A DNA stretch of 15,008 bases, from IMG/VR virus record IMGVR_UViG_2703718837_000004. One strand, given 5' to 3'. Below are positions 1-15,008 of this stretch, piece after piece. Made by a program: the position numbers and the translations under genes. A model generated the notes under the pieces. It had not been told where the DNA came from and ran no database searches. It was given only the letters and a program-made list of their open reading frames with translations. The DNA comes from a virus. Its lineage: Duplodnaviria; Heunggongvirae; Uroviricota; Caudoviricetes. How positions within the stretch are numbered: position 1 is the first letter of the stretch; each line of letters starts with the position of its first letter.

Positions 1-318
1 ATGAAAAAGATAGCTGCTATATCATTAATTAGTATTTTTCTTATATCTGGTTGTGCTGTGCATAATGATGAAACAAGTATCGGTAAATTTGGTCTTGCAT
101 ATAAAAGTAATATTCAGCGTAAACTCGATAACCAATACTACACCGAAGCCGAAGCTTCTTTAGCCAGGGGTAGAATATCTGGTGCAGAAAATATAGTAAA
201 AAATGATGCAGCCCATTTCTGTGTTACTCAGGGCAAAAAAATGCAGATAGTTGACCTGAAGACAGAAGGTGCAGGATTACATGGCGTCGCTCGTCTGACA
301 TTCAAATGTGGAGAGTGA
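1..318 (+). CDS. yegR: Small lipoprotein (105 aa), chromosomal flank of the prophage site
   Basis: Complete ORF with an N-terminal signal peptide and lipobox (…FLISGC, Cys18). Size and position next to a P2-type attachment locus opposite yegQ match E. coli yegR as recalled from the K-12 map; symbol not verified by search. Confidence 0.6.
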   Translation: MKKIAAISLISIFLISGCAVHNDETSIGKFGLAYKSNIQRKLDNQYYTEAEASLARGRISGAENIVKNDAAHFCVTQGKKMQIVDLKTEGAGLHGVARLTFKCGE

Positions 319-477
319 GAATATTTTTTGGTAAGCGTCAAATATGCGCGTTCTGGCTGTGCGTAGCCGGAACCTGTGGGAGCACGATGCCGATAAGTGA
401 AAGGCATCGTGCTATGAAGGAGGATTCTATCGATGTGGTCAATGGAAGACGGTTACCAGAGATAGGGCTTATGCATA

Positions 478-497
478 AAAAAATAAGCCCGTGTAAG
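478..497. repeat. Partial att core (20 nt, aaaaaataagcccgtgtaag), left copy
   Basis: Exact 20-nt direct repeat of 13476-13495. The sequences diverge after ...gtaag (cag here, gga at the right copy). Matches the first 20 nt of the 27-nt P2 att core as recalled. Confidence 0.75.
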
Positions 498-1836
498 CAG
501 TGCGACCAACAGCACGTCTGAAACGCTCGCCGCAACACCAAAAGCTGTTAAGACGGTAATGGATGAAGCGAACAAAAAAGCGCCATTAAACAGCCCTGCA
601 CTGACCGGAACGCCAACGACGCCAACTGCGCGACAGGGAACGAATAATACTCAGATCGCAAACACGGCTTTCGTTATGGCCGCGATTGCCGCCATTGTAG
701 ACTCGTCGCCTGACGCACTGAATACGCTGAACGAGCTGGCGGCGGCGCTGGGCAATGACCCGAATTTTGCTACCTCCATGACTAATGCGCTTGCGGGTAA
801 GCAACCGAAAGATGCCACTCTGACGGCGCTGGCGGGGCTTGCTACTGCGGCAGACAGCTTTCCGTATTTTACGGGGAATGATGTTGCCAGTTTGGCAACC
901 CTGACAAAAGTCGGGCGGGATATTCTGGCTAAAGCGACCATTGCTGCCGTTATCGAATACCTCGGTTTGCAGGAAACGGTAAACAGGGCCAGGAACGCGG
1001 TGCAAAAGAATGGCGATACCTTGTCCGGCGGGATTACTTTTGAAAACGACTCAATCCTTGCCTGGATTCGAAATACTGACTGGGCGAAGATTGGATTTAA
1101 AAATGATGCCGATGGTGACGCTGATTCATACATGTGGTTTGAAACGGGGGATAACGGCAATGAATATTTCAAATGGAGAAGCCGCCAGAGTACCACAACA
1201 AAAGACCTGATGACGCTGAAATGGGATGCACTAAATATTCTTGTTAATGCCGTCATTAATGGCTGTCTTGGAGTTGGTACGACGAATGCACTAGGTGGTA
1301 GCTCTATTGTCCTTGGTGATAATGATACCGGATTTAAACAGAATGGAGACGGTATTCTTGATGTTTATGCTAACAGTCAGCGTGTATTCCGTTTTCAGAA
1401 TGGAGTGGCTATTGCTTTTAAAAATATTCAGGCAGGGGATAGTAAAAAGTTCTCGCTATCCAGCTCTAACACATCCACGAAGAATATTACCTTTAATTTA
1501 TGGGGTGCTTCCAACCGTCCAGTGGTTGCAGAGTTAGGCGATGAGTCCGGATGGCATTTCTATAGCCAGCGAAATACAGATAACTCGGTAATATTTGCTG
1601 TTAACGGTCAGATGCAACCCAGCAACTGGGGGAATTTTGATTCCCGCTATGTGAAAGATGTTCGCCTGGGTACGCGAGTTGTTCAATTGATGGCGCGAGG
1701 TGGTCGTTATGAAAAAGCCGGACACACGATTACCGGATTAAGAATCATTGGTGAAGTAGATGGCGATGATGAGGCCATCTTCAGGCCGATACAAAAATAC
1801 ATCAATGGCACATGGTATAACGTTGCGCAGGTGTAA
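496..1836 (+). pseudogene. H: Tail fiber protein H, 5'-truncated fragment (C-terminal ~2/3 of a P2 H-like protein)
   Basis: Reading frame opens straight out of the att core. Translation from 496 reads SSATNSTSETLAATPKAVKTVMDEANKKAPLNSPALTGTPTTP…, which is a mid-protein tail fiber repeat, and continues to …INGTWYNVAQV with stop at 1834-1836. No N-terminal baseplate-attachment region and no native start or RBS; the ORF-track start at 559 is an internal Met. Confidence 0.8.
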
Positions 1837-1839
1837 GTA

Positions 1840-2367
1840 ATGCAGCATTTAAAGAACATTAAGTCAGGTAATCCAAAAACAAAAGAGCAATATCAGCTAA
1901 CAAAGAATTTTGATGTTATCTGGTTATGGTCCGAAGACGGAAAAAACTGGTATGAGGAAGTAAGTAATTTTCAGCCAGACACAATAAAGATTGTTTACGA
2001 TGAAAATAATATTATTGTCGCCATCACCAGAGATGCTTCAACGCTTAATCCTGAAGGTTTTAGCGTCGTTGAGGTTCCTGATATTACTGCCAACCGGCGT
2101 GCTGATGACTCAGGTAAATGGATGTTTAAGGATGGTGCCGTGATTAAGCGGATTTATACGGCAGACGAACAGCAGAAACTAGCGGAATTACATAAGGCAG
2201 CTTTGCTTTCCGAAGCTGAATCCGTAATTTTGCCGCTGGAGCGCGCTGTCAGGCTGAATATGGCAACAGGTGAGGAGCGCAGTCGACTGGATGCATGGGA
2301 ACGCTACAGCGTTCTGGTCAGTCGTGTGGACCCTTCAAATCCTGAATGGCCGGACATGCCGCAATAA
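1840..2367 (+). CDS. G: Tail fiber assembly chaperone (P2 gpG-like, 175 aa)
   Basis: ATG 4 nt after the H stop with an AGGTG RBS. Length and sequence ([10 protein letters not shown]…EWPDMPQ) match P2 G as recalled; position immediately downstream of H is conserved. Confidence 0.9.
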
Positions 2368-2751
2368 GTTGTATGATCTCTGGAGTGAGCTAACGTATCT
2401 ATGGTACAGAGTAAAGCCTAATCTGACAGTCCGCTCCGAGTCAACAGCGGGAGTTGGAGTGCCAGATACTATCTAAAAGTTGATGGTTTCTTTTGTAGGG
2501 ATACCTACAGGCGCATTTGCACTTGAACAGTCAGAAGAACTCGACGAGACCGGCGTCGGCCAGAAAATGGCGAAGCCCGCATTTTCTACGACCGTTTGCA
2601 GGAACACTCTTGGATGTTACGTATAATAGTATGGTAGACCAGAATGACCGACAGCTTAGTGCTCAGACGGTGTAAAAAGGGAACGTTGCTAACGTTAATT
2701 TGTGTGATTAGTTGAAGGAATACTTATGCTGGTAACTATTTTTACTATTAA

Positions 2752-2769
2752 GGCCCTTGCTTTAGGGCC
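2752..2769 (-). terminator. Weak candidate terminator downstream of the RT gene
   Basis: Hairpin GGCCC-N8-GGGCC lying about 20 nt past the RT stop; on the minus strand it is followed by a moderately U-rich tract (UUAAUAGUAAAAAUAG). Confidence 0.3.
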
Positions 2770-2789
2770 AAAACATTAACTTTCTAAGG

Positions 2790-3887
2790 CTAGGGTTTTA
2801 GCAGTGCATTAGAAATTTCATCAATAATCACTGAGTATTTGGTGATTTCGTTTTCGTGAAAACATCTGAATTTATCATTAAATTTTACTAATGATATTAA
2901 ATATGAACGATAACCAGCTAACTTATTAGAGAATTGTGAATTATAAAAATCCGTTACAAACTGATCTGCATTGTTATTATACTTGACAGTTGGTGATTTA
3001 ACAGAAAATACTTTTTTGCAAATATGCTCTTTAGAATATCCCTTTTTAAATTTATCTAGTGCTTTCCGTATTAAATACATTTTTCCATTAGATATTCTTA
3101 TACTCCCTCTCTCTCCCCCTCCATTTTTATTTTCTATTACATAGCCGTTTAGTGAGATTATGCCTTTCTTAAATATTTTTTTATGTTTGTTGAGGGACAG
3201 TCCTGCCGTATTGACAATAGTTGATATCTCGTTGTCAAAATGTTCACTTCCAAGAAGTTTGTCTTTCCCGGAGCTCGAAAAAAGCATATCATCAGCATAA
3301 CGAGTGTAAATGATGCTTCTTTTGTCACACAAACTTTTAATTAAAATATCTAACTTTCTGAAAATTATATTGGATATGAAAGGTGATGTGGCGAATCCCA
3401 TTGGAAATATTTTTTTCTTTTTATTGTTGACTACAATCTCAATAGATAAACTATTTAAAAATGCATCAATAACTTTGATTTTTTTATTTACCAGATATTC
3501 ATCTTCAAAGTAGGATTTGAAACACTCCCTTGCAAAGTTATAGTTTATGTTATGAAAAAAATTACATAAGTCAATTCGACAAAAGTTCTCACCATGGATA
3601 TGAGGTTCTAGAAAATTCAAATAGTTTAATTTTTTACGATAGGCAATTGCAGGTGAGCTAAGAGGAACTTTTACTAGGAAATTTTTTATAAGTCTTTCTT
3701 GTATTTTTTTATGCGGGGAGCTTTTTCTTATAGTGAAACATAATCTATTCTTTAATGAAATGCTTTTATAATCGTCATTGGAAATCTCAGGGACTCCGTG
3801 AGTCATAATAATATCATCGGAGAATGTTTCTCTTAGATAAAAATTTTTATAAAAATCATTGTTAATTTTATTAATTTTATGTTTCAT
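2790..3887 (-). CDS. Reverse transcriptase (defence-associated type; retron-like or Abi-P2-like), 365 aa
   Basis: RT motifs readable in the translation: motif A …CRIDLCNFFHNI, motif B …FPMGFATSPFISNIIF, motif C …YTRYADDMLF (YADD). AGGAAG RBS 7-8 nt upstream of the ATG. Same strand as, and 120 nt downstream of, the OLD-like gene. Confidence 0.8.
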   Translation of the reverse strand: MKHKINKINNDFYKNFYLRETFSDDIIMTHGVPEISNDDYKSISLKNRLCFTIRKSSPHKKIQERLIKNFLVKVPLSSPAIAYRKKLNYLNFLEPHIHGENFCRIDLCNFFHNINYNFARECFKSYFEDEYLVNKKIKVIDAFLNSLSIEIVVNNKKKKIFPMGFATSPFISNIIFRKLDILIKSLCDKRSIIYTRYADDMLFSSSGKDKLLGSEHFDNEISTIVNTAGLSLNKHKKIFKKGIISLNGYVIENKNGGGERGSIRISNGKMYLIRKALDKFKKGYSKEHICKKVFSVKSPTVKYNNNADQFVTDFYNSQFSNKLAGYRSYLISLVKFNDKFRCFHENEITKYSVIIDEISNALLKP

Positions 3888-3893
3888 GTAAAA

Positions 3894-4043
3894 GCTTCCT
3901 CTTCGATACCAATAACATCTTTACACCCCGTGAGGCTTAAAGCGGCTTAGCGGACGCAAGACAATCCGAGCTAGTGTTTGCTGGAGCAAGTGACGGCATG
4001 CGTCAGCTCATTTGAGCCCTCCAGCTTCTATCGAAGAAGAAGC
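3894..4043 (-). ncRNA. Candidate structured ncRNA (retron msr-msd-like) bracketed by a 15-nt inverted repeat
   Basis: Arms at 3894-3908 (gcttcctcttcgata) and 4029-4043 (tatcgaagaagaagc). In the minus-strand transcript they pair over 15 positions (14 Watson-Crick plus one G.U); on the plus strand that position would be a C.A mismatch. Nested stems: gctggag 3980-3986 with ctccagc 4019-4025, and tgacg 3991-3995 with cgtca 4001-4005. Local G+C is clearly higher than in the flanking AT-rich genes. The distal arm sits immediately 5' of the RT start and contains its RBS; the proximal arm overlaps the last codons of the ATPase gene. Confidence 0.3.
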
Positions 4044-6272
4044 ATGATCGATGATATGCGAAATTTCAGGAAAAGCCAAGCGGAATTTTTTTTCGACATT
4101 TTCTTTATCTAGGGCTGAATAATGATTAAGGCTAAAATCAATGAAGCTTGTAACCCATCCAGAAGTCTTTCCTATGTAAGAACTCATAAAAGAGAAATTT
4201 TCTGACTTTAATGCTTTGATATAATCCAATATATCTTGCCGTATCGGTTTTTGATCAATTTTATAATGCATTTCTATACTTACAAGAGTTTCTGTTTTGC
4301 CACTAAAAATAAGGCGCAAGATAGCAACTTGGTCTTTTACGTCGGGGATGGTTTTTTTAAACTCATCAATTATTTCTTTAGCATATCTAATTTTAATGAT
4401 TTTCAATAATCTCATGTGTCGCAATGGTAGGTTATGATTTGTTTCACATTTTGAAAGTATTTTGGGAAAAAGTTGTTTTGATTGGGTTTTAATATCGTAT
4501 TTTTGCAGCAGAGCATTAATCATTTTTACAGGGTTTTTATTATTTACATTAAAGCTTCTCATTACTATGTCAATGATCCATAAAGAGAATGTCTCTAAAG
4601 AGAATTCATTGATCAATGAGCCTTCTATCGTTGTAGAAGTATAATAAACATTATCTTTAGAGGATAAAAAATTAACTGCGCTTATAACTCTGCCTATACT
4701 GAAGTGTCTGAATTTTAGGCCATTTTCACTGAATGTTACTTTCCTTTCATCTTGGCTTAAAAGAAATTTTGCTGCGTTAAGAAAAGGTTTTTGGTATGTC
4801 GAAAAATAGTGTAGTTTATCTCTCTTAATGATTTTATTAATAATTGATTTCCCTTTCGAATTAAATTTAAATTGTTCATGTTCGAAGTCAACAACGGCAA
4901 TCTGATCAATATCCTTTACTACTAGAAATGGGATGGCTGCATTTGAGTAGCTGGGGTTTATATTTTTCAACATTACTTCATCGCAATCATACACATCTAA
5001 CCTTTTAAGTACTGGAAACAGCTTTTGCAGATTATAATTTCTAAACAATTCAACTTCTGTGGCGCCCTCTACAAATAGAATGTATTCACTAAAGAATAGA
5101 CGGGCCTCATTATCGCTAAGCATATTTATAAATCTAATGTCATTATATTTAGAGTTTAATTTTGAAATTTTGGTCGAGTTGTCACGTTCTTTTGAAAAAT
5201 GCAAAACCTGCTGTTTATGTAAGAAAGATTTTAGCGTGAGTTTTAGTAAACTCGGAGAATGAGTGCTAAATATAAGAGTTGGATATGGTGTTGAATATTT
5301 TCCAGGCTCAATTTCCTCATGGGTTTTATCATACTTTTTATATGTCAGGCTTATGTTCTCAATAAAGTTCTCGCTAAGTTTTGGATGTAGCCCAATTTCA
5401 GGTTCATCAATATATATAATTGGATTGATAAATTCTGTTCTTGTTAATGAAATTAATAGGCTAAGTATAATTTCAAGATATTTGTGAGAGTTCGTGCCAT
5501 CCGACTGAACATGTAGTTCTTCACCTTTATTTATGAAAATATCGCCATCTAAAACTATTTTTAGATAATTAACGACTTTATCTTTATAGGTGTAAGGTTT
5601 AGTATGGATTACATTTTCAACTCTTTCTATATACTTCTTGTAACTACCCCGCTTAGTTGATATTTTCTCATTCAAAAACTCAAGGAGTTCTTCTTTTTTT
5701 ATTTCAGAGAAATTAAAGGAATTTATACTGCTGAGCATTTTCCATATGCTATTCCAGTCGTATAAGTCAATGTGTCTGGTTTCAATATGGAAAAAAGGAA
5801 ATAGAGTTTTAATTAGATGCCGGGCATTTGGTGTGCTAATTGACCAAGTTACGGAGTCATCTTTAGAAATTGTGAGTGTAATGCTATAAGTGCTTTTTCT
5901 TTGGAAACCCAAAGGAGATATGAAAGGAAGACAGAATTTCTGCGGCTTTCGGATGAATGATTGTGGCTTAAATAAAGTGTTATAAATATGCTTGTGAAAG
6001 CGACCATTGTTATTAGGGTTCATTACAATTCTCTTTATTCTTGTTACATCATAAGTCAATGTTATTGACCCTGAAGGAGTATAACTAGAATGAAAATCAG
6101 GAGGTATTACTTTTATGTCGTCAAGTTTGTCGTAAAAATATTTCAATATTTTCATAAGATTGGATTTGCCAACATTATTCATCCCTACAATGCAATTTAC
6201 ATCCTCTAGGGAATTTATTATTACATCATTAAATGATAGTAAGTTTTTTATTCTTATGCTTTGCAAACCCAT
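4008..6272 (-). CDS. OLD-family ABC-type ATPase / Toprim nuclease-like protein, 754 aa
   Basis: Walker A GMNNVGKS (aa 30-37), Walker B/D-loop IIYIDEPEIGLHP (aa ~285-297), H-loop FSTHSP (aa ~335-340). Toprim signature follows: ILFVEGATE (aa ~398-406) and FLVVKDIDQ (DxD, aa ~449-457). About 200 aa of C-terminal extension. RBS AAGGAA upstream of the ATG. Confidence 0.8.
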   Translation of the reverse strand: MGLQSIRIKNLLSFNDVIINSLEDVNCIVGMNNVGKSNLMKILKYFYDKLDDIKVIPPDFHSSYTPSGSITLTYDVTRIKRIVMNPNNNGRFHKHIYNTLFKPQSFIRKPQKFCLPFISPLGFQRKSTYSITLTISKDDSVTWSISTPNARHLIKTLFPFFHIETRHIDLYDWNSIWKMLSSINSFNFSEIKKEELLEFLNEKISTKRGSYKKYIERVENVIHTKPYTYKDKVVNYLKIVLDGDIFINKGEELHVQSDGTNSHKYLEIILSLLISLTRTEFINPIIYIDEPEIGLHPKLSENFIENISLTYKKYDKTHEEIEPGKYSTPYPTLIFSTHSPSLLKLTLKSFLHKQQVLHFSKERDNSTKISKLNSKYNDIRFINMLSDNEARLFFSEYILFVEGATEVELFRNYNLQKLFPVLKRLDVYDCDEVMLKNINPSYSNAAIPFLVVKDIDQIAVVDFEHEQFKFNSKGKSIINKIIKRDKLHYFSTYQKPFLNAAKFLLSQDERKVTFSENGLKFRHFSIGRVISAVNFLSSKDNVYYTSTTIEGSLINEFSLETFSLWIIDIVMRSFNVNNKNPVKMINALLQKYDIKTQSKQLFPKILSKCETNHNLPLRHMRLLKIIKIRYAKEIIDEFKKTIPDVKDQVAILRLIFSGKTETLVSIEMHYKIDQKPIRQDILDYIKALKSENFSFMSSYIGKTSGWVTSFIDFSLNHYSALDKENVEKKFRLAFPEISHIIDHASSSIEAGGLK

Positions 6273-6376
6273 GGGAGCGATTCCTTATAAAAATAAAACC
6301 TTGTATTCCTATAATTCGAGTGATGTCTCAACGGACTATTCGGAACAACTTTGGTTTATATAGCTCAAGTTTTTAT

Positions 6377-6400
6377 TCATTATTATGCATGTAATAATGA
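6377..6400. promoter_or_regulatory. Palindrome in the presumptive cargo promoter region (tcattatta-tgcatg-taataatga)
   Basis: Perfect 9-bp inverted repeat with a 6-bp spacer, 105-128 bp upstream of the ATPase start in AT-rich DNA. Operator-like; no cognate regulator gene is visible. Confidence 0.25.
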
Positions 6401-6648
6401 ATTACAAGTTTTCATTTTGCTTGGAATCAATTTTTTCACTCAGGTAAAGTAATTTTTGCGAGTGACTGTATGATACGGTCTCAATAGTATTAGAGCTTGA
6501 ATTCAGAATTGCAGTGATGCTCATTGTGCGGCTACTTTCACTGTATGCCATCCATGTCTGTTTCTCGCTCAAAGCAGGCTGTCAGATTTGATAGCGTTTT
6601 GGCTACGTATTTTGTCAGTTGGAAATTGAGAGAGTGCAAATCAAGGCT

Positions 6649-6675
6649 GGCGGGCTGATTGCCCGCCTTTTCTTT
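6649..6675 (+). terminator. Rho-independent terminator between the cargo island and the FI promoter region
   Basis: Stem GGCGGGC (6649-6655), loop tgatt, GCCCGCC (6661-6667), then TTTTCTTT. Would stop read-through from the H-G transcript before the F operon. Confidence 0.6.
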
Positions 6676-6771
6676 ATCTGTTGTTTCATCCACTGGCCAG
6701 CCAGGTCAAATAGCGTCTCATGCTCTGCACAACAGAAAATAGTTGCACCCATTAACCACGGAGTTAAACGG
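6676..6771 (+). promoter_or_regulatory. Presumptive late promoter region for the F operon (P_F-like)
   Basis: Placed by position only: between the terminator and the FI RBS (GGAG at 6761-6764). TGT triplets at 6679-6684 lie at roughly -55 if transcription starts about 30-40 nt upstream of FI, but an exact TGT-N12-ACA Ogr box is not present. Confidence 0.3.
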
Positions 6772-7962
6772 ATGAGTGACTATCATCATGGCGTGCAGGT
6801 GCTGGAGATTAACGACGGCACCCGCGTCATTTCCACCGTATCCACTGCCATTGTCGGCATGGTCTGCACGGCCAGCGATGCGGATGCGGAAACCTTCCCC
6901 CTCAATAAACCGGTGTTGATTACCAATGTGCAGAGCGCAATTGCAAAGGCCGGTAAAAAAGGCTCGCTGGCGGCATCGTTGCAGGCCATCGCCGACCAGT
7001 CAAAACCGGTCACCGTTGTCGTGCGTGTGGAAGACGGCACCGGCGACGACGAGGAAACGAAACTTGCGCAGACCGTTTCCAATATCATCGGCACCACCGA
7101 CGAAAACGGTCAGTACACCGGACTGAAAGCCCTGCTGGCGGCGGAGTCGGTAACCGGTGTTAAACCGCGTATTCTCGGTGTGCCGGGACTGGATACCAAA
7201 GAGGTGGCTGTTGCACTAGCATCCGTCTGTCAGAAGCTGCGCGCTTTCGGATATATCAGCGCATGGGGCTGTAAGACCATTTCCGAGGTGAAAGCCTACC
7301 GCCAGAATTTCAGCCAGCGTGAGCTGATGGTCATCTGGCCGGATTTCCTCGCATGGGATACGGTCACCAGTACCACCGCCACCGCGTATGCCACCGCCCG
7401 TGCGCTGGGTCTGCGCGCTAAAATCGACCAGGAGCAGGGCTGGCATAAAACGCTGTCCAACGTCGGGGTAAACGGTGTTACCGGCATCAGCGCATCTGTA
7501 TTCTGGGATTTGCAGGAGTCCGGCACCGATGCTGACCTGTTGAACGAGTCTGGCGTCACAACGCTGATTCGCCGCGACGGTTTCCGCTTCTGGGGTAACC
7601 GTACCTGCTCTGATGACCCGCTGTTCCTCTTTGAAAACTACACCCGCACCGCGCAGGTGCTGGCCGACACGATGGCTGAGGCGCACATGTGGGCGGTGGA
7701 CAAGCCCATCACCGCAACGCTGATTCGCGACATCGTTGACGGCATCAATGCCAAATTCCGTGAGCTGAAAACAAACGGCTATATCGTGGATGCGACCTGC
7801 TGGTTCAGCGAAGAATCCAACGATGCGGAAACCCTCAAGGCCGGAAAACTGTATATCGACTACGACTATACCCCGGTGCCTCCTCTCGAAAACCTGACCC
7901 TGCGCCAGCGTATTACCGATAAATACCTGGCAAATCTGGTCACCTCGGTTAACAGCAATTAA
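6772..7962 (+). CDS. FI: Contractile tail sheath protein (P2 gpFI-like, 396 aa)
   Basis: Start set at ATG 6772 (MSDYHHGVQVLEIN…) with a GGAG RBS 7 nt upstream. The ORF-track start at 6619 would run through the upstream terminator. Sequence matches P2 FI as recalled. Confidence 0.9.
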   Translation: MSDYHHGVQVLEINDGTRVISTVSTAIVGMVCTASDADAETFPLNKPVLITNVQSAIAKAGKKGSLAASLQAIADQSKPVTVVVRVEDGTGDDEETKLAQTVSNIIGTTDENGQYTGLKALLAAESVTGVKPRILGVPGLDTKEVAVALASVCQKLRAFGYISAWGCKTISEVKAYRQNFSQRELMVIWPDFLAWDTVTSTTATAYATARALGLRAKIDQEQGWHKTLSNVGVNGVTGISASVFWDLQESGTDADLLNESGVTTLIRRDGFRFWGNRTCSDDPLFLFENYTRTAQVLADTMAEAHMWAVDKPITATLIRDIVDGINAKFRELKTNGYIVDATCWFSEESNDAETLKAGKLYIDYDYTPVPPLENLTLRQRITDKYLANLVTSVNSN

Positions 7963-7974
7963 GGAGCCTGACCG

Positions 7975-8493
7975 ATGGCAATGCCGCGCAAACTCAAGTT
8001 AATGAACGTCTTTCTGAACGGCTACAGCTATCAGGGCGTTGCAAAGTCCCTCACGCTACCAAAACTGACCCGTAAGCTCGAAAACTATCGCGGTGCGGGG
8101 ATGAACGGCAGCGCACCGGTAGACCTCGGCCTTGATGACGATGCGCTGTCAATGGAGTGGTCGCTCGGTGGCTTCCCGGATTCGGTTATCTGGGAGCTTT
8201 ACGCAGCAACCGGCGTGGATGCCGTGCCGATTCGTTTTGCTGGCTCTTACCAGCGCGACGATACCGGCGAAACGGTTGCCGTCGAAGTGGTCATGCGTGG
8301 ACGTCAGAAAGAAATCGATACCGGCGAGGGTAAACAGGGAGAAGACACCGAGTCGAAAATCTCCGTGGTCTGTACCTATTTCCGGCTGACGATGGACGGT
8401 AAGGAGCTGGTCGAAATCGACACCATCAACATGATTGAGAAGGTGAACGGCGTCGACCGGCTGGAGCAACACCGCCGCAATATCGGCCTGTGA
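7975..8493 (+). CDS. FII: Tail tube protein (P2 gpFII-like, 172 aa)
   Basis: AGGAG RBS; MAMPRKLKLMNVFLNGYSYQGVAKS… matches P2 FII as recalled; conserved position after FI. Confidence 0.9.
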   Translation: MAMPRKLKLMNVFLNGYSYQGVAKSLTLPKLTRKLENYRGAGMNGSAPVDLGLDDDALSMEWSLGGFPDSVIWELYAATGVDAVPIRFAGSYQRDDTGETVAVEVVMRGRQKEIDTGEGKQGEDTESKISVVCTYFRLTMDGKELVEIDTINMIEKVNGVDRLEQHRRNIGL

Positions 8494-8549
8494 TTTTCAT
8501 CCGGTCAGCCTGGCTGACCGGTTAACCCTGATTCAGAAGTGAGAAAACC

Positions 8550-8825
8550 ATGAACAAAGAAAATGTGATTACCCTGGACAATCCGGTCAAACGTGGTGAG
8601 CAGGTTATCGAACAGGTCACGCTGATGAAACCCAGTGCCGGGACGCTGCGCGGTGTCAGTCTGGCTGCGGTCGCGAACTCCGAAGTCGATGCACTGATTA
8701 AGGTGCTGCCGCGCATGACTGCACCGATGCTGACCGAGCAGGAAGTCGCCGCACTGGAACTGCCTGACCTTGTGGCGCTGGCCGGTAAGGTGGTCGGTTT
8801 TTTGTCGCCGAACTCGGTGCAGTGA
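8550..8825 (+). CDS. E: Tail assembly chaperone E (P2 gpE-like, 91 aa)
   Basis: MNKENVITLDNPVKRGEQVIEQ…; GAGAAAACC upstream of the ATG. Contains the slippery heptamer near its 3' end. Confidence 0.85.
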   Translation: MNKENVITLDNPVKRGEQVIEQVTLMKPSAGTLRGVSLAAVANSEVDALIKVLPRMTAPMLTEQEVAALELPDLVALAGKVVGFLSPNSVQ

Positions 8826-8977
8826 CGTTCCCGAAAAATCTGTCGGTCGATGACCTGATGGCGGATGTGGCAGTGATATTTCACTGGCCGCCATCAGAAC
8901 TGTATCCCATGAGCCTGACCGAACTCATCACATGGCGCGAAAAGGCGCTCCGGCGAAGTGGAAGCACGAATGAGTAA
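8550..8977 (+). CDS. E': E+E' fusion chaperone produced by programmed -1 frameshift
   Basis: Slippery site T TTT TTG at 8798-8804 in E frame. The -1 frame continues from 8804 as VAELGAVTFPKNLSVDDLMADVAVIFHWPPSELYPMSLTELITWREKALRRSGSTNE to TAA at 8975-8977, overlapping the T start. Same arrangement as P2 E/E' and lambda G/GT. Confidence 0.7.
8798..8804 (+). other. -1 ribosomal frameshift slippery heptamer (T TTT TTG)
   Basis: X XXY YYZ motif in the E reading frame, followed by an open -1 frame of 57 codons. Confidence 0.7.
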
Positions 8978-11417
8978 CAATGTAAAATTACAGGTATTGC
9001 TCAGGGCTGTTGACCAGGCATCCCGCCCGTTTAAATCCATCCGTACAGCGAGCAGGTCGCTGTCGGGGGATATCCGGGAAACACAAAAATCACTGCGCGA
9101 GCTGAACGGTCACGCATCCCGTATTGAGGGATTCCGCAAGACCAGTGCACAGCTCGCCGTGACTGGTCATGCACTTGAAAAGGCACGGCAGGAAGCCGAA
9201 GCCCTTGCCACACAGTTTAAAAACACCGAACGTCCGACCCGTGCTCAGGCGAAAGTGCTGGAATCCGCAAAGCGTGCGGCGGAGGACTTACAGGCGAAAT
9301 ATAACCGCCTGACAGATTCCGTTAAACGCCAGCAGCGGGAACTGGCCGCTGTGGGAATTAATACCCGCAATCTTGCACATGATGAGCAGGGACTGAAAAA
9401 CCGTATCAGTGAAACCACCGCACAGCTTAACCGTCAGCGTGATGCGCTGGCGCGTGTCAGTGCGCAACAGGCAAAACTTAACGCAGTAAAACAGCGTTAT
9501 CAGGCCGGAAAGGAACTGGCCGGAAATATGGCCTCAGTGGGCGCTGCCGGTGTGGGGATTGCGGCGGCGGGAACGATGGCCGGTGTTAAGCTACTGATGC
9601 CCGGTTATGAGTTTGCGCAGAAAAACTCAGAATTGCAGGCCGTGCTAGGTGTGGCAAAAGACTCCGCCGAAATGGCCGCACTCCGCAAGCAGGCGCGCCA
9701 GCTCGGCGACAATACCGCCGCCTCGGCAGATGATGCAGCCGGTGCGCAGATTATTATTGCGAAAGCCGGTGGGGATGTTGATGCCATTCAGGCGGCAACG
9801 CCGGTCACGCTGAACATGGCGCTGGCGAACCGCCGCACGATGGAAGAAAACGCCGCCCTGTTGATGGGGATGAAATCCGCCTTTCAGCTTTCAAACGATA
9901 AGGTCGCTCATATCGGGGATGTTCTCTCCATGACGATGAACAAAACCGCCGCCGATTTTGACGGCATGAGCGATGCGCTGACCTATGCCGCACCTGTGGC
10001 AAAAAATGCCGGTGTCAGCATTGAAGAAACCGCCGCAATGGTCGGGGCGCTGCATGATGCAAAAATCACAGGCTCAATGGCGGGGACGGGAAGCCGTGCC
10101 GTGTTAAGCCGCCTGCAGGCACCGACGGGAAAAGCATGGGATGCACTGAAAGAGCTTGGTGTGAAAACCTCAGACAGCAAGGGAAACACCCGACCAATAT
10201 TTACCATTCTGAAAGAAATGCAGGCCAGTTTTGAGAAAAACCGGCTCGGTACTGCCCAGCAGGCTGAATACATGAAAACCATTTTCGGGGAGGAGGCCAG
10301 CTCAGCCGCCGCCGTGCTGATGACTGCCGCCTCAACCGGAAAGCTGGACAAACTGACCGCTGCGTTTAAAGCCTCAGACGGAAAGACCGCAGAGCTGGTT
10401 AAAATCATGCAGGATAACCTCGGCGGTGACTTTAAGGAGTTTCAGTCCGCTTATGAGGCGGTGGGGACAGACCTGTTTGACCAGCAGGAAGGCGCACTGC
10501 GTAAGCTCACTCAGACGGCCACAAAGTATGTGTTAAAACTCGACGGCTGGATACAGAAAAACAAATCACTGGCGTCAACCATCGGCCTCATTGTCGGTGG
10601 CGCACTGGCGCTGACTGGCATCATCGGTGCCATTGGTCTTGTAGCCTGGCCGGTTATCACCGGCATTAATGCCATCATCGCGGCAGCAGGCGCAATGGGG
10701 GCAATTTTCACGACGGTTGGCAGTGCTGTTATGACCGCCATCGGGGCGATTAGCTGGCCGGTTGTGGCCGTGGTGGCCGCCATTGTCGCCGGGGCGTTAC
10801 TTATCCGTAAATACTGGGAGCCTGTCAGCGCATTCTTTGGCGGTGTGGTGGAAGGGCTGAAAGCGGCATTTGCGCCGGTGGGGGAGCTGTTCACGCCACT
10901 GAAACCGGTGTTTGACTGGCTGGGCGAAAAGTTACAGGCTGCGTGGCAGTGGTTTAAAAACCTGATTGCCCCGGTCAAAGCCACTCAGGACACCCTGAAC
11001 AGTTGCCGTGACACGGGTGTCATGTTCGGGCAGGCACTGGCTGACGCGCTGATGCTGCCGCTTAATGCGTTCAACAAACTGCGCAGCGGTATTGACTGGG
11101 TACTGGAAAAACTCGGGGTTATCAACAAAGAGTCAGACACACTTGACCAGACCGCCGCAAGGACTCATGCCGCCACGTATGGCACCGGTGGTTATATTCC
11201 GGCGACCAGCTCTTATGCAGGTTATCAGGCTTATCAGCCGGTTACGGCACCGGCTGGCCGCTCTTATGTGGACCAGAGTAAAAACGAATATCACATCAGC
11301 CTGACGGGTGGTACTGCGCCGGGGACACAGCTTGACCGCCAGTTACAGGATGCGCTCGAAAAATACGAGCGGGATAAACGTGCGCGCGCCCGTGCCAGCA
11401 TGATGCATGACGGTTAA
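8970..11417 (+). CDS. T: Tail tape measure protein (P2 gpT-like, 815 aa)
   Basis: ATG at 8970 (MSNNVKLQVLLRAVDQ…) with a GGAAG RBS. The ORF-track start at 8958 is an in-frame upstream GTG. Long alanine/glycine-rich hydrophobic central segment typical of tape measure proteins. Confidence 0.85.
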   Translation: MSNNVKLQVLLRAVDQASRPFKSIRTASRSLSGDIRETQKSLRELNGHASRIEGFRKTSAQLAVTGHALEKARQEAEALATQFKNTERPTRAQAKVLESAKRAAEDLQAKYNRLTDSVKRQQRELAAVGINTRNLAHDEQGLKNRISETTAQLNRQRDALARVSAQQAKLNAVKQRYQAGKELAGNMASVGAAGVGIAAAGTMAGVKLLMPGYEFAQKNSELQAVLGVAKDSAEMAALRKQARQLGDNTAASADDAAGAQIIIAKAGGDVDAIQAATPVTLNMALANRRTMEENAALLMGMKSAFQLSNDKVAHIGDVLSMTMNKTAADFDGMSDALTYAAPVAKNAGVSIEETAAMVGALHDAKITGSMAGTGSRAVLSRLQAPTGKAWDALKELGVKTSDSKGNTRPIFTILKEMQASFEKNRLGTAQQAEYMKTIFGEEASSAAAVLMTAASTGKLDKLTAAFKASDGKTAELVKIMQDNLGGDFKEFQSAYEAVGTDLFDQQEGALRKLTQTATKYVLKLDGWIQKNKSLASTIGLIVGGALALTGIIGAIGLVAWPVITGINAIIAAAGAMGAIFTTVGSAVMTAIGAISWPVVAVVAAIVAGALLIRKYWEPVSAFFGGVVEGLKAAFAPVGELFTPLKPVFDWLGEKLQAAWQWFKNLIAPVKATQDTLNSCRDTGVMFGQALADALMLPLNAFNKLRSGIDWVLEKLGVINKESDTLDQTAARTHAATYGTGGYIPATSSYAGYQAYQPVTAPAGRSYVDQSKNEYHISLTGGTAPGTQLDRQLQDALEKYERDKRARARASMMHDG

Positions 11418-11431
11418 GGAGGTGACGAAAA

Positions 11432-11911
11432 ATGATGCTCGCGTTAGGTATGTTTGTTTTTATGCGCCAGACGCTGCCACACCAGACCATGCAGCGTGAA
11501 TCAGATTATCGCTGGCCGTCAAATTCCCGTATCGGTAAACGGGACGCTTTTCAGTTTCTCGGTGTGGGTGAGGAAAACATCACGCTGGCCGGTGTGCTTT
11601 ATCCCGAACTGACCGGCGGAAAGCTGACGATGACCACGCTCAGGATGATGGCAGAGGAAGGCCGGGCGTGGCCGTTGCTGGATGGCACCGGCATGATTTA
11701 CGGCATGTATGTCATCAGCAGGGTAAGTGAAACAGGGAGTATTTTCTTTGCAGACGGCACACCCCGGAAAATTGATTTTACGCTGTCGCTCACCCGCGTT
11801 GATGAATCACTGGCCGCGCTTTATGGCGATATCGGTAAACAGGCGGAATCGCTCATCGGTAAAGCTGGCAGTATGGCGACCAGATTCACGGGGATGACGG
11901 GGGCGGGATAA
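11432..11911 (+). CDS. U: Tail protein U (P2 gpU-like, 159 aa)
   Basis: AAGGAGG RBS 8 nt upstream; MMLALGMFVFMRQTLPHQ… matches P2 U as recalled. Confidence 0.9.
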   Translation: MMLALGMFVFMRQTLPHQTMQRESDYRWPSNSRIGKRDAFQFLGVGEENITLAGVLYPELTGGKLTMTTLRMMAEEGRAWPLLDGTGMIYGMYVISRVSETGSIFFADGTPRKIDFTLSLTRVDESLAALYGDIGKQAESLIGKAGSMATRFTGMTGAG

Positions 11912-13074
11912 TGCTGGATGCACTGACATTTGATGCAGGCAGTACGCTGACGCCGGATTACATGCTGATGCTCGACAGCAGGGATATTACCGGCAATATC
12001 AGCGACCGTCTGATGAGCATGACCCTGACGGATAACCGGGGCTTTGAGGCTGACCAGCTTGATATTGAACTGAACGATGCCGACGGGCAGGTCGGGCTAC
12101 CGGTTCGTGGCGCTGTCCTGACGGTGTATATCGGCTGGAAAGGTTTTGCCCTGGTATGCAAAGGGAAATTCACCGTTGATGAGGTTGAACACCGGGGCGC
12201 GCCGGATGTGGTCACCATCCGCGCCCGGAGTGCAGATTTTCGCGGGACGCTCAATTCCCGCCGGGAAGGCTCCTGGCATGACACCACACTCGGTGCGATT
12301 GTTGAAGCGATAGCCTCCCGTAACAGGCTGGAAGCCAGTGTCGCTCCGTCACTGGCCGGAATTAAAATCCCGCACATCGACCAGTCGCAGGAGTCTGATG
12401 CGAAATTCCTGACCCGTCTTGCAGAACGCAACGGCGGTGAGGTGTCGGTAAAAATGGGAAAACTGTTGTTTCTCAAAGCGGGGCAGGGGGTGACGGCCAG
12501 CGGTAAAAAAATCCCGCAGATTACCATCACCCGCAGCGACGGCGACCGTCATCATTTTGCGATTGCTGACCGTGGAGCTTACACCGGCGTAACGGCAAAG
12601 TGGTTACACACCAAAGACCCGAAGCCGCAAAAGCAGAAGGTAAAACTGAAACGCAAAAAGAAAGAAAAACACCTGCGCGCACTGGAGCACCCGAAAGCGA
12701 AACCGGTCACGCAGAAGAAAGCGCCAAAAGTACCGGAAGCGCGCGAAGGTGAATACATGGCCGGTGAGGCTGACAACGTTTTTGCCCTGACTACGGTATA
12801 TGCCACGAAAGCGCAGGCCATGCGCGCCGCTCAGGCGAAGTGGGATAAACTGCAACGGGGTGTGGCGGAGTTCTCCATCAGCCTGGCTACCGGTCGGGCA
12901 GATATTTACACGGAAACACCGGTTAAAGTGTCAGGCTTTAAGCGCGTCATAGACGAGCAGGACTGGACAATCACTAAGGTGACACATTTTCTGAATAATA
13001 GCGGCTTCACGACGTCCTTAGAGCTTGAGGTCAGGCTTTCTGATGTGGAGTACGAAACAGAAGATGATGAGTGA
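11911..13074 (+). CDS. D: Tail protein D (P2 gpD-like, 387 aa)
   Basis: Start overlaps the U stop (TAATG). Sequence matches P2 D as recalled. Contains a Lys-rich low-complexity segment (KPQKQKVKLKRKKKEKH…). Confidence 0.9.
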   Translation: MLDALTFDAGSTLTPDYMLMLDSRDITGNISDRLMSMTLTDNRGFEADQLDIELNDADGQVGLPVRGAVLTVYIGWKGFALVCKGKFTVDEVEHRGAPDVVTIRARSADFRGTLNSRREGSWHDTTLGAIVEAIASRNRLEASVAPSLAGIKIPHIDQSQESDAKFLTRLAERNGGEVSVKMGKLLFLKAGQGVTASGKKIPQITITRSDGDRHHFAIADRGAYTGVTAKWLHTKDPKPQKQKVKLKRKKKEKHLRALEHPKAKPVTQKKAPKVPEAREGEYMAGEADNVFALTTVYATKAQAMRAAQAKWDKLQRGVAEFSISLATGRADIYTETPVKVSGFKRVIDEQDWTITKVTHFLNNSGFTTSLELEVRLSDVEYETEDDE

Positions 13075-13155
13075 TGTTTTTATTTTATCTGTTTGTTTTA
13101 TAAGGATAAATTAACTAAAATGGCACCATCAATAAAACCGGAAGAGGTGCTCGCG

Positions 13156-13374
13156 ATGTTTCATTGTCCTTTATGCCAGCATGCCGCACATGCGCGTACA
13201 AGCCGCTATATCACTGACACGACAAAAGAGCGTTATCACCAGTGTCAGAACGTGAATTGCAGCGCCACGTTCATCACTTATGAGTCGGTACAGCGATACA
13301 TCGTGAAGCCGGGAGAAGTCCACGCCGTAAGGCCACACCCGTTGCCGTCAGGGCAGCAAATTATGTGGATGTAA
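13156..13374 (+). CDS. ogr: Late gene transcriptional activator Ogr (zinc-finger, 72 aa)
   Basis: MFHCPLCQHAAHARTSRYITDTTKERYHQCQNVNCSATF… with a CxxC…CxxxxC zinc-binding motif; matches P2 Ogr as recalled. The ORF-track start at 13093 is an upstream in-frame extension; AT-rich putative promoter at 13075-13125. Confidence 0.85.
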   Translation: MFHCPLCQHAAHARTSRYITDTTKERYHQCQNVNCSATFITYESVQRYIVKPGEVHAVRPHPLPSGQQIMWM

Positions 13375-13386
13375 TTACAAACAGAA

Positions 13387-13412
13387 AGCCCCTCAGTCGA
13401 GGGGCTTTTTTG
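13387..13412 (+). terminator. Rho-independent terminator downstream of ogr
   Basis: Stem AGCCCCTC (13387-13394), loop agtc, GAGGGGCT (13399-13406), then TTTTTTG. Confidence 0.6.
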
Positions 13413-13475
13413 TCGATGTGGTCAATGTGTGGACGTGACCAGAAATAAATCCTTTTATTTCAATTTGTTGTACGT

Positions 13476-13502
13476 AAAAAATAAGCCCGTGTAAGGGAGA
13501 TT
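13476..13502. repeat. att core (27 nt, aaaaaataagcccgtgtaagggagatt), right copy, overlapping the cyaR terminator
   Basis: Matches the P2 att core as recalled. The first 20 nt are repeated exactly at 478-497. Phage arm lies to the left, bacterial DNA (cyaR, yegQ) to the right. Confidence 0.75.
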
Positions 13503-13562
13503 ACACAGGCTAAGGAGGTGGTTCCTGGTACAGCTAGCATTTTATGGGTTATGTTTTTCAGC
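13476..13562 (-). ncRNA. cyaR: CyaR (RyeE) Hfq-dependent small RNA
   Basis: Minus-strand sequence GCUGAAAAACAUAACCCAUAAAAUGCUAGCUGUACCAGGAACCACCUCCUUAGCCUGUGUAAUCUCCCUUACACGGGCUUAUUUUUU matches the E. coli CyaR sequence as recalled. Includes the C/U-rich seed and a terminator hairpin plus U-tail whose 3' half is the att core. Confidence 0.7.
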
Positions 13563-13596
13563 GAAACGGATGATAACCTTAATAAATGCAGCTGTA

Positions 13597-13612
13597 TGTG
13601 ATCGGTTTCTAA
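13597..13612. promoter_or_regulatory. Putative CRP site and promoter of cyaR
   Basis: TGTGA-tcggtt-TCTAA (one good half-site) centred about 42 bp upstream of the inferred cyaR +1 at 13562. TATCAT -10 candidate at 13570-13575 on the minus strand. Consistent with CyaR being a CRP-activated class II promoter. Confidence 0.4.
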
Positions 13613-13646
13613 GAATTTTCCATCCGGGAAAAATAATCGAAATTAA

Positions 13647-15008
13647 TCACTTACCGTGGGGATTACGCGTGGTTTCCCCGGAGAAATTACGCATCAGCAG
13701 CGCGTAATTGAGCTCAAGATCCTGCGGGACCGGGAGCCACACAGTATAACCATCGCCTGGTGCTATCGGCATAGCTTCGCCTTTGGCGTTTTCCATGTGC
13801 TCAAGGGTAAAATTAATGTTGCCTTGCGGCGTCATCAGCTCAAGGCTGTCGCCAACGGAGAATTTATTTTTCACCGCTACCGCCGCGAGGTCCCCCTTGC
13901 GCTCACCGGTAAACTCACCAACAAACTGCTGGCGGTCAGAAACTGAATAACCGTATTCGTAGTTCTGATAATCGTCGTGAGTATGACGACGCAGGAAACC
14001 TTCGGTATAGCCACGATGCGCCAGACCTTCCAGAGTTTCCAGCAGGCTGGTATCGAACGGTTTTCCCGCAACGGCGTCATCGATAGCTTTGCGGTAAACC
14101 TGTGCGGTGCGTGCACAATAGTAGAAAGATTTGGTACGACCTTCGATTTTCAGCGAATGCACGCCCATTTTGGTCAGGCGTTCTACATGGGCGATGGCGC
14201 GCAGATCTTTCGAGTTCATGATGTAAGTGCCGTGCTCATCTTCAAACGCGGTCATATACTCGCCCGGACGCTGGGCCTCTTCGATCATAAACACTTTGTC
14301 GGTTGGTGCGCCGATACCCAGCGTCGGCTCAACATTTTGCACCGGAATCGGCTCGTACTTGTGTACGATGTTGCCAACATCATCTTCTTTCCCTTCCTGG
14401 ACGTTGTACTCCCAGCGGCAGGCGTTGGTGCAGGTGCCCTGGTTCGGGTCGCGCTTGTTGATATAGCCAGAGAGCAGGCAGCGACCGGAGTAGGCCATGC
14501 ACAGCGCGCCGTGAACGAAGATCTCGATCTCCATATCCGGCACCTGATTGCGGATCTCTTCAATCTCTTCCAGCGACAGCTCGCGAGAGAGGATCACGCG
14601 GGTCAGGCCCATTTGCTGCCAGAATTTCACCGTCGCCCAGTTCACGGCGTTAGCCTGCACCGAAAGGTGGATCGGCATTTCAGGGAAGTGCTCACGCACC
14701 AGCATAATCAGCCCTGGATCGGACATAATCAGCGCATCCGGCCCCATTTCCACCACCGGTTTCAGGTCACGGATAAAGGTTTTCAGCTTGGCGTTGTGCG
14801 GTGCAATGTTGACCACGACATAAAACTTTTTCCCCAGCGCGTGGGCTTCATTGATGCCGAGCTGAAGATTTTCGTGGTTGAATTCGTTGTTGCGCACACG
14901 CAGGGAATAACGCGGCTGGCCCGCATAAACAGCATCTGCGCCATAAGCGAAAGCGTAACGCATATTTTTCAGCGTTCCCGCCGGGGAAAGGAGTTCCGGT
15001 TTAAACAT
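13647..15008 (-). CDS. yegQ: U32-family peptidase-like protein YegQ (453 aa), complete
   Basis: Full ORF from ATG (15006-15008 on the minus strand) to stop. MFKPELLSPAGTLKNMRYAFAYGADAVYAGQPRYSLR… matches E. coli YegQ as recalled. Cys-rich region CMAYSGRCLLSGYINKRDPNQGTCTNACRW. Confidence 0.85.
   Translation of the reverse strand: MFKPELLSPAGTLKNMRYAFAYGADAVYAGQPRYSLRVRNNEFNHENLQLGINEAHALGKKFYVVVNIAPHNAKLKTFIRDLKPVVEMGPDALIMSDPGLIMLVREHFPEMPIHLSVQANAVNWATVKFWQQMGLTRVILSRELSLEEIEEIRNQVPDMEIEIFVHGALCMAYSGRCLLSGYINKRDPNQGTCTNACRWEYNVQEGKEDDVGNIVHKYEPIPVQNVEPTLGIGAPTDKVFMIEEAQRPGEYMTAFEDEHGTYIMNSKDLRAIAHVERLTKMGVHSLKIEGRTKSFYYCARTAQVYRKAIDDAVAGKPFDTSLLETLEGLAHRGYTEGFLRRHTHDDYQNYEYGYSVSDRQQFVGEFTGERKGDLAAVAVKNKFSVGDSLELMTPQGNINFTLEHMENAKGEAMPIAPGDGYTVWLPVPQDLELNYALLMRNFSGETTRNPHGK

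Follow-up and report, generated by a model that had tools for sequence, protein, structure and literature searches.

The window analysed here is a stretch of 15,008 nucleotides, considered at its full length, which runs from yegR through a P2-like prophage remnant to the small RNA gene cyaR and to yegQ. The following features were recognised in it (positions in the window, strand, basis of the assignment in brackets).

1-318, plus strand: yegR, a small AT-rich lipoprotein gene, the sole gene within the putative fossil island discussed below (open reading frame; named yegR in K-12 and other strains)
319-476: spacer of 158 bp from yegR to the att core
381-413, without strand: hairpin with a perfect 11-bp stem and an 11-nt loop, 60 nt 3' of yegR (folding)
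425-464, plus strand: putative relic of a P2-type P arm, including a 15-mer (430-444) and one intact arm-type repeat TGTGGTCA (434-441), the second repeat and the IHF site being decayed or deleted (30/40 identity to 13408-13447)
478-497, plus strand: left (attL) copy of the att core, 20 of 27 nt left, equal to the cyaR terminator half (sequence AAAAAATAAGCCCGTGTAAG)
494-497, plus strand: TAAG microhomology at the junction of a deletion of about 20.4 kb, where the attL core meets an internal part of the tail-fibre gene H
498-13374, plus strand: P2-like prophage remnant devoid of int, with H' (C-terminal part), G, the retron cargo, FI, FII, E, T, U, D and ogr (open reading frames; RefSeq annotation of the UPEC85 prophage)
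2790-6272, minus strand: retron I-B/Eco8 cargo of two genes (PADLOC)
13385-13408, plus strand: rho-independent terminator of ogr and the F operon (P2 annotation transferred; fold dG -20.2)
13413-13440, plus strand: Int P-arm binding site of the functional type, with the direct repeats TGTGGTCA (13417-13424) and TGTGGACG (13428-13435) (maps from P2 feature 24293-24320)
13444-13477, plus strand: IHF binding site of the P arm (maps from P2 feature 24324-24357)
13476-13502, plus strand: complete 27-nt att core, attR (P2 mapping)
13479-13564, minus strand: cyaR (RyeE) sRNA gene, whose terminator is the att core (Rfam RF00112)
13647-15008, minus strand: yegQ (trhP), conserved bacterial flank (open reading frame and annotation of related strains)

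Over ogr, its terminator, the Int P-arm site, the IHF site and the core, the right end of the window shares 98.8% identity with phage P2. The P2 attP core is AAAAAATAAGCCCGTGTAAGGGAGATT, and the core sequence AAAAAATAAGCCCGTGTAAG is present twice in the window, at 478-497 and at 13476-13495. The gene cyaR was detected with the covariance model RF00112 at 100.7 bits (threshold 47, E = 1.4e-19). Insertions of P2 at cyaR are documented for Wphi2 in strain W, ogr-D' in K-12 and P2*B in strain B (PMC3032704, Table 2). An earlier note, written from the sequence alone, had taken the gtggtca and gtggac repeats for integrase arm-type sites. This assignment is borne out by the P2 annotation, where the Int 'P arm' (24293-24320) maps to 13413-13440, and by the published P2-type Int arm consensus tgTGGaCa, such arm repeats being a feature of the phage family (PMC3448106).

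From position 494 to its end, the window is 99.9% identical to an intact 33-kb P2-like prophage of strain UPEC85, in which int, C, cox and the genes for replication, head and baseplate lie left of H. The homology to intact prophages begins at 494; the intact H reads ttactcagtTAAGcagtgcg. The attL core thus enters H at codon ~178 across the TAAG microhomology, and about 20.4 kb are missing, from int through the 5' part of H (compare positions 3943 and 24358 of locus L017). None of the 5,426 complete E. coli genomes has this junction between the attL core and H. The fusion of the left core to the interior of H had been overlooked in the earlier note, and what was there called a second phage is a deleted remnant of 13 kb. 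The deletion that left ogr-D' in K-12 also begins inside the attL core, at a GTGT microhomology, which hints at Int-promoted or core-targeted deletions. The cargo located between G and FI is a type I-B retron, assigned to the 'retron Eco8 family' in the annotation of the UPEC85 prophage. It is composed of a reverse transcriptase of 365 aa (PADLOC RT_I-B, 2.7e-106) and an effector of the ATPase-Toprim type of 754 aa (PADLOC ATPase-Toprim_I-B, 1.6e-210).

The P-arm-like sequence to the left of attL

The 15-mer tcgatgtggtcaatg is found both at 430-444 and at 13413-13427. The earlier note had reported the left copy one base further to the right (431-445) and had proposed that the left flank contains a diverged copy of the phage P arm; both the repeat and its extension were recovered. 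A repeat search aligned 425-464 with 13408-13447 at an identity of 30/40 (75%). The 15-mer represents the first half of the annotated Int P-arm site of P2 and includes the arm repeat TGTGGTCA. When the E. coli interval from yegS to cyaR was compared with the P2 attP by local alignment, this block was the top match, with a score of 21 (z 7.1; dinucleotide shuffles with mean 11.05 and sd 1.39, among which 21 was reached by 1/1000). The next best score in 32 kb of E. coli DNA, both strands, against the P2 attP region was 12. In the second half of the block, identity to the phage arm is down to about 60%. The match is specific to P2-type arms (tcgatg..., gaccaga) and is not found with the variant arm of E. 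coli ECDA1023 and Kluyvera intermedia.

Of the arm of the P2 attP and attR, the left flank has retained the first repeat and the ...gaccaga... motif, arranged as in the phage with respect to the core. It differs in being 75% identical at best, in the loss of its second repeat and of about 15-16 nt from the IHF site, and in being chromosomal in nearly all E. coli. A single exact TGTGGTCA is present (434-441), the position of the second repeat reading GGAAGACG, whereas the right arm retains both repeats. The ~15-16 nt missing from the IHF site correspond to a gap in the alignment, and the rest of the IHF region is dissimilar. The distance from the 15-mer to the core is accordingly unequal, with 33 nt in the left copy and 48 nt in the right one. 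A motif scan of the whole E. coli yegS-cyaR interval detected no site at a P-arm position other than the left-flank TGTGGTCA. The arm block is adjoined by the att core, with the full 27 nt in empty sites and 20 nt in the window. Judged from these sequence features, the left copy reads as a relic and not as a working P arm. With only one of the two repeats left and an IHF site shortened by about 15-16 nt, it is probably inert.

The hairpin lies upstream of this block. Its perfect 11-bp stem (agcacgatgcc, 381-391; ggcatcgtgct, 403-413) exists as the earlier note had described it, three bases to the right of the position given there (378-410). As RNA it folds with an MFE of -24.3 kcal/mol (z = -6.65), and none of 200 shuffles folded as well. 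Its interpretation as a copy of the ogr terminator was not supported: the hairpin does not align with the ogr terminator in MAFFT and has no T tract, so that the likeness is only one of position. No T tract adjoins it on either strand, and a terminator scan of 250-600 was negative. The hairpin was found in all E. coli alleles examined, with a varying loop, and among phage records it was matched only in those that include host flank. A conserved RNA structure was considered and rejected, the stem variants (C to T, G to A) being non-compensatory and the region containing no Rfam family. A role as a 3'-end or insulating stem-loop for yegR would be a guess.

Distribution of the arm and the far edge of the yegR island

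The segment 319-476 was matched in 5340 of 5426 complete E. coli genomes (~98%) at a coverage of at least 80%. It is 100% identical in K-12, and other alleles go down to about 93%. The uninterrupted junction of arm, core and cyaR was detected in 4208 of the 5426 genomes (at least 80% query coverage), a count that may include a few short remnants pieced together by the search. A phage or a remnant occupies the cyaR site in about a fifth of genomes. In the prophage-free strain 214-4, yegR is followed by the same 158 bp, the full core, cyaR and yegQ. Strains D9, PAR and TUM10008 also have empty sites, with the arm directly against cyaR. A scan of viral contigs for attL junctions gave 103 loci, and the E. 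coli-type arm was the left flank in 99 of them.

When loci from viral contigs were pooled with those from genomes, 32 distinct arm alleles were obtained, differing by up to about 7%. The 15-mer followed by gaagacgg is variable in 2 of these 32 alleles. Special purifying selection on the 15-mer was rejected, since among the 32 alleles it is indistinguishable from other invariant runs of the spacer. Two structural variants were observed: strain R8 has an additional ~170 nt directly 3' of the yegR stop, and alleles of the WCHEC96200 type (L027 and similar) have a 12-nt insertion, tcaatccgtctc, within the arm block.

Being present in empty sites, the left-flank sequence is the standard bacterial arm of the P2 attB at cyaR and not a leftover specific to one strain. 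Its presence in ~98% of genomes and in thousands of empty sites also indicates that it predates the diversification of the strains. The earlier note had proposed serial P2-like integrations, an older prophage having left its attR-side arm at the left junction, and had named as refutation the finding that empty yegR-cyaR sites of related strains already hold the sequence, which they do. An older integration at the level of the strain is therefore abandoned. What the empty sites refute is recency, not phage origin: a serial history is still the best explanation, with a first integration that would be ancient and species-wide.

At the other edge of the yegR region, positions 15364-15420 of locus L002 (57 nt, about 68% identity) align to the P2 att core and the first 30 nt of the P' arm. 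This is the second-best match of the alignment of the yegS-cyaR interval (score 20, z 6.4, 1/1000 dinucleotide shuffles; background at most 12 in 32 kb, both strands). The core and P' block and the P-arm block (16107-16146 of L002) are on the same strand and within 800 bp, in the order of a prophage (core-P' ... P-core), and both types of junction, attL and attR, are thus represented. An extension of the left block into the further P' arm and int was not significant (126/1000 shuffles), and a phage similarity search gave no match between the two blocks, where nothing is recognisably P2-like. The extra ~790 bp of the island are AT-rich, with a GC content of 30-34% compared to about 50-56% in the neighbouring genes.

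The uninterrupted target was found in relatives that lack the element. In the prophage contigs L105, L109 and L123, yegS is followed by a spacer of 87 nt and then by a real core and P' arm, without yegR. L109 encodes a YegS identical to the one of Escherichia sp. TW14182, a strain of the cryptic clade IV (PMC7716201). Between clade IV and E. coli the spacer is identical at 78/88 positions (89%), and at the first base of the core the identity falls to 18/27 (core) and 21/31 (P'). In two Kluyvera species, yegS is about 75 nt from the core and yegR is absent. With this sample of island-less genomes, comprising one Escherichia outgroup lineage and two Kluyvera species only, loss of the island in those lineages, as opposed to its gain in E. 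coli, is still formally conceivable. The Kluyvera spacer itself was of no use for the comparison with the yegS-proximal spacer of E. coli, local alignments giving scores of 10-11 against a shuffle mean of 9.6 (not significant). A likeness seen by eye between the Kluyvera sequence cgtgctttaggaggat and window 405-425 scored equally weakly and was replaced by the clade IV comparison.

The gene yegR was also considered as a phage moron. A tblastn search of 50,697 phage records matched only two, both bearing host flank; these records (ON470606.1 and AY639599.1) contain yegR and the chromosomal arm. The family phrog_21109 matches YegR at 2.9e-71, a match that probably stems from host flank carried into phage databases. 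Homologues of yegR at 48-82% identity lie in unrelated non-phage contexts with the open reading frame alone in common, and yegR behaves as a mobile orphan gene. In metagenome and MAG contigs (L021-L023), a homologue with 82% aa identity is located between glutaminase and nitroreductase genes and is followed by an unannotated ORF of 110 aa. A further copy of yegR lies between IS elements in Enterobacter sp. BIDMC 29. Three YegR homologues tried as outgroups (P0032, P0044 and P0046) all proved to be E. coli loci, with yegS/yegQ contexts ridden with frameshifts in P0044 and P0046 and an intact P2-like prophage adjoining P0032.

Origin of the yegR island

The relics that bound the AT-rich insertion, together with the island-less relatives, lead us to propose an ancient P2-type integration at the terminator of cyaR, of which the ~790-bp yegR island, located between yegS and the cyaR 3' end in nearly all E. 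coli, would be the fossil; we give this reading a probability of roughly 0.75. The left edge of the island would be a decayed att core with its P' arm, and the right edge, of which window 319-476 would be the end, a decayed P arm with an intact core. The right-hand core would have been kept perfect because it doubles as the cyaR terminator. The P2 'attB' at cyaR in E. coli would thus historically be an attR. A present-day P2-like phage would recombine its attP core with the surviving core by Int-mediated site-specific recombination, setting its own ogr, terminator and P arm beside cyaR and moving the fossil P arm to the left junction, and we infer that the recent prophage was trimmed afterwards by the deletion of ~20.4 kb that connects the attL core, through TAAG, with a position halfway into H. 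This displacement of the fossil arm by the new phage would explain why both ends look alike. The ancient element could have been a satellite, an island or any element with a P2-type att module instead of a full phage.

Read literally, as in the earlier note, the left junction would be what is left, about 100 bp, of an older P2-like prophage from the recent history of this strain, next to which a second phage then integrated. The similarity of the arms is real and K-12 shows that short P2 remnants such as ogr-D' occur at this site, but the identical sequence in about 98% of genomes, the thousands of empty sites and a diversity of at least 32 alleles, up to about 7% apart, make such a history extremely improbable. 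A chance or convergent resemblance of native intergenic sequence to an Int site would agree with the second half of the block being only about 60% identical and with the conservation of the 15-mer among alleles, which does not clearly exceed that of other parts of the spacer. It would nevertheless have to produce two independent matches at ~1/1000, in the correct order and orientation within 800 bp, flanking an AT-rich insertion whose left edge coincides with the position of the att core, and to do so specifically for P2-type arms and not for the ECDA1023 / K. intermedia variant; we hold it to be very improbable. The direction of transfer could also be reversed, the phage P arm having been captured from the native E. 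coli flank, for example by aberrant excision. Phages targeting RNA genes do carry host-like 3' gene ends, and the homology is on the side downstream of cyaR. The shared segment, however, is an Int arm-type site, which recurs in the P' arm of P2 and is conserved in phages of the P2 type that use other attachment sites; the yegR-less genera seen so far have no arm-like sequence downstream of cyaR; and capture explains neither the second relic beyond yegR nor why clade IV Escherichia and Kluyvera lack the island altogether, and is consequently quite unlikely.

Two further proposals would build on the fossil integration. The 15-mer may have been maintained or refreshed by recombination or gene conversion with prophage P arms, or by selection if Int still binds it. 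Such upkeep would fit an identity of 15/15 inside a region at roughly 60-70%, the variation of the 15-mer and gaagacgg in only 2/32 alleles, and the ample opportunity offered by the fifth of genomes with a phage or remnant. Against it, a perfect run of 15 nt in about 100 aligned nt at 70% is only mildly unusual (about 0.1 by our own estimate), invariant runs of similar length occur elsewhere in the spacer, and no hybrid allele with the second repeat of the phage was seen among the alleles examined, so that we regard it as unlikely. It is equally doubtful that the fossil arm is not inert, an arm-type Int site at 33 nt from the core making cyaR a 'complex' attB that aids capture or orientation by P2 Int, or alters excision from attL, and that could add to the strong site preference of P2; the same low likelihood applies to yegR as a phage-borne gene that came from the ancient lysogen and was fixed species-wide.

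The fossil integration can be compared with two known situations. Decayed islands between imperfect direct repeats are familiar from degenerate att-site arrays and tandem integrations at tRNA and tmRNA genes. The yegR island shares with them an intact target-gene 3' end next to the relic on one side, a decayed core duplicate on the other, and the entry of newer elements into the surviving core. It differs in that the target is the terminator of an sRNA gene (cyaR) and the relic is about 790 bp with a single orphan gene. The second case is the cryptic P2 remnant ogrK-yegZ (ogr-D') of K-12, located at the same cyaR site with a left flank that is 100% identical (PMC3032704). That remnant is recent and strain-specific, with about 630 bp that are still about 95-99% P2-like, whereas the yegR fossil occurs throughout the species, is older, with ends at about 67-75% identity, and lies outside the K-12 remnant.

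Other elements were also observed at the site. Quite different sequences are found at the cyaR 3' core in four loci (L004, L009, L010 and L011) from Enterobacter hormaechei, Kluyvera cryocrescens and K. ascorbata, including the end of an antitoxin-like gene and other coding sequence. At this core, E. coli ECDA1023 (L005) and K. intermedia (L015) have a P2-like P arm of another type (…ttggaagtggtcaatgtgtggacattgagagaaataaattc…). The cyaR terminator appears to be an integration hotspot for multiple elements across genera.

No paper describing the yegR fossil was found, full-text searches included, in a search that did not extend to the P2 attachment-site paper itself, reportedly that of Barreiro & Haggard-Ljungquist 1992. 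The yegR fossil is a new example of a familiar phenomenon, that of decayed integrated elements at the 3' ends of RNA genes, and its wider significance is modest. For callers of prophage boundaries it calls for caution, as ~50 bp to the left of attL look phage-like and yet belong to the chromosome of almost all E. coli, and yegR flank has already entered a PHROG family and some 'phage' records. Prophage junctions that look alike are, at this locus, no sign of two recent lysogenisations in the strain. The fossil integration would also account for where the orphan gene yegR and the AT-rich sequence around it came from, and a classic phage attachment site of E. coli would be the scar of an older integration by the same type of phage.

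Follow-up and report, generated by a model that had tools for sequence, protein, structure and literature searches.

The window, by which we mean the whole analysed stretch of 15,008 nucleotides, covers the yegR / cyaR-yegQ locus of E. coli with a P2-like remnant sitting between the host genes (Table 1). The remnant shows the late-gene order of P2, H-G-(variable locus)-FI-FII-E-T-U-D-ogr beside an att site, and is 99.9% collinear with the prophage of strain UPEC85. The surviving parts are the truncated tail-fibre gene H', G, a type I-B (Eco8) retron, FI-FII-E-T-U-D, ogr, the P arm and an intact attR, as well as cyaR. The retron is of type I-B, with a clade I-B reverse transcriptase and an OLD-like ATPase-Toprim effector in one operon. 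At the start codon of the effector (6272) the GTG of UPEC85 is ATG in the window. Regarding the msr-msd RNA of the retron, no Rfam family except CyaR exceeded its gathering score in the window, including positions 2368-2789, 3888-4007 and 6273-6771.

Table 1. Features of the window, with coordinates, strand and the basis of the assignment.
Feature	Position	Strand	Basis or remark
yegR, left-flank host gene	1..318	+	100% identity to annotated yegR in NCTC9038 and FDN-24; Pfam YegR
Chromosomal spacer, yegR to att core	319..477		Present in empty sites
Truncated attL core, nt 1-20 of the 27-nt P2 core	478..497	+	494-497 = TAAG microhomology with H
H', tail-fibre gene without codons 1-179 of 625	496..1836	+	Pfam Gp34_trimer; UPEC85 comparison
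G, tail fibre assembly protein	1840..2367	+	Mapped UPEC85 annotation; Pfam Caudo_TAP
Retron reverse transcriptase, type I-B (Eco8 family)	2790..3887	-	PADLOC RT_I-B, E 2.7e-106; RefSeq annotation
Retron Eco8 effector, OLD-like ATPase-Toprim	4008..6272	-	PADLOC ATPase-Toprim_I-B, E 1.6e-210; RefSeq 'retron Eco8 family effector endonuclease'
Tail operon FI-FII-E/E'-T-U-D	6772..13074	+	UPEC85 annotation; without indel relative to UPEC85
FI	6772-7962	+	Tail operon member
FII	7975-8493	+	Tail operon member
E/E'	8550-8977	+	Tail operon member
T	8970-11417	+	Tail operon member
U	11432-11911	+	Tail operon member
D	11911-13074	+	Tail operon member
ogr, late-gene activator	13156..13374	+	UPEC85 ogrK annotation mapped to the window
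Phage P arm of attR	13375..13475	+	Int arm-type repeats ATGTGGTCAATGTGTGGACG at 13415-13434; consensus from PMC3448106
Complete 27-nt att core (attR)	13476..13502	+	Sequence
cyaR (ryeE) sRNA	13479..13564	-	Rfam RF00112, 100.7 bits, E 1.4e-19
yegQ/trhP, right-flank host gene	13647..15008	-	Annotation of matching genomes

The left end of the window is ordinary chromosomal DNA: positions 1-497, core included, are found in 5,397 of the 5,426 complete E. coli genomes (coverage of at least 80%). At the empty site of NCTC9038 this stretch continues directly into GGAGATT and cyaR. FDN-24 and UPEC85 carry an intact P2-like prophage here, for which attL reads ...AAAAAATAAGCCCGTGTAAGGGAGATT/TAGGGTGTCACC... 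(slashes in sequences mark breaks or junctions), followed by int. The sequences of the empty site and of the intact attL together define the 27-nt core and identify the left copy of the window as core nt 1-20. Since the core overlaps cyaR in the Rfam placement, it constitutes the terminator and 3' end of this sRNA. The window has the core at both ends, the left copy with 20 of the 27 nt and with the P' arm lost, together with arm-type Int sites of the P2 consensus tgTGGaCa (PMC3448106), as expected for a P2 att site.

The chromosomal spacer carries a further P2-like trace. Positions 425-464 are 75% identical to positions 13408-13447 of the phage P arm, and within them TGTGGTCA at 433-440 represents an arm-type Int site. 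A 15-nt exact match between the chromosomal flank and the P arm (TCGATGTGGTCAATG) includes this site. The resemblance of the flank to the P arm is seen even at 'empty' sites, and the 25 nt adjoining the core occur in at least three versions among strains, and one of these (caatccttctttacagcttatgtac) likewise resembles the P arm. The 'empty' attB flank may thus itself be a scar of older P2 remnants. Some E. coli lineages have in addition a 169-nt AT-rich insertion, unrelated to P2, between the yegR stop codon and the conserved spacer. 'Empty' sites with a span of 732 nt were considered as small remnants and rejected, as their extra length is this non-phage insertion after yegR.

The 20-mer AAAAAATAAGCCCGTGTAAG occurs exactly twice in the window, at 478-497 and 13476-13495, while none was expected in 200 shuffles. 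A chance repeat was hence rejected as the source of 478-497, and the preliminary description was right in taking this sequence for an att-core copy. The right copy continues with GGAGATT to the full 27 nt and the left copy with CAGTGCGACC..., such that the core is indeed cut after ...gtaag where the right copy reads ggagatt. From there the sequence runs, as had been stated, straight into tail-fibre codons: it enters gene H at about codon 180 from 494/496, with a reading frame from 496 (...SSATNSTSETLAATPKAVKTVMDE...) that stops at 1836, and megablast matches to annotated 'phage tail protein' genes begin at window position 494. In agreement with the earlier account, gene lists and the coordinate map place no integrase, immunity, replication, head, lysis or baseplate gene between yegR and H'.

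Past the junction the translation of the H frame reads ...VSSATNSTSETLAATPKAVK.... This frame is open backwards only to a TAA at 484-486, inside the core, and its first in-frame start is the ATG at 559, which yields a 425-aa ORF. A host-side ORF (306-521) lies in a different frame from H. With no in-frame start upstream and the host ORF in another frame, the junction creates no protein fusion, and a translational fusion across it was rejected. The earlier wording of a 'frame-continuous' joint is therefore correct in the trivial sense that the frame is open across the junction, but it carries no biological weight. A promoter scan predicted neither a sigma-70-like promoter or terminator at the junction nor a promoter for H'.

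The phage that integrated at the cyaR/yegR att site was P2-like and carried a type I-B (Eco8) retron between G and FI. Its complete form is represented by the 33.4-kb prophage of UPEC85 (NZ_CM137000.1), in which int, C, cox, the replication genes, two cargo genes, Q, P, O, N, M, L, X and the holin/lysis genes are followed by R, S, V, W, J, I, H, G, the retron reverse transcriptase, the Eco8 effector and FI ... D, ogr. This genome aligns to window 494-15008 as a single piece, without gaps and with 17 mismatches (99.9% identity), and the retained 14.5 kb contain no indel relative to it. Thirteen of the 17 differences fall within 445 nt of the tape-measure gene T (10067-10511), which resembles a recombination patch. 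The gap relative to UPEC85 amounts to exactly 20,415 bp, from attL core nt 20/21 to codon 179/180 of the 625 codons of H. The missing stretch comprises core nt 21-27, the P' arm, int ... gene I and H codons 1-179. Thus int, C, cox, A, the cargo of the old/tin region, cos and the capsid, lysis and baseplate genes all lie within it, and the window does not hold a complete phage genome.

The parental attL reads ...CCCGTG[TAAG]GGAGATT and the parental H ...CTCAGT[TAAG]CAGTGCG, where brackets denote the shared 4 nt. Comparison with the same site in NCTC9038, FDN-24 and UPEC85 thus fixes both endpoints and the TAAG microhomology between them. The host flank of the window is 3% divergent from UPEC85 and identical to NCTC9038 and FDN-24. 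A flank unlike UPEC85 but like these two strains indicates the same phage in a different strain background, with the deletion later than the integration. Almost certainly, a single later deletion of about 20.4 kb joined attL core nt 18-20 to H codon 180 via TA(AG). One deletion from the attL core into H had been proposed before, and the single clean 20,415-bp gap with collinear sequence on both sides supports it. 'Just one random deletion' is nevertheless an incomplete account, because the core endpoint equals a break position that recurs in other P2 remnants (see below).

The element is a P2 remnant and not a prophage, which in itself is ordinary prophage decay. From its gene content it should be unable to excise, since int and cox as well as the P' arm and 7 nt of the core are gone and a half attL is left. 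It should likewise form neither particles nor tailocins, the capsid, lysis and baseplate genes being lost. In particular, an R-type tailocin was rejected, because the deletion took V, W, J, I and the lysis genes and left H incomplete. On excision and particles this agrees with the preliminary description, which had also noted correctly that the remnant keeps ogr (13156..13374) and defence cargo, the latter being the Eco8 retron (2790-6272).

The left endpoint of the deletion is not peculiar to the window. Four independent junctions with different partners have the same left end, right after core ...GTGTA. In the window (GTGTA/AGCAGTG) the partner is H. In the PR-X remnant of K-12 MG1655, core nt 1-18 are followed by the 3' part of D (...AAAAAATAAGCCCGTGTA/GCAGAGTTCTCC..., i.e. 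GTGTA/GCAGAG). The metagenome contig OERJ01000517.1 shows GTGTA/TCCGCGATGCC (GTGTA/TCCGCG) with gene I as partner, and IMGVR_UViG_2734482778_000014 shows GTGTA/CCCGCCCTTTGAG (GTGTA/CCCGCC) with a different tail-collar fibre gene, entered at about codon 330 of 919. Close intact relatives of three partners read ..CAGTTA/AGCAGTG (H), ..CCGTTA/TCCGCG (I) and ..CAGCTA/CCCGCC (fibre), such that all three have a TA just 5' of the break, which corresponds to core T17-A18. The intervals of possible breakpoints of the four junctions intersect only between 16/17 and 18/19, and all fit T17-A18/A19.

The latter two junctions came from a scan whose pattern consisted of the chromosomal flank with core nt 1-14, then six arbitrary bases and at nt 21 any base but G. 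As this pattern required a break within core nt 14-20, OERJ01000517.1 and IMGVR_UViG_2734482778_000014 demonstrate one position within 7 nt and not a clustering on the core; for the core rather than elsewhere as endpoint it is the window and K-12 that count. As a control, a matched pattern for breaks within the 7 nt that directly follow the core returned only SNP and 1-nt indel variants of the normal attL. The two scanned junctions are absent from the 5,426 complete E. coli genomes. A scan of genome contigs for ...GTGTA followed by a non-A gave 13 chance matches in unrelated taxa and two K-12-type junctions, with no new event. A survey of the yegR neighbourhood found only empty sites, intact lysogens and one IS-disrupted prophage.

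These and other remnants have features of their own. In IMGVR_UViG_2734482778_000014 the remnant runs from H' to D independently of that in the window. Its G-FI locus contains a Lamassu system (LmuA/LmuB plus a 234-aa gene; 2984-7347) and no retron, and at its junction the remainder of the fibre gene happens to fall into the frame of an ATG at 306, so that a mechanical ORF of 662 aa results (306-2294). The K-12-type core-to-D junction is found behind two versions of the flank, 7 A + ttaccagag and 6 A + taaccaggg (CP178308.1, CP178306.1), so that it is either old or its flank has been exchanged by recombination. A different P2 remnant on the Logan contig SRR25713566_282 (1-6368) encodes the same 425-aa H' product, with H cut about 5 nt before the ATG. 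There 171 nt separate H from the portal gene, in the place expected for the terminase and the head-to-baseplate genes, FI and D are fused (a 414-aa sheath-GPD product) and the G-FI locus holds a 269-aa gene; att is not involved in its internal P-to-H and FI-to-D deletions. The prophage that occupies the same site in CP026824.1 (4489-6460) has kept its attL core and P' arm intact, but a DDE_3 transposase stands in place of int to old, directly followed by portal and terminase genes, which represents an IS-associated route of decay.

Before a cause of the junction in the window is considered, two other origins have to be weighed. A collapse or mis-join during assembly at the repeated 20-27-nt core could be suspected, given that the core is repeated 13 kb apart and that the core-to-H junction of the window is absent from all 5,426 complete E. 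coli genomes of the RefSeq set. Yet an assembly error at this repeat should connect the core with sequence from the attR side or the P' arm and not with mid-H. Moreover, two other read sets yielded the identical junction: a 49.7-kb Logan contig of SRR11948938, which spans gatA to FI, is 100% identical to window 1-7836 with yegR and the junction included, and a Logan contig of ERR3469035, which begins 30 nt ahead of the junction, shows no difference over 7.4 kb. Since the two read sets were assembled independently, the junction is not an artefact of one assembly; we rejected this origin, the probability of which is negligible, and the doubt that the preliminary description had raised in this respect is settled. 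The truncated 425-aa H' product is known from five contigs. The present junction could also have arisen stepwise, by several deletions or recombination events in succession. The history of the locus is layered, with a P-arm-like relic in the chromosomal flank itself, and other remnants such as SRR25713566_282 carry multiple lesions. The junction is, however, collinear with parent-like sequences on both sides up to the same 4 nt and shows neither foreign nor scrambled bases, and indels are absent from the retained 14.5 kb, which makes such stepwise decay very improbable.

A more serious alternative is illegitimate recombination without Int, by replication slippage or microhomology end joining. 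It could be favoured by the upstream A-run and by a hairpin formed by GGGCTTAT and ATAAGCCC (8 bp, left arm 465-472, -6.8 kcal/mol, z -2.5). This hairpin extends as far as core nt 13, so that its end lies 5 nt upstream of the break, and could stimulate slippage. All junctions have 2-4 nt of microhomology and the partner sites are free of att-like sequence. For H, 10 of 27 positions match the core in a hand alignment where about 7 are expected, which does not qualify it as a secondary att site; H and the core have TA/TAAG in common together with a loose C-N-G-Y-T-A left half. A search of IMG/VR for reciprocal junctions, with the right half of the core retained (X/AGGGAGATT...), found none. P2 remnants also decay otherwise, as seen from the att-independent internal deletions of the related remnant SRR25713566_282 and from the IS in the int region of CP026824.1. 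On the other hand, slippage across 8-32 kb is rare, and a hairpin should scatter the endpoints according to the available microhomology, whereas the four independent events, each with a partner of its own, share one TA that lies 4-5 nt past the stem. Recombination without Int thus explains the common TA of the four events less well than Int does, and we regard it as rather unlikely.

A fixed endpoint inside a recombinase core together with varied non-att partners looks like a recombinase-initiated deletion. Selection should not fix the endpoint at this place, as a fragment of the attL core has no known function. The shared break position in the four remnants points to the phage integrase as the cause. 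In lysogens P2 int is co-transcribed with the C repressor, and Cox is absent there. Int-promoted deletions of lambda end at the att crossover point, and the 'eduction' deletions of P2 depend on int, as found in the 1970s. In the mechanism that we propose, P2 Int would be present in the lysogen without Cox, which is needed for proper excision, and would act on the attL core by cleavage or a single strand exchange at or near T17-A18/A19. The cleaved attL end would then be joined to a non-att partner with just 2-4 nt in common. Judged from the junction sequences, we lean towards such an Int-initiated step. The attB dyad is CCCGTGTAA-GGGAGA-TTACACAGG. On our reading, an overlap region from about nt 17-19 to about nt 25-27 would be consistent with the break position as well as with the identity of attP and attB, which ends at nt 27. 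No mapped cleavage positions of P2 Int were found in the literature searched.

Taken as a whole, the history of the locus was probably a single deletion of about 20.4 kb after integration, initiated by the P2 integrase at the attL core. A more general form of this idea, to which we give somewhat less than an even chance, is that P2-type Int, expressed constitutively without Cox, might repeatedly nick attL beside T17-A18 and join it to arbitrary prophage DNA, i.e. a one-directional 'self-amputation'. If so, the right-hand part of the prophage would become locked in, including the G-FI defence hot spot with the retron in the window and Lamassu in IMGVR_UViG_2734482778_000014. K-12 PR-X would be explained, and natural junctions would reveal where P2 Int cleaves in vivo.

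P2 remnants at this site (K-12 PR-X), the G-FI retron locus and the defence hot spots of P2 are already known. For the common breakpoint at A18 no description was found in the literature searched, which excluded the 1992 paper on the K-12 remnant. The remnant in the window accounts for the fixation of a retron defence system as a chromosomal locus. If the recurrent break holds, prophage domestication would here be driven in part by the phage's own integrase and not at random. Such events would have a signature, core ...GTGTA followed by non-att DNA (...CCCGTGTA/non-att), and a testable prediction for the cut position of P2 Int would follow. A position-specific endpoint would, if true, also bear on how defence-carrying halves of prophages become fixed.

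Among known systems, the variable G-FI locus of P2-like phages carries a reverse transcriptase/retron (Odegrip et al. 2006, PMC1367236, as cited in PMC9122126), and P2 and P4 have hot spots where antiviral systems are found (Rousset et al. 2022, PMC9122126). The retron of the window lies exactly at this G-FI locus. Both papers concern intact phages; in a word search the text of PMC9122126 contained none of 'remnant', 'degraded', 'cryptic' or 'defective'. The UPEC85 prophage resembles the window in the 99.9% identity over 494-15008, in the site and in the Eco8 retron at the G-FI variable locus, but has the full attL, int and all 33.4 kb and resides in another strain background.

With K-12 PR-X (yegZ/D', ogrK, attR, beside cyaR) the window shares the yegR ... 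cyaR-yegQ site, an intact attR and ogr, an attL cut inside the core (nt 18 compared with nt 18-20 in the window) and the loss of int, early and head genes. This cryptic P2 remnant was reportedly described by Barreiro and Haggard-Ljungquist in 1992. Unlike in the window, where the right end lies in H and about 13 kb with tail operon and retron are kept, the right end of PR-X lies in the 3' part of D and about 0.63 kb is left. The K-12-type junction occurs in 358 of the 5,426 complete genomes and that of the window in none. As the partners differ, H codon 180 in the window and D in K-12, the two represent independent deletion events. Deletion mutants of lambda and P2 'eduction' are similar to the window in that one endpoint is fixed in the att core while the other varies and has little similarity to att. 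In contrast to those laboratory isolates, deletions of the type seen in the window run inward through the prophage and are fixed natural variants.

Follow-up and report, generated by a model that had tools for sequence, protein, structure and literature searches.

In the window (the whole stretch of 15,008 nucleotides that was analyzed), the tail fibre assembly gene G of P2 (1840-2367, plus strand; Pfam Caudo_TAP, 2.2e-33; 'tail fiber assembly protein' in RefSeq) and the tail sheath gene FI (6772-7962, plus strand; Pfam Phage_sheath_1, 9.4e-34) form the left and right backbone flanks of an interval, and FI is followed downstream by the FII, T, U and D genes. Gene calls and Pfam matches bear out the 4.4-kb gap between the G stop (2367) and the FI start (6772) that was described in the first-pass annotation, as well as the orientation of the insert opposite to the tail operons, with both large open reading frames of the interval located on the minus strand. 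The insert was also said to stand in the place of a single small gene; the load is indeed larger, but the word small does not hold, since fun(Z) in P2 itself measures 1.6 kb within an interval of 2.4 kb.

The gene at 2790-3887 (minus strand) encodes a retron reverse transcriptase of 365 amino acids, which was assigned to the type I-B/Eco8 family from matches to the PADLOC model RT_I-B (2.7e-106) and, over residues 6-363, to the Retron Eco8 reverse transcriptase in PDB (6.5e-88). Its motifs include YADD at residues 197-200, PMG at 162-164 and LNG at 246. The gene at 4008-6272 (minus strand) encodes an effector nuclease of 754 amino acids with the ATPase-TOPRIM organization of the OLD family, which matches the PADLOC model ATPase-Toprim_I-B (1.6e-210) and, over residues 1-750, the Retron Eco8 OLD nuclease in PDB (3e-227), and which is named 'retron Eco8 family effector endonuclease' in RefSeq. 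Walker A (GMNNVGKS at 30), Walker B (IIYIDE at 285) and the TOPRIM motifs VEG (at 401) and DID (at 454) were identified in this protein, which also has weaker PADLOC matches to Old, GajA and AriA. A reverse transcriptase with YADD, an OLD-like effector and an ncRNA with a1/a2 repeats and a branching G, arranged in the order effector-ncRNA-reverse transcriptase, characterize retron type I-B, and all of these are present here. The order is the same as in the common E. coli Eco8-family locus (L011) and as that published for Eco8 (PMC13402713).

The msr-msd ncRNA was located at 3894-4043 (minus strand) by means of inverted repeats and family comparison. It is bordered by a 15-nt inverted repeat, folds with -58.7 kcal/mol (z -3.2) and consists of IRa2 (4043-4029), the predicted branching G (4028), the opposing G (3909) and IRa1 (3908-3894). 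The effector gene extends into the ncRNA by 11 codons plus its stop codon, and the ncRNA itself, which has a GC content of 51% inside a cassette of about 30% GC, stops 7 nt short of the ATG of the reverse transcriptase gene. The same architecture (...CGATA-G...G-TATCG...) was found in 15 of the 33 other family loci examined, and compensatory double changes were observed at 14 of 24 consensus pairs in an alignment of 12 ncRNA sequences. A scan of positions 2000-7200 against Rfam at E<=1 gave no match, the ncRNA included. The lack of a retron RNA match in Rfam would fit with another reverse transcriptase-associated defence system, of the DRT or Abi-like kind, in which no msDNA is made. We consider this to be very improbable, given that the top PADLOC models are those of the retron type I-B reverse transcriptase and effector, that Retron-Eco8 chains are the closest solved structures, and that the space exactly between the two genes is taken by a covarying ncRNA in which G residues border IRa1/IRa2.

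By homology with Retron-Eco8, the operon would be transcribed leftwards, from the effector gene through the msr-msd ncRNA to the reverse transcriptase gene. A consensus scan predicted a sigma-70 promoter at 4051-4079 (minus strand; TTGGCT-17-TATCAT), from which transcription would start at the 5' end of the ncRNA (4043); 15 family loci have a TATAAT-like box at a constant spacing, but it overlaps conserved coding sequence. A promoter for the effector gene (TTGTAA-17-AATAAT) was predicted by the consensus scan only, at 6379-6407 (minus strand), within a segment (6273-6553) that is shared with 91%-identical contigs (L097-L099). Shuffled sequence yields consensus promoter sites at least as often as this DNA does. 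A hairpin (2752-2769, minus strand; GGCCCT-N6-AGGGCC) with a G-C-rich stem of 6 bp and a dG of -12 to -14 kcal/mol follows the reverse transcriptase stop codon at a distance of about 20 nt. Serratia, Pectobacterium, L097 and L101 have kept it, with loops that vary, but the common E. coli locus of the Eco8 family lacks it. The weaker hairpin that the first-pass annotation placed on the left side is thus present and belongs to the cassette; its tail, TTAATAGTAAAAAT, is a poor U-tract and the terminator scan made no call there. Probably, it serves as a weak terminator or as a stabiliser of the 3' end of the retron operon. From G up to 6578, the scan of the plus strand yielded only a weak terminator-like site (4934-4953), and late transcription from G may therefore run antisense through the retron.

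[quoted passage not shown] The reverse transcriptase would prime at the 2'-OH of the branching G (4028) and copy the msd part into msDNA, which would form an autoinhibited complex with the reverse transcriptase and the OLD nuclease. Binding of the SSB of an infecting phage to the msDNA would release the nuclease, which would then degrade DNA and abort the infection, thereby protecting the lysogen population and hence the prophage. The trigger and the target range may differ from those of Eco8, because the reverse transcriptase and the effector are only 43% and 52% identical, respectively, to the proteins of the common E. coli Eco8-family locus. The cassette could also be an inactive or silenced passenger that is unexpressed, silenced by H-NS or hit by antisense late transcription. 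AT-rich DNA is typically bound by H-NS (bioRxiv 10.64898/2026.09.05.749240), the retron promoters are predicted only, and a decayed unit is also present in the slot. However, both open reading frames cover the full length of the solved Eco8 proteins, all catalytic motifs and the ncRNA stems are intact, and two complete genomes that carry the cargo differ by just 0.3% across the cassette, and we regard an inactive cassette as improbable.

When 11 other P2-like sequences are aligned, backbone homology is lost at about 2436-2488 and regained at about 6553-6565, or, in the case of EC45, only at 6651. The conserved backbone reaches to about position 2455 and starts again at about 6554, and these are the limits of homology that emerge from the alignment of the G-FI interval that had been suggested. 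The sharp composition boundaries reported earlier hold for the AT-rich nature of the cargo, but not for the placement of its edges at 2368 and 6771, from which the limits of homology deviate, and on the left side the drop in GC content begins only at about 2650. The GC content is 28.7% in the reverse transcriptase gene, 31.5% in the effector gene and 34% at 6273-6553, as compared to 44% in G and 56.7% in FI, while GC3 is 0.26-0.29 in the cargo and 0.69 in FI. The distance from repeat to repeat is 4.1 kb, as compared to at most 3.0 kb in the sampled P2-like viral contigs (26 values).

To the right of the cargo, a strong plus-strand hairpin (6649-6675; GGCGGGC-N5-GCCCGCC then TTTTCTTT; dG -16.7 kcal/mol) was recovered where the first-pass annotation had placed it. 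With 7 G-C pairs and TTTTCTTT as its U-tract it has the characteristics of a unidirectional intrinsic terminator. It lies immediately upstream of the activator site of the late promoter pF, the region of which (activator-binding site and start; 6676-6750, plus strand) was located from the P2 annotation (activator site at 17555-17583, transcription start at 17626) by sequence alignment. The terminator is located inside the conserved backbone in 12 of 12 P2-like sequences, with a stem that differs between phages, and it faces transcription arriving from G or the cargo towards pF, whatever the cargo. It does not end the retron operon, because the operon is transcribed away from it, and its conservation in all aligned P2-like phages rules it out as a cargo boundary. 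The proposal that convergent terminators insulate the insert is consequently not supported in the form in which it was made: the right one is part of the P2 backbone, and only the left hairpin belongs to the cassette. With a plus-strand terminator of its own and pF on the right side, the backbone would allow the cargo to be swapped without disturbing the expression of the late tail genes.

The stretch at 2368-2750 is composed of 88 bp of backbone (2368-2455) and a gene-less remnant of a neighbouring cargo unit. In agreement with the earlier reading that it holds no convincing open reading frame, none of more than 52 amino acids is located wholly inside this stretch; a frame of 68 amino acids (2270-2476) overlaps the end of G. 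The remnant (2456-2651), in which neither an open reading frame nor any protein trace was found, consists of two segments, a (2456-2509) and b (2510-2651), with 84-85% identity to positions 2710-2790 and 4001-4149 of an island in E. coli NCTC9064 (L012). In that island the two segments are 1.2 kb apart and form the flanks of a single-gene unit that encodes a protein of 288 amino acids, whereas they are joined here, with the gene missing, at a 2-nt microhomology. Segment a is also present in Klebsiella plasmids and phage-plasmids and in phage YpM46. The stretch had been suspected to be a relic of the displaced gene, and it does contain a relic, but of a neighbouring cargo unit: tblastn searches with 13 proteins, namely Fun(Z) and 12 other slot proteins, gave only tiny matches (E of at least 0.018). 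The small palindrome at 2494-2509 is present as described, without being significant, given that 0.59 palindromes of this kind would be expected and 2 were seen (P=0.14). This chance level and its imperfect form in the homologous copies led us to reject it as a recombination site. The palindrome adjoins the deletion junction at 2509/2510.

In the 11 P2-like sequences that were compared, the slot contains fun(Z), PIN and SIR2 genes, a restriction endonuclease, a SMEK protein, PD-T7-1 or hypothetical genes. The flanks were matched in 2,115 of 5,426 complete E. coli genomes, and the cargo was present in only 2 of the 5,426. In total, the same prophage with the same cargo was recovered from six sequences (2 complete genomes and 4 viral contigs) with 98.6-100% identity. 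Outside this prophage, the cassette (2734-6311) has 81-83% identity to a Serratia locus situated between a permease gene and nrdDG and to a Pectobacterium locus beside hsdM, while positions 2670-6570 are 91% identical to contigs that also encode DUF4942, CbtA and CbeA (L097-L099). The cassette thus occurs at sites in Serratia, in Pectobacterium and in an island-like metagenomic contig that are not of phage origin, and it is therefore exchanged cargo, as the first-pass annotation had argued. Relatives with the same genes and a host-like composition would speak for ancestral content; the prophages with matching flanks mostly carry other genes. That the two genes are ancestral to the P2 lineage would agree with the near-identity of the six sequences, but it is hardly credible in view of the other genes in thousands of P2-like prophages with homologous flanks, the GC content of 29-32% in the cargo versus 56% in the tail genes, and the occurrence of the cassette in Serratia, Pectobacterium and island contexts.

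The location between G and FI, the variable content among collinear relatives and the left and right inverted repeats at the edges are those of the P2 Z/fun locus, which is one of two classical P2 hotspots (bioRxiv 10.1101/2024.10.15.618418). The study by Rousset et al. (2022) covers the other hotspot, the cos-proximal old/tin region, and is not a reference for Z/fun. We are confident that what lies between G and FI in this P2-like prophage of E. coli UPEC85 is the Z/fun cargo slot, and that the slot holds a complete Eco8-family retron of type I-B together with the gene-less remnant of another cargo unit. The Z-region of P2-like coliphages was reportedly described as variable by Nilsson et al. 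in 2004, with records in GenBank under AJ5126xx.

Inverted copies of a hairpin element of about 27-36 nt bracket the slot and would serve to delimit it. The left boundary element (2420-2455, plus strand; profile match E=2.7e-6, and alignment of 12 P2-like sequences) corresponds to the inner end of the 'left inverted repeat' in the GenBank records (AJ5126xx), which maps to 2340-2450. It is of the left type, with the loop GTGCCA in other P2-like phages and a degenerate GAGTCA here. The right boundary element (6554-6588, minus strand; profile match E=5.5e-10, and alignment) has a GAGCGA-type loop and corresponds to the start of the 'right inverted repeat', which maps to 6556-6643; the homology to L097 stops within it, at 6570. 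A decayed copy of the GTGCCA type with an 11-nt insertion (2652-2688, plus strand), which has no profile match and was recognized solely by alignment with the copies in L012 and L097, marks the end of the retron unit on the side of the reverse transcriptase gene. Both the end of the NCTC9064 homology (2662) and the beginning of the L097 homology (2670) are within this copy.

The same element was found to bracket AT-rich cassettes, mostly for defence, in lambdoid phages, plasmids and integrative islands, and the loop is not the same at both ends of a unit. Units that are 99.2-99.7% identical are located in otherwise unrelated backbones; the outer edge of the 27-nt core is where homology stops on each side in three of four unit pairs, and on one side in the remaining pair. 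In Serratia, the chromosomal copy of the cassette has weak copies of the element on either side of it (E=0.3-2.9). A junction of two cores was identified in 1,029 of 5,426 genomes (about 19%), at 1-3 places per genome. The profile detected no element copies in the core-gene flanks examined, the sampled units contain no integrase or transposase gene, and we found no description of the element outside P2 in the literature. We know of no convincing similarity of the element to ERIC/IRU, Tn3-type inverted repeats, hix/gix or dif sites.

Tentatively, we suggest that the 27-36-nt elements are the ends of a widespread and under-appreciated cassette system, in which AT-rich accessory or defence genes are placed between a GTGCCA-type and a GAGCGA-type end. 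Such recombinase-free units might be exchanged in either orientation among P2-like phages, lambdoid phages, phage-plasmids and CP4-like integrative islands, either by a trans-acting enzyme that recognizes the hairpins or by short-homology (recombineering-like) replacement, and the retron would be one unit beside an emptied one. Cargo turnover could also result from ordinary homologous recombination in G and FI, which are about 90-95% identical between phages and offer long substrates, while the hairpins, which could serve as RNA 3' ends, act as insulators or terminators with no role in exchange. Such an explanation seems unlikely to us, since the homology breakpoints are located at or inside the elements and not in G or FI, and since near-identical units with homology ending at the core edges occur in unrelated backbones, and weak element copies surround the Serratia chromosomal cassette.

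For specialists the finding is ordinary: both the defence family and the prophage hotspot are known, and half of the annotation is already in RefSeq. New is a fully delimited, diverged retron of the Eco8 type with a previously unannotated ncRNA and a predicted branching G, which is of use for retron engineering and for probing whether proteins that are 43-52% identical still share the SSB trigger. Also, the base-level map separates the backbone of the slot (boundary elements, terminator and pF) from its cargo, and the boundary element provides a testable handle on the movement of defence cassettes between hotspots of unrelated mobile elements.

Like integron attC sites, REPIN/BIME doublets and the terminal repeats of MITEs, the boundary elements are short imperfect palindromes between consecutive cassettes; where two units meet, they form inverted doublets with a spacing of 12-20 nt, and the cassettes consist of AT-rich accessory genes. 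Unlike attC, the element has no conserved GTTRRRY box (core GTTRRRY/RYYYAAC): at its inner ends, the bases after GTT or ATT vary and do not fit the RRRY pattern. REP repeats typically have a high chromosomal copy number, whereas the two-core junction is confined to 1-3 places per genome in about 19% of the genomes, and the GTAG motif of REP/BIME is missing. With the P2 Z/fun locus (fun(Z), T5 exclusion) and its variable Z-region, the slot shares the G-FI position, the left and right inverted repeats and an AT-rich, non-essential cargo that can be oriented either way. It differs by a three-part retron in the place of one gene, by a 4.1-kb load that is larger than in any sampled P2-like viral contig, and by the presence of two units, of which one is gene-less. 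OLD nucleases are a classical defence cargo of P2 phages (Rousset et al., 2022), and the effector resembles P2 Old, Gabija GajA and PARIS AriA in that an ABC-type ATPase is followed by a TOPRIM nuclease domain. In contrast to P2 Old and other OLD-family nucleases, it is coupled to a reverse transcriptase and an msDNA sensor, and in contrast to P2 Old it is located at Z/fun and not in the old/tin region. Closest is Retron-Eco8 (type I-B, E. coli 200499; structures such as 23or, 9lbq and 9p4j), with an OLD-type ATPase-TOPRIM effector, an ncRNA and a reverse transcriptase in the same order, full-length matches for both proteins with YADD, PMG, Walker A, Walker B and DxD present, and an ncRNA of about 150 nt with the IRa2-G...G-IRa1 layout. 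From the common E. coli Eco8-family locus, the retron differs in its proteins (only 43% and 52% identical), in its position on a sub-branch of Serratia, Proteus, Morganella, Providencia and Pectobacterium, in the conserved hairpin after the reverse transcriptase gene and in its setting, which is an IS-flanked chromosomal site there and the slot of a P2-like prophage here.

The window is identical (100%) to a region of the E. coli UPEC85 chromosome and represents the tail region of a P2-like prophage, with a tail-fibre gene followed by G (1840-2367), FI (6772-7962), FII, T, U and D, and then a host peptidase gene. Between G and FI, two minus-strand open reading frames encode proteins of 754 amino acids (effector, 4008-6272) and 365 amino acids (reverse transcriptase, RT, 2790-3887). 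The change in base composition reported for this interval in the first-pass annotation is real: the GC content is 28.7% in the RT gene, 31.5% in the effector gene and 34% in segment 6273-6553, as compared to 44% in G and 56.7% in FI, and GC3 is 0.26-0.29 for the cargo genes versus 0.69 for FI. The tail-fibre region and G (1-2100) also showed a patchy low GC content (0.38-0.44 in places, versus 0.55-0.60 in FI to D), which fits the swapping of tail-fibre and assembly gene modules reported for this part of P2-like phages (bioRxiv 10.1101/2024.10.15.618418). After gene D, a short open reading frame (13093-13374), possibly ogr-like, is followed by the complete host gene for a peptidase U32 (minus strand, 13647-15008), and the prophage must end between the two. 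In E. coli K-12, a cryptic P2 remnant (ogrK) adjoins yegQ, which suggests that the prophage uses the same attachment site. The tape-measure gene is separated from FII by two short overlapping open reading frames on the plus strand (8550-8977) that resemble the E/E' pair of P2, which is expressed with a programmed frameshift.

Homologs to the G-FI flanks were identified in 2,115 of 5,426 complete E. coli genomes, as compared to only two with this cargo; the same prophage with the same cargo was recovered from four viral contigs. Elsewhere in P2-like phages, the slot contains fun(Z), PIN and SIR2 genes, a restriction endonuclease, an SMEK protein, PD-T7-1 or hypothetical genes, on either strand. 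Moreover, window 2734-6311 is 81-83% identical to a Serratia marcescens locus that has a permease gene on one side and nrdDG on the other, and to a Pectobacterium locus beside hsdM. For window 2670-6570, 91% identity was obtained to metagenomic contigs in which genes for DUF4942, CbtA and CbeA are also present. The rarity of this cargo among the many flank matches, the variety of slot genes and the presence of copies in other contexts demonstrate that the retron is exchanged cargo, as had been proposed for the insert. Z/fun has been named one of two classical P2 hotspots (bioRxiv 10.1101/2024.10.15.618418), the other being the one analysed by Rousset et al. (2022).

The limits of the insert had been placed at 2368 and 6771, but the alignment of P2-like G-FI intervals puts them elsewhere. 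Homology with 11 other P2-like sequences extends from G to approximately 2455 and resumes at approximately 6554-6565 (in EC45, only at 6651). In the GenBank AJ5126xx records, these stretches are labelled "left inverted repeat" (equivalent to 2340-2450) and "right inverted repeat" (equivalent to 6556-6643). All 12 P2-like sequences share the strong plus-strand terminator found at 6649-6675 (dG -16.7 kcal/mol); its stem differs among phages, and it is located directly upstream of the region aligned to the annotated pF activator site and start site of P2. It is a backbone insulator that would keep plus-strand transcripts arising in G, or in whatever cargo is present, from reaching pF. The suggestion that convergent terminators insulate the insert does not hold for the right side, where the terminator belongs to the backbone and the retron operon is transcribed away from it. 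The left hairpin (2752-2769), which has a poor U-tract, does belong to the retron cassette; it is kept, with variable loops, in Serratia, Pectobacterium, the metagenomic contig L097 and comparison locus L101.

Region 2368-2750, previously considered a possible relic of the displaced gene, is a composite of backbone (2368-2455), two segments, a (2456-2509) and b (2510-2651), and a decayed copy of the boundary element (2652-2688), and no protein-level trace of Fun(Z) or 12 other slot proteins was found in it. Segments a and b are each 84-85% identical to a segment of the integrative island of E. coli NCTC9064, where the counterparts are 1.2 kb apart on either side of a gene for a 288-aa protein. 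In the window, this gene is absent and its flanks are joined at a 2-nt microhomology. The palindrome at 2494-2509, which had been singled out, does not exceed chance expectation (P=0.14), and its homologous copies are imperfect. From left to right, the slot consists of the left element, a, b, the decayed element, the retron and the right element; in the NCTC9064 parallel, a gene is located between a and b, and a Gabija-like pair is found where the window has the retron. The 288-aa gene (L012, E. coli NCTC9064, 2868-3734) is placed like a cassette, with a defence system on either side; it had no PADLOC match and may be an uncharacterised defence gene.

The P2-like intervals are each bracketed by an inverted pair of AATCTGACAG-TCYGCT-N8-10-AGCGGAM-RTT, with the cargo beginning directly after; the loop is GTGCCA in the left copy and GAGCGA in the right copy. 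In the window, the copies are located at 2420-2455 (plus strand; left type, with the loop degenerate, GAGTCA) and 6554-6588 (minus strand; right type). With a profile built from 20 copies, all outside the window, 14 matches scoring 13.5 bits or more were obtained in 112 kb of natural sequence, versus one in 30 dinucleotide shuffles. The non-P2 matches are inward-facing pairs around single cargo units: a NucC-like DUF6602 gene on plasmid L013, a Gabija-like gene pair and a DUF4297 and AAA ATPase pair in the NCTC9064 island (L102), and an SMC-like gene in L097. In the Serratia chromosome (L017), weak copies (E=0.3-2.9) enclose the retron itself. An exact-pattern scan of viral contigs recovered at least 120 contigs (L107-L226). 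Among the matches listed, the retrieved stretch of 89 contigs was without P2-type G and FI; in this set, all 77 adjacent (+,-) pairs are spaced by 0.3-6 kb, and of the 18 (-,+) pairs, 12 lie end to end, no more than 60 nt apart. Also among the matches listed, the enclosed DNA has a mean GC content of 38.9% versus 48.2% in the flanks, and 71 of the 77 pairs enclose DNA of lower GC content than their flanks. Eight of ten sampled units code for PADLOC defence or candidate-defence families, and the hosts include lambdoid phages, islands with an integrase gene and phages that have P2-type tail fibres. The element borders AT-rich cassettes, most of them for defence, in lambdoid phages, in plasmids and in integrative islands, commonly in arrays (L013, L097, L101, L102, L107-L226). 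Of 5,426 E. coli genomes, 1,029 have a two-core junction, each at 1-3 sites that carry no annotation. In ATCC 25922 (L227, 9001-9069), the junction is part of a genomic island, with a hypothetical gene on one side and a TonB-dependent receptor/ABC iron-uptake operon on the other, which indicates that the cargo of the units is not only defence genes.

Units with 99.2-99.7% identity were found in otherwise unrelated backbones, in either orientation. For three of four unit pairs examined, the outer edges of the 27-nt cores mark the limits of homology at either end; for the fourth, homology stops at the core on one side and extends 18-26 nt further on the other. Homology between the window and the island-borne retron is limited at 2670 and 6570, both inside element copies. 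Exchange by a trans-acting enzyme and replacement through short homology are both possible. As an integron attC site or a REP sequence, the element failed the tests applied: it has no conserved GTTRRRY box, as attC sites do, and unlike REP sequences, the two-core junction is present at only 1-3 places per genome. The P2 part of the pattern was annotated in 2004 (GenBank AJ5126xx inverted repeats), and, that P2 paper aside, no description of the wider pattern was found in the literature.

For the retron itself, the best PADLOC models were RT_I-B for the 365-aa protein (2.7e-106) and ATPase-Toprim_I-B for the 754-aa protein (1.6e-210). The closest solved chains are the Retron-Eco8 OLD nuclease (3e-227, residues 1-750) and the Retron-Eco8 RT (6.5e-88). 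No catalytic motif is disrupted, be it YADD, PMG, Walker A, Walker B, the TOPRIM glutamate or DxD. RefSeq already labels the effector "retron Eco8 family effector endonuclease" and has no RNA annotation. Between the two genes, a 150-nt minus-strand structure (-58.7 kcal/mol, z -3.2) is closed by 15-nt inverted repeat arms at 4043-4029 (IRa2) and 3908-3894 (IRa1), in which G4028, directly after IRa2, is the predicted branching G, G3909 directly precedes IRa1, and the RT start codon is located 7 nt past the end of IRa1. The same architecture (CGATA-G ... G-TATCG) is found upstream of RT in 15 of 33 other family loci examined, including the common E. coli Eco8-family locus and relatives in Serratia, Pectobacterium, Marinomonas, Vibrio, Pseudoalteromonas, Proteus and others, and 14 of 24 consensus pairs in a 12-sequence alignment show two-sided changes that preserve pairing. 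In the common E. coli locus, the corresponding G is position 18, in agreement with the published G18 of Eco8 (PMC13402713). None of the Rfam models matches this ncRNA. The ncRNA (3894-4043) is an island of 51% GC within a cassette of about 30% GC. At its 5' end, 34 nt are shared with the effector gene, over the final 11 codons and the stop codon. The ncRNA has about 80% nucleotide identity to the Marinomonas loci, versus only 38% for the RT proteins.

A sigma-70-like site (4079-4051, minus strand) in the 3' end of the effector gene would place the start exactly on the ncRNA 5' end (4043). A TATAAT-like box at an equal distance recurs in 15 family loci but overlaps conserved coding sequence, and the promoter is therefore kept as a prediction only. 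Since the plus-strand scan from the G stop to the right repeat (2368-6578) identified only one weak terminator-like site (4934-4953, 3 G-C pairs), late H-G operon transcription may run antisense over the retron up to the backbone terminators at 6578-6595 and 6649-6675.

By analogy, the retron most likely works as Retron-Eco8 does (PMC13402713). The RT would produce msDNA from the ncRNA and form an autoinhibited tetramer with the msDNA and the OLD nuclease; binding of the msDNA by the SSB of an infecting phage would release the nuclease, which would degrade DNA and abort the infection. Carried by a prophage, the retron would be lysogenic-conversion cargo that shields the lysogen from other phages.

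Every defining feature of a type I-B retron that can be tested from sequence is present, namely the PADLOC and structure matches, the motifs, the ncRNA and the gene order effector-ncRNA-RT, which is the same as in Eco8. Only 43% (RT) and 52% (effector) identity was obtained to the common E. coli Eco8-family pair, and the window proteins group with a branch from Serratia, Proteus, Morganella, Providencia and Pectobacterium. The finding is real but largely of a known kind: a diverged Retron-Eco8-family system in the Z/fun hotspot of P2, which adds a member to a known family. Wider interest could lie in the shared boundary element.

Follow-up and report, generated by a model that had tools for sequence, protein, structure and literature searches.

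When a reverse transcriptase (RT) gene lies beside a gene for an OLD-family ATPase/Toprim protein in the tail-gene region of a P2-type prophage, the question arises of whether the two genes form one anti-phage system and, if so, whether this system is a new one. We addressed this question for a stretch of 15,008 nucleotides, hereafter called the window. A sequence-only reading of the window had proposed a single anti-phage-type operon (OLD ATPase/Toprim nuclease, structured RNA and RT) that might be an undescribed variant, with two independent neighbouring systems as the other option. Judged from its sequence, the locus is very probably a complete retron with three components that appears functional and belongs to the Retron-Eco8 family (type I-B2 of Mestre et al. 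2020). The three parts are a gene for an OLD-family ABC-ATPase/Toprim nuclease, an msr-msd non-coding RNA (ncRNA) and a retron RT gene. By analogy with Eco8, from which this member has diverged, it is predicted to be active.

Both genes lie in an AT-rich cargo insert of 4.1 kb (2451..6561). Homology to phage P2 (95-97%) extends up to 2450 and is found again from 6562 onward. The GC content is 0.30-0.33 over about 2500-6500 vs 0.51-0.59 in the P2 genes on the right-hand side. Comparison with phage P2 identified the neighbours of the insert as G (tail fibre assembly, 1840-2367) and FI (6772-7962), so that it occupies the G-FI tail-gene hotspot, where phage P2 carries the V-operon terminator and fun(Z); the insert takes the place of fun(Z). 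These results agree with the AT-rich cargo slot between G and FI that had been read from the letters, and the two open reading frames on the minus strand (2790-3887, 365 aa, and 4008-6272, 754 aa, with a gap of 120 nt) were also as given. However, the precedent that had been invoked for an RT at G-FI, AbiP2, probably belongs to a different P2 hotspot, since AbiP2 was apparently described at gpA-gpQ and it is for this (old/tin) region that Rousset et al. refer to the Odegrip RT locus. Nor is the carrier an intact P2-like phage. The host prophage is a P2 remnant that is cut off within gene H at about 494, where it adjoins yegR, and everything leftward is missing.

Within the insert, the retron cassette proper was delimited by comparison with other species. 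The span 2734..6311 (minus strand) shows 81-83% DNA identity to Serratia marcescens MSU97 and Pectobacterium PL152 over exactly that extent, and in Serratia the cassette is flanked by a permease gene and nrdG/nrdD, outside any prophage. The non-coding flanks (2451-2733 and 6312-6561) were found, among 5426 complete E. coli genomes, only in the two that bear the retron. The cassette is mobile cargo, and copies of it in intact P2 prophages differ by at most about 0.1%. The exact RT protein occurs in 522 blocks of a public assembly index, and in all 24 contigs examined it has the tail fibre assembly gene on one side and the sheath gene on the other. The P2-type prophage carrying the cassette in its G-FI (fun(Z)) hotspot was later truncated, so that the cassette probably serves now as a chromosomal defence island. 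At the end of the conserved cassette, within the span common to Serratia and Pectobacterium and 21 nt past the RT stop codon, we read a GC hairpin (GGCCCU-aaagca-AGGGCC; 2752..2769, minus strand) that may mark the transcript end; the terminator scan missed it because it has no T run.

The downstream gene (2790..3887, minus strand) encodes a retron RT of 365 aa. Its best PADLOC match was RT_I-B (353.5 bits, E=2.7e-106), whereas the next retron models did not exceed 115 bits and every model other than RT_I-B gave 1e-33 or weaker; the type I-C and I-A RT models scored 60-90 bits. Residues 6-363 matched the Retron Eco8 RT in the PDB (E=6.5e-88), to which the protein is 41% identical. The conserved motifs D106, PMG (162-164), YADD (197-200) and (L)NG (246-248) are all present, and RVT_1 was matched at 56 bits. 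In NCBIfam, the RT falls below all cutoffs because its best RT match there, the St85 retron RT model, lies under its own cutoff. All of the best 25 PADLOC matches are retron models (24 RT models and one labelled RT_outgroup) and none of these 25 is an Abi model; Drt2 scored 38 bits. This placement by profile models goes against the Abi-P2-like RT that had been considered, and we rejected a UG/Abi (Abi-P2) RT acting alone on these matches and because the RT is accompanied by an msr-msd RNA as well as by an obligate partner gene. Homologues in Serratia, Proteus, Morganella, Providencia and Edwardsiella are at least 71% identical, after which identity drops to 44% or less, a gap that sets this RT and its closer homologues apart as a separate sub-lineage. 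The dN/dS ratio was 0.09 (dS about 1).

The upstream gene (4008..6272, minus strand) encodes the effector, a class-3 OLD-family nuclease of 754 aa with ABC ATPase, dimerisation and Toprim regions. It matched the NCBIfam equivalog retron_eff_Eco8 at 654 bits (cutoff 250), PADLOC ATPase-Toprim_I-B at 699 bits (1e-210) and, over residues 1-750, the Retron Eco8 OLD nuclease in the PDB (E=3e-227), with an identity of about 49% (residues 158-750). Profile searches also gave AAA_15 and AAA_21, so that the ABC-ATPase motifs upstream and the RT motifs with YADD downstream were both confirmed, including K36, which had been guessed to be the Walker A lysine. For the Toprim domain, the OLD-like_TOPRIM match was sub-threshold, and its signature was read in the sequence as EGxxE (EGATE, 402-406) and DxD (DID, 454-456); Walker B is D289/E290. 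Residues K36, D289/E290, E402, E406, D454, D456, E550, K659 and K702 align with Eco8 catalytic residues, and every catalytic residue that was mutated in the Eco8 papers is kept at this locus, in the effector as well as in the RT. K671 is also conserved (K665 in Eco8), whereas the FDYY loop of Eco8 is FSTY. The dN/dS ratio was 0.10 (dS about 1). Matches to the Old, GajA and AriA models in PADLOC were weak (E 1e-12 to 1e-17). We also rejected a Gabija (GajA/GajB) or stand-alone P2 Old system, because the GajA and Old matches (1e-14 to 1e-16) compare with 1e-210 for the I-B effector, and because no helicase gene was found within the insert (2451-6561).

Between the two genes lies the retron ncRNA (3894..4043, minus strand), which measures 150 nt between the outer ends of its inverted repeats. 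Its first 36 nt fall within the OLD coding sequence (codons ASSSIEAGGLK*), the remainder in the intergenic gap (3888-4007), and it ends 6 nt ahead of the RT gene. A covariance model (R1), built from nine other family members with the clade of this locus left out, matched 3890-4047 of the minus strand at 89.1 bits (E=1.9e-23), and its sole other match at E<0.01 was the reverse strand of the same segment (19.8 bits). The model found an RNA directly upstream of the RT in 32 of 34 proteobacterial loci, and seven of these 32 had also been used in building it. The ncRNA can be aligned with that of Eco8 and its minimum free energy is -57.5 kcal/mol (z=-3.5); no Rfam family matched it. Compared with the Serratia copy, there are about four substitutions over 150 nt, of which one pair is compensatory, a G-C to A-U double change in the first msr hairpin.

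The repeats IRa1 (GCUUCUUCUUCGAUA; 4029..4043) and IRa2 (UAUCGAAGAGGAAGC; 3894..3908), both on the minus strand, form arms of 15 bp with 14 Watson-Crick pairs and one G-U, and IRa2 holds the RT Shine-Dalgarno sequence GAGGAA (3901-3896). Across the family this stem covaries, with compensatory changes in 11 of 17 pairs, and the 62 sequences with an arm of at least 9 bp (this window and related loci) contain 38 distinct inner stems. Directly 3' of IRa1, in a conserved ...GAUA-G frame, G4028 aligns with G18 of Eco8 (the numbering agrees with PMC12887533) and is the predicted branching guanosine, equivalent to rG18. The msr portion (3971..4028, minus strand; 58 nt) has a closing stem CUGGAG/CUCCAG and two hairpins; RNAalifold gave 7 bp for the closing stem and 4 bp for the second hairpin, with compensatory changes relative to Eco8 and other loci. 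The msd template (3909..3979, minus strand) would give a plus-strand msDNA of 71 nt that starts opposite G3909; both its length and its ends are predictions, the start being set by positional homology to Eco8 rA73 via the opposing G. Folded alone as DNA, the predicted msDNA showed no unusual stability (z=+0.78).

A candidate sigma-70 promoter for an ncRNA-RT transcript (4051..4079, minus strand; -35 TTGGCT at 4079-4074, -10 TATCAT at 4056-4051) lies within the 3' end of the OLD gene and fits the consensus at 9 of 12 positions. Matches of this quality are no more numerous across the region than expected by chance, and its position is shared, as a -10 element also precedes IRa1 by 5-6 nt in Eco8 (TATAAT), E. 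coli 675SK2 (TATAAT) and Serratia (TATTAT). For Eco8, Millman et al. used a predicted promoter upstream of the RT to set where the ncRNA begins; at 165 nt, their ncRNA is longer than the Eco8 intergenic gap of 119 nt. A promoter scan upstream of the OLD gene gave no match above chance.

In 76 of 80 related loci, which range from Proteobacteria to Firmicutes, the RT gene is directly preceded by a co-oriented OLD homologue; in the remaining four, the contigs are too short upstream of the RT. This linkage, together with the ncRNA at the gap, refutes two independent neighbouring systems and supports the proposal of a single operon. The locus has a retron-clade RT with an intact active site, and an OLD-like effector with EGxxE and DxD, the motifs IV and V that are the I-B2 signature (Mestre Table 1). 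It also has an ncRNA with IRa1/IRa2, a branching G and an opposing G between effector and RT, all on a single strand. Since this order of effector, ncRNA and RT is the published layout of Eco8 (PMC12887533, PMC13402713) and of type I-B2 of Mestre et al., since the models match far above threshold, and since RefSeq already gives the effector the name 'retron Eco8 family effector endonuclease' in an E. coli locus identical to this one, the suggestion of an undescribed variant does not hold. The Eco8 (type I-B2) family is a characterised anti-phage system, and the locus is therefore real but ordinary.

The mechanism is likely shared with Eco8, which requires the RT YADD motif, the branching G, the ATPase and the Toprim domain, and whose 4:4:4 complex is triggered when phage SSB binds the msDNA (PMC12887533, PMC13402713). 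By analogy, the RT would reverse-transcribe the msd from 3979 to 3909 with the 2'-OH of G4028 as primer, yielding a branched msDNA of about 71 nt. The RT-msDNA-OLD complex would be kept inactive until phage SSB bound the msDNA, upon which the OLD nuclease would degrade phage and host DNA and cause abortive infection.

If this locus is an Eco8-family retron, does it respond to the same signal? In Eco8, SSB contacts the msd stem-loops and the FDYY loop becomes ordered upon SSB binding; the altered loop of our effector, the shorter ncRNA with a shorter predicted msDNA and a second stem-loop unlike that of Eco8, the protein identities to Eco8 and the separate sub-lineage all favour a functional lineage with another trigger or phage range, for example another phage SSB class or ssDNA-binding protein. 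However, RNA conservation with Eco8 is highest in the first msd stem-loop and in the 3' region of the msd, and the catalytic residues as well as K671 are kept, so that we consider this reading possible but rather tentative. A fuller version, which we think still more doubtful, is a P2-borne sub-lineage with a changed sensing surface, a set of phage ssDNA-binding proteins other than that of Eco8, and RT translation and msDNA supply coupled to ncRNA folding. The FSTY loop, the shorter msDNA and the altered second stem-loop suggest that it may answer different phage proteins. The coupling could arise because IRa2 would sequester the ribosome-binding site of the RT, while IRa1 and the candidate promoter lie inside the last codons of the effector. 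Such a sub-lineage is possibly tuned so that neither P2, its carrier phage, nor P4 sets it off.

The truncation within gene H and the lack of a clear promoter upstream of OLD might also be taken to indicate a decaying relic, a non-functional retron persisting in a degraded prophage. We consider this quite improbable, as both reading frames and the ncRNA are intact, all catalytic residues are present, dN/dS is about 0.09, and the cassette is nearly identical to copies in intact prophages. Defence genes of defective P2 elements are reported to remain near-identical to those of intact ones (PMC13586616). It is also extremely improbable that a stand-alone Abi-type (Abi-P2-like) RT and a stand-alone OLD/Gabija-like nuclease merely lie side by side, even though P2-type prophages are known carriers of stand-alone Old and AbiP2 and the OLD protein weakly matches Old, GajA and AriA models. 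Besides the RT_I-B and I-B effector scores, the co-oriented pairing from Proteobacteria to Firmicutes, the similar divergence rates of the two genes and an RNA that overlaps one gene and stops just ahead of the other argue against two systems. The Eco8-family retron thus remains the preferred reading.

Because this type of system has been published along with its structure and trigger, and the effector is already recognised by standard annotation, the discovery value of the locus is small. Its modest value lies in documenting that the P2 tail-gene (fun(Z)) hotspot carries an Eco8-family retron as cargo, which was kept intact after prophage decay, and in giving exact coordinates for an ncRNA that has no RefSeq or Rfam annotation. 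In addition, the same 3.6-kb cassette moves between an E. coli P2 prophage and sites in the Serratia and Pectobacterium chromosomes that are not prophages, and it offers a natural divergent variant, with its predicted msDNA and altered SSB-responsive loop, for comparisons of trigger specificity or for retron-based editing.

Retron-Eco8, from E. coli 200499 (Millman et al. 2020; cryo-EM structures 2025-2026, e.g. PDB 9lbq and 9p4j), has the same three parts in the same order, a nearly equal gap (119 vs 120 nt), an identical IRa1 sequence and branching-G context, two msr hairpins and two msd stem-loops, and its proteins align over their full length with matching catalytic residues. It differs in protein sequence, including FDYY vs FSTY, in its ncRNA (165 vs 150 nt, 15 nt longer), msr (64 vs 58 nt) and msDNA (75 vs 71 nt predicted), in the second msd stem-loop, and in genomic context, which is here the P2 tail-gene hotspot. 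The second Eco8-family retron of E. coli, the 675SK2 type (WP_000659976/WP_012602815; 36 complete genomes), shares the architecture, has nearly the same IRa1/IRa2, and is 88% identical over a 73-nt stretch (window 3874-3946; msd 3' part, IRa2 and RT gene start), although its RT and OLD are only 43% and 51% identical and it lies outside the P2 hotspot, near IS630 and IS1 fragments. With type I-B2 as defined by Mestre et al. (2020), the locus shares the ABC ATPase plus Toprim, EGxxE/DxD and the spread over Proteobacteria and Firmicutes, and we found no differences. Retron-Eco2/Ec67 (type I-C) and Retron-Eco7/Ec78 (type I-A) are likewise retrons with Toprim or ATPase-nuclease effectors, and Rousset et al. 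list a putative type I-C retron among P2-hotspot systems; however, the I-C Toprim is fused to the RT without an ATPase, and type I-A has a Septu-like ATPase and HNH downstream of the RT. P2 Old, Gabija GajA and PARIS AriA share the ABC ATPase plus Toprim logic, with weak profile similarity, but are stand-alone or two-gene systems without an RT or msDNA partner, and Eco8-type OLD, in which the Toprim domain is expanded, forms a class of its own (class 3). Finally, AbiP2 resembles our locus as an RT carried as anti-phage cargo by P2-type prophages, but it belongs to the UG/Abi clade and acts alone without msDNA, whereas the RT described here is a retron RT.

We found the reverse transcriptase (RT) gene and the OLD-type nuclease gene where the sequence-only reading had placed them, on the minus strand at 2790-3887 (365 aa) and 4008-6272 (754 aa), 120 nt apart and with a G+C content of 30-33% across both ORFs against 51-59% in the right flank. 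Profile searches bore out the motifs claimed for them. In Pfam, the RT protein matched RVT_1, and the OLD effector protein matched AAA_15 and AAA_21, plus an OLD-like Toprim below threshold. The OLD effector carries Walker A K36, Walker B D289/E290, a Toprim EGATE at 402-406 and a DID at 454-456, and motif IV EGxxE together with motif V DxD is the type I-B2 signature (Mestre). Against PADLOC models, the RT scored 353.5 bits with RT_I-B (E=2.7e-106), the runner-up model reaching 115 bits, and the OLD effector scored 699 bits with ATPase-Toprim_I-B (E=1.6e-210), with only 1e-12 to 1e-17 for Old, GajA and AriA. The NCBIfam equivalog retron_eff_Eco8 was matched by the OLD effector with 654 bits (cutoff 250), and no NCBIfam RT model met its cutoff with the RT, the top one being retron St85 RT (118 against a cutoff of 235). 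Among PDB sequences, RT residues 6-363 matched the Retron Eco8 RT (E=6.5e-88) and OLD effector residues 1-750 matched the Retron Eco8 OLD nuclease (E=3e-227). Because these solved chains were matched full length by sequence, we take the fold as settled.

The Eco8 reference was contig L083, whose RT (P0017) shows one difference from the PDB Eco8 chain in the aligned part and which we treated as Eco8. Identity to this reference was 41% for the RT and, over Eco8 residues 158-750, 49% for the OLD effector. All Eco8 residues that were mutated or called catalytic in the Eco8 papers (PMC12887533, PMC13402713) are kept in the alignment: Eco8 OLD residues K36, D285/E286, E398, E402, D450/D452, E544, K653 and K693 correspond to K36, D289/E290, E402, E406, D454/D456, E550, K659 and K702, and in the RT, D107, PMG and YADD correspond to D106, PMG (162-164) and YADD (197-200), respectively. 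The sole named Eco8 element that does not match is the FDYY loop (481-484), which becomes ordered upon SSB binding (PMC13402713) and reads FSTY here.

A 15-bp inverted repeat, with arms IRa1 (4043-4029) and IRa2 (3908-3894), encloses 120 nt, and the 150-nt ncRNA so delimited (3894-4043, minus strand) folds with an MFE of -57.5 kcal/mol (z=-3.5). It aligns with the Eco8 ncRNA; IRa1 is identical in sequence (GCUUCUUCUUCGAUA) and is directly followed by the G numbered rG18 in the Eco8 papers, so that G4028 is the predicted branching G. In the same alignment the msr ends at 3971 and the msd template spans 3979-3909, bounds that predict an msDNA of 71 nt (75 nt in Eco8). Folded alone as DNA, the predicted msDNA showed no stability above shuffled sequences (z=+0.78), and we therefore propose its structure from homology alone.

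RNAalifold on seven close sequences recovered the IRa1/IRa2 stem, the msr closing stem and a hairpin, with compensatory changes at 8 pairs, and nine more distant members, taken without this clade, showed compensatory changes in 15 of 25 pairs. A covariance model from those nine members matched the window at one interval, 3890-4047 on the minus strand (89.1 bits, E=1.9e-23), and, in 32 of 34 fetched proteobacterial loci, it detected an RNA that immediately precedes the RT, 7 of the 32 having served as model inputs; it had no match in the 10 Firmicutes loci searched (L037-L046). A direct scan, which selects the best stem and is hence biased towards pairing, recovered the "stem-A/G ... G/T-stem" frame across a range reaching from Proteobacteria to Firmicutes, the inner stem taking 38 different sequences. 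The inverted repeats of the Firmicutes loci (L037-L082) end in ...AGTA-G or ...GGCA-G and those of Proteobacteria in ...GATA-G, and the Firmicutes ncRNA is longer (about 170-240 nt), ending 10-60 nt before the RT. The structured RNA postulated for the intergenic gap is thus present, as the repeat, the z-score and the covariance match indicate, but it is not confined to that gap, being 150 nt against 120 nt. When all Rfam families were searched at E up to 1, the retron RNA was not matched and CyaR was the only match, and Rfam has no model of this ncRNA.

The OLD reading frame (codons ASSSIEAGGLK*) extends over the first 36 nt of the ncRNA, IRa1 included. The interval 4008-4079 on the minus strand is dual-coding: IRa1, the branching G and the beginning of the msr are written into the last 12 OLD codons, and a candidate -35 and -10 of an ncRNA promoter lie within the OLD codons just preceding these 12. 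The ASSSIE codons, which correspond to IRa1, are nearly invariant in DNA among Eco8, E. coli 675SK2, Marinomonas, Serratia and this locus. A -10-like TATCAT (4056-4051) stands 5-6 nt ahead of IRa1, and both Eco8 and another E. coli lineage have TATAAT at the same place; this position agrees with an Eco8 ncRNA of 165 nt (Millman et al.) that exceeds the 119-nt Eco8 gap. A promoter and terminator consensus scan of 2300-6700 gave 18 promoters against 18.3 expected from shuffles, and it is therefore usable only for the -10 whose position ahead of IRa1 is conserved; it yielded no assignable promoter for the OLD gene. IRa2 contains the RT Shine-Dalgarno GAGGAA, 9 nt ahead of the ATG at 3887, and because of this location the RT ribosome-binding site would be occluded when the IRa1/IRa2 stem forms. 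RT translation could in this way be coupled to ncRNA folding or processing.

We considered whether the two genes might be independent neighbours, as the sequence-only reading had allowed. An RT profile retrieved 80 related loci. In 76 of them the RT is immediately preceded by an OLD homologue in the same orientation, and in the remaining four the contig extends at most about 1.1 kb upstream of the RT. The two genes also diverge alike from the Serratia and Pectobacterium copies (82-84% amino-acid identity), with a dN/dS of 0.09-0.10 for both at a dS of about 1, and the ncRNA differs from the Serratia copy by only about four substitutions, two of which form a G-C to A-U compensatory pair. The linkage and the parallel divergence contradict two independent systems: OLD, ncRNA and RT are a single conserved three-part unit under purifying selection. 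Nor is the RT like that of Abi-P2, given the RT_I-B score of 353.5 bits and 115 for the next model, and the precedent invoked for such an RT in the G-FI slot probably belongs to another P2 hotspot, since it is gpA-gpQ and not G-FI for which Rousset et al. cite the Abi-P2 locus described by Odegrip et al. The reading as a group II intron or DGR RT was rejected because the group II model reached 37 bits against a cutoff of 300 (NCBIfam), Gabija and PARIS because GajA and AriA fell so far behind ATPase-Toprim_I-B in PADLOC, and a type I-A or I-C retron on PADLOC and NCBIfam model scores.

Each defining feature of a type I-B2/Eco8 retron that is open to sequence-level testing was found at this locus, and from sequence we assign the RT, the OLD effector and the ncRNA to the Retron-Eco8/type I-B2 kind, which is already known. 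The proposal of an undescribed variant therefore fails, all the more because RefSeq already applies a family-level label: the feature is real and was correctly spotted, but it was over-interpreted as novel.

The cassette lies in the P2 slot that had been proposed. The flanks are 95-97% identical to phage P2 at 496-2450 (genes H and G) and 6562-13502 (pF region, FI, FII, E, T, U, D, ogr and attP core), and in P2 the interval between these blocks holds the V-operon terminator and fun(Z). Because P2 homology breaks there, cargo has replaced the P2 content of the G-FI slot at 2451-6561; no credible ORF of at least 25 aa was found in the non-coding flanks of the insert. Positions 1-497 are core E. 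coli DNA of the yegR region (YegR is encoded at 1-318), which 5420 of 5426 complete genomes contain, and P2 sequence starts at about 494, within tail-fibre gene H, of which an H' ORF at 559-1836 remains in truncated form. The P2 prophage in the window is thus a remnant, not intact. It lacks all head, lysis, baseplate and early genes, and the retron cargo is nonetheless intact. The yegR/gene-H junction occurs in none of the 5426 genomes, and the best match to the whole left part is CP057250.1 (99.98%). At the right end, a CyaR/RyeE sRNA gene (13479-13564, minus strand; Rfam, 100.7 bits) overlaps the prophage. Homology to P2, with the attP core as part of it, stops at 13502, within the 3' terminator part of cyaR, so that the 3' end of the sRNA appears to be restored by the att core; the next gene is trhP (yegQ), at 13647-15008 on the minus strand.

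The identical insert occurs in an intact P2 prophage of E. coli UPEC85 (100% over 2500-6600), and the same insert does so in E. coli STK77-E (99.7%). RefSeq labels the genes there "retron Eco8 family effector endonuclease" and "reverse transcriptase domain-containing protein", the RT being named only generically because NCBIfam has an effector model but no RT model reaching cutoff. No RNA feature is annotated at RefSeq NZ_CM137000.1 3219751-3219910, which equals window 3888-4047. The exact RT protein was present in 522 assembly-index blocks, and in all 24 contigs read it lies between tail fibre assembly and sheath genes, in P2 prophages that are intact, IS-disrupted or truncated. Among 5426 complete E. 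coli genomes, the cassette is present in only 2. A second Eco8-family lineage, represented by E. coli 675SK2 (NZ_CP027701.1; L002 4914-8405), occupies a different site in 36 complete E. coli genomes, and its RT and OLD are 43% and 51% identical to those here. The 675SK2 retron adjoins IS630 and IS1 fragments and phage gene fragments, and a 73-nt stretch covering the 3' part of the msd, IRa2 and the RT gene start is 88% identical between it and this window.

The Serratia marcescens MSU97 and Pectobacterium PL152 copies resemble the window in DNA (81-83% identity) over exactly 2734-6311 and do not share the insert flanks at 2451-2733 and 6312-6561. There (L003 1577-5156 in Serratia; L004 in Pectobacterium), the 3.6-kb cassette lies outside any P2 prophage, and in Serratia its neighbours are an ArsP-type permease gene on one side and nrdG/nrdD on the other. 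When 50,697 phage records were searched with the insert by megablast, the retron was not matched, and no P2-like record in this collection carries either E. coli lineage. With the OLD effector, tblastn gave a single match in the same collection, PQ189354.1 (Vibrio phage 10N.286.54.F2_PE001), in which 11427-13400 encodes an OLD homologue (35% identity, 95% coverage) annotated as a hypothetical protein. The RefSeq accessions of the RT and OLD were not found in the accessible part of the supplements of Rousset et al.

By homology to Eco8, the RT would prime on G4028 and then copy the msd, and the RT, msDNA and OLD effector would assemble into an autoinhibited 4:4:4 complex. Phage SSB would bind and remodel the msd stem-loops, and the Toprim nuclease would then degrade phage and host DNA, leading to abortive infection. 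This mechanism is carried over from Eco8; what the locus itself shows is the set of parts, active sites that are conserved, how the RNA is built, the linkage of the genes and purifying selection. The FSTY loop, the shorter RNA and a different second msd stem-loop set it apart from Eco8, and it may respond to a different trigger. The locus is a divergent member of a family whose label RefSeq already gives it, with an RT 41% identical to that of Eco8.

Follow-up and report, generated by a model that had tools for sequence, protein, structure and literature searches.

A probable msr-msd RNA of the Eco8 retron family in the cargo of a P2-like prophage

The observations outlined below are consistent with a reading in which a 150-nt element at 3894-4043, on the minus strand of a 15,008-nt stretch of DNA (the window, i.e., the whole stretch that was analysed), is very probably the msr-msd noncoding RNA (ncRNA) of a three-part type I-B2, or Eco8-family, antiphage retron carried as cargo by a P2-like prophage. 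The other two parts are an OLD-family nuclease and a reverse transcriptase (RT), and the order on the minus strand (OLD at 6272-4008, ncRNA at 4043-3894, RT at 3887-2790) is the type I-B2 order. The architecture is a known one, and this locus is a diverged member of the family, not a new kind of retron. The prediction of type I-B2 retrons and of the ncRNA family that goes with them dates from 2020 (PMC7736814); the layout, in which a class 3A OLD gene lies upstream of the ncRNA and the RT, has been published (PMC10568477, PMC7736814); and Eco8 itself has been tested genetically and solved by cryo-EM, with branched msDNA seen in the structures (PMC13402713; bioRxiv 10.64898/2025.12.04.692459). 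A preliminary description of this DNA had read the element as retron-like and its overlaps with the flanking genes as unusual; the first part of that reading stands, and the architecture is that of the published class 3A OLD layout, for which Eco8 structures have been solved.

Parts of the locus

The features to which we refer throughout are as follows, in the order in which they occur on the minus strand.

6272-4008, minus strand: OLD-family ATPase-Toprim nuclease, 754 aa, class 3A, upstream of the ncRNA (PADLOC, NCBIfam, PDB)
4079-4051, minus strand: candidate sigma-70 promoter, TTGGCT-17 nt-TATCAT, within the 3' end of OLD (consensus scan, 9 of 12 matches)
4043-3894, minus strand: probable msr-msd ncRNA of the retron, 150 nt with both arms included (covariance model R1, alignment to Eco8)
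4043-4029, minus strand: arm a1, GCUUCUUCUUCGAUA, which also codes for A-S-S-S-I near the OLD C terminus
4028, minus strand: predicted branching (priming) G, ncRNA position 16, invariant in 17 of 17 sequences and aligned with rG18 of Eco8
4027-3971, minus strand: msr region, ending in AAACAC-UAG (fold; architecture as the dsRa, RSLa and RSLb of Eco8)
4025-4019 with 3986-3980, minus strand: enclosing msr stem (fold, covariation)
4018-4005, minus strand: hairpin RSLa, which contains the OLD stop codon (fold, mapping to Eco8)
4004-3992, minus strand: hairpin RSLb (fold, covariation)
3979-3974, minus strand: putative RNA-DNA hybrid region AAACAC (landmark transfer from Eco8)
3979-3910, minus strand: predicted msd template, ncRNA positions 65-134 (homology to Eco8 landmarks)
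3973-3948, minus strand: putative DSLb-equivalent stem-loop of the msd (landmark transfer from Eco8)
3942-3919, minus strand: putative DSLa-equivalent stem-loop of the msd (landmark transfer from Eco8)
3909, minus strand: "opposing G" beside a2, ncRNA position 135, which faces the branching G (invariant G135)
3908-3894, minus strand: arm a2, UAUCGAAGAGGAAGC, which holds the likely Shine-Dalgarno sequence of the RT, GAGG, at 3901-3898
3887-2790, minus strand: retron reverse transcriptase, 365 aa (PADLOC, Pfam, PDB)

The inverted repeat and the fold

The element is bracketed by an inverted repeat with arms of 15 nt each (3894-3908 and 4029-4043), spaced 120 nt apart and 93% complementary as DNA. 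In the minus-strand RNA the two arms pair at 15 of 15 positions with a single U·G, and the same position read on the plus strand is an A·C mismatch in the outer stem. The plus strand, which has this mismatch and also folds less well, was rejected as the functional strand. The G+C content is 0.51 across the 150 nt versus 0.25-0.37 in the genes on both sides. Folded as minus-strand RNA, the element reaches a minimum free energy of -57.5 kcal/mol (z = -3.49), which 1 of 200 dinucleotide shuffles equals, and the fold consists of the outer stem, an inner stem around two hairpins, and two more hairpins. In each of these respects the preliminary description had been accurate: the repeat finder returns exactly the coordinates at which a 15-nt repeat had been said to bracket 120 nt, and the raised G+C, the perfect pairing in the minus-strand RNA alone, the nested stems and the stable folding that had been proposed as a check are all present.

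How improbable is such a repeat? In first-order Markov simulations, about 0.9 repeats of at least 15 nt (G·U allowed, spacing of 60-250 nt) are expected per strand per 15 kb; the one at 3894-4043 is the sole such repeat on the minus strand of the window, and it has a single G·U. The repeat by itself is thus only modestly improbable, and since it is not decisive once G·U pairs are allowed, we have relied on comparative data, which, as judged from the homologous loci described below, place it beyond chance.

Comparison across homologous loci

Related loci (n = 24) were collected from a second E. coli variant (L001), 15 proteobacterial genomes and 9 contigs, the last chosen for RT homologues of graded similarity. 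An inverted repeat of 14-17 nt is found at the same position in all 24; its 5' arm ends in (G/C/U)AUA and then G, its 3' arm abuts the RT start, and the G directly after a1 is present in every repeat-bearing locus. The arms themselves are not fixed. At least seven arm sequences occur among the lineages, including GCUUCUUCUUCGAUA, GCUUCAACCCGAUA, GCUUCAACCUAGAUA and GGCUUCGCCCUGAUA, each with a matching partner, and the further lineage-specific sequences GUUUCUUCUGCGAUA, GCUUCGUCUCGAUA and CUUUAGUCUGAUA are matched by their partners as well.

In a MAFFT alignment of 17 ncRNAs (A3), the outer stem is 99.6% paired and 10 of its 15 pairs have changed on both sides; the arm ends of the homologues were located by a repeat search, which inflates the percentage paired and is offset in part by the slid controls and by matches in held-out loci. 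None of 500 shuffles reached the observed values for this stem, and sliding the partner by 1-3 columns lowered pairing to 41-51%. A covariance model (R1) built from the 17-ncRNA alignment gives a single match in the window, at 3894-4043 on the minus strand (144 bits, E = 2.2e-39), the window sequence being part of the training set; it also recovers eight held-out loci, each immediately upstream of the RT and on the RT strand. When the alignment is fitted to the model, pairing stands at 97.7% for the outer stem, at 82.6% for the enclosing msr stem (all 7 pairs covarying) and at 94.6% for RSLb (all 4 pairs covarying). The msd hairpins are more variable (56-77% paired in the model-based alignment, the DSLb equivalent being poorly conserved), and they, DSLb above all, are tested less cleanly, the MAFFT alignment being unreliable in the variable msd region. 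The a1/a2 stem, the enclosing stem and RSLb are kept by compensatory changes across the family. The search for such changes that the preliminary description had called for therefore came out in favour of the element: the repeat is present in the 24 homologous loci and its arms covary, the reverse of the outcome that had been named as fatal to the reading.

No DNA of the cassette is better conserved than the stretch between DSLa and a2, both included. Positions 3894-3946 are 92.5% identical to L001 over 53 nt, whereas nothing else in the 3.7-kb cassette still matches as DNA; the proteins of the L001 variant are 43% (RT) and 52% (OLD) identical to those of the window.

Searches of Rfam returned no match at 3894-4043 at gathering thresholds over the whole window, and nothing relevant to the ncRNA site at E ≤ 10 over 3700-4300. 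Rfam appears to be without a model for this ncRNA type, and the result has no bearing on retron membership.

Two further observations concern more distant or less regular loci. Many of the Firmicutes relatives of the RT (L018-L050) have inverted repeats of 11-20 nt, 140-215 nt apart, upstream of the RT, with a 5' arm that ends in AGUA or AGCA and then G; these sequences suggest that the Firmicutes branch of type I-B2 shares the a1-G architecture, and the covariance model trained on proteobacterial loci did not detect these repeats. In Vibrio maritimus (L010), a weak ncRNA match (45.5 bits) lies at 3291-3488 and the upstream frame reads through the ncRNA; the OLD gene there may be disrupted, or frameshifted in the draft genome.

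The two proteins

The 754-aa OLD protein matches the PADLOC model ATPase-Toprim_I-B (E = 1.6e-210), passes the NCBIfam equivalog retron_eff_Eco8 with 654 bits against a cutoff of 250, and carries the RefSeq name "retron Eco8 family effector endonuclease." It matches the Retron Eco8 OLD nuclease in the PDB at E = 3e-227 and is 47% identical to Eco8 OLD over 591 aligned residues. Its motifs are intact, namely Walker A GMNNVGKS (K36), Toprim EGATE at 402, DID at 454 and FHKH at 92. The Toprim signature of type I-B2, i.e., EGxxE in motif IV and DxD in motif V (Mestre et al., Table 1, PMC7736814), is found in the window protein.

The 365-aa RT matches the PADLOC model RT_I-B (E = 2.7e-106) and Pfam RVT_1. 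All of its best PADLOC matches are retron RT models and its best PDB matches are retron RTs, with the Retron Eco8 reverse transcriptase as the best solved relative (E = 6.5e-88; 41% identity to the Eco8 RT, P0017). YADD is found at 197, PMG at 162, LNG at 246 and LEPH at 93. The PADLOC RT models for type I-B1 and type I-A retrons score far lower (E = 9.3e-27 for the other RT_I-B model and E = 3e-25 for RT_I-A). An Abi- or DRT-type RT with an ncRNA was considered and rejected, the Drt2 and group II intron models falling far below their cutoffs and below the retron models.

With these proteins on either side, the earlier proposal of an msr-msd organisation is borne out by a1 and a2 on the coding strand, a G after a1, nested hairpins, an RT of the retron clade and an OLD-like effector.

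Relation to Eco8 and to other systems

One of the collected loci, L083, provides a bridge to the solved system. Its RT matches the PDB Eco8 RT over the full length (374 of 374 residues, 807 bits), and the RNA upstream of that RT reproduces exactly all of the published Eco8 landmarks (bioRxiv 10.64898/2025.12.04.692459; PMC13402713): in the RNA, rG18, RSLa at 28-45, RSLb at 46-61 and the rA73-rC78 hybrid; in the 75-nt msdDNA, dC1-dT10, DSLa at 11-34, TTA at 35-37, DSLb at 38-61, A62-A69 and GTTTTT at 70-75. Aligned with the Eco8 ncRNA, the window ncRNA has the same base at 103 of 150 positions (69% identity).

Retron-Eco8 (E. coli 200499) and the window locus share the order OLD, ncRNA, RT and the 15-nt a1 sequence; a branching G right after a1 and an opposing G before a2; an msr made of an enclosing stem and two hairpins, the dsRa, RSLa and RSLb architecture of Eco8 (bioRxiv 10.64898/2025.12.04.692459), and an msd with two hairpins; a DSLa that agrees at 20 of 24 nt; a stop region that is rich in A and has UAG after it; and, in OLD, F92, H95, K36 and the Toprim EGxxE and DxD motifs. 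Two conserved guanosines flanking the retron repeats have been described (PMC13402713). Mutation of rG18 in Eco8 abolishes defence (bioRxiv 10.64898/2025.12.04.692459); the opposing G in Eco8 is not templated.

The two also differ. The proteins are only 41% (RT) and 47% (OLD) identical, the window ncRNA is 150 nt versus 165 nt in Eco8, and its arms are 15 nt versus 17 nt. RSLa is shorter in the window, the sequence of DSLb differs, with no evident single-stranded linker after it, and the predicted msDNA is about 70 nt versus 75 nt. Two protein contacts of Eco8 are not conserved: RT F51 (termination), which aligns with C50/F51 of the window RT, and the FDYY loop of OLD, which is replaced by HYFSTY. 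Given these changed contacts and the different DSLb, the exact stop point, the trigger specificity and the details of activation may differ from those of Eco8. In the Eco8 structures, F92 and H95 of OLD pack against nucleotides of DSLa and clasp the msDNA loop. Because F92 and H95 of the window protein sit in a stretch identical to Eco8 (NNGRFHKHIYNTLFK) and 20 of 24 nt of DSLa are identical, the comparison argues for the same lasso contact between OLD and msDNA.

By analogy with Eco8, we predict an msDNA of about 70 nt, 5'-CAATAACATCTTTACACCCCGTGAGGCTTAAAGCGGCTTAGCGGACGCAAGACAATCCGAGCTAGTGTTT-3', with two stem-loops and an inferred 3' end; its ends would be 5'-CAATAACAT...GCTAGTGTTT-3', with a 2'-5' linkage to G4028. 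As the DSLb equivalent is poorly conserved and there is no evident single-stranded linker of the Eco8 type, the exact fold and the 3' end of this msDNA are uncertain.

The second E. coli variant (e.g., strain 675SK2, locus L001) has the same layout and the same a1 as the window and is 92.5% identical from DSLa to a2. It differs in its proteins (RT 43%, OLD 52% identical), in the a2 G·U wobble, which falls at another pair, in the msr hairpins and DSLb, and in its context beside IS630 remnants. Further away, retrons of type I-B1 (class 3B OLD) and type I-A (Ec78, Ec83; Septu-like PtuAB) likewise combine a retron RT and an msr-msd RNA with an ABC-ATPase nuclease effector that is kept inactive by msDNA (PMC7736814, PMC13402713), but their effector lies downstream of the RT, their RT belongs to another clade and their msd has a single stem-loop.

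AbiP2 is an RT of the Abi/UG group, without an msr-msd RNA and without an OLD partner; the window RT, in contrast, matches retron models and not Abi or DRT models. The AbiP2 RT of P2-EC30, at the same P2 variable locus as the retron here, is likewise a case of RT-based defence (Odegrip et al. 2006, as cited in PMC9122126).

Genomic setting and alternative explanations

The window is 100% identical to E. coli UPEC85, in which the cassette lies in a P2-like prophage. The cassette sits between the tail-fibre-assembly gene and the tail-sheath gene of this prophage, the classic variable locus of P2-like phages. Between the cargo and the tail-sheath gene, the plus strand has a strong terminator-like hairpin at 6649-6667, GGCGGGC...GCCCGCC with a T-run after it; the tail-sheath start is annotated at about 6772, and the list of open reading frames extends that frame to a TTG at 6619. 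A hotspot of P2-like phages at which retrons occur alongside other defence systems has been described (PMC9122126).

The only real Rfam match in the window is a full-length CyaR/RyeE sRNA at 13479-13564 on the minus strand (100.7 bits). It lies between the prophage ogr gene and trhP (yegQ), and thus the P2-like prophage ends beside cyaR; the ogrK remnant of E. coli K-12 ends next to cyaR in the same way.

RefSeq has no annotation under the ncRNA, and a literature search on the two RefSeq protein accessions found no paper. The lineage, with an RT 41% and an OLD 47% identical to those of Eco8, appears to be uncharacterised.

Is the retron still active? It could be real by ancestry and now be an inactive relic, in which the RNA structure persists but no msDNA is made and no defence is provided. 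The rarity of the lineage speaks for such a relic: it occurs in 2 of 5,426 complete E. coli genomes (the L001-type variant is in 36 complete E. coli genomes), and a search of deposited phage genomes gave no match to the cassette. Some of the Eco8 contact residues also differ. However, both frames are full length with every catalytic motif intact, and members of the same clade (RT 71-90% identical) are found in Serratia, Proteus, Morganella, Providencia and Pectobacterium. In the four clade loci that were sampled the ncRNA is kept, with compensatory changes in the hairpins (e.g., a G-C to A-U change in RSLa), which implies ongoing purifying selection. We therefore regard a relic as improbable.

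A second alternative is that the stem is purely regulatory, i.e., an RNase III site, a translational coupler or an attenuator in the mRNA, and is not reverse transcribed. With a1 overlapping the region of the OLD stop codon and the RT Shine-Dalgarno sequence lying within a2, the stem could have an effect on translation whatever its other roles. An intrinsic terminator was considered and rejected, there being neither a U-tract nor a terminator-like site at the element. A purely regulatory stem is also contradicted by its 120-nt interior. This has conserved features specific to retrons, namely a branching G and an opposing G, both invariant, and the stop region AAACAC-UAG, and it can be aligned base for base with the ncRNA of Eco8, the branched msDNA of which was seen by cryo-EM (PMC13402713). 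This alternative has very little left to recommend it; the stem could act in regulation as well as serve as a template, but not instead.

That the repeat and the G+C rise are a by-product of coding constraint or chance, as the expectation of about 0.9 such repeats per strand in 15 kb and the coding nature of the first 36 nt might suggest, is effectively refuted by the covariation of the arms and retains a negligible probability, since 114 of 150 nt lie outside any long reading frame and since, between cassettes with proteins only 43-52% identical, no DNA is better conserved than the noncoding 3' half.

Overlap with the flanking genes

The OLD and RT reading frames are separated by 120 nt. The OLD stop codon, TGA at 4010-4008, corresponds to ncRNA positions 34-36, so that the OLD frame runs through a1 and the G that follows and ends within the first msr hairpin; at the other end, the RT ATG at 3887-3885 begins 6 nt after a2. 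These overlaps had been described correctly from the start but regarded as unusual, which they are not: the OLD stop falls inside the ncRNA (positions 8-45) in 24 of 25 family loci, Eco8 among them. The distance from the end of a2 to the RT start is 2-9 nt in most family loci and 30 nt in two, and in two others a2 overlaps the called start. The a1/OLD and a2/RT-start overlaps are a family trait.

The 15 nt of a1, which encode Ala-Ser-Ser-Ser-Ile, are identical at the nucleotide level in 10 of 17 aligned loci, and the identity holds between lineages whose OLD proteins are about 47-52% identical, despite the sixfold degeneracy of serine codons. Because this identity outlasts both the divergence of OLD and the codon degeneracy, the alignment shows that an RNA constraint acts on the coding sequence at a1.

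A candidate internal promoter

Could the ncRNA and the RT be transcribed from a promoter of their own? On the minus strand, a -35-like TTGGCT (4074-4079) and a -10-like TATCAT (4051-4056) lie within the 3' end of OLD, and the -10 ends 7 nt upstream of a1. Promoter-like sites are, overall, no more numerous in this region than expected by chance. The hexamer, which comprises the third base of a variable codon and the Ile-Ile codons of the OLD C terminus, recurs as T-AT-N-AT in every one of the 23 homologues whose OLD C terminus has the x-Ile-Ile/Leu/Phe motif, sequences that are phylogenetically nonindependent; it was sought at the window position in L001, L003-L017 and L083-L090, and it ends 5-7 nt before a1 in 20 of the 23. 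Its first T is kept across eight codons (His, Tyr, Ser in two codon families, Asp, Gly, Arg and Ala), always as T versus a background third-position T frequency of 0.40. This pattern suggests an internal promoter that starts an ncRNA-RT transcript at a1.

We offer, tentatively and as a possibility that we ourselves doubt, the broader idea that the ncRNA and the RT have their own promoter in the last codons of OLD and that the a1/a2 stem hides the RT Shine-Dalgarno sequence, which together would amount to a built-in circuit linking the RT and its template. If so, a1 would be the exact start of the RNA, ribosomes completing OLD would never unwind it, RT translation would be coupled to how its own template folds or is consumed, and the ratio RT : msDNA : OLD would be set. 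In the papers on Eco8 and type I-B2 that we consulted, we found no description of a sequence used in this way for both coding and regulation.

Separately, an AT-rich 15-nt inverted repeat with one G·U (AATTTATTATTACAT at 6212-6226 and ATGTAATAATGAATT at 6389-6403, plus-strand reading) straddles the OLD start codon (6272) and the region upstream of it, and a promoter-like site lies upstream of OLD on the minus strand, at 6407-6379. AT-rich repeats this long are not uncommon.

A proposed mechanism

The following model is based on Eco8 (PMC13402713; bioRxiv 10.64898/2025.12.04.692459; PMC10568477). The RT would bind the msr, prime on the 2'-OH of G4028 and copy the template from 3910 to 3979, where it would stop. 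RNase H would then remove the template, and the remaining molecule, a branched RNA-DNA, would comprise an msDNA of about 70 nt and a hybrid of 6 bp between AAACAC and GTGTTT. We posit that RT, msDNA and OLD would assemble into an autoinhibited 4:4:4 complex, and that binding of a phage SSB to the msDNA hairpins would open the Toprim nuclease, such that the cell would die before the phage matures. Abortive infection triggered by SSB is known for Eco8 only (PMC13402713, PMC10568477). A prophage-borne retron of this kind would shield the lysogen from other phages. More speculatively, the ncRNA-RT transcript might start at about 4043 from the promoter in the last OLD codons, and a1/a2 pairing might mask the RT ribosome-binding site.

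What the locus may offer

A structured RNA that is unannotated in RefSeq is thus very probably the template RNA of an Eco8-family retron, and base-level predictions are now at hand for its branching G, its template and its msDNA. The practical value is modest, and the current understanding of retrons is unchanged. The locus is a diverged natural variant in which DSLa and the clasp residues of OLD are as in Eco8 and the second DNA hairpin is different. Such a variant could help to dissect the msDNA features that set the specificity of the phage-SSB trigger, or could serve as a scaffold for retron editing. In addition, the family-wide overlap of a1 with OLD codons, together with the -10-like hexamer, provides a testable idea about how the operon may be transcribed and how its parts may be kept in balance.

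Follow-up and report, generated by a model that had tools for sequence, protein, structure and literature searches.

The attachment core of a decayed P2-like prophage overlaps the terminator of the CyaR small RNA in Escherichia coli

Results

Organization of the prophage remnant and its chromosomal setting

The window (the whole stretch of 15,008 nt that was analyzed) is E. coli chromosome in the order yegR, a 13-kb P2-like block, cyaR and trhP/yegQ. Positions 494-15008 are 99.88% identical, without a gap, to the locus of a full-length P2-like prophage in strain UPEC85. The names of the prophage genes between 1840 and 13074 were taken over from the UPEC85 annotation at a fixed offset and complemented by Pfam and PADLOC searches. 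The left flank and the prophage genes up to D are as follows:

1..318 (+): yegR, chromosomal flank, lipoprotein-like, 105 aa (K-12 and UPEC85 annotation; Logan gene call PF27694 YegR)
498..1836 (+): tail-fibre gene H, P2-like, 5'-truncated (Pfam Phage_fiber_2, Gp34_trimer)
1840-2367 (+): G (UPEC85 annotation)
2790-3887 (-): reverse transcriptase of a type I-B (Eco8-like) retron (PADLOC RT_I-B, 2.7e-106)
4008-6272 (-): retron ATPase-Toprim/OLD-like effector (PADLOC ATPase-Toprim_I-B, 1.6e-210; RefSeq 'retron Eco8 family effector endonuclease')
6772-7962 (+): FI, sheath (UPEC85 annotation)
7975-8493 (+): FII, tube (UPEC85 annotation)
8550-8977 (+): E/E' (UPEC85 annotation)
8970-11417 (+): T (UPEC85 annotation)
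11432-11911 (+): U (UPEC85 annotation)
11911-13074 (+): D (UPEC85 annotation)

The truncated H gene retains 449 in-frame codons counted from 487, compared with 625 aa for the full-length protein in UPEC85. The int, C and cox genes and the replication, head, lysis and baseplate genes are absent from the remnant. The type I-B retron occupies the variable locus between G and FI and persists despite the defective state of the prophage; within the retron region (2790-6272) a search against Rfam at the gathering threshold returned nothing.

Two candidate phage genes at the left end were rejected. yegR matches a PHROG family (phrog_21109, 2.9e-71), but the only phage records with yegR are prophage-derived entries that include host flanks, and the match is therefore no evidence of phage origin. 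Among the cyaR loci that we compared across species, yegR was seen in E. coli only, and in the divergent E. coli strain L066 it is just 65% identical. An open reading frame at 306-521, which crosses the left repeat copy described below, was considered as an Ogr-like gene; it has no Pfam match and was treated as spurious.

The cyaR gene, its terminator and its promoter

The right part of the window carries a small RNA gene and its upstream neighbor:

13476..13562 (-): cyaR (ryeE) sRNA gene, 87 nt, identical to K-12 b4438 (Rfam RF00112)
13476..13511 (-): CyaR intrinsic terminator (terminator scan; RNAfold hairpin of -15.9 kcal/mol)
13570-13575: -10 box of cyaR, TATCAT, downstream of the CRP-like site (read from the sequence)
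13597..13612 (-): CRP-like site TGTGA-N6-TCTAA, TGTGATCGGTTTCTAA (pattern search; two mismatches overall, one perfect half-site)
13647..15008 (-): trhP/yegQ, chromosomal flank, upstream of cyaR (locus annotation)

When the whole window was scanned against Rfam at the gathering threshold, a single match was obtained, CyaR/RyeE (RF00112), at 13564..13479 on the minus strand. It spans model positions 1-85 of 85 and scores 100.7 bits (E=1.4e-19), the gathering score of the family being 47. From 13476 rightward the window agrees with K-12 over 595 consecutive bases, which include cyaR and its promoter, and we took both ends of the RNA from the K-12 annotation (5' end at 13562). The first-pass annotation had named this RNA CyaR, and both the covariance model and the alignment to the K-12 gene bear this out. 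The gene lies downstream of trhP on the same strand, which is the conserved position of CyaR; yegQ is also encoded in 113 of the 120 stretches found by a cyaR-motif scan.

The terminator stem (13511..13484) consists of 11 pairs, AGCCUGUGUAA / UUACACGGGCU, with one U-G wobble, and is closed by a loop of 6 nt (UCUCCC) and followed by the tail UAUUUUUU at 13483..13476. This is a Rho-independent terminator with a U-tail, the putative Hfq-binding module of the RNA. Upstream of the gene, the CRP-like site is centered at -42.5 relative to the K-12 5' end. The motif alone is not above chance (6 found versus 6.0 expected in the window), and it is the position of the site, together with the reported control of cyaR by CRP (PMC3333887), that gives it meaning. 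The half-site that had been noted upstream of the gene is thus present, as one perfect half.

The 27-bp core and the right junction

To the left of cyaR we found the following P2 features:

13156..13374 (+): ogrK, P2 late-gene activator Ogr, convergent with cyaR (Pfam Ogr_Delta, 1.1e-21; UPEC85 RefSeq annotation)
13385..13408 (+): terminator of ogr and the F operon (P2 annotation, scan); also a minus-strand hairpin 68 nt past the CyaR U-tail
13413-13440 (+): P2 P arm, Int arm-type sites TGTGGTCA / TGTGGACG (coordinates transferred from the P2 annotation)
13444-13477 (+): P2 P arm, IHF site (P2 protein_bind features, alignment; P arm overall 13413..13477)
13476..13502: P2 attR core, 27 bp, AAAAAATAAGCCCGTGTAAGGGAGATT (identical to the annotated P2 attP core, NC_001895 24356-24382)

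The 20-bp sequence AAAAAATAAGCCCGTGTAAG occurs twice as an exact repeat (D11), at 478-497 and at 13476-13495. Its reverse complement reads C + UUACACGGGCU + UAUUUUUU and corresponds, in terms of the terminator, to the final base of the loop, the complete 3' half-stem and the U-tail. This fits the proposal made from the sequence alone that the attachment core coincides with the 3' half-stem plus U-tail of CyaR, although the true core is longer: the right copy makes up the first 20 nt of the 27-bp P2 core (13476-13502), which takes in the U-run and UA, the entire 3' half-stem, all six bases of the loop and, of the 5' half-stem, the first 3 nt. Homology to P2 (98%) extends across ogr and its terminator, the P arm and the core, and breaks off precisely at 13502. 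The P arm adjoins the core on the ogr side, is 98% identical to P2 and contains the IHF site as well as the Int arm-type sites, for which the consensus tgTGGaCa has been given (PMC3448106).

Both the unoccupied site and an intact form of the prophage were found in other strains. The empty attB that we rebuilt from the flanks of the window matches NCTC9038 with 100% identity over 503 bp in a single alignment piece. UPEC85 carries the same prophage intact, with full-length H and int, and its attL is composed of the B arm, the 27-bp core and a P' arm identical to that of P2. We read the right junction in the window as the attR of a P2-like prophage that occupies the principal P2 site of E. coli, the 3' end of cyaR, a gene reported to depend on CRP, and assign this reading a probability of about 0.92.

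The core in the window shows no difference from K-12 or from empty-site strains, and cyaR and its promoter are likewise identical; an altered CyaR is therefore not expected here. Compared with the empty site, the 3' end differs only in the length of the U-run and in the phage P arm that takes the place of the B arm. The U-run comprises 6 nt at attR, 7 in the left flank of the window and in NCTC9038, and 6 in the attL of UPEC85 and in L066.

A reporter study found ~41% intrinsic read-through at the CyaR terminator (PMC9765468), and the downstream DNA may for this reason matter for read-through transcripts. In a lysogen, such read-through may run antisense toward the ogr terminator hairpin. An inverted repeat, GGGCTTAT-N10-ATAAGCCC, at 465-490 of the window spans the B arm and the core. 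In read-through RNA from the empty site the 3' half-stem could pair into this alternative hairpin; at attR, phage DNA replaces its partner.

Hybrid terminators and the position of the crossover

In the window itself the crossover is hidden, because the cores of phage and host are identical, and the phage origin of specific bases rests on hybrid junctions found elsewhere. We scanned IMG/VR with the P-arm motif and obtained 88 junctions in which a P arm abuts cyaR. The E. coli core is present in 64 of them, and in another 18 the core matches the stem variant of the respective host. The other six are hybrids. Four of these, with two different phage arms, come from E. coli hosts (L135, L150, L180, L193) and have a flank that is 97.5-99.3% identical to the window. 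They combine the 5' half AGCCUGUGUAA with the 3' half UUACGCAGGCU, by which the U-G wobble is relocated, and their predicted stability is -15.8 versus -15.5 kcal/mol. The two hybrids from an Enterobacter-like host (L139, L219) carry a P arm identical to that of the window. Here the host 5' half AGCCUGCGUAA is joined to the P2 3' half UUACACGGGCU, which leads to a C·A mismatch and a predicted stability of -11.6 versus -17.7 kcal/mol.

Without exception, the 3' half in these hybrids corresponds to the phage arm and the 5' half to the host flank, which shows that the 3' half-stem comes from phage DNA. The first-pass annotation had held that the prophage provides the 3' end of CyaR, and this agrees with the hybrid junctions, with the P2 homology up to 13502 and with the empty site of NCTC9038. 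Its further suggestion, that sequence differences inside the core could alter CyaR, has a basis in the hybrids of other lysogens but does not apply to the window, whose core equals that of K-12.

Among the variable positions of the hybrids, the equivalents of 13488 and 13490 follow the phage and the equivalent of 13505 follows the host. Together with the limit of the 27-bp identity, this points to the following interval, which is to be read as an estimate from junction sequences and not as a mapped cleavage site:

13491..13502: putative strand-exchange interval GTAAGGGAGATT, left stem edge and loop (hybrids and 27-bp identity limit)

Tyrosine integrases bind inverted repeats that flank a short overlap region, and strand exchange confined to 13491-13502 would fit this general rule. 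Cleavage positions of P2 Int were not found in the literature that we searched.

The left copy as a deletion scar

The left end of the remnant shows two further elements:

428..464 (+): chromosomal B arm (aligns to the phage P arm at 13412-13447, including one Int arm-type site)
478..497: truncated attL core, first 20 of 27 nt, joined at TAAG into the interior of gene H (repeat D11)

The left core ends after nt 20 (…GTGTAAG) and continues straight into the H interior, CAGTGCGACC…, whereas intact H reads …CAGTTAAGCAGTGCG… and shares the 4-nt microhomology TAAG with the junction. The left copy thus comprises 20 of 27 nt because a deletion cut the core. A terminator scan of 300-700 revealed no terminator-like site on either strand, and folding of the left copy gave no CyaR-like hairpin; being a truncated attL, the copy would never carry the 5' half-stem. 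The earlier statement that no terminator can form from the left copy is therefore correct, and the copy is best described as a deletion scar. As the last 7 nt of the core, the P' arm and int are lacking at this end, the window contains no attL to match its attR, and the prophage is a defective remnant rather than an excisable one. With the genes from int through the baseplate gone, neither excision nor particles are to be expected.

For comparison we counted junctions over 5,426 complete E. coli genomes. The attR junction (P arm plus cyaR) is found in 1,222 genomes, an intact attL in 817 and the left junction of the K-12 type in 356. Phage DNA hence abuts cyaR in ~22% of complete E. coli genomes, among them K-12, the strain used to characterize CyaR. 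With the break marked by a slash, the K-12 left junction reads …GTGTA/GCAGAG and leads into gene D, while that of the window reads …GTGTAAG/CAG and leads into gene H. The two breaks are independent events with different internal partners that lie a few bases apart in the attL core (at 491-498 in the window and at about 3312-3320 in the K-12 stretch, L002), and both fall inside the putative strand-exchange interval. The partner site in K-12 D is partly core-like (GTGTGGCGGAGTT versus GTGTAAGGGAGATT).

Prophages in two other assemblies were inspected as well. We considered the prophage at cyaR in E. coli B REL606 (L125) as a third case of a deletion anchored in the core and rejected it, since attL and int are intact there and the deletions are internal (tube to D, and the portal region); its cargo is an ABC-three-component system and a glycosyltransferase. 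A Logan contig (SRR25713566, L127) encodes the same 425-aa truncated H product in another context, with a portal gene fused just upstream of the ATG equivalent to window position 559, and may represent either a chimeric contig or one more rearranged remnant of the P2 type.

Several other explanations of the two copies have to be weighed against a deletion scar. An exact direct repeat that brackets a coherent block of tail genes together with a defence system might mark the working ends of a small, still excisable 13-kb integrative element (a satellite or a tail-only 'tailocin' cassette). We regard this as highly improbable: neither an integrase nor an excisionase lies between the repeats, the left copy has lost the end of the core along with all of the P' arm, the block begins with the 5'-truncated H and is devoid of the baseplate genes V, W, J and I, and the same DNA forms part of the full-length prophage in UPEC85. 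The repeat is short, which is all that speaks for a chance match unrelated to integration, and such a match can be dismissed, given that ~1e-4 exact 20-mer repeats are expected in 15 kb (our own arithmetic), that the P2 annotation places the attP core at the right copy and that the left copy sits at the chromosomal attL position of UPEC85 and K-12. The left junction (yegR, 20-nt core, 'H) might also have been created during assembly, since it occurs in exact form in 0 of the 5,426 complete genomes. However, the identical junction is present in the independent Logan SRA assemblies SRR11948938 (4,836 bp identical) and ERR3469035, from which we conclude that it is real and belongs to a rare lineage; the clean microhomology and the parallel to the accepted K-12 remnant junction likewise make an artefact hard to believe.

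The part played by the integrase in the deletion is a more even matter. Microhomology-mediated illegitimate recombination without Int would make the position of the scar in the core a coincidence, and we put the chances of this somewhat below even. It accords with the mere four nucleotides common to the core and H, with the otherwise dissimilar H site and with the internal decay of the REL606 prophage beside an intact attL and int. Less easily reconciled with it are the two independent breaks so close together in the core (n=2), their location in the interval defined by the hybrids and the core-like character of the K-12 D site. For the deletion scar in the attL core that we favor, these two cases hint at a working hypothesis in which abortive Int cleavage at attL starts such deletions, and they suggest that one way for a prophage to become locked in place is through abortive Int reactions.

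The cyaR site beyond E. coli and a possible fossil arm

A motif scan with one genome per species yielded 115 cyaR loci in Enterobacterales. In 9 of the 115 a P2-type P arm directly follows the U-tail; the taxa include Citrobacter, Buttiauxella, Enterobacter, E. albertii and Salmonella diarizonae. The cyaR gene is therefore a P2-family attachment site well beyond E. coli. No second core copy was found near cyaR in the nine other species with a P arm, within blocks of 8 kb. Loci with intact or decayed P2-type P arms are L035, L052, L077, L087, L098, L108, L112 and L116; the core variants at the loci of other species track the local stem sequence, and the remnant in Citrobacter youngae is rearranged and uninformative.

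The chromosomal B arm to the left of the scar resembles the phage P arm (repeat D4, 75%; local alignment score 38, z=10.5, reached in 0 of 2000 shuffles), and the same B arm is present in K-12 and in the divergent strain L066. From this resemblance and distribution, the nominally empty attB of E. coli looks like a fossil attR, which suggests an older P2-like prophage at the same place. A hairpin at 383-413 sits where the ogr terminator would be. We also considered the P-arm-like sequence as the end of a second prophage in tandem, with the left copy as its boundary. This was rejected because 1-318 is chromosomal yegR and because the same arm occurs in K-12 and in empty-site strains; an old relic is the better description.

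If the empty site is indeed a fossil attR, an ancient prophage could be the source of the 3' half-stem and U-tail, U-G wobble included, that CyaR has throughout E. coli. More broadly, phages of the P2 family may long have used the CyaR terminator as a landing pad across Enterobacteriaceae, and phage traffic may rewrite the 3' end of the sRNA. We put this forward tentatively, as an idea that is rather more likely to be wrong than right.

Discussion

The history of the locus may be pictured as follows. P2 integrase would recombine the 27-bp attP core with its identical counterpart in cyaR. The two core-type binding sites for Int, one on each arm of the stem, probably arise from the dyad symmetry of the terminator, and the loop is the probable place of strand exchange. 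In the integrated state, cyaR would consist of host DNA from its 5' end as far as the loop, and the 3' half-stem, the U-tail and everything beyond (core, P arm, ogr) would be phage DNA; as the core is identical, CyaR would be rebuilt unchanged. A later loss of ~20 kb, from the interior of the attL core to the middle of H and possibly with participation of Int, took away int, cox and C as well as the genes for replication, head, lysis and baseplate. What is left is a non-excisable 13-kb remnant composed of 'H, G, the retron, the tail genes and ogr.

That cyaR/ryeE is an integration site of P2 is already known, and the window rediscovers an arrangement that had been documented before. For the P2-type elements of E. 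coli W, K-12 ('ogr-D'') and B, Archer et al. give 'cyaR RNA' as the insertion site (PMC3032704), Bobay et al. refer to Wassarman 2001 when they describe ryeE in E. coli as 'previously known to be targeted by phages' (PMC3603311), and in the annotation of the K-12 record (EcoCyc-style) the cryptic prophage PR-X starts inside cyaR. Among the open-access papers that we searched, none combines CyaR with details of the P2 att site. The same search gave no description of hybrid terminators or of the fossil arm, and we make no claim that these are unpublished.

For the window itself the consequences are small, since CyaR is unchanged and the locus documented; the finding explains the locus. It also means that in the reference K-12 the phage-derived DNA starts at or inside the CyaR terminator. 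With about one in five complete genomes including K-12 in this state, comparisons with a 'prophage-free' strain need a true empty-site strain. Phages with a non-matching core leave hybrid terminators, with a relocated wobble in E. coli and a C·A mismatch in the Enterobacter-like host. Lysogens with such mismatched halves are natural test cases for the effects of terminator strength and U-tail context on an Hfq-dependent sRNA, and they allow the P2 crossover point to be read from sequence.

The closest known relative of the arrangement is the PR-X remnant of K-12 (ogrK-yegZ, 'ogr-D''), which has the same site, 27-bp core, P arm, ogr and cyaR sequence as the window, and in which the left-side deletion likewise starts inside the attL core. 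The K-12 remnant is 0.6 kb long and reaches from the D interior to ogr, whereas that of the window measures 13 kb, reaches from the H interior to ogr and contains a retron; the core breakpoint of the window lies 1 nt further right than that of K-12, and the internal partner is H instead of D.

More distant parallels are offered by phage 186, which integrates in tRNA-Ile, and by Fels-2 and SopE-phi, which integrate in ssrA. Phages with tyrosine integrases target the 3' ends of stable RNA genes in general, where the gene is rebuilt from the phage copy (PMC3448106, PMC3603311). As in these tRNA and tmRNA cases, the target in cyaR is a conserved symmetric stem-loop at the 3' end of an RNA, the 3' part of which is carried by the phage. 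Unlike them, the stem-loop is here the Rho-independent terminator of an Hfq-dependent sRNA, and the duplicated part amounts to only 27 bp and includes the U-tail. Among small and structured RNAs, the sdsR/ryeB locus is an integration site in Salmonella (PMC3333887, PMC3603311), and ffs (4.5S RNA) is named as the att site of the Enterococcus phage phiEf11 (PMC12540744). These hot spots share with cyaR the use of short identical cores, and differ from it in the RNAs, phages and integrases involved.
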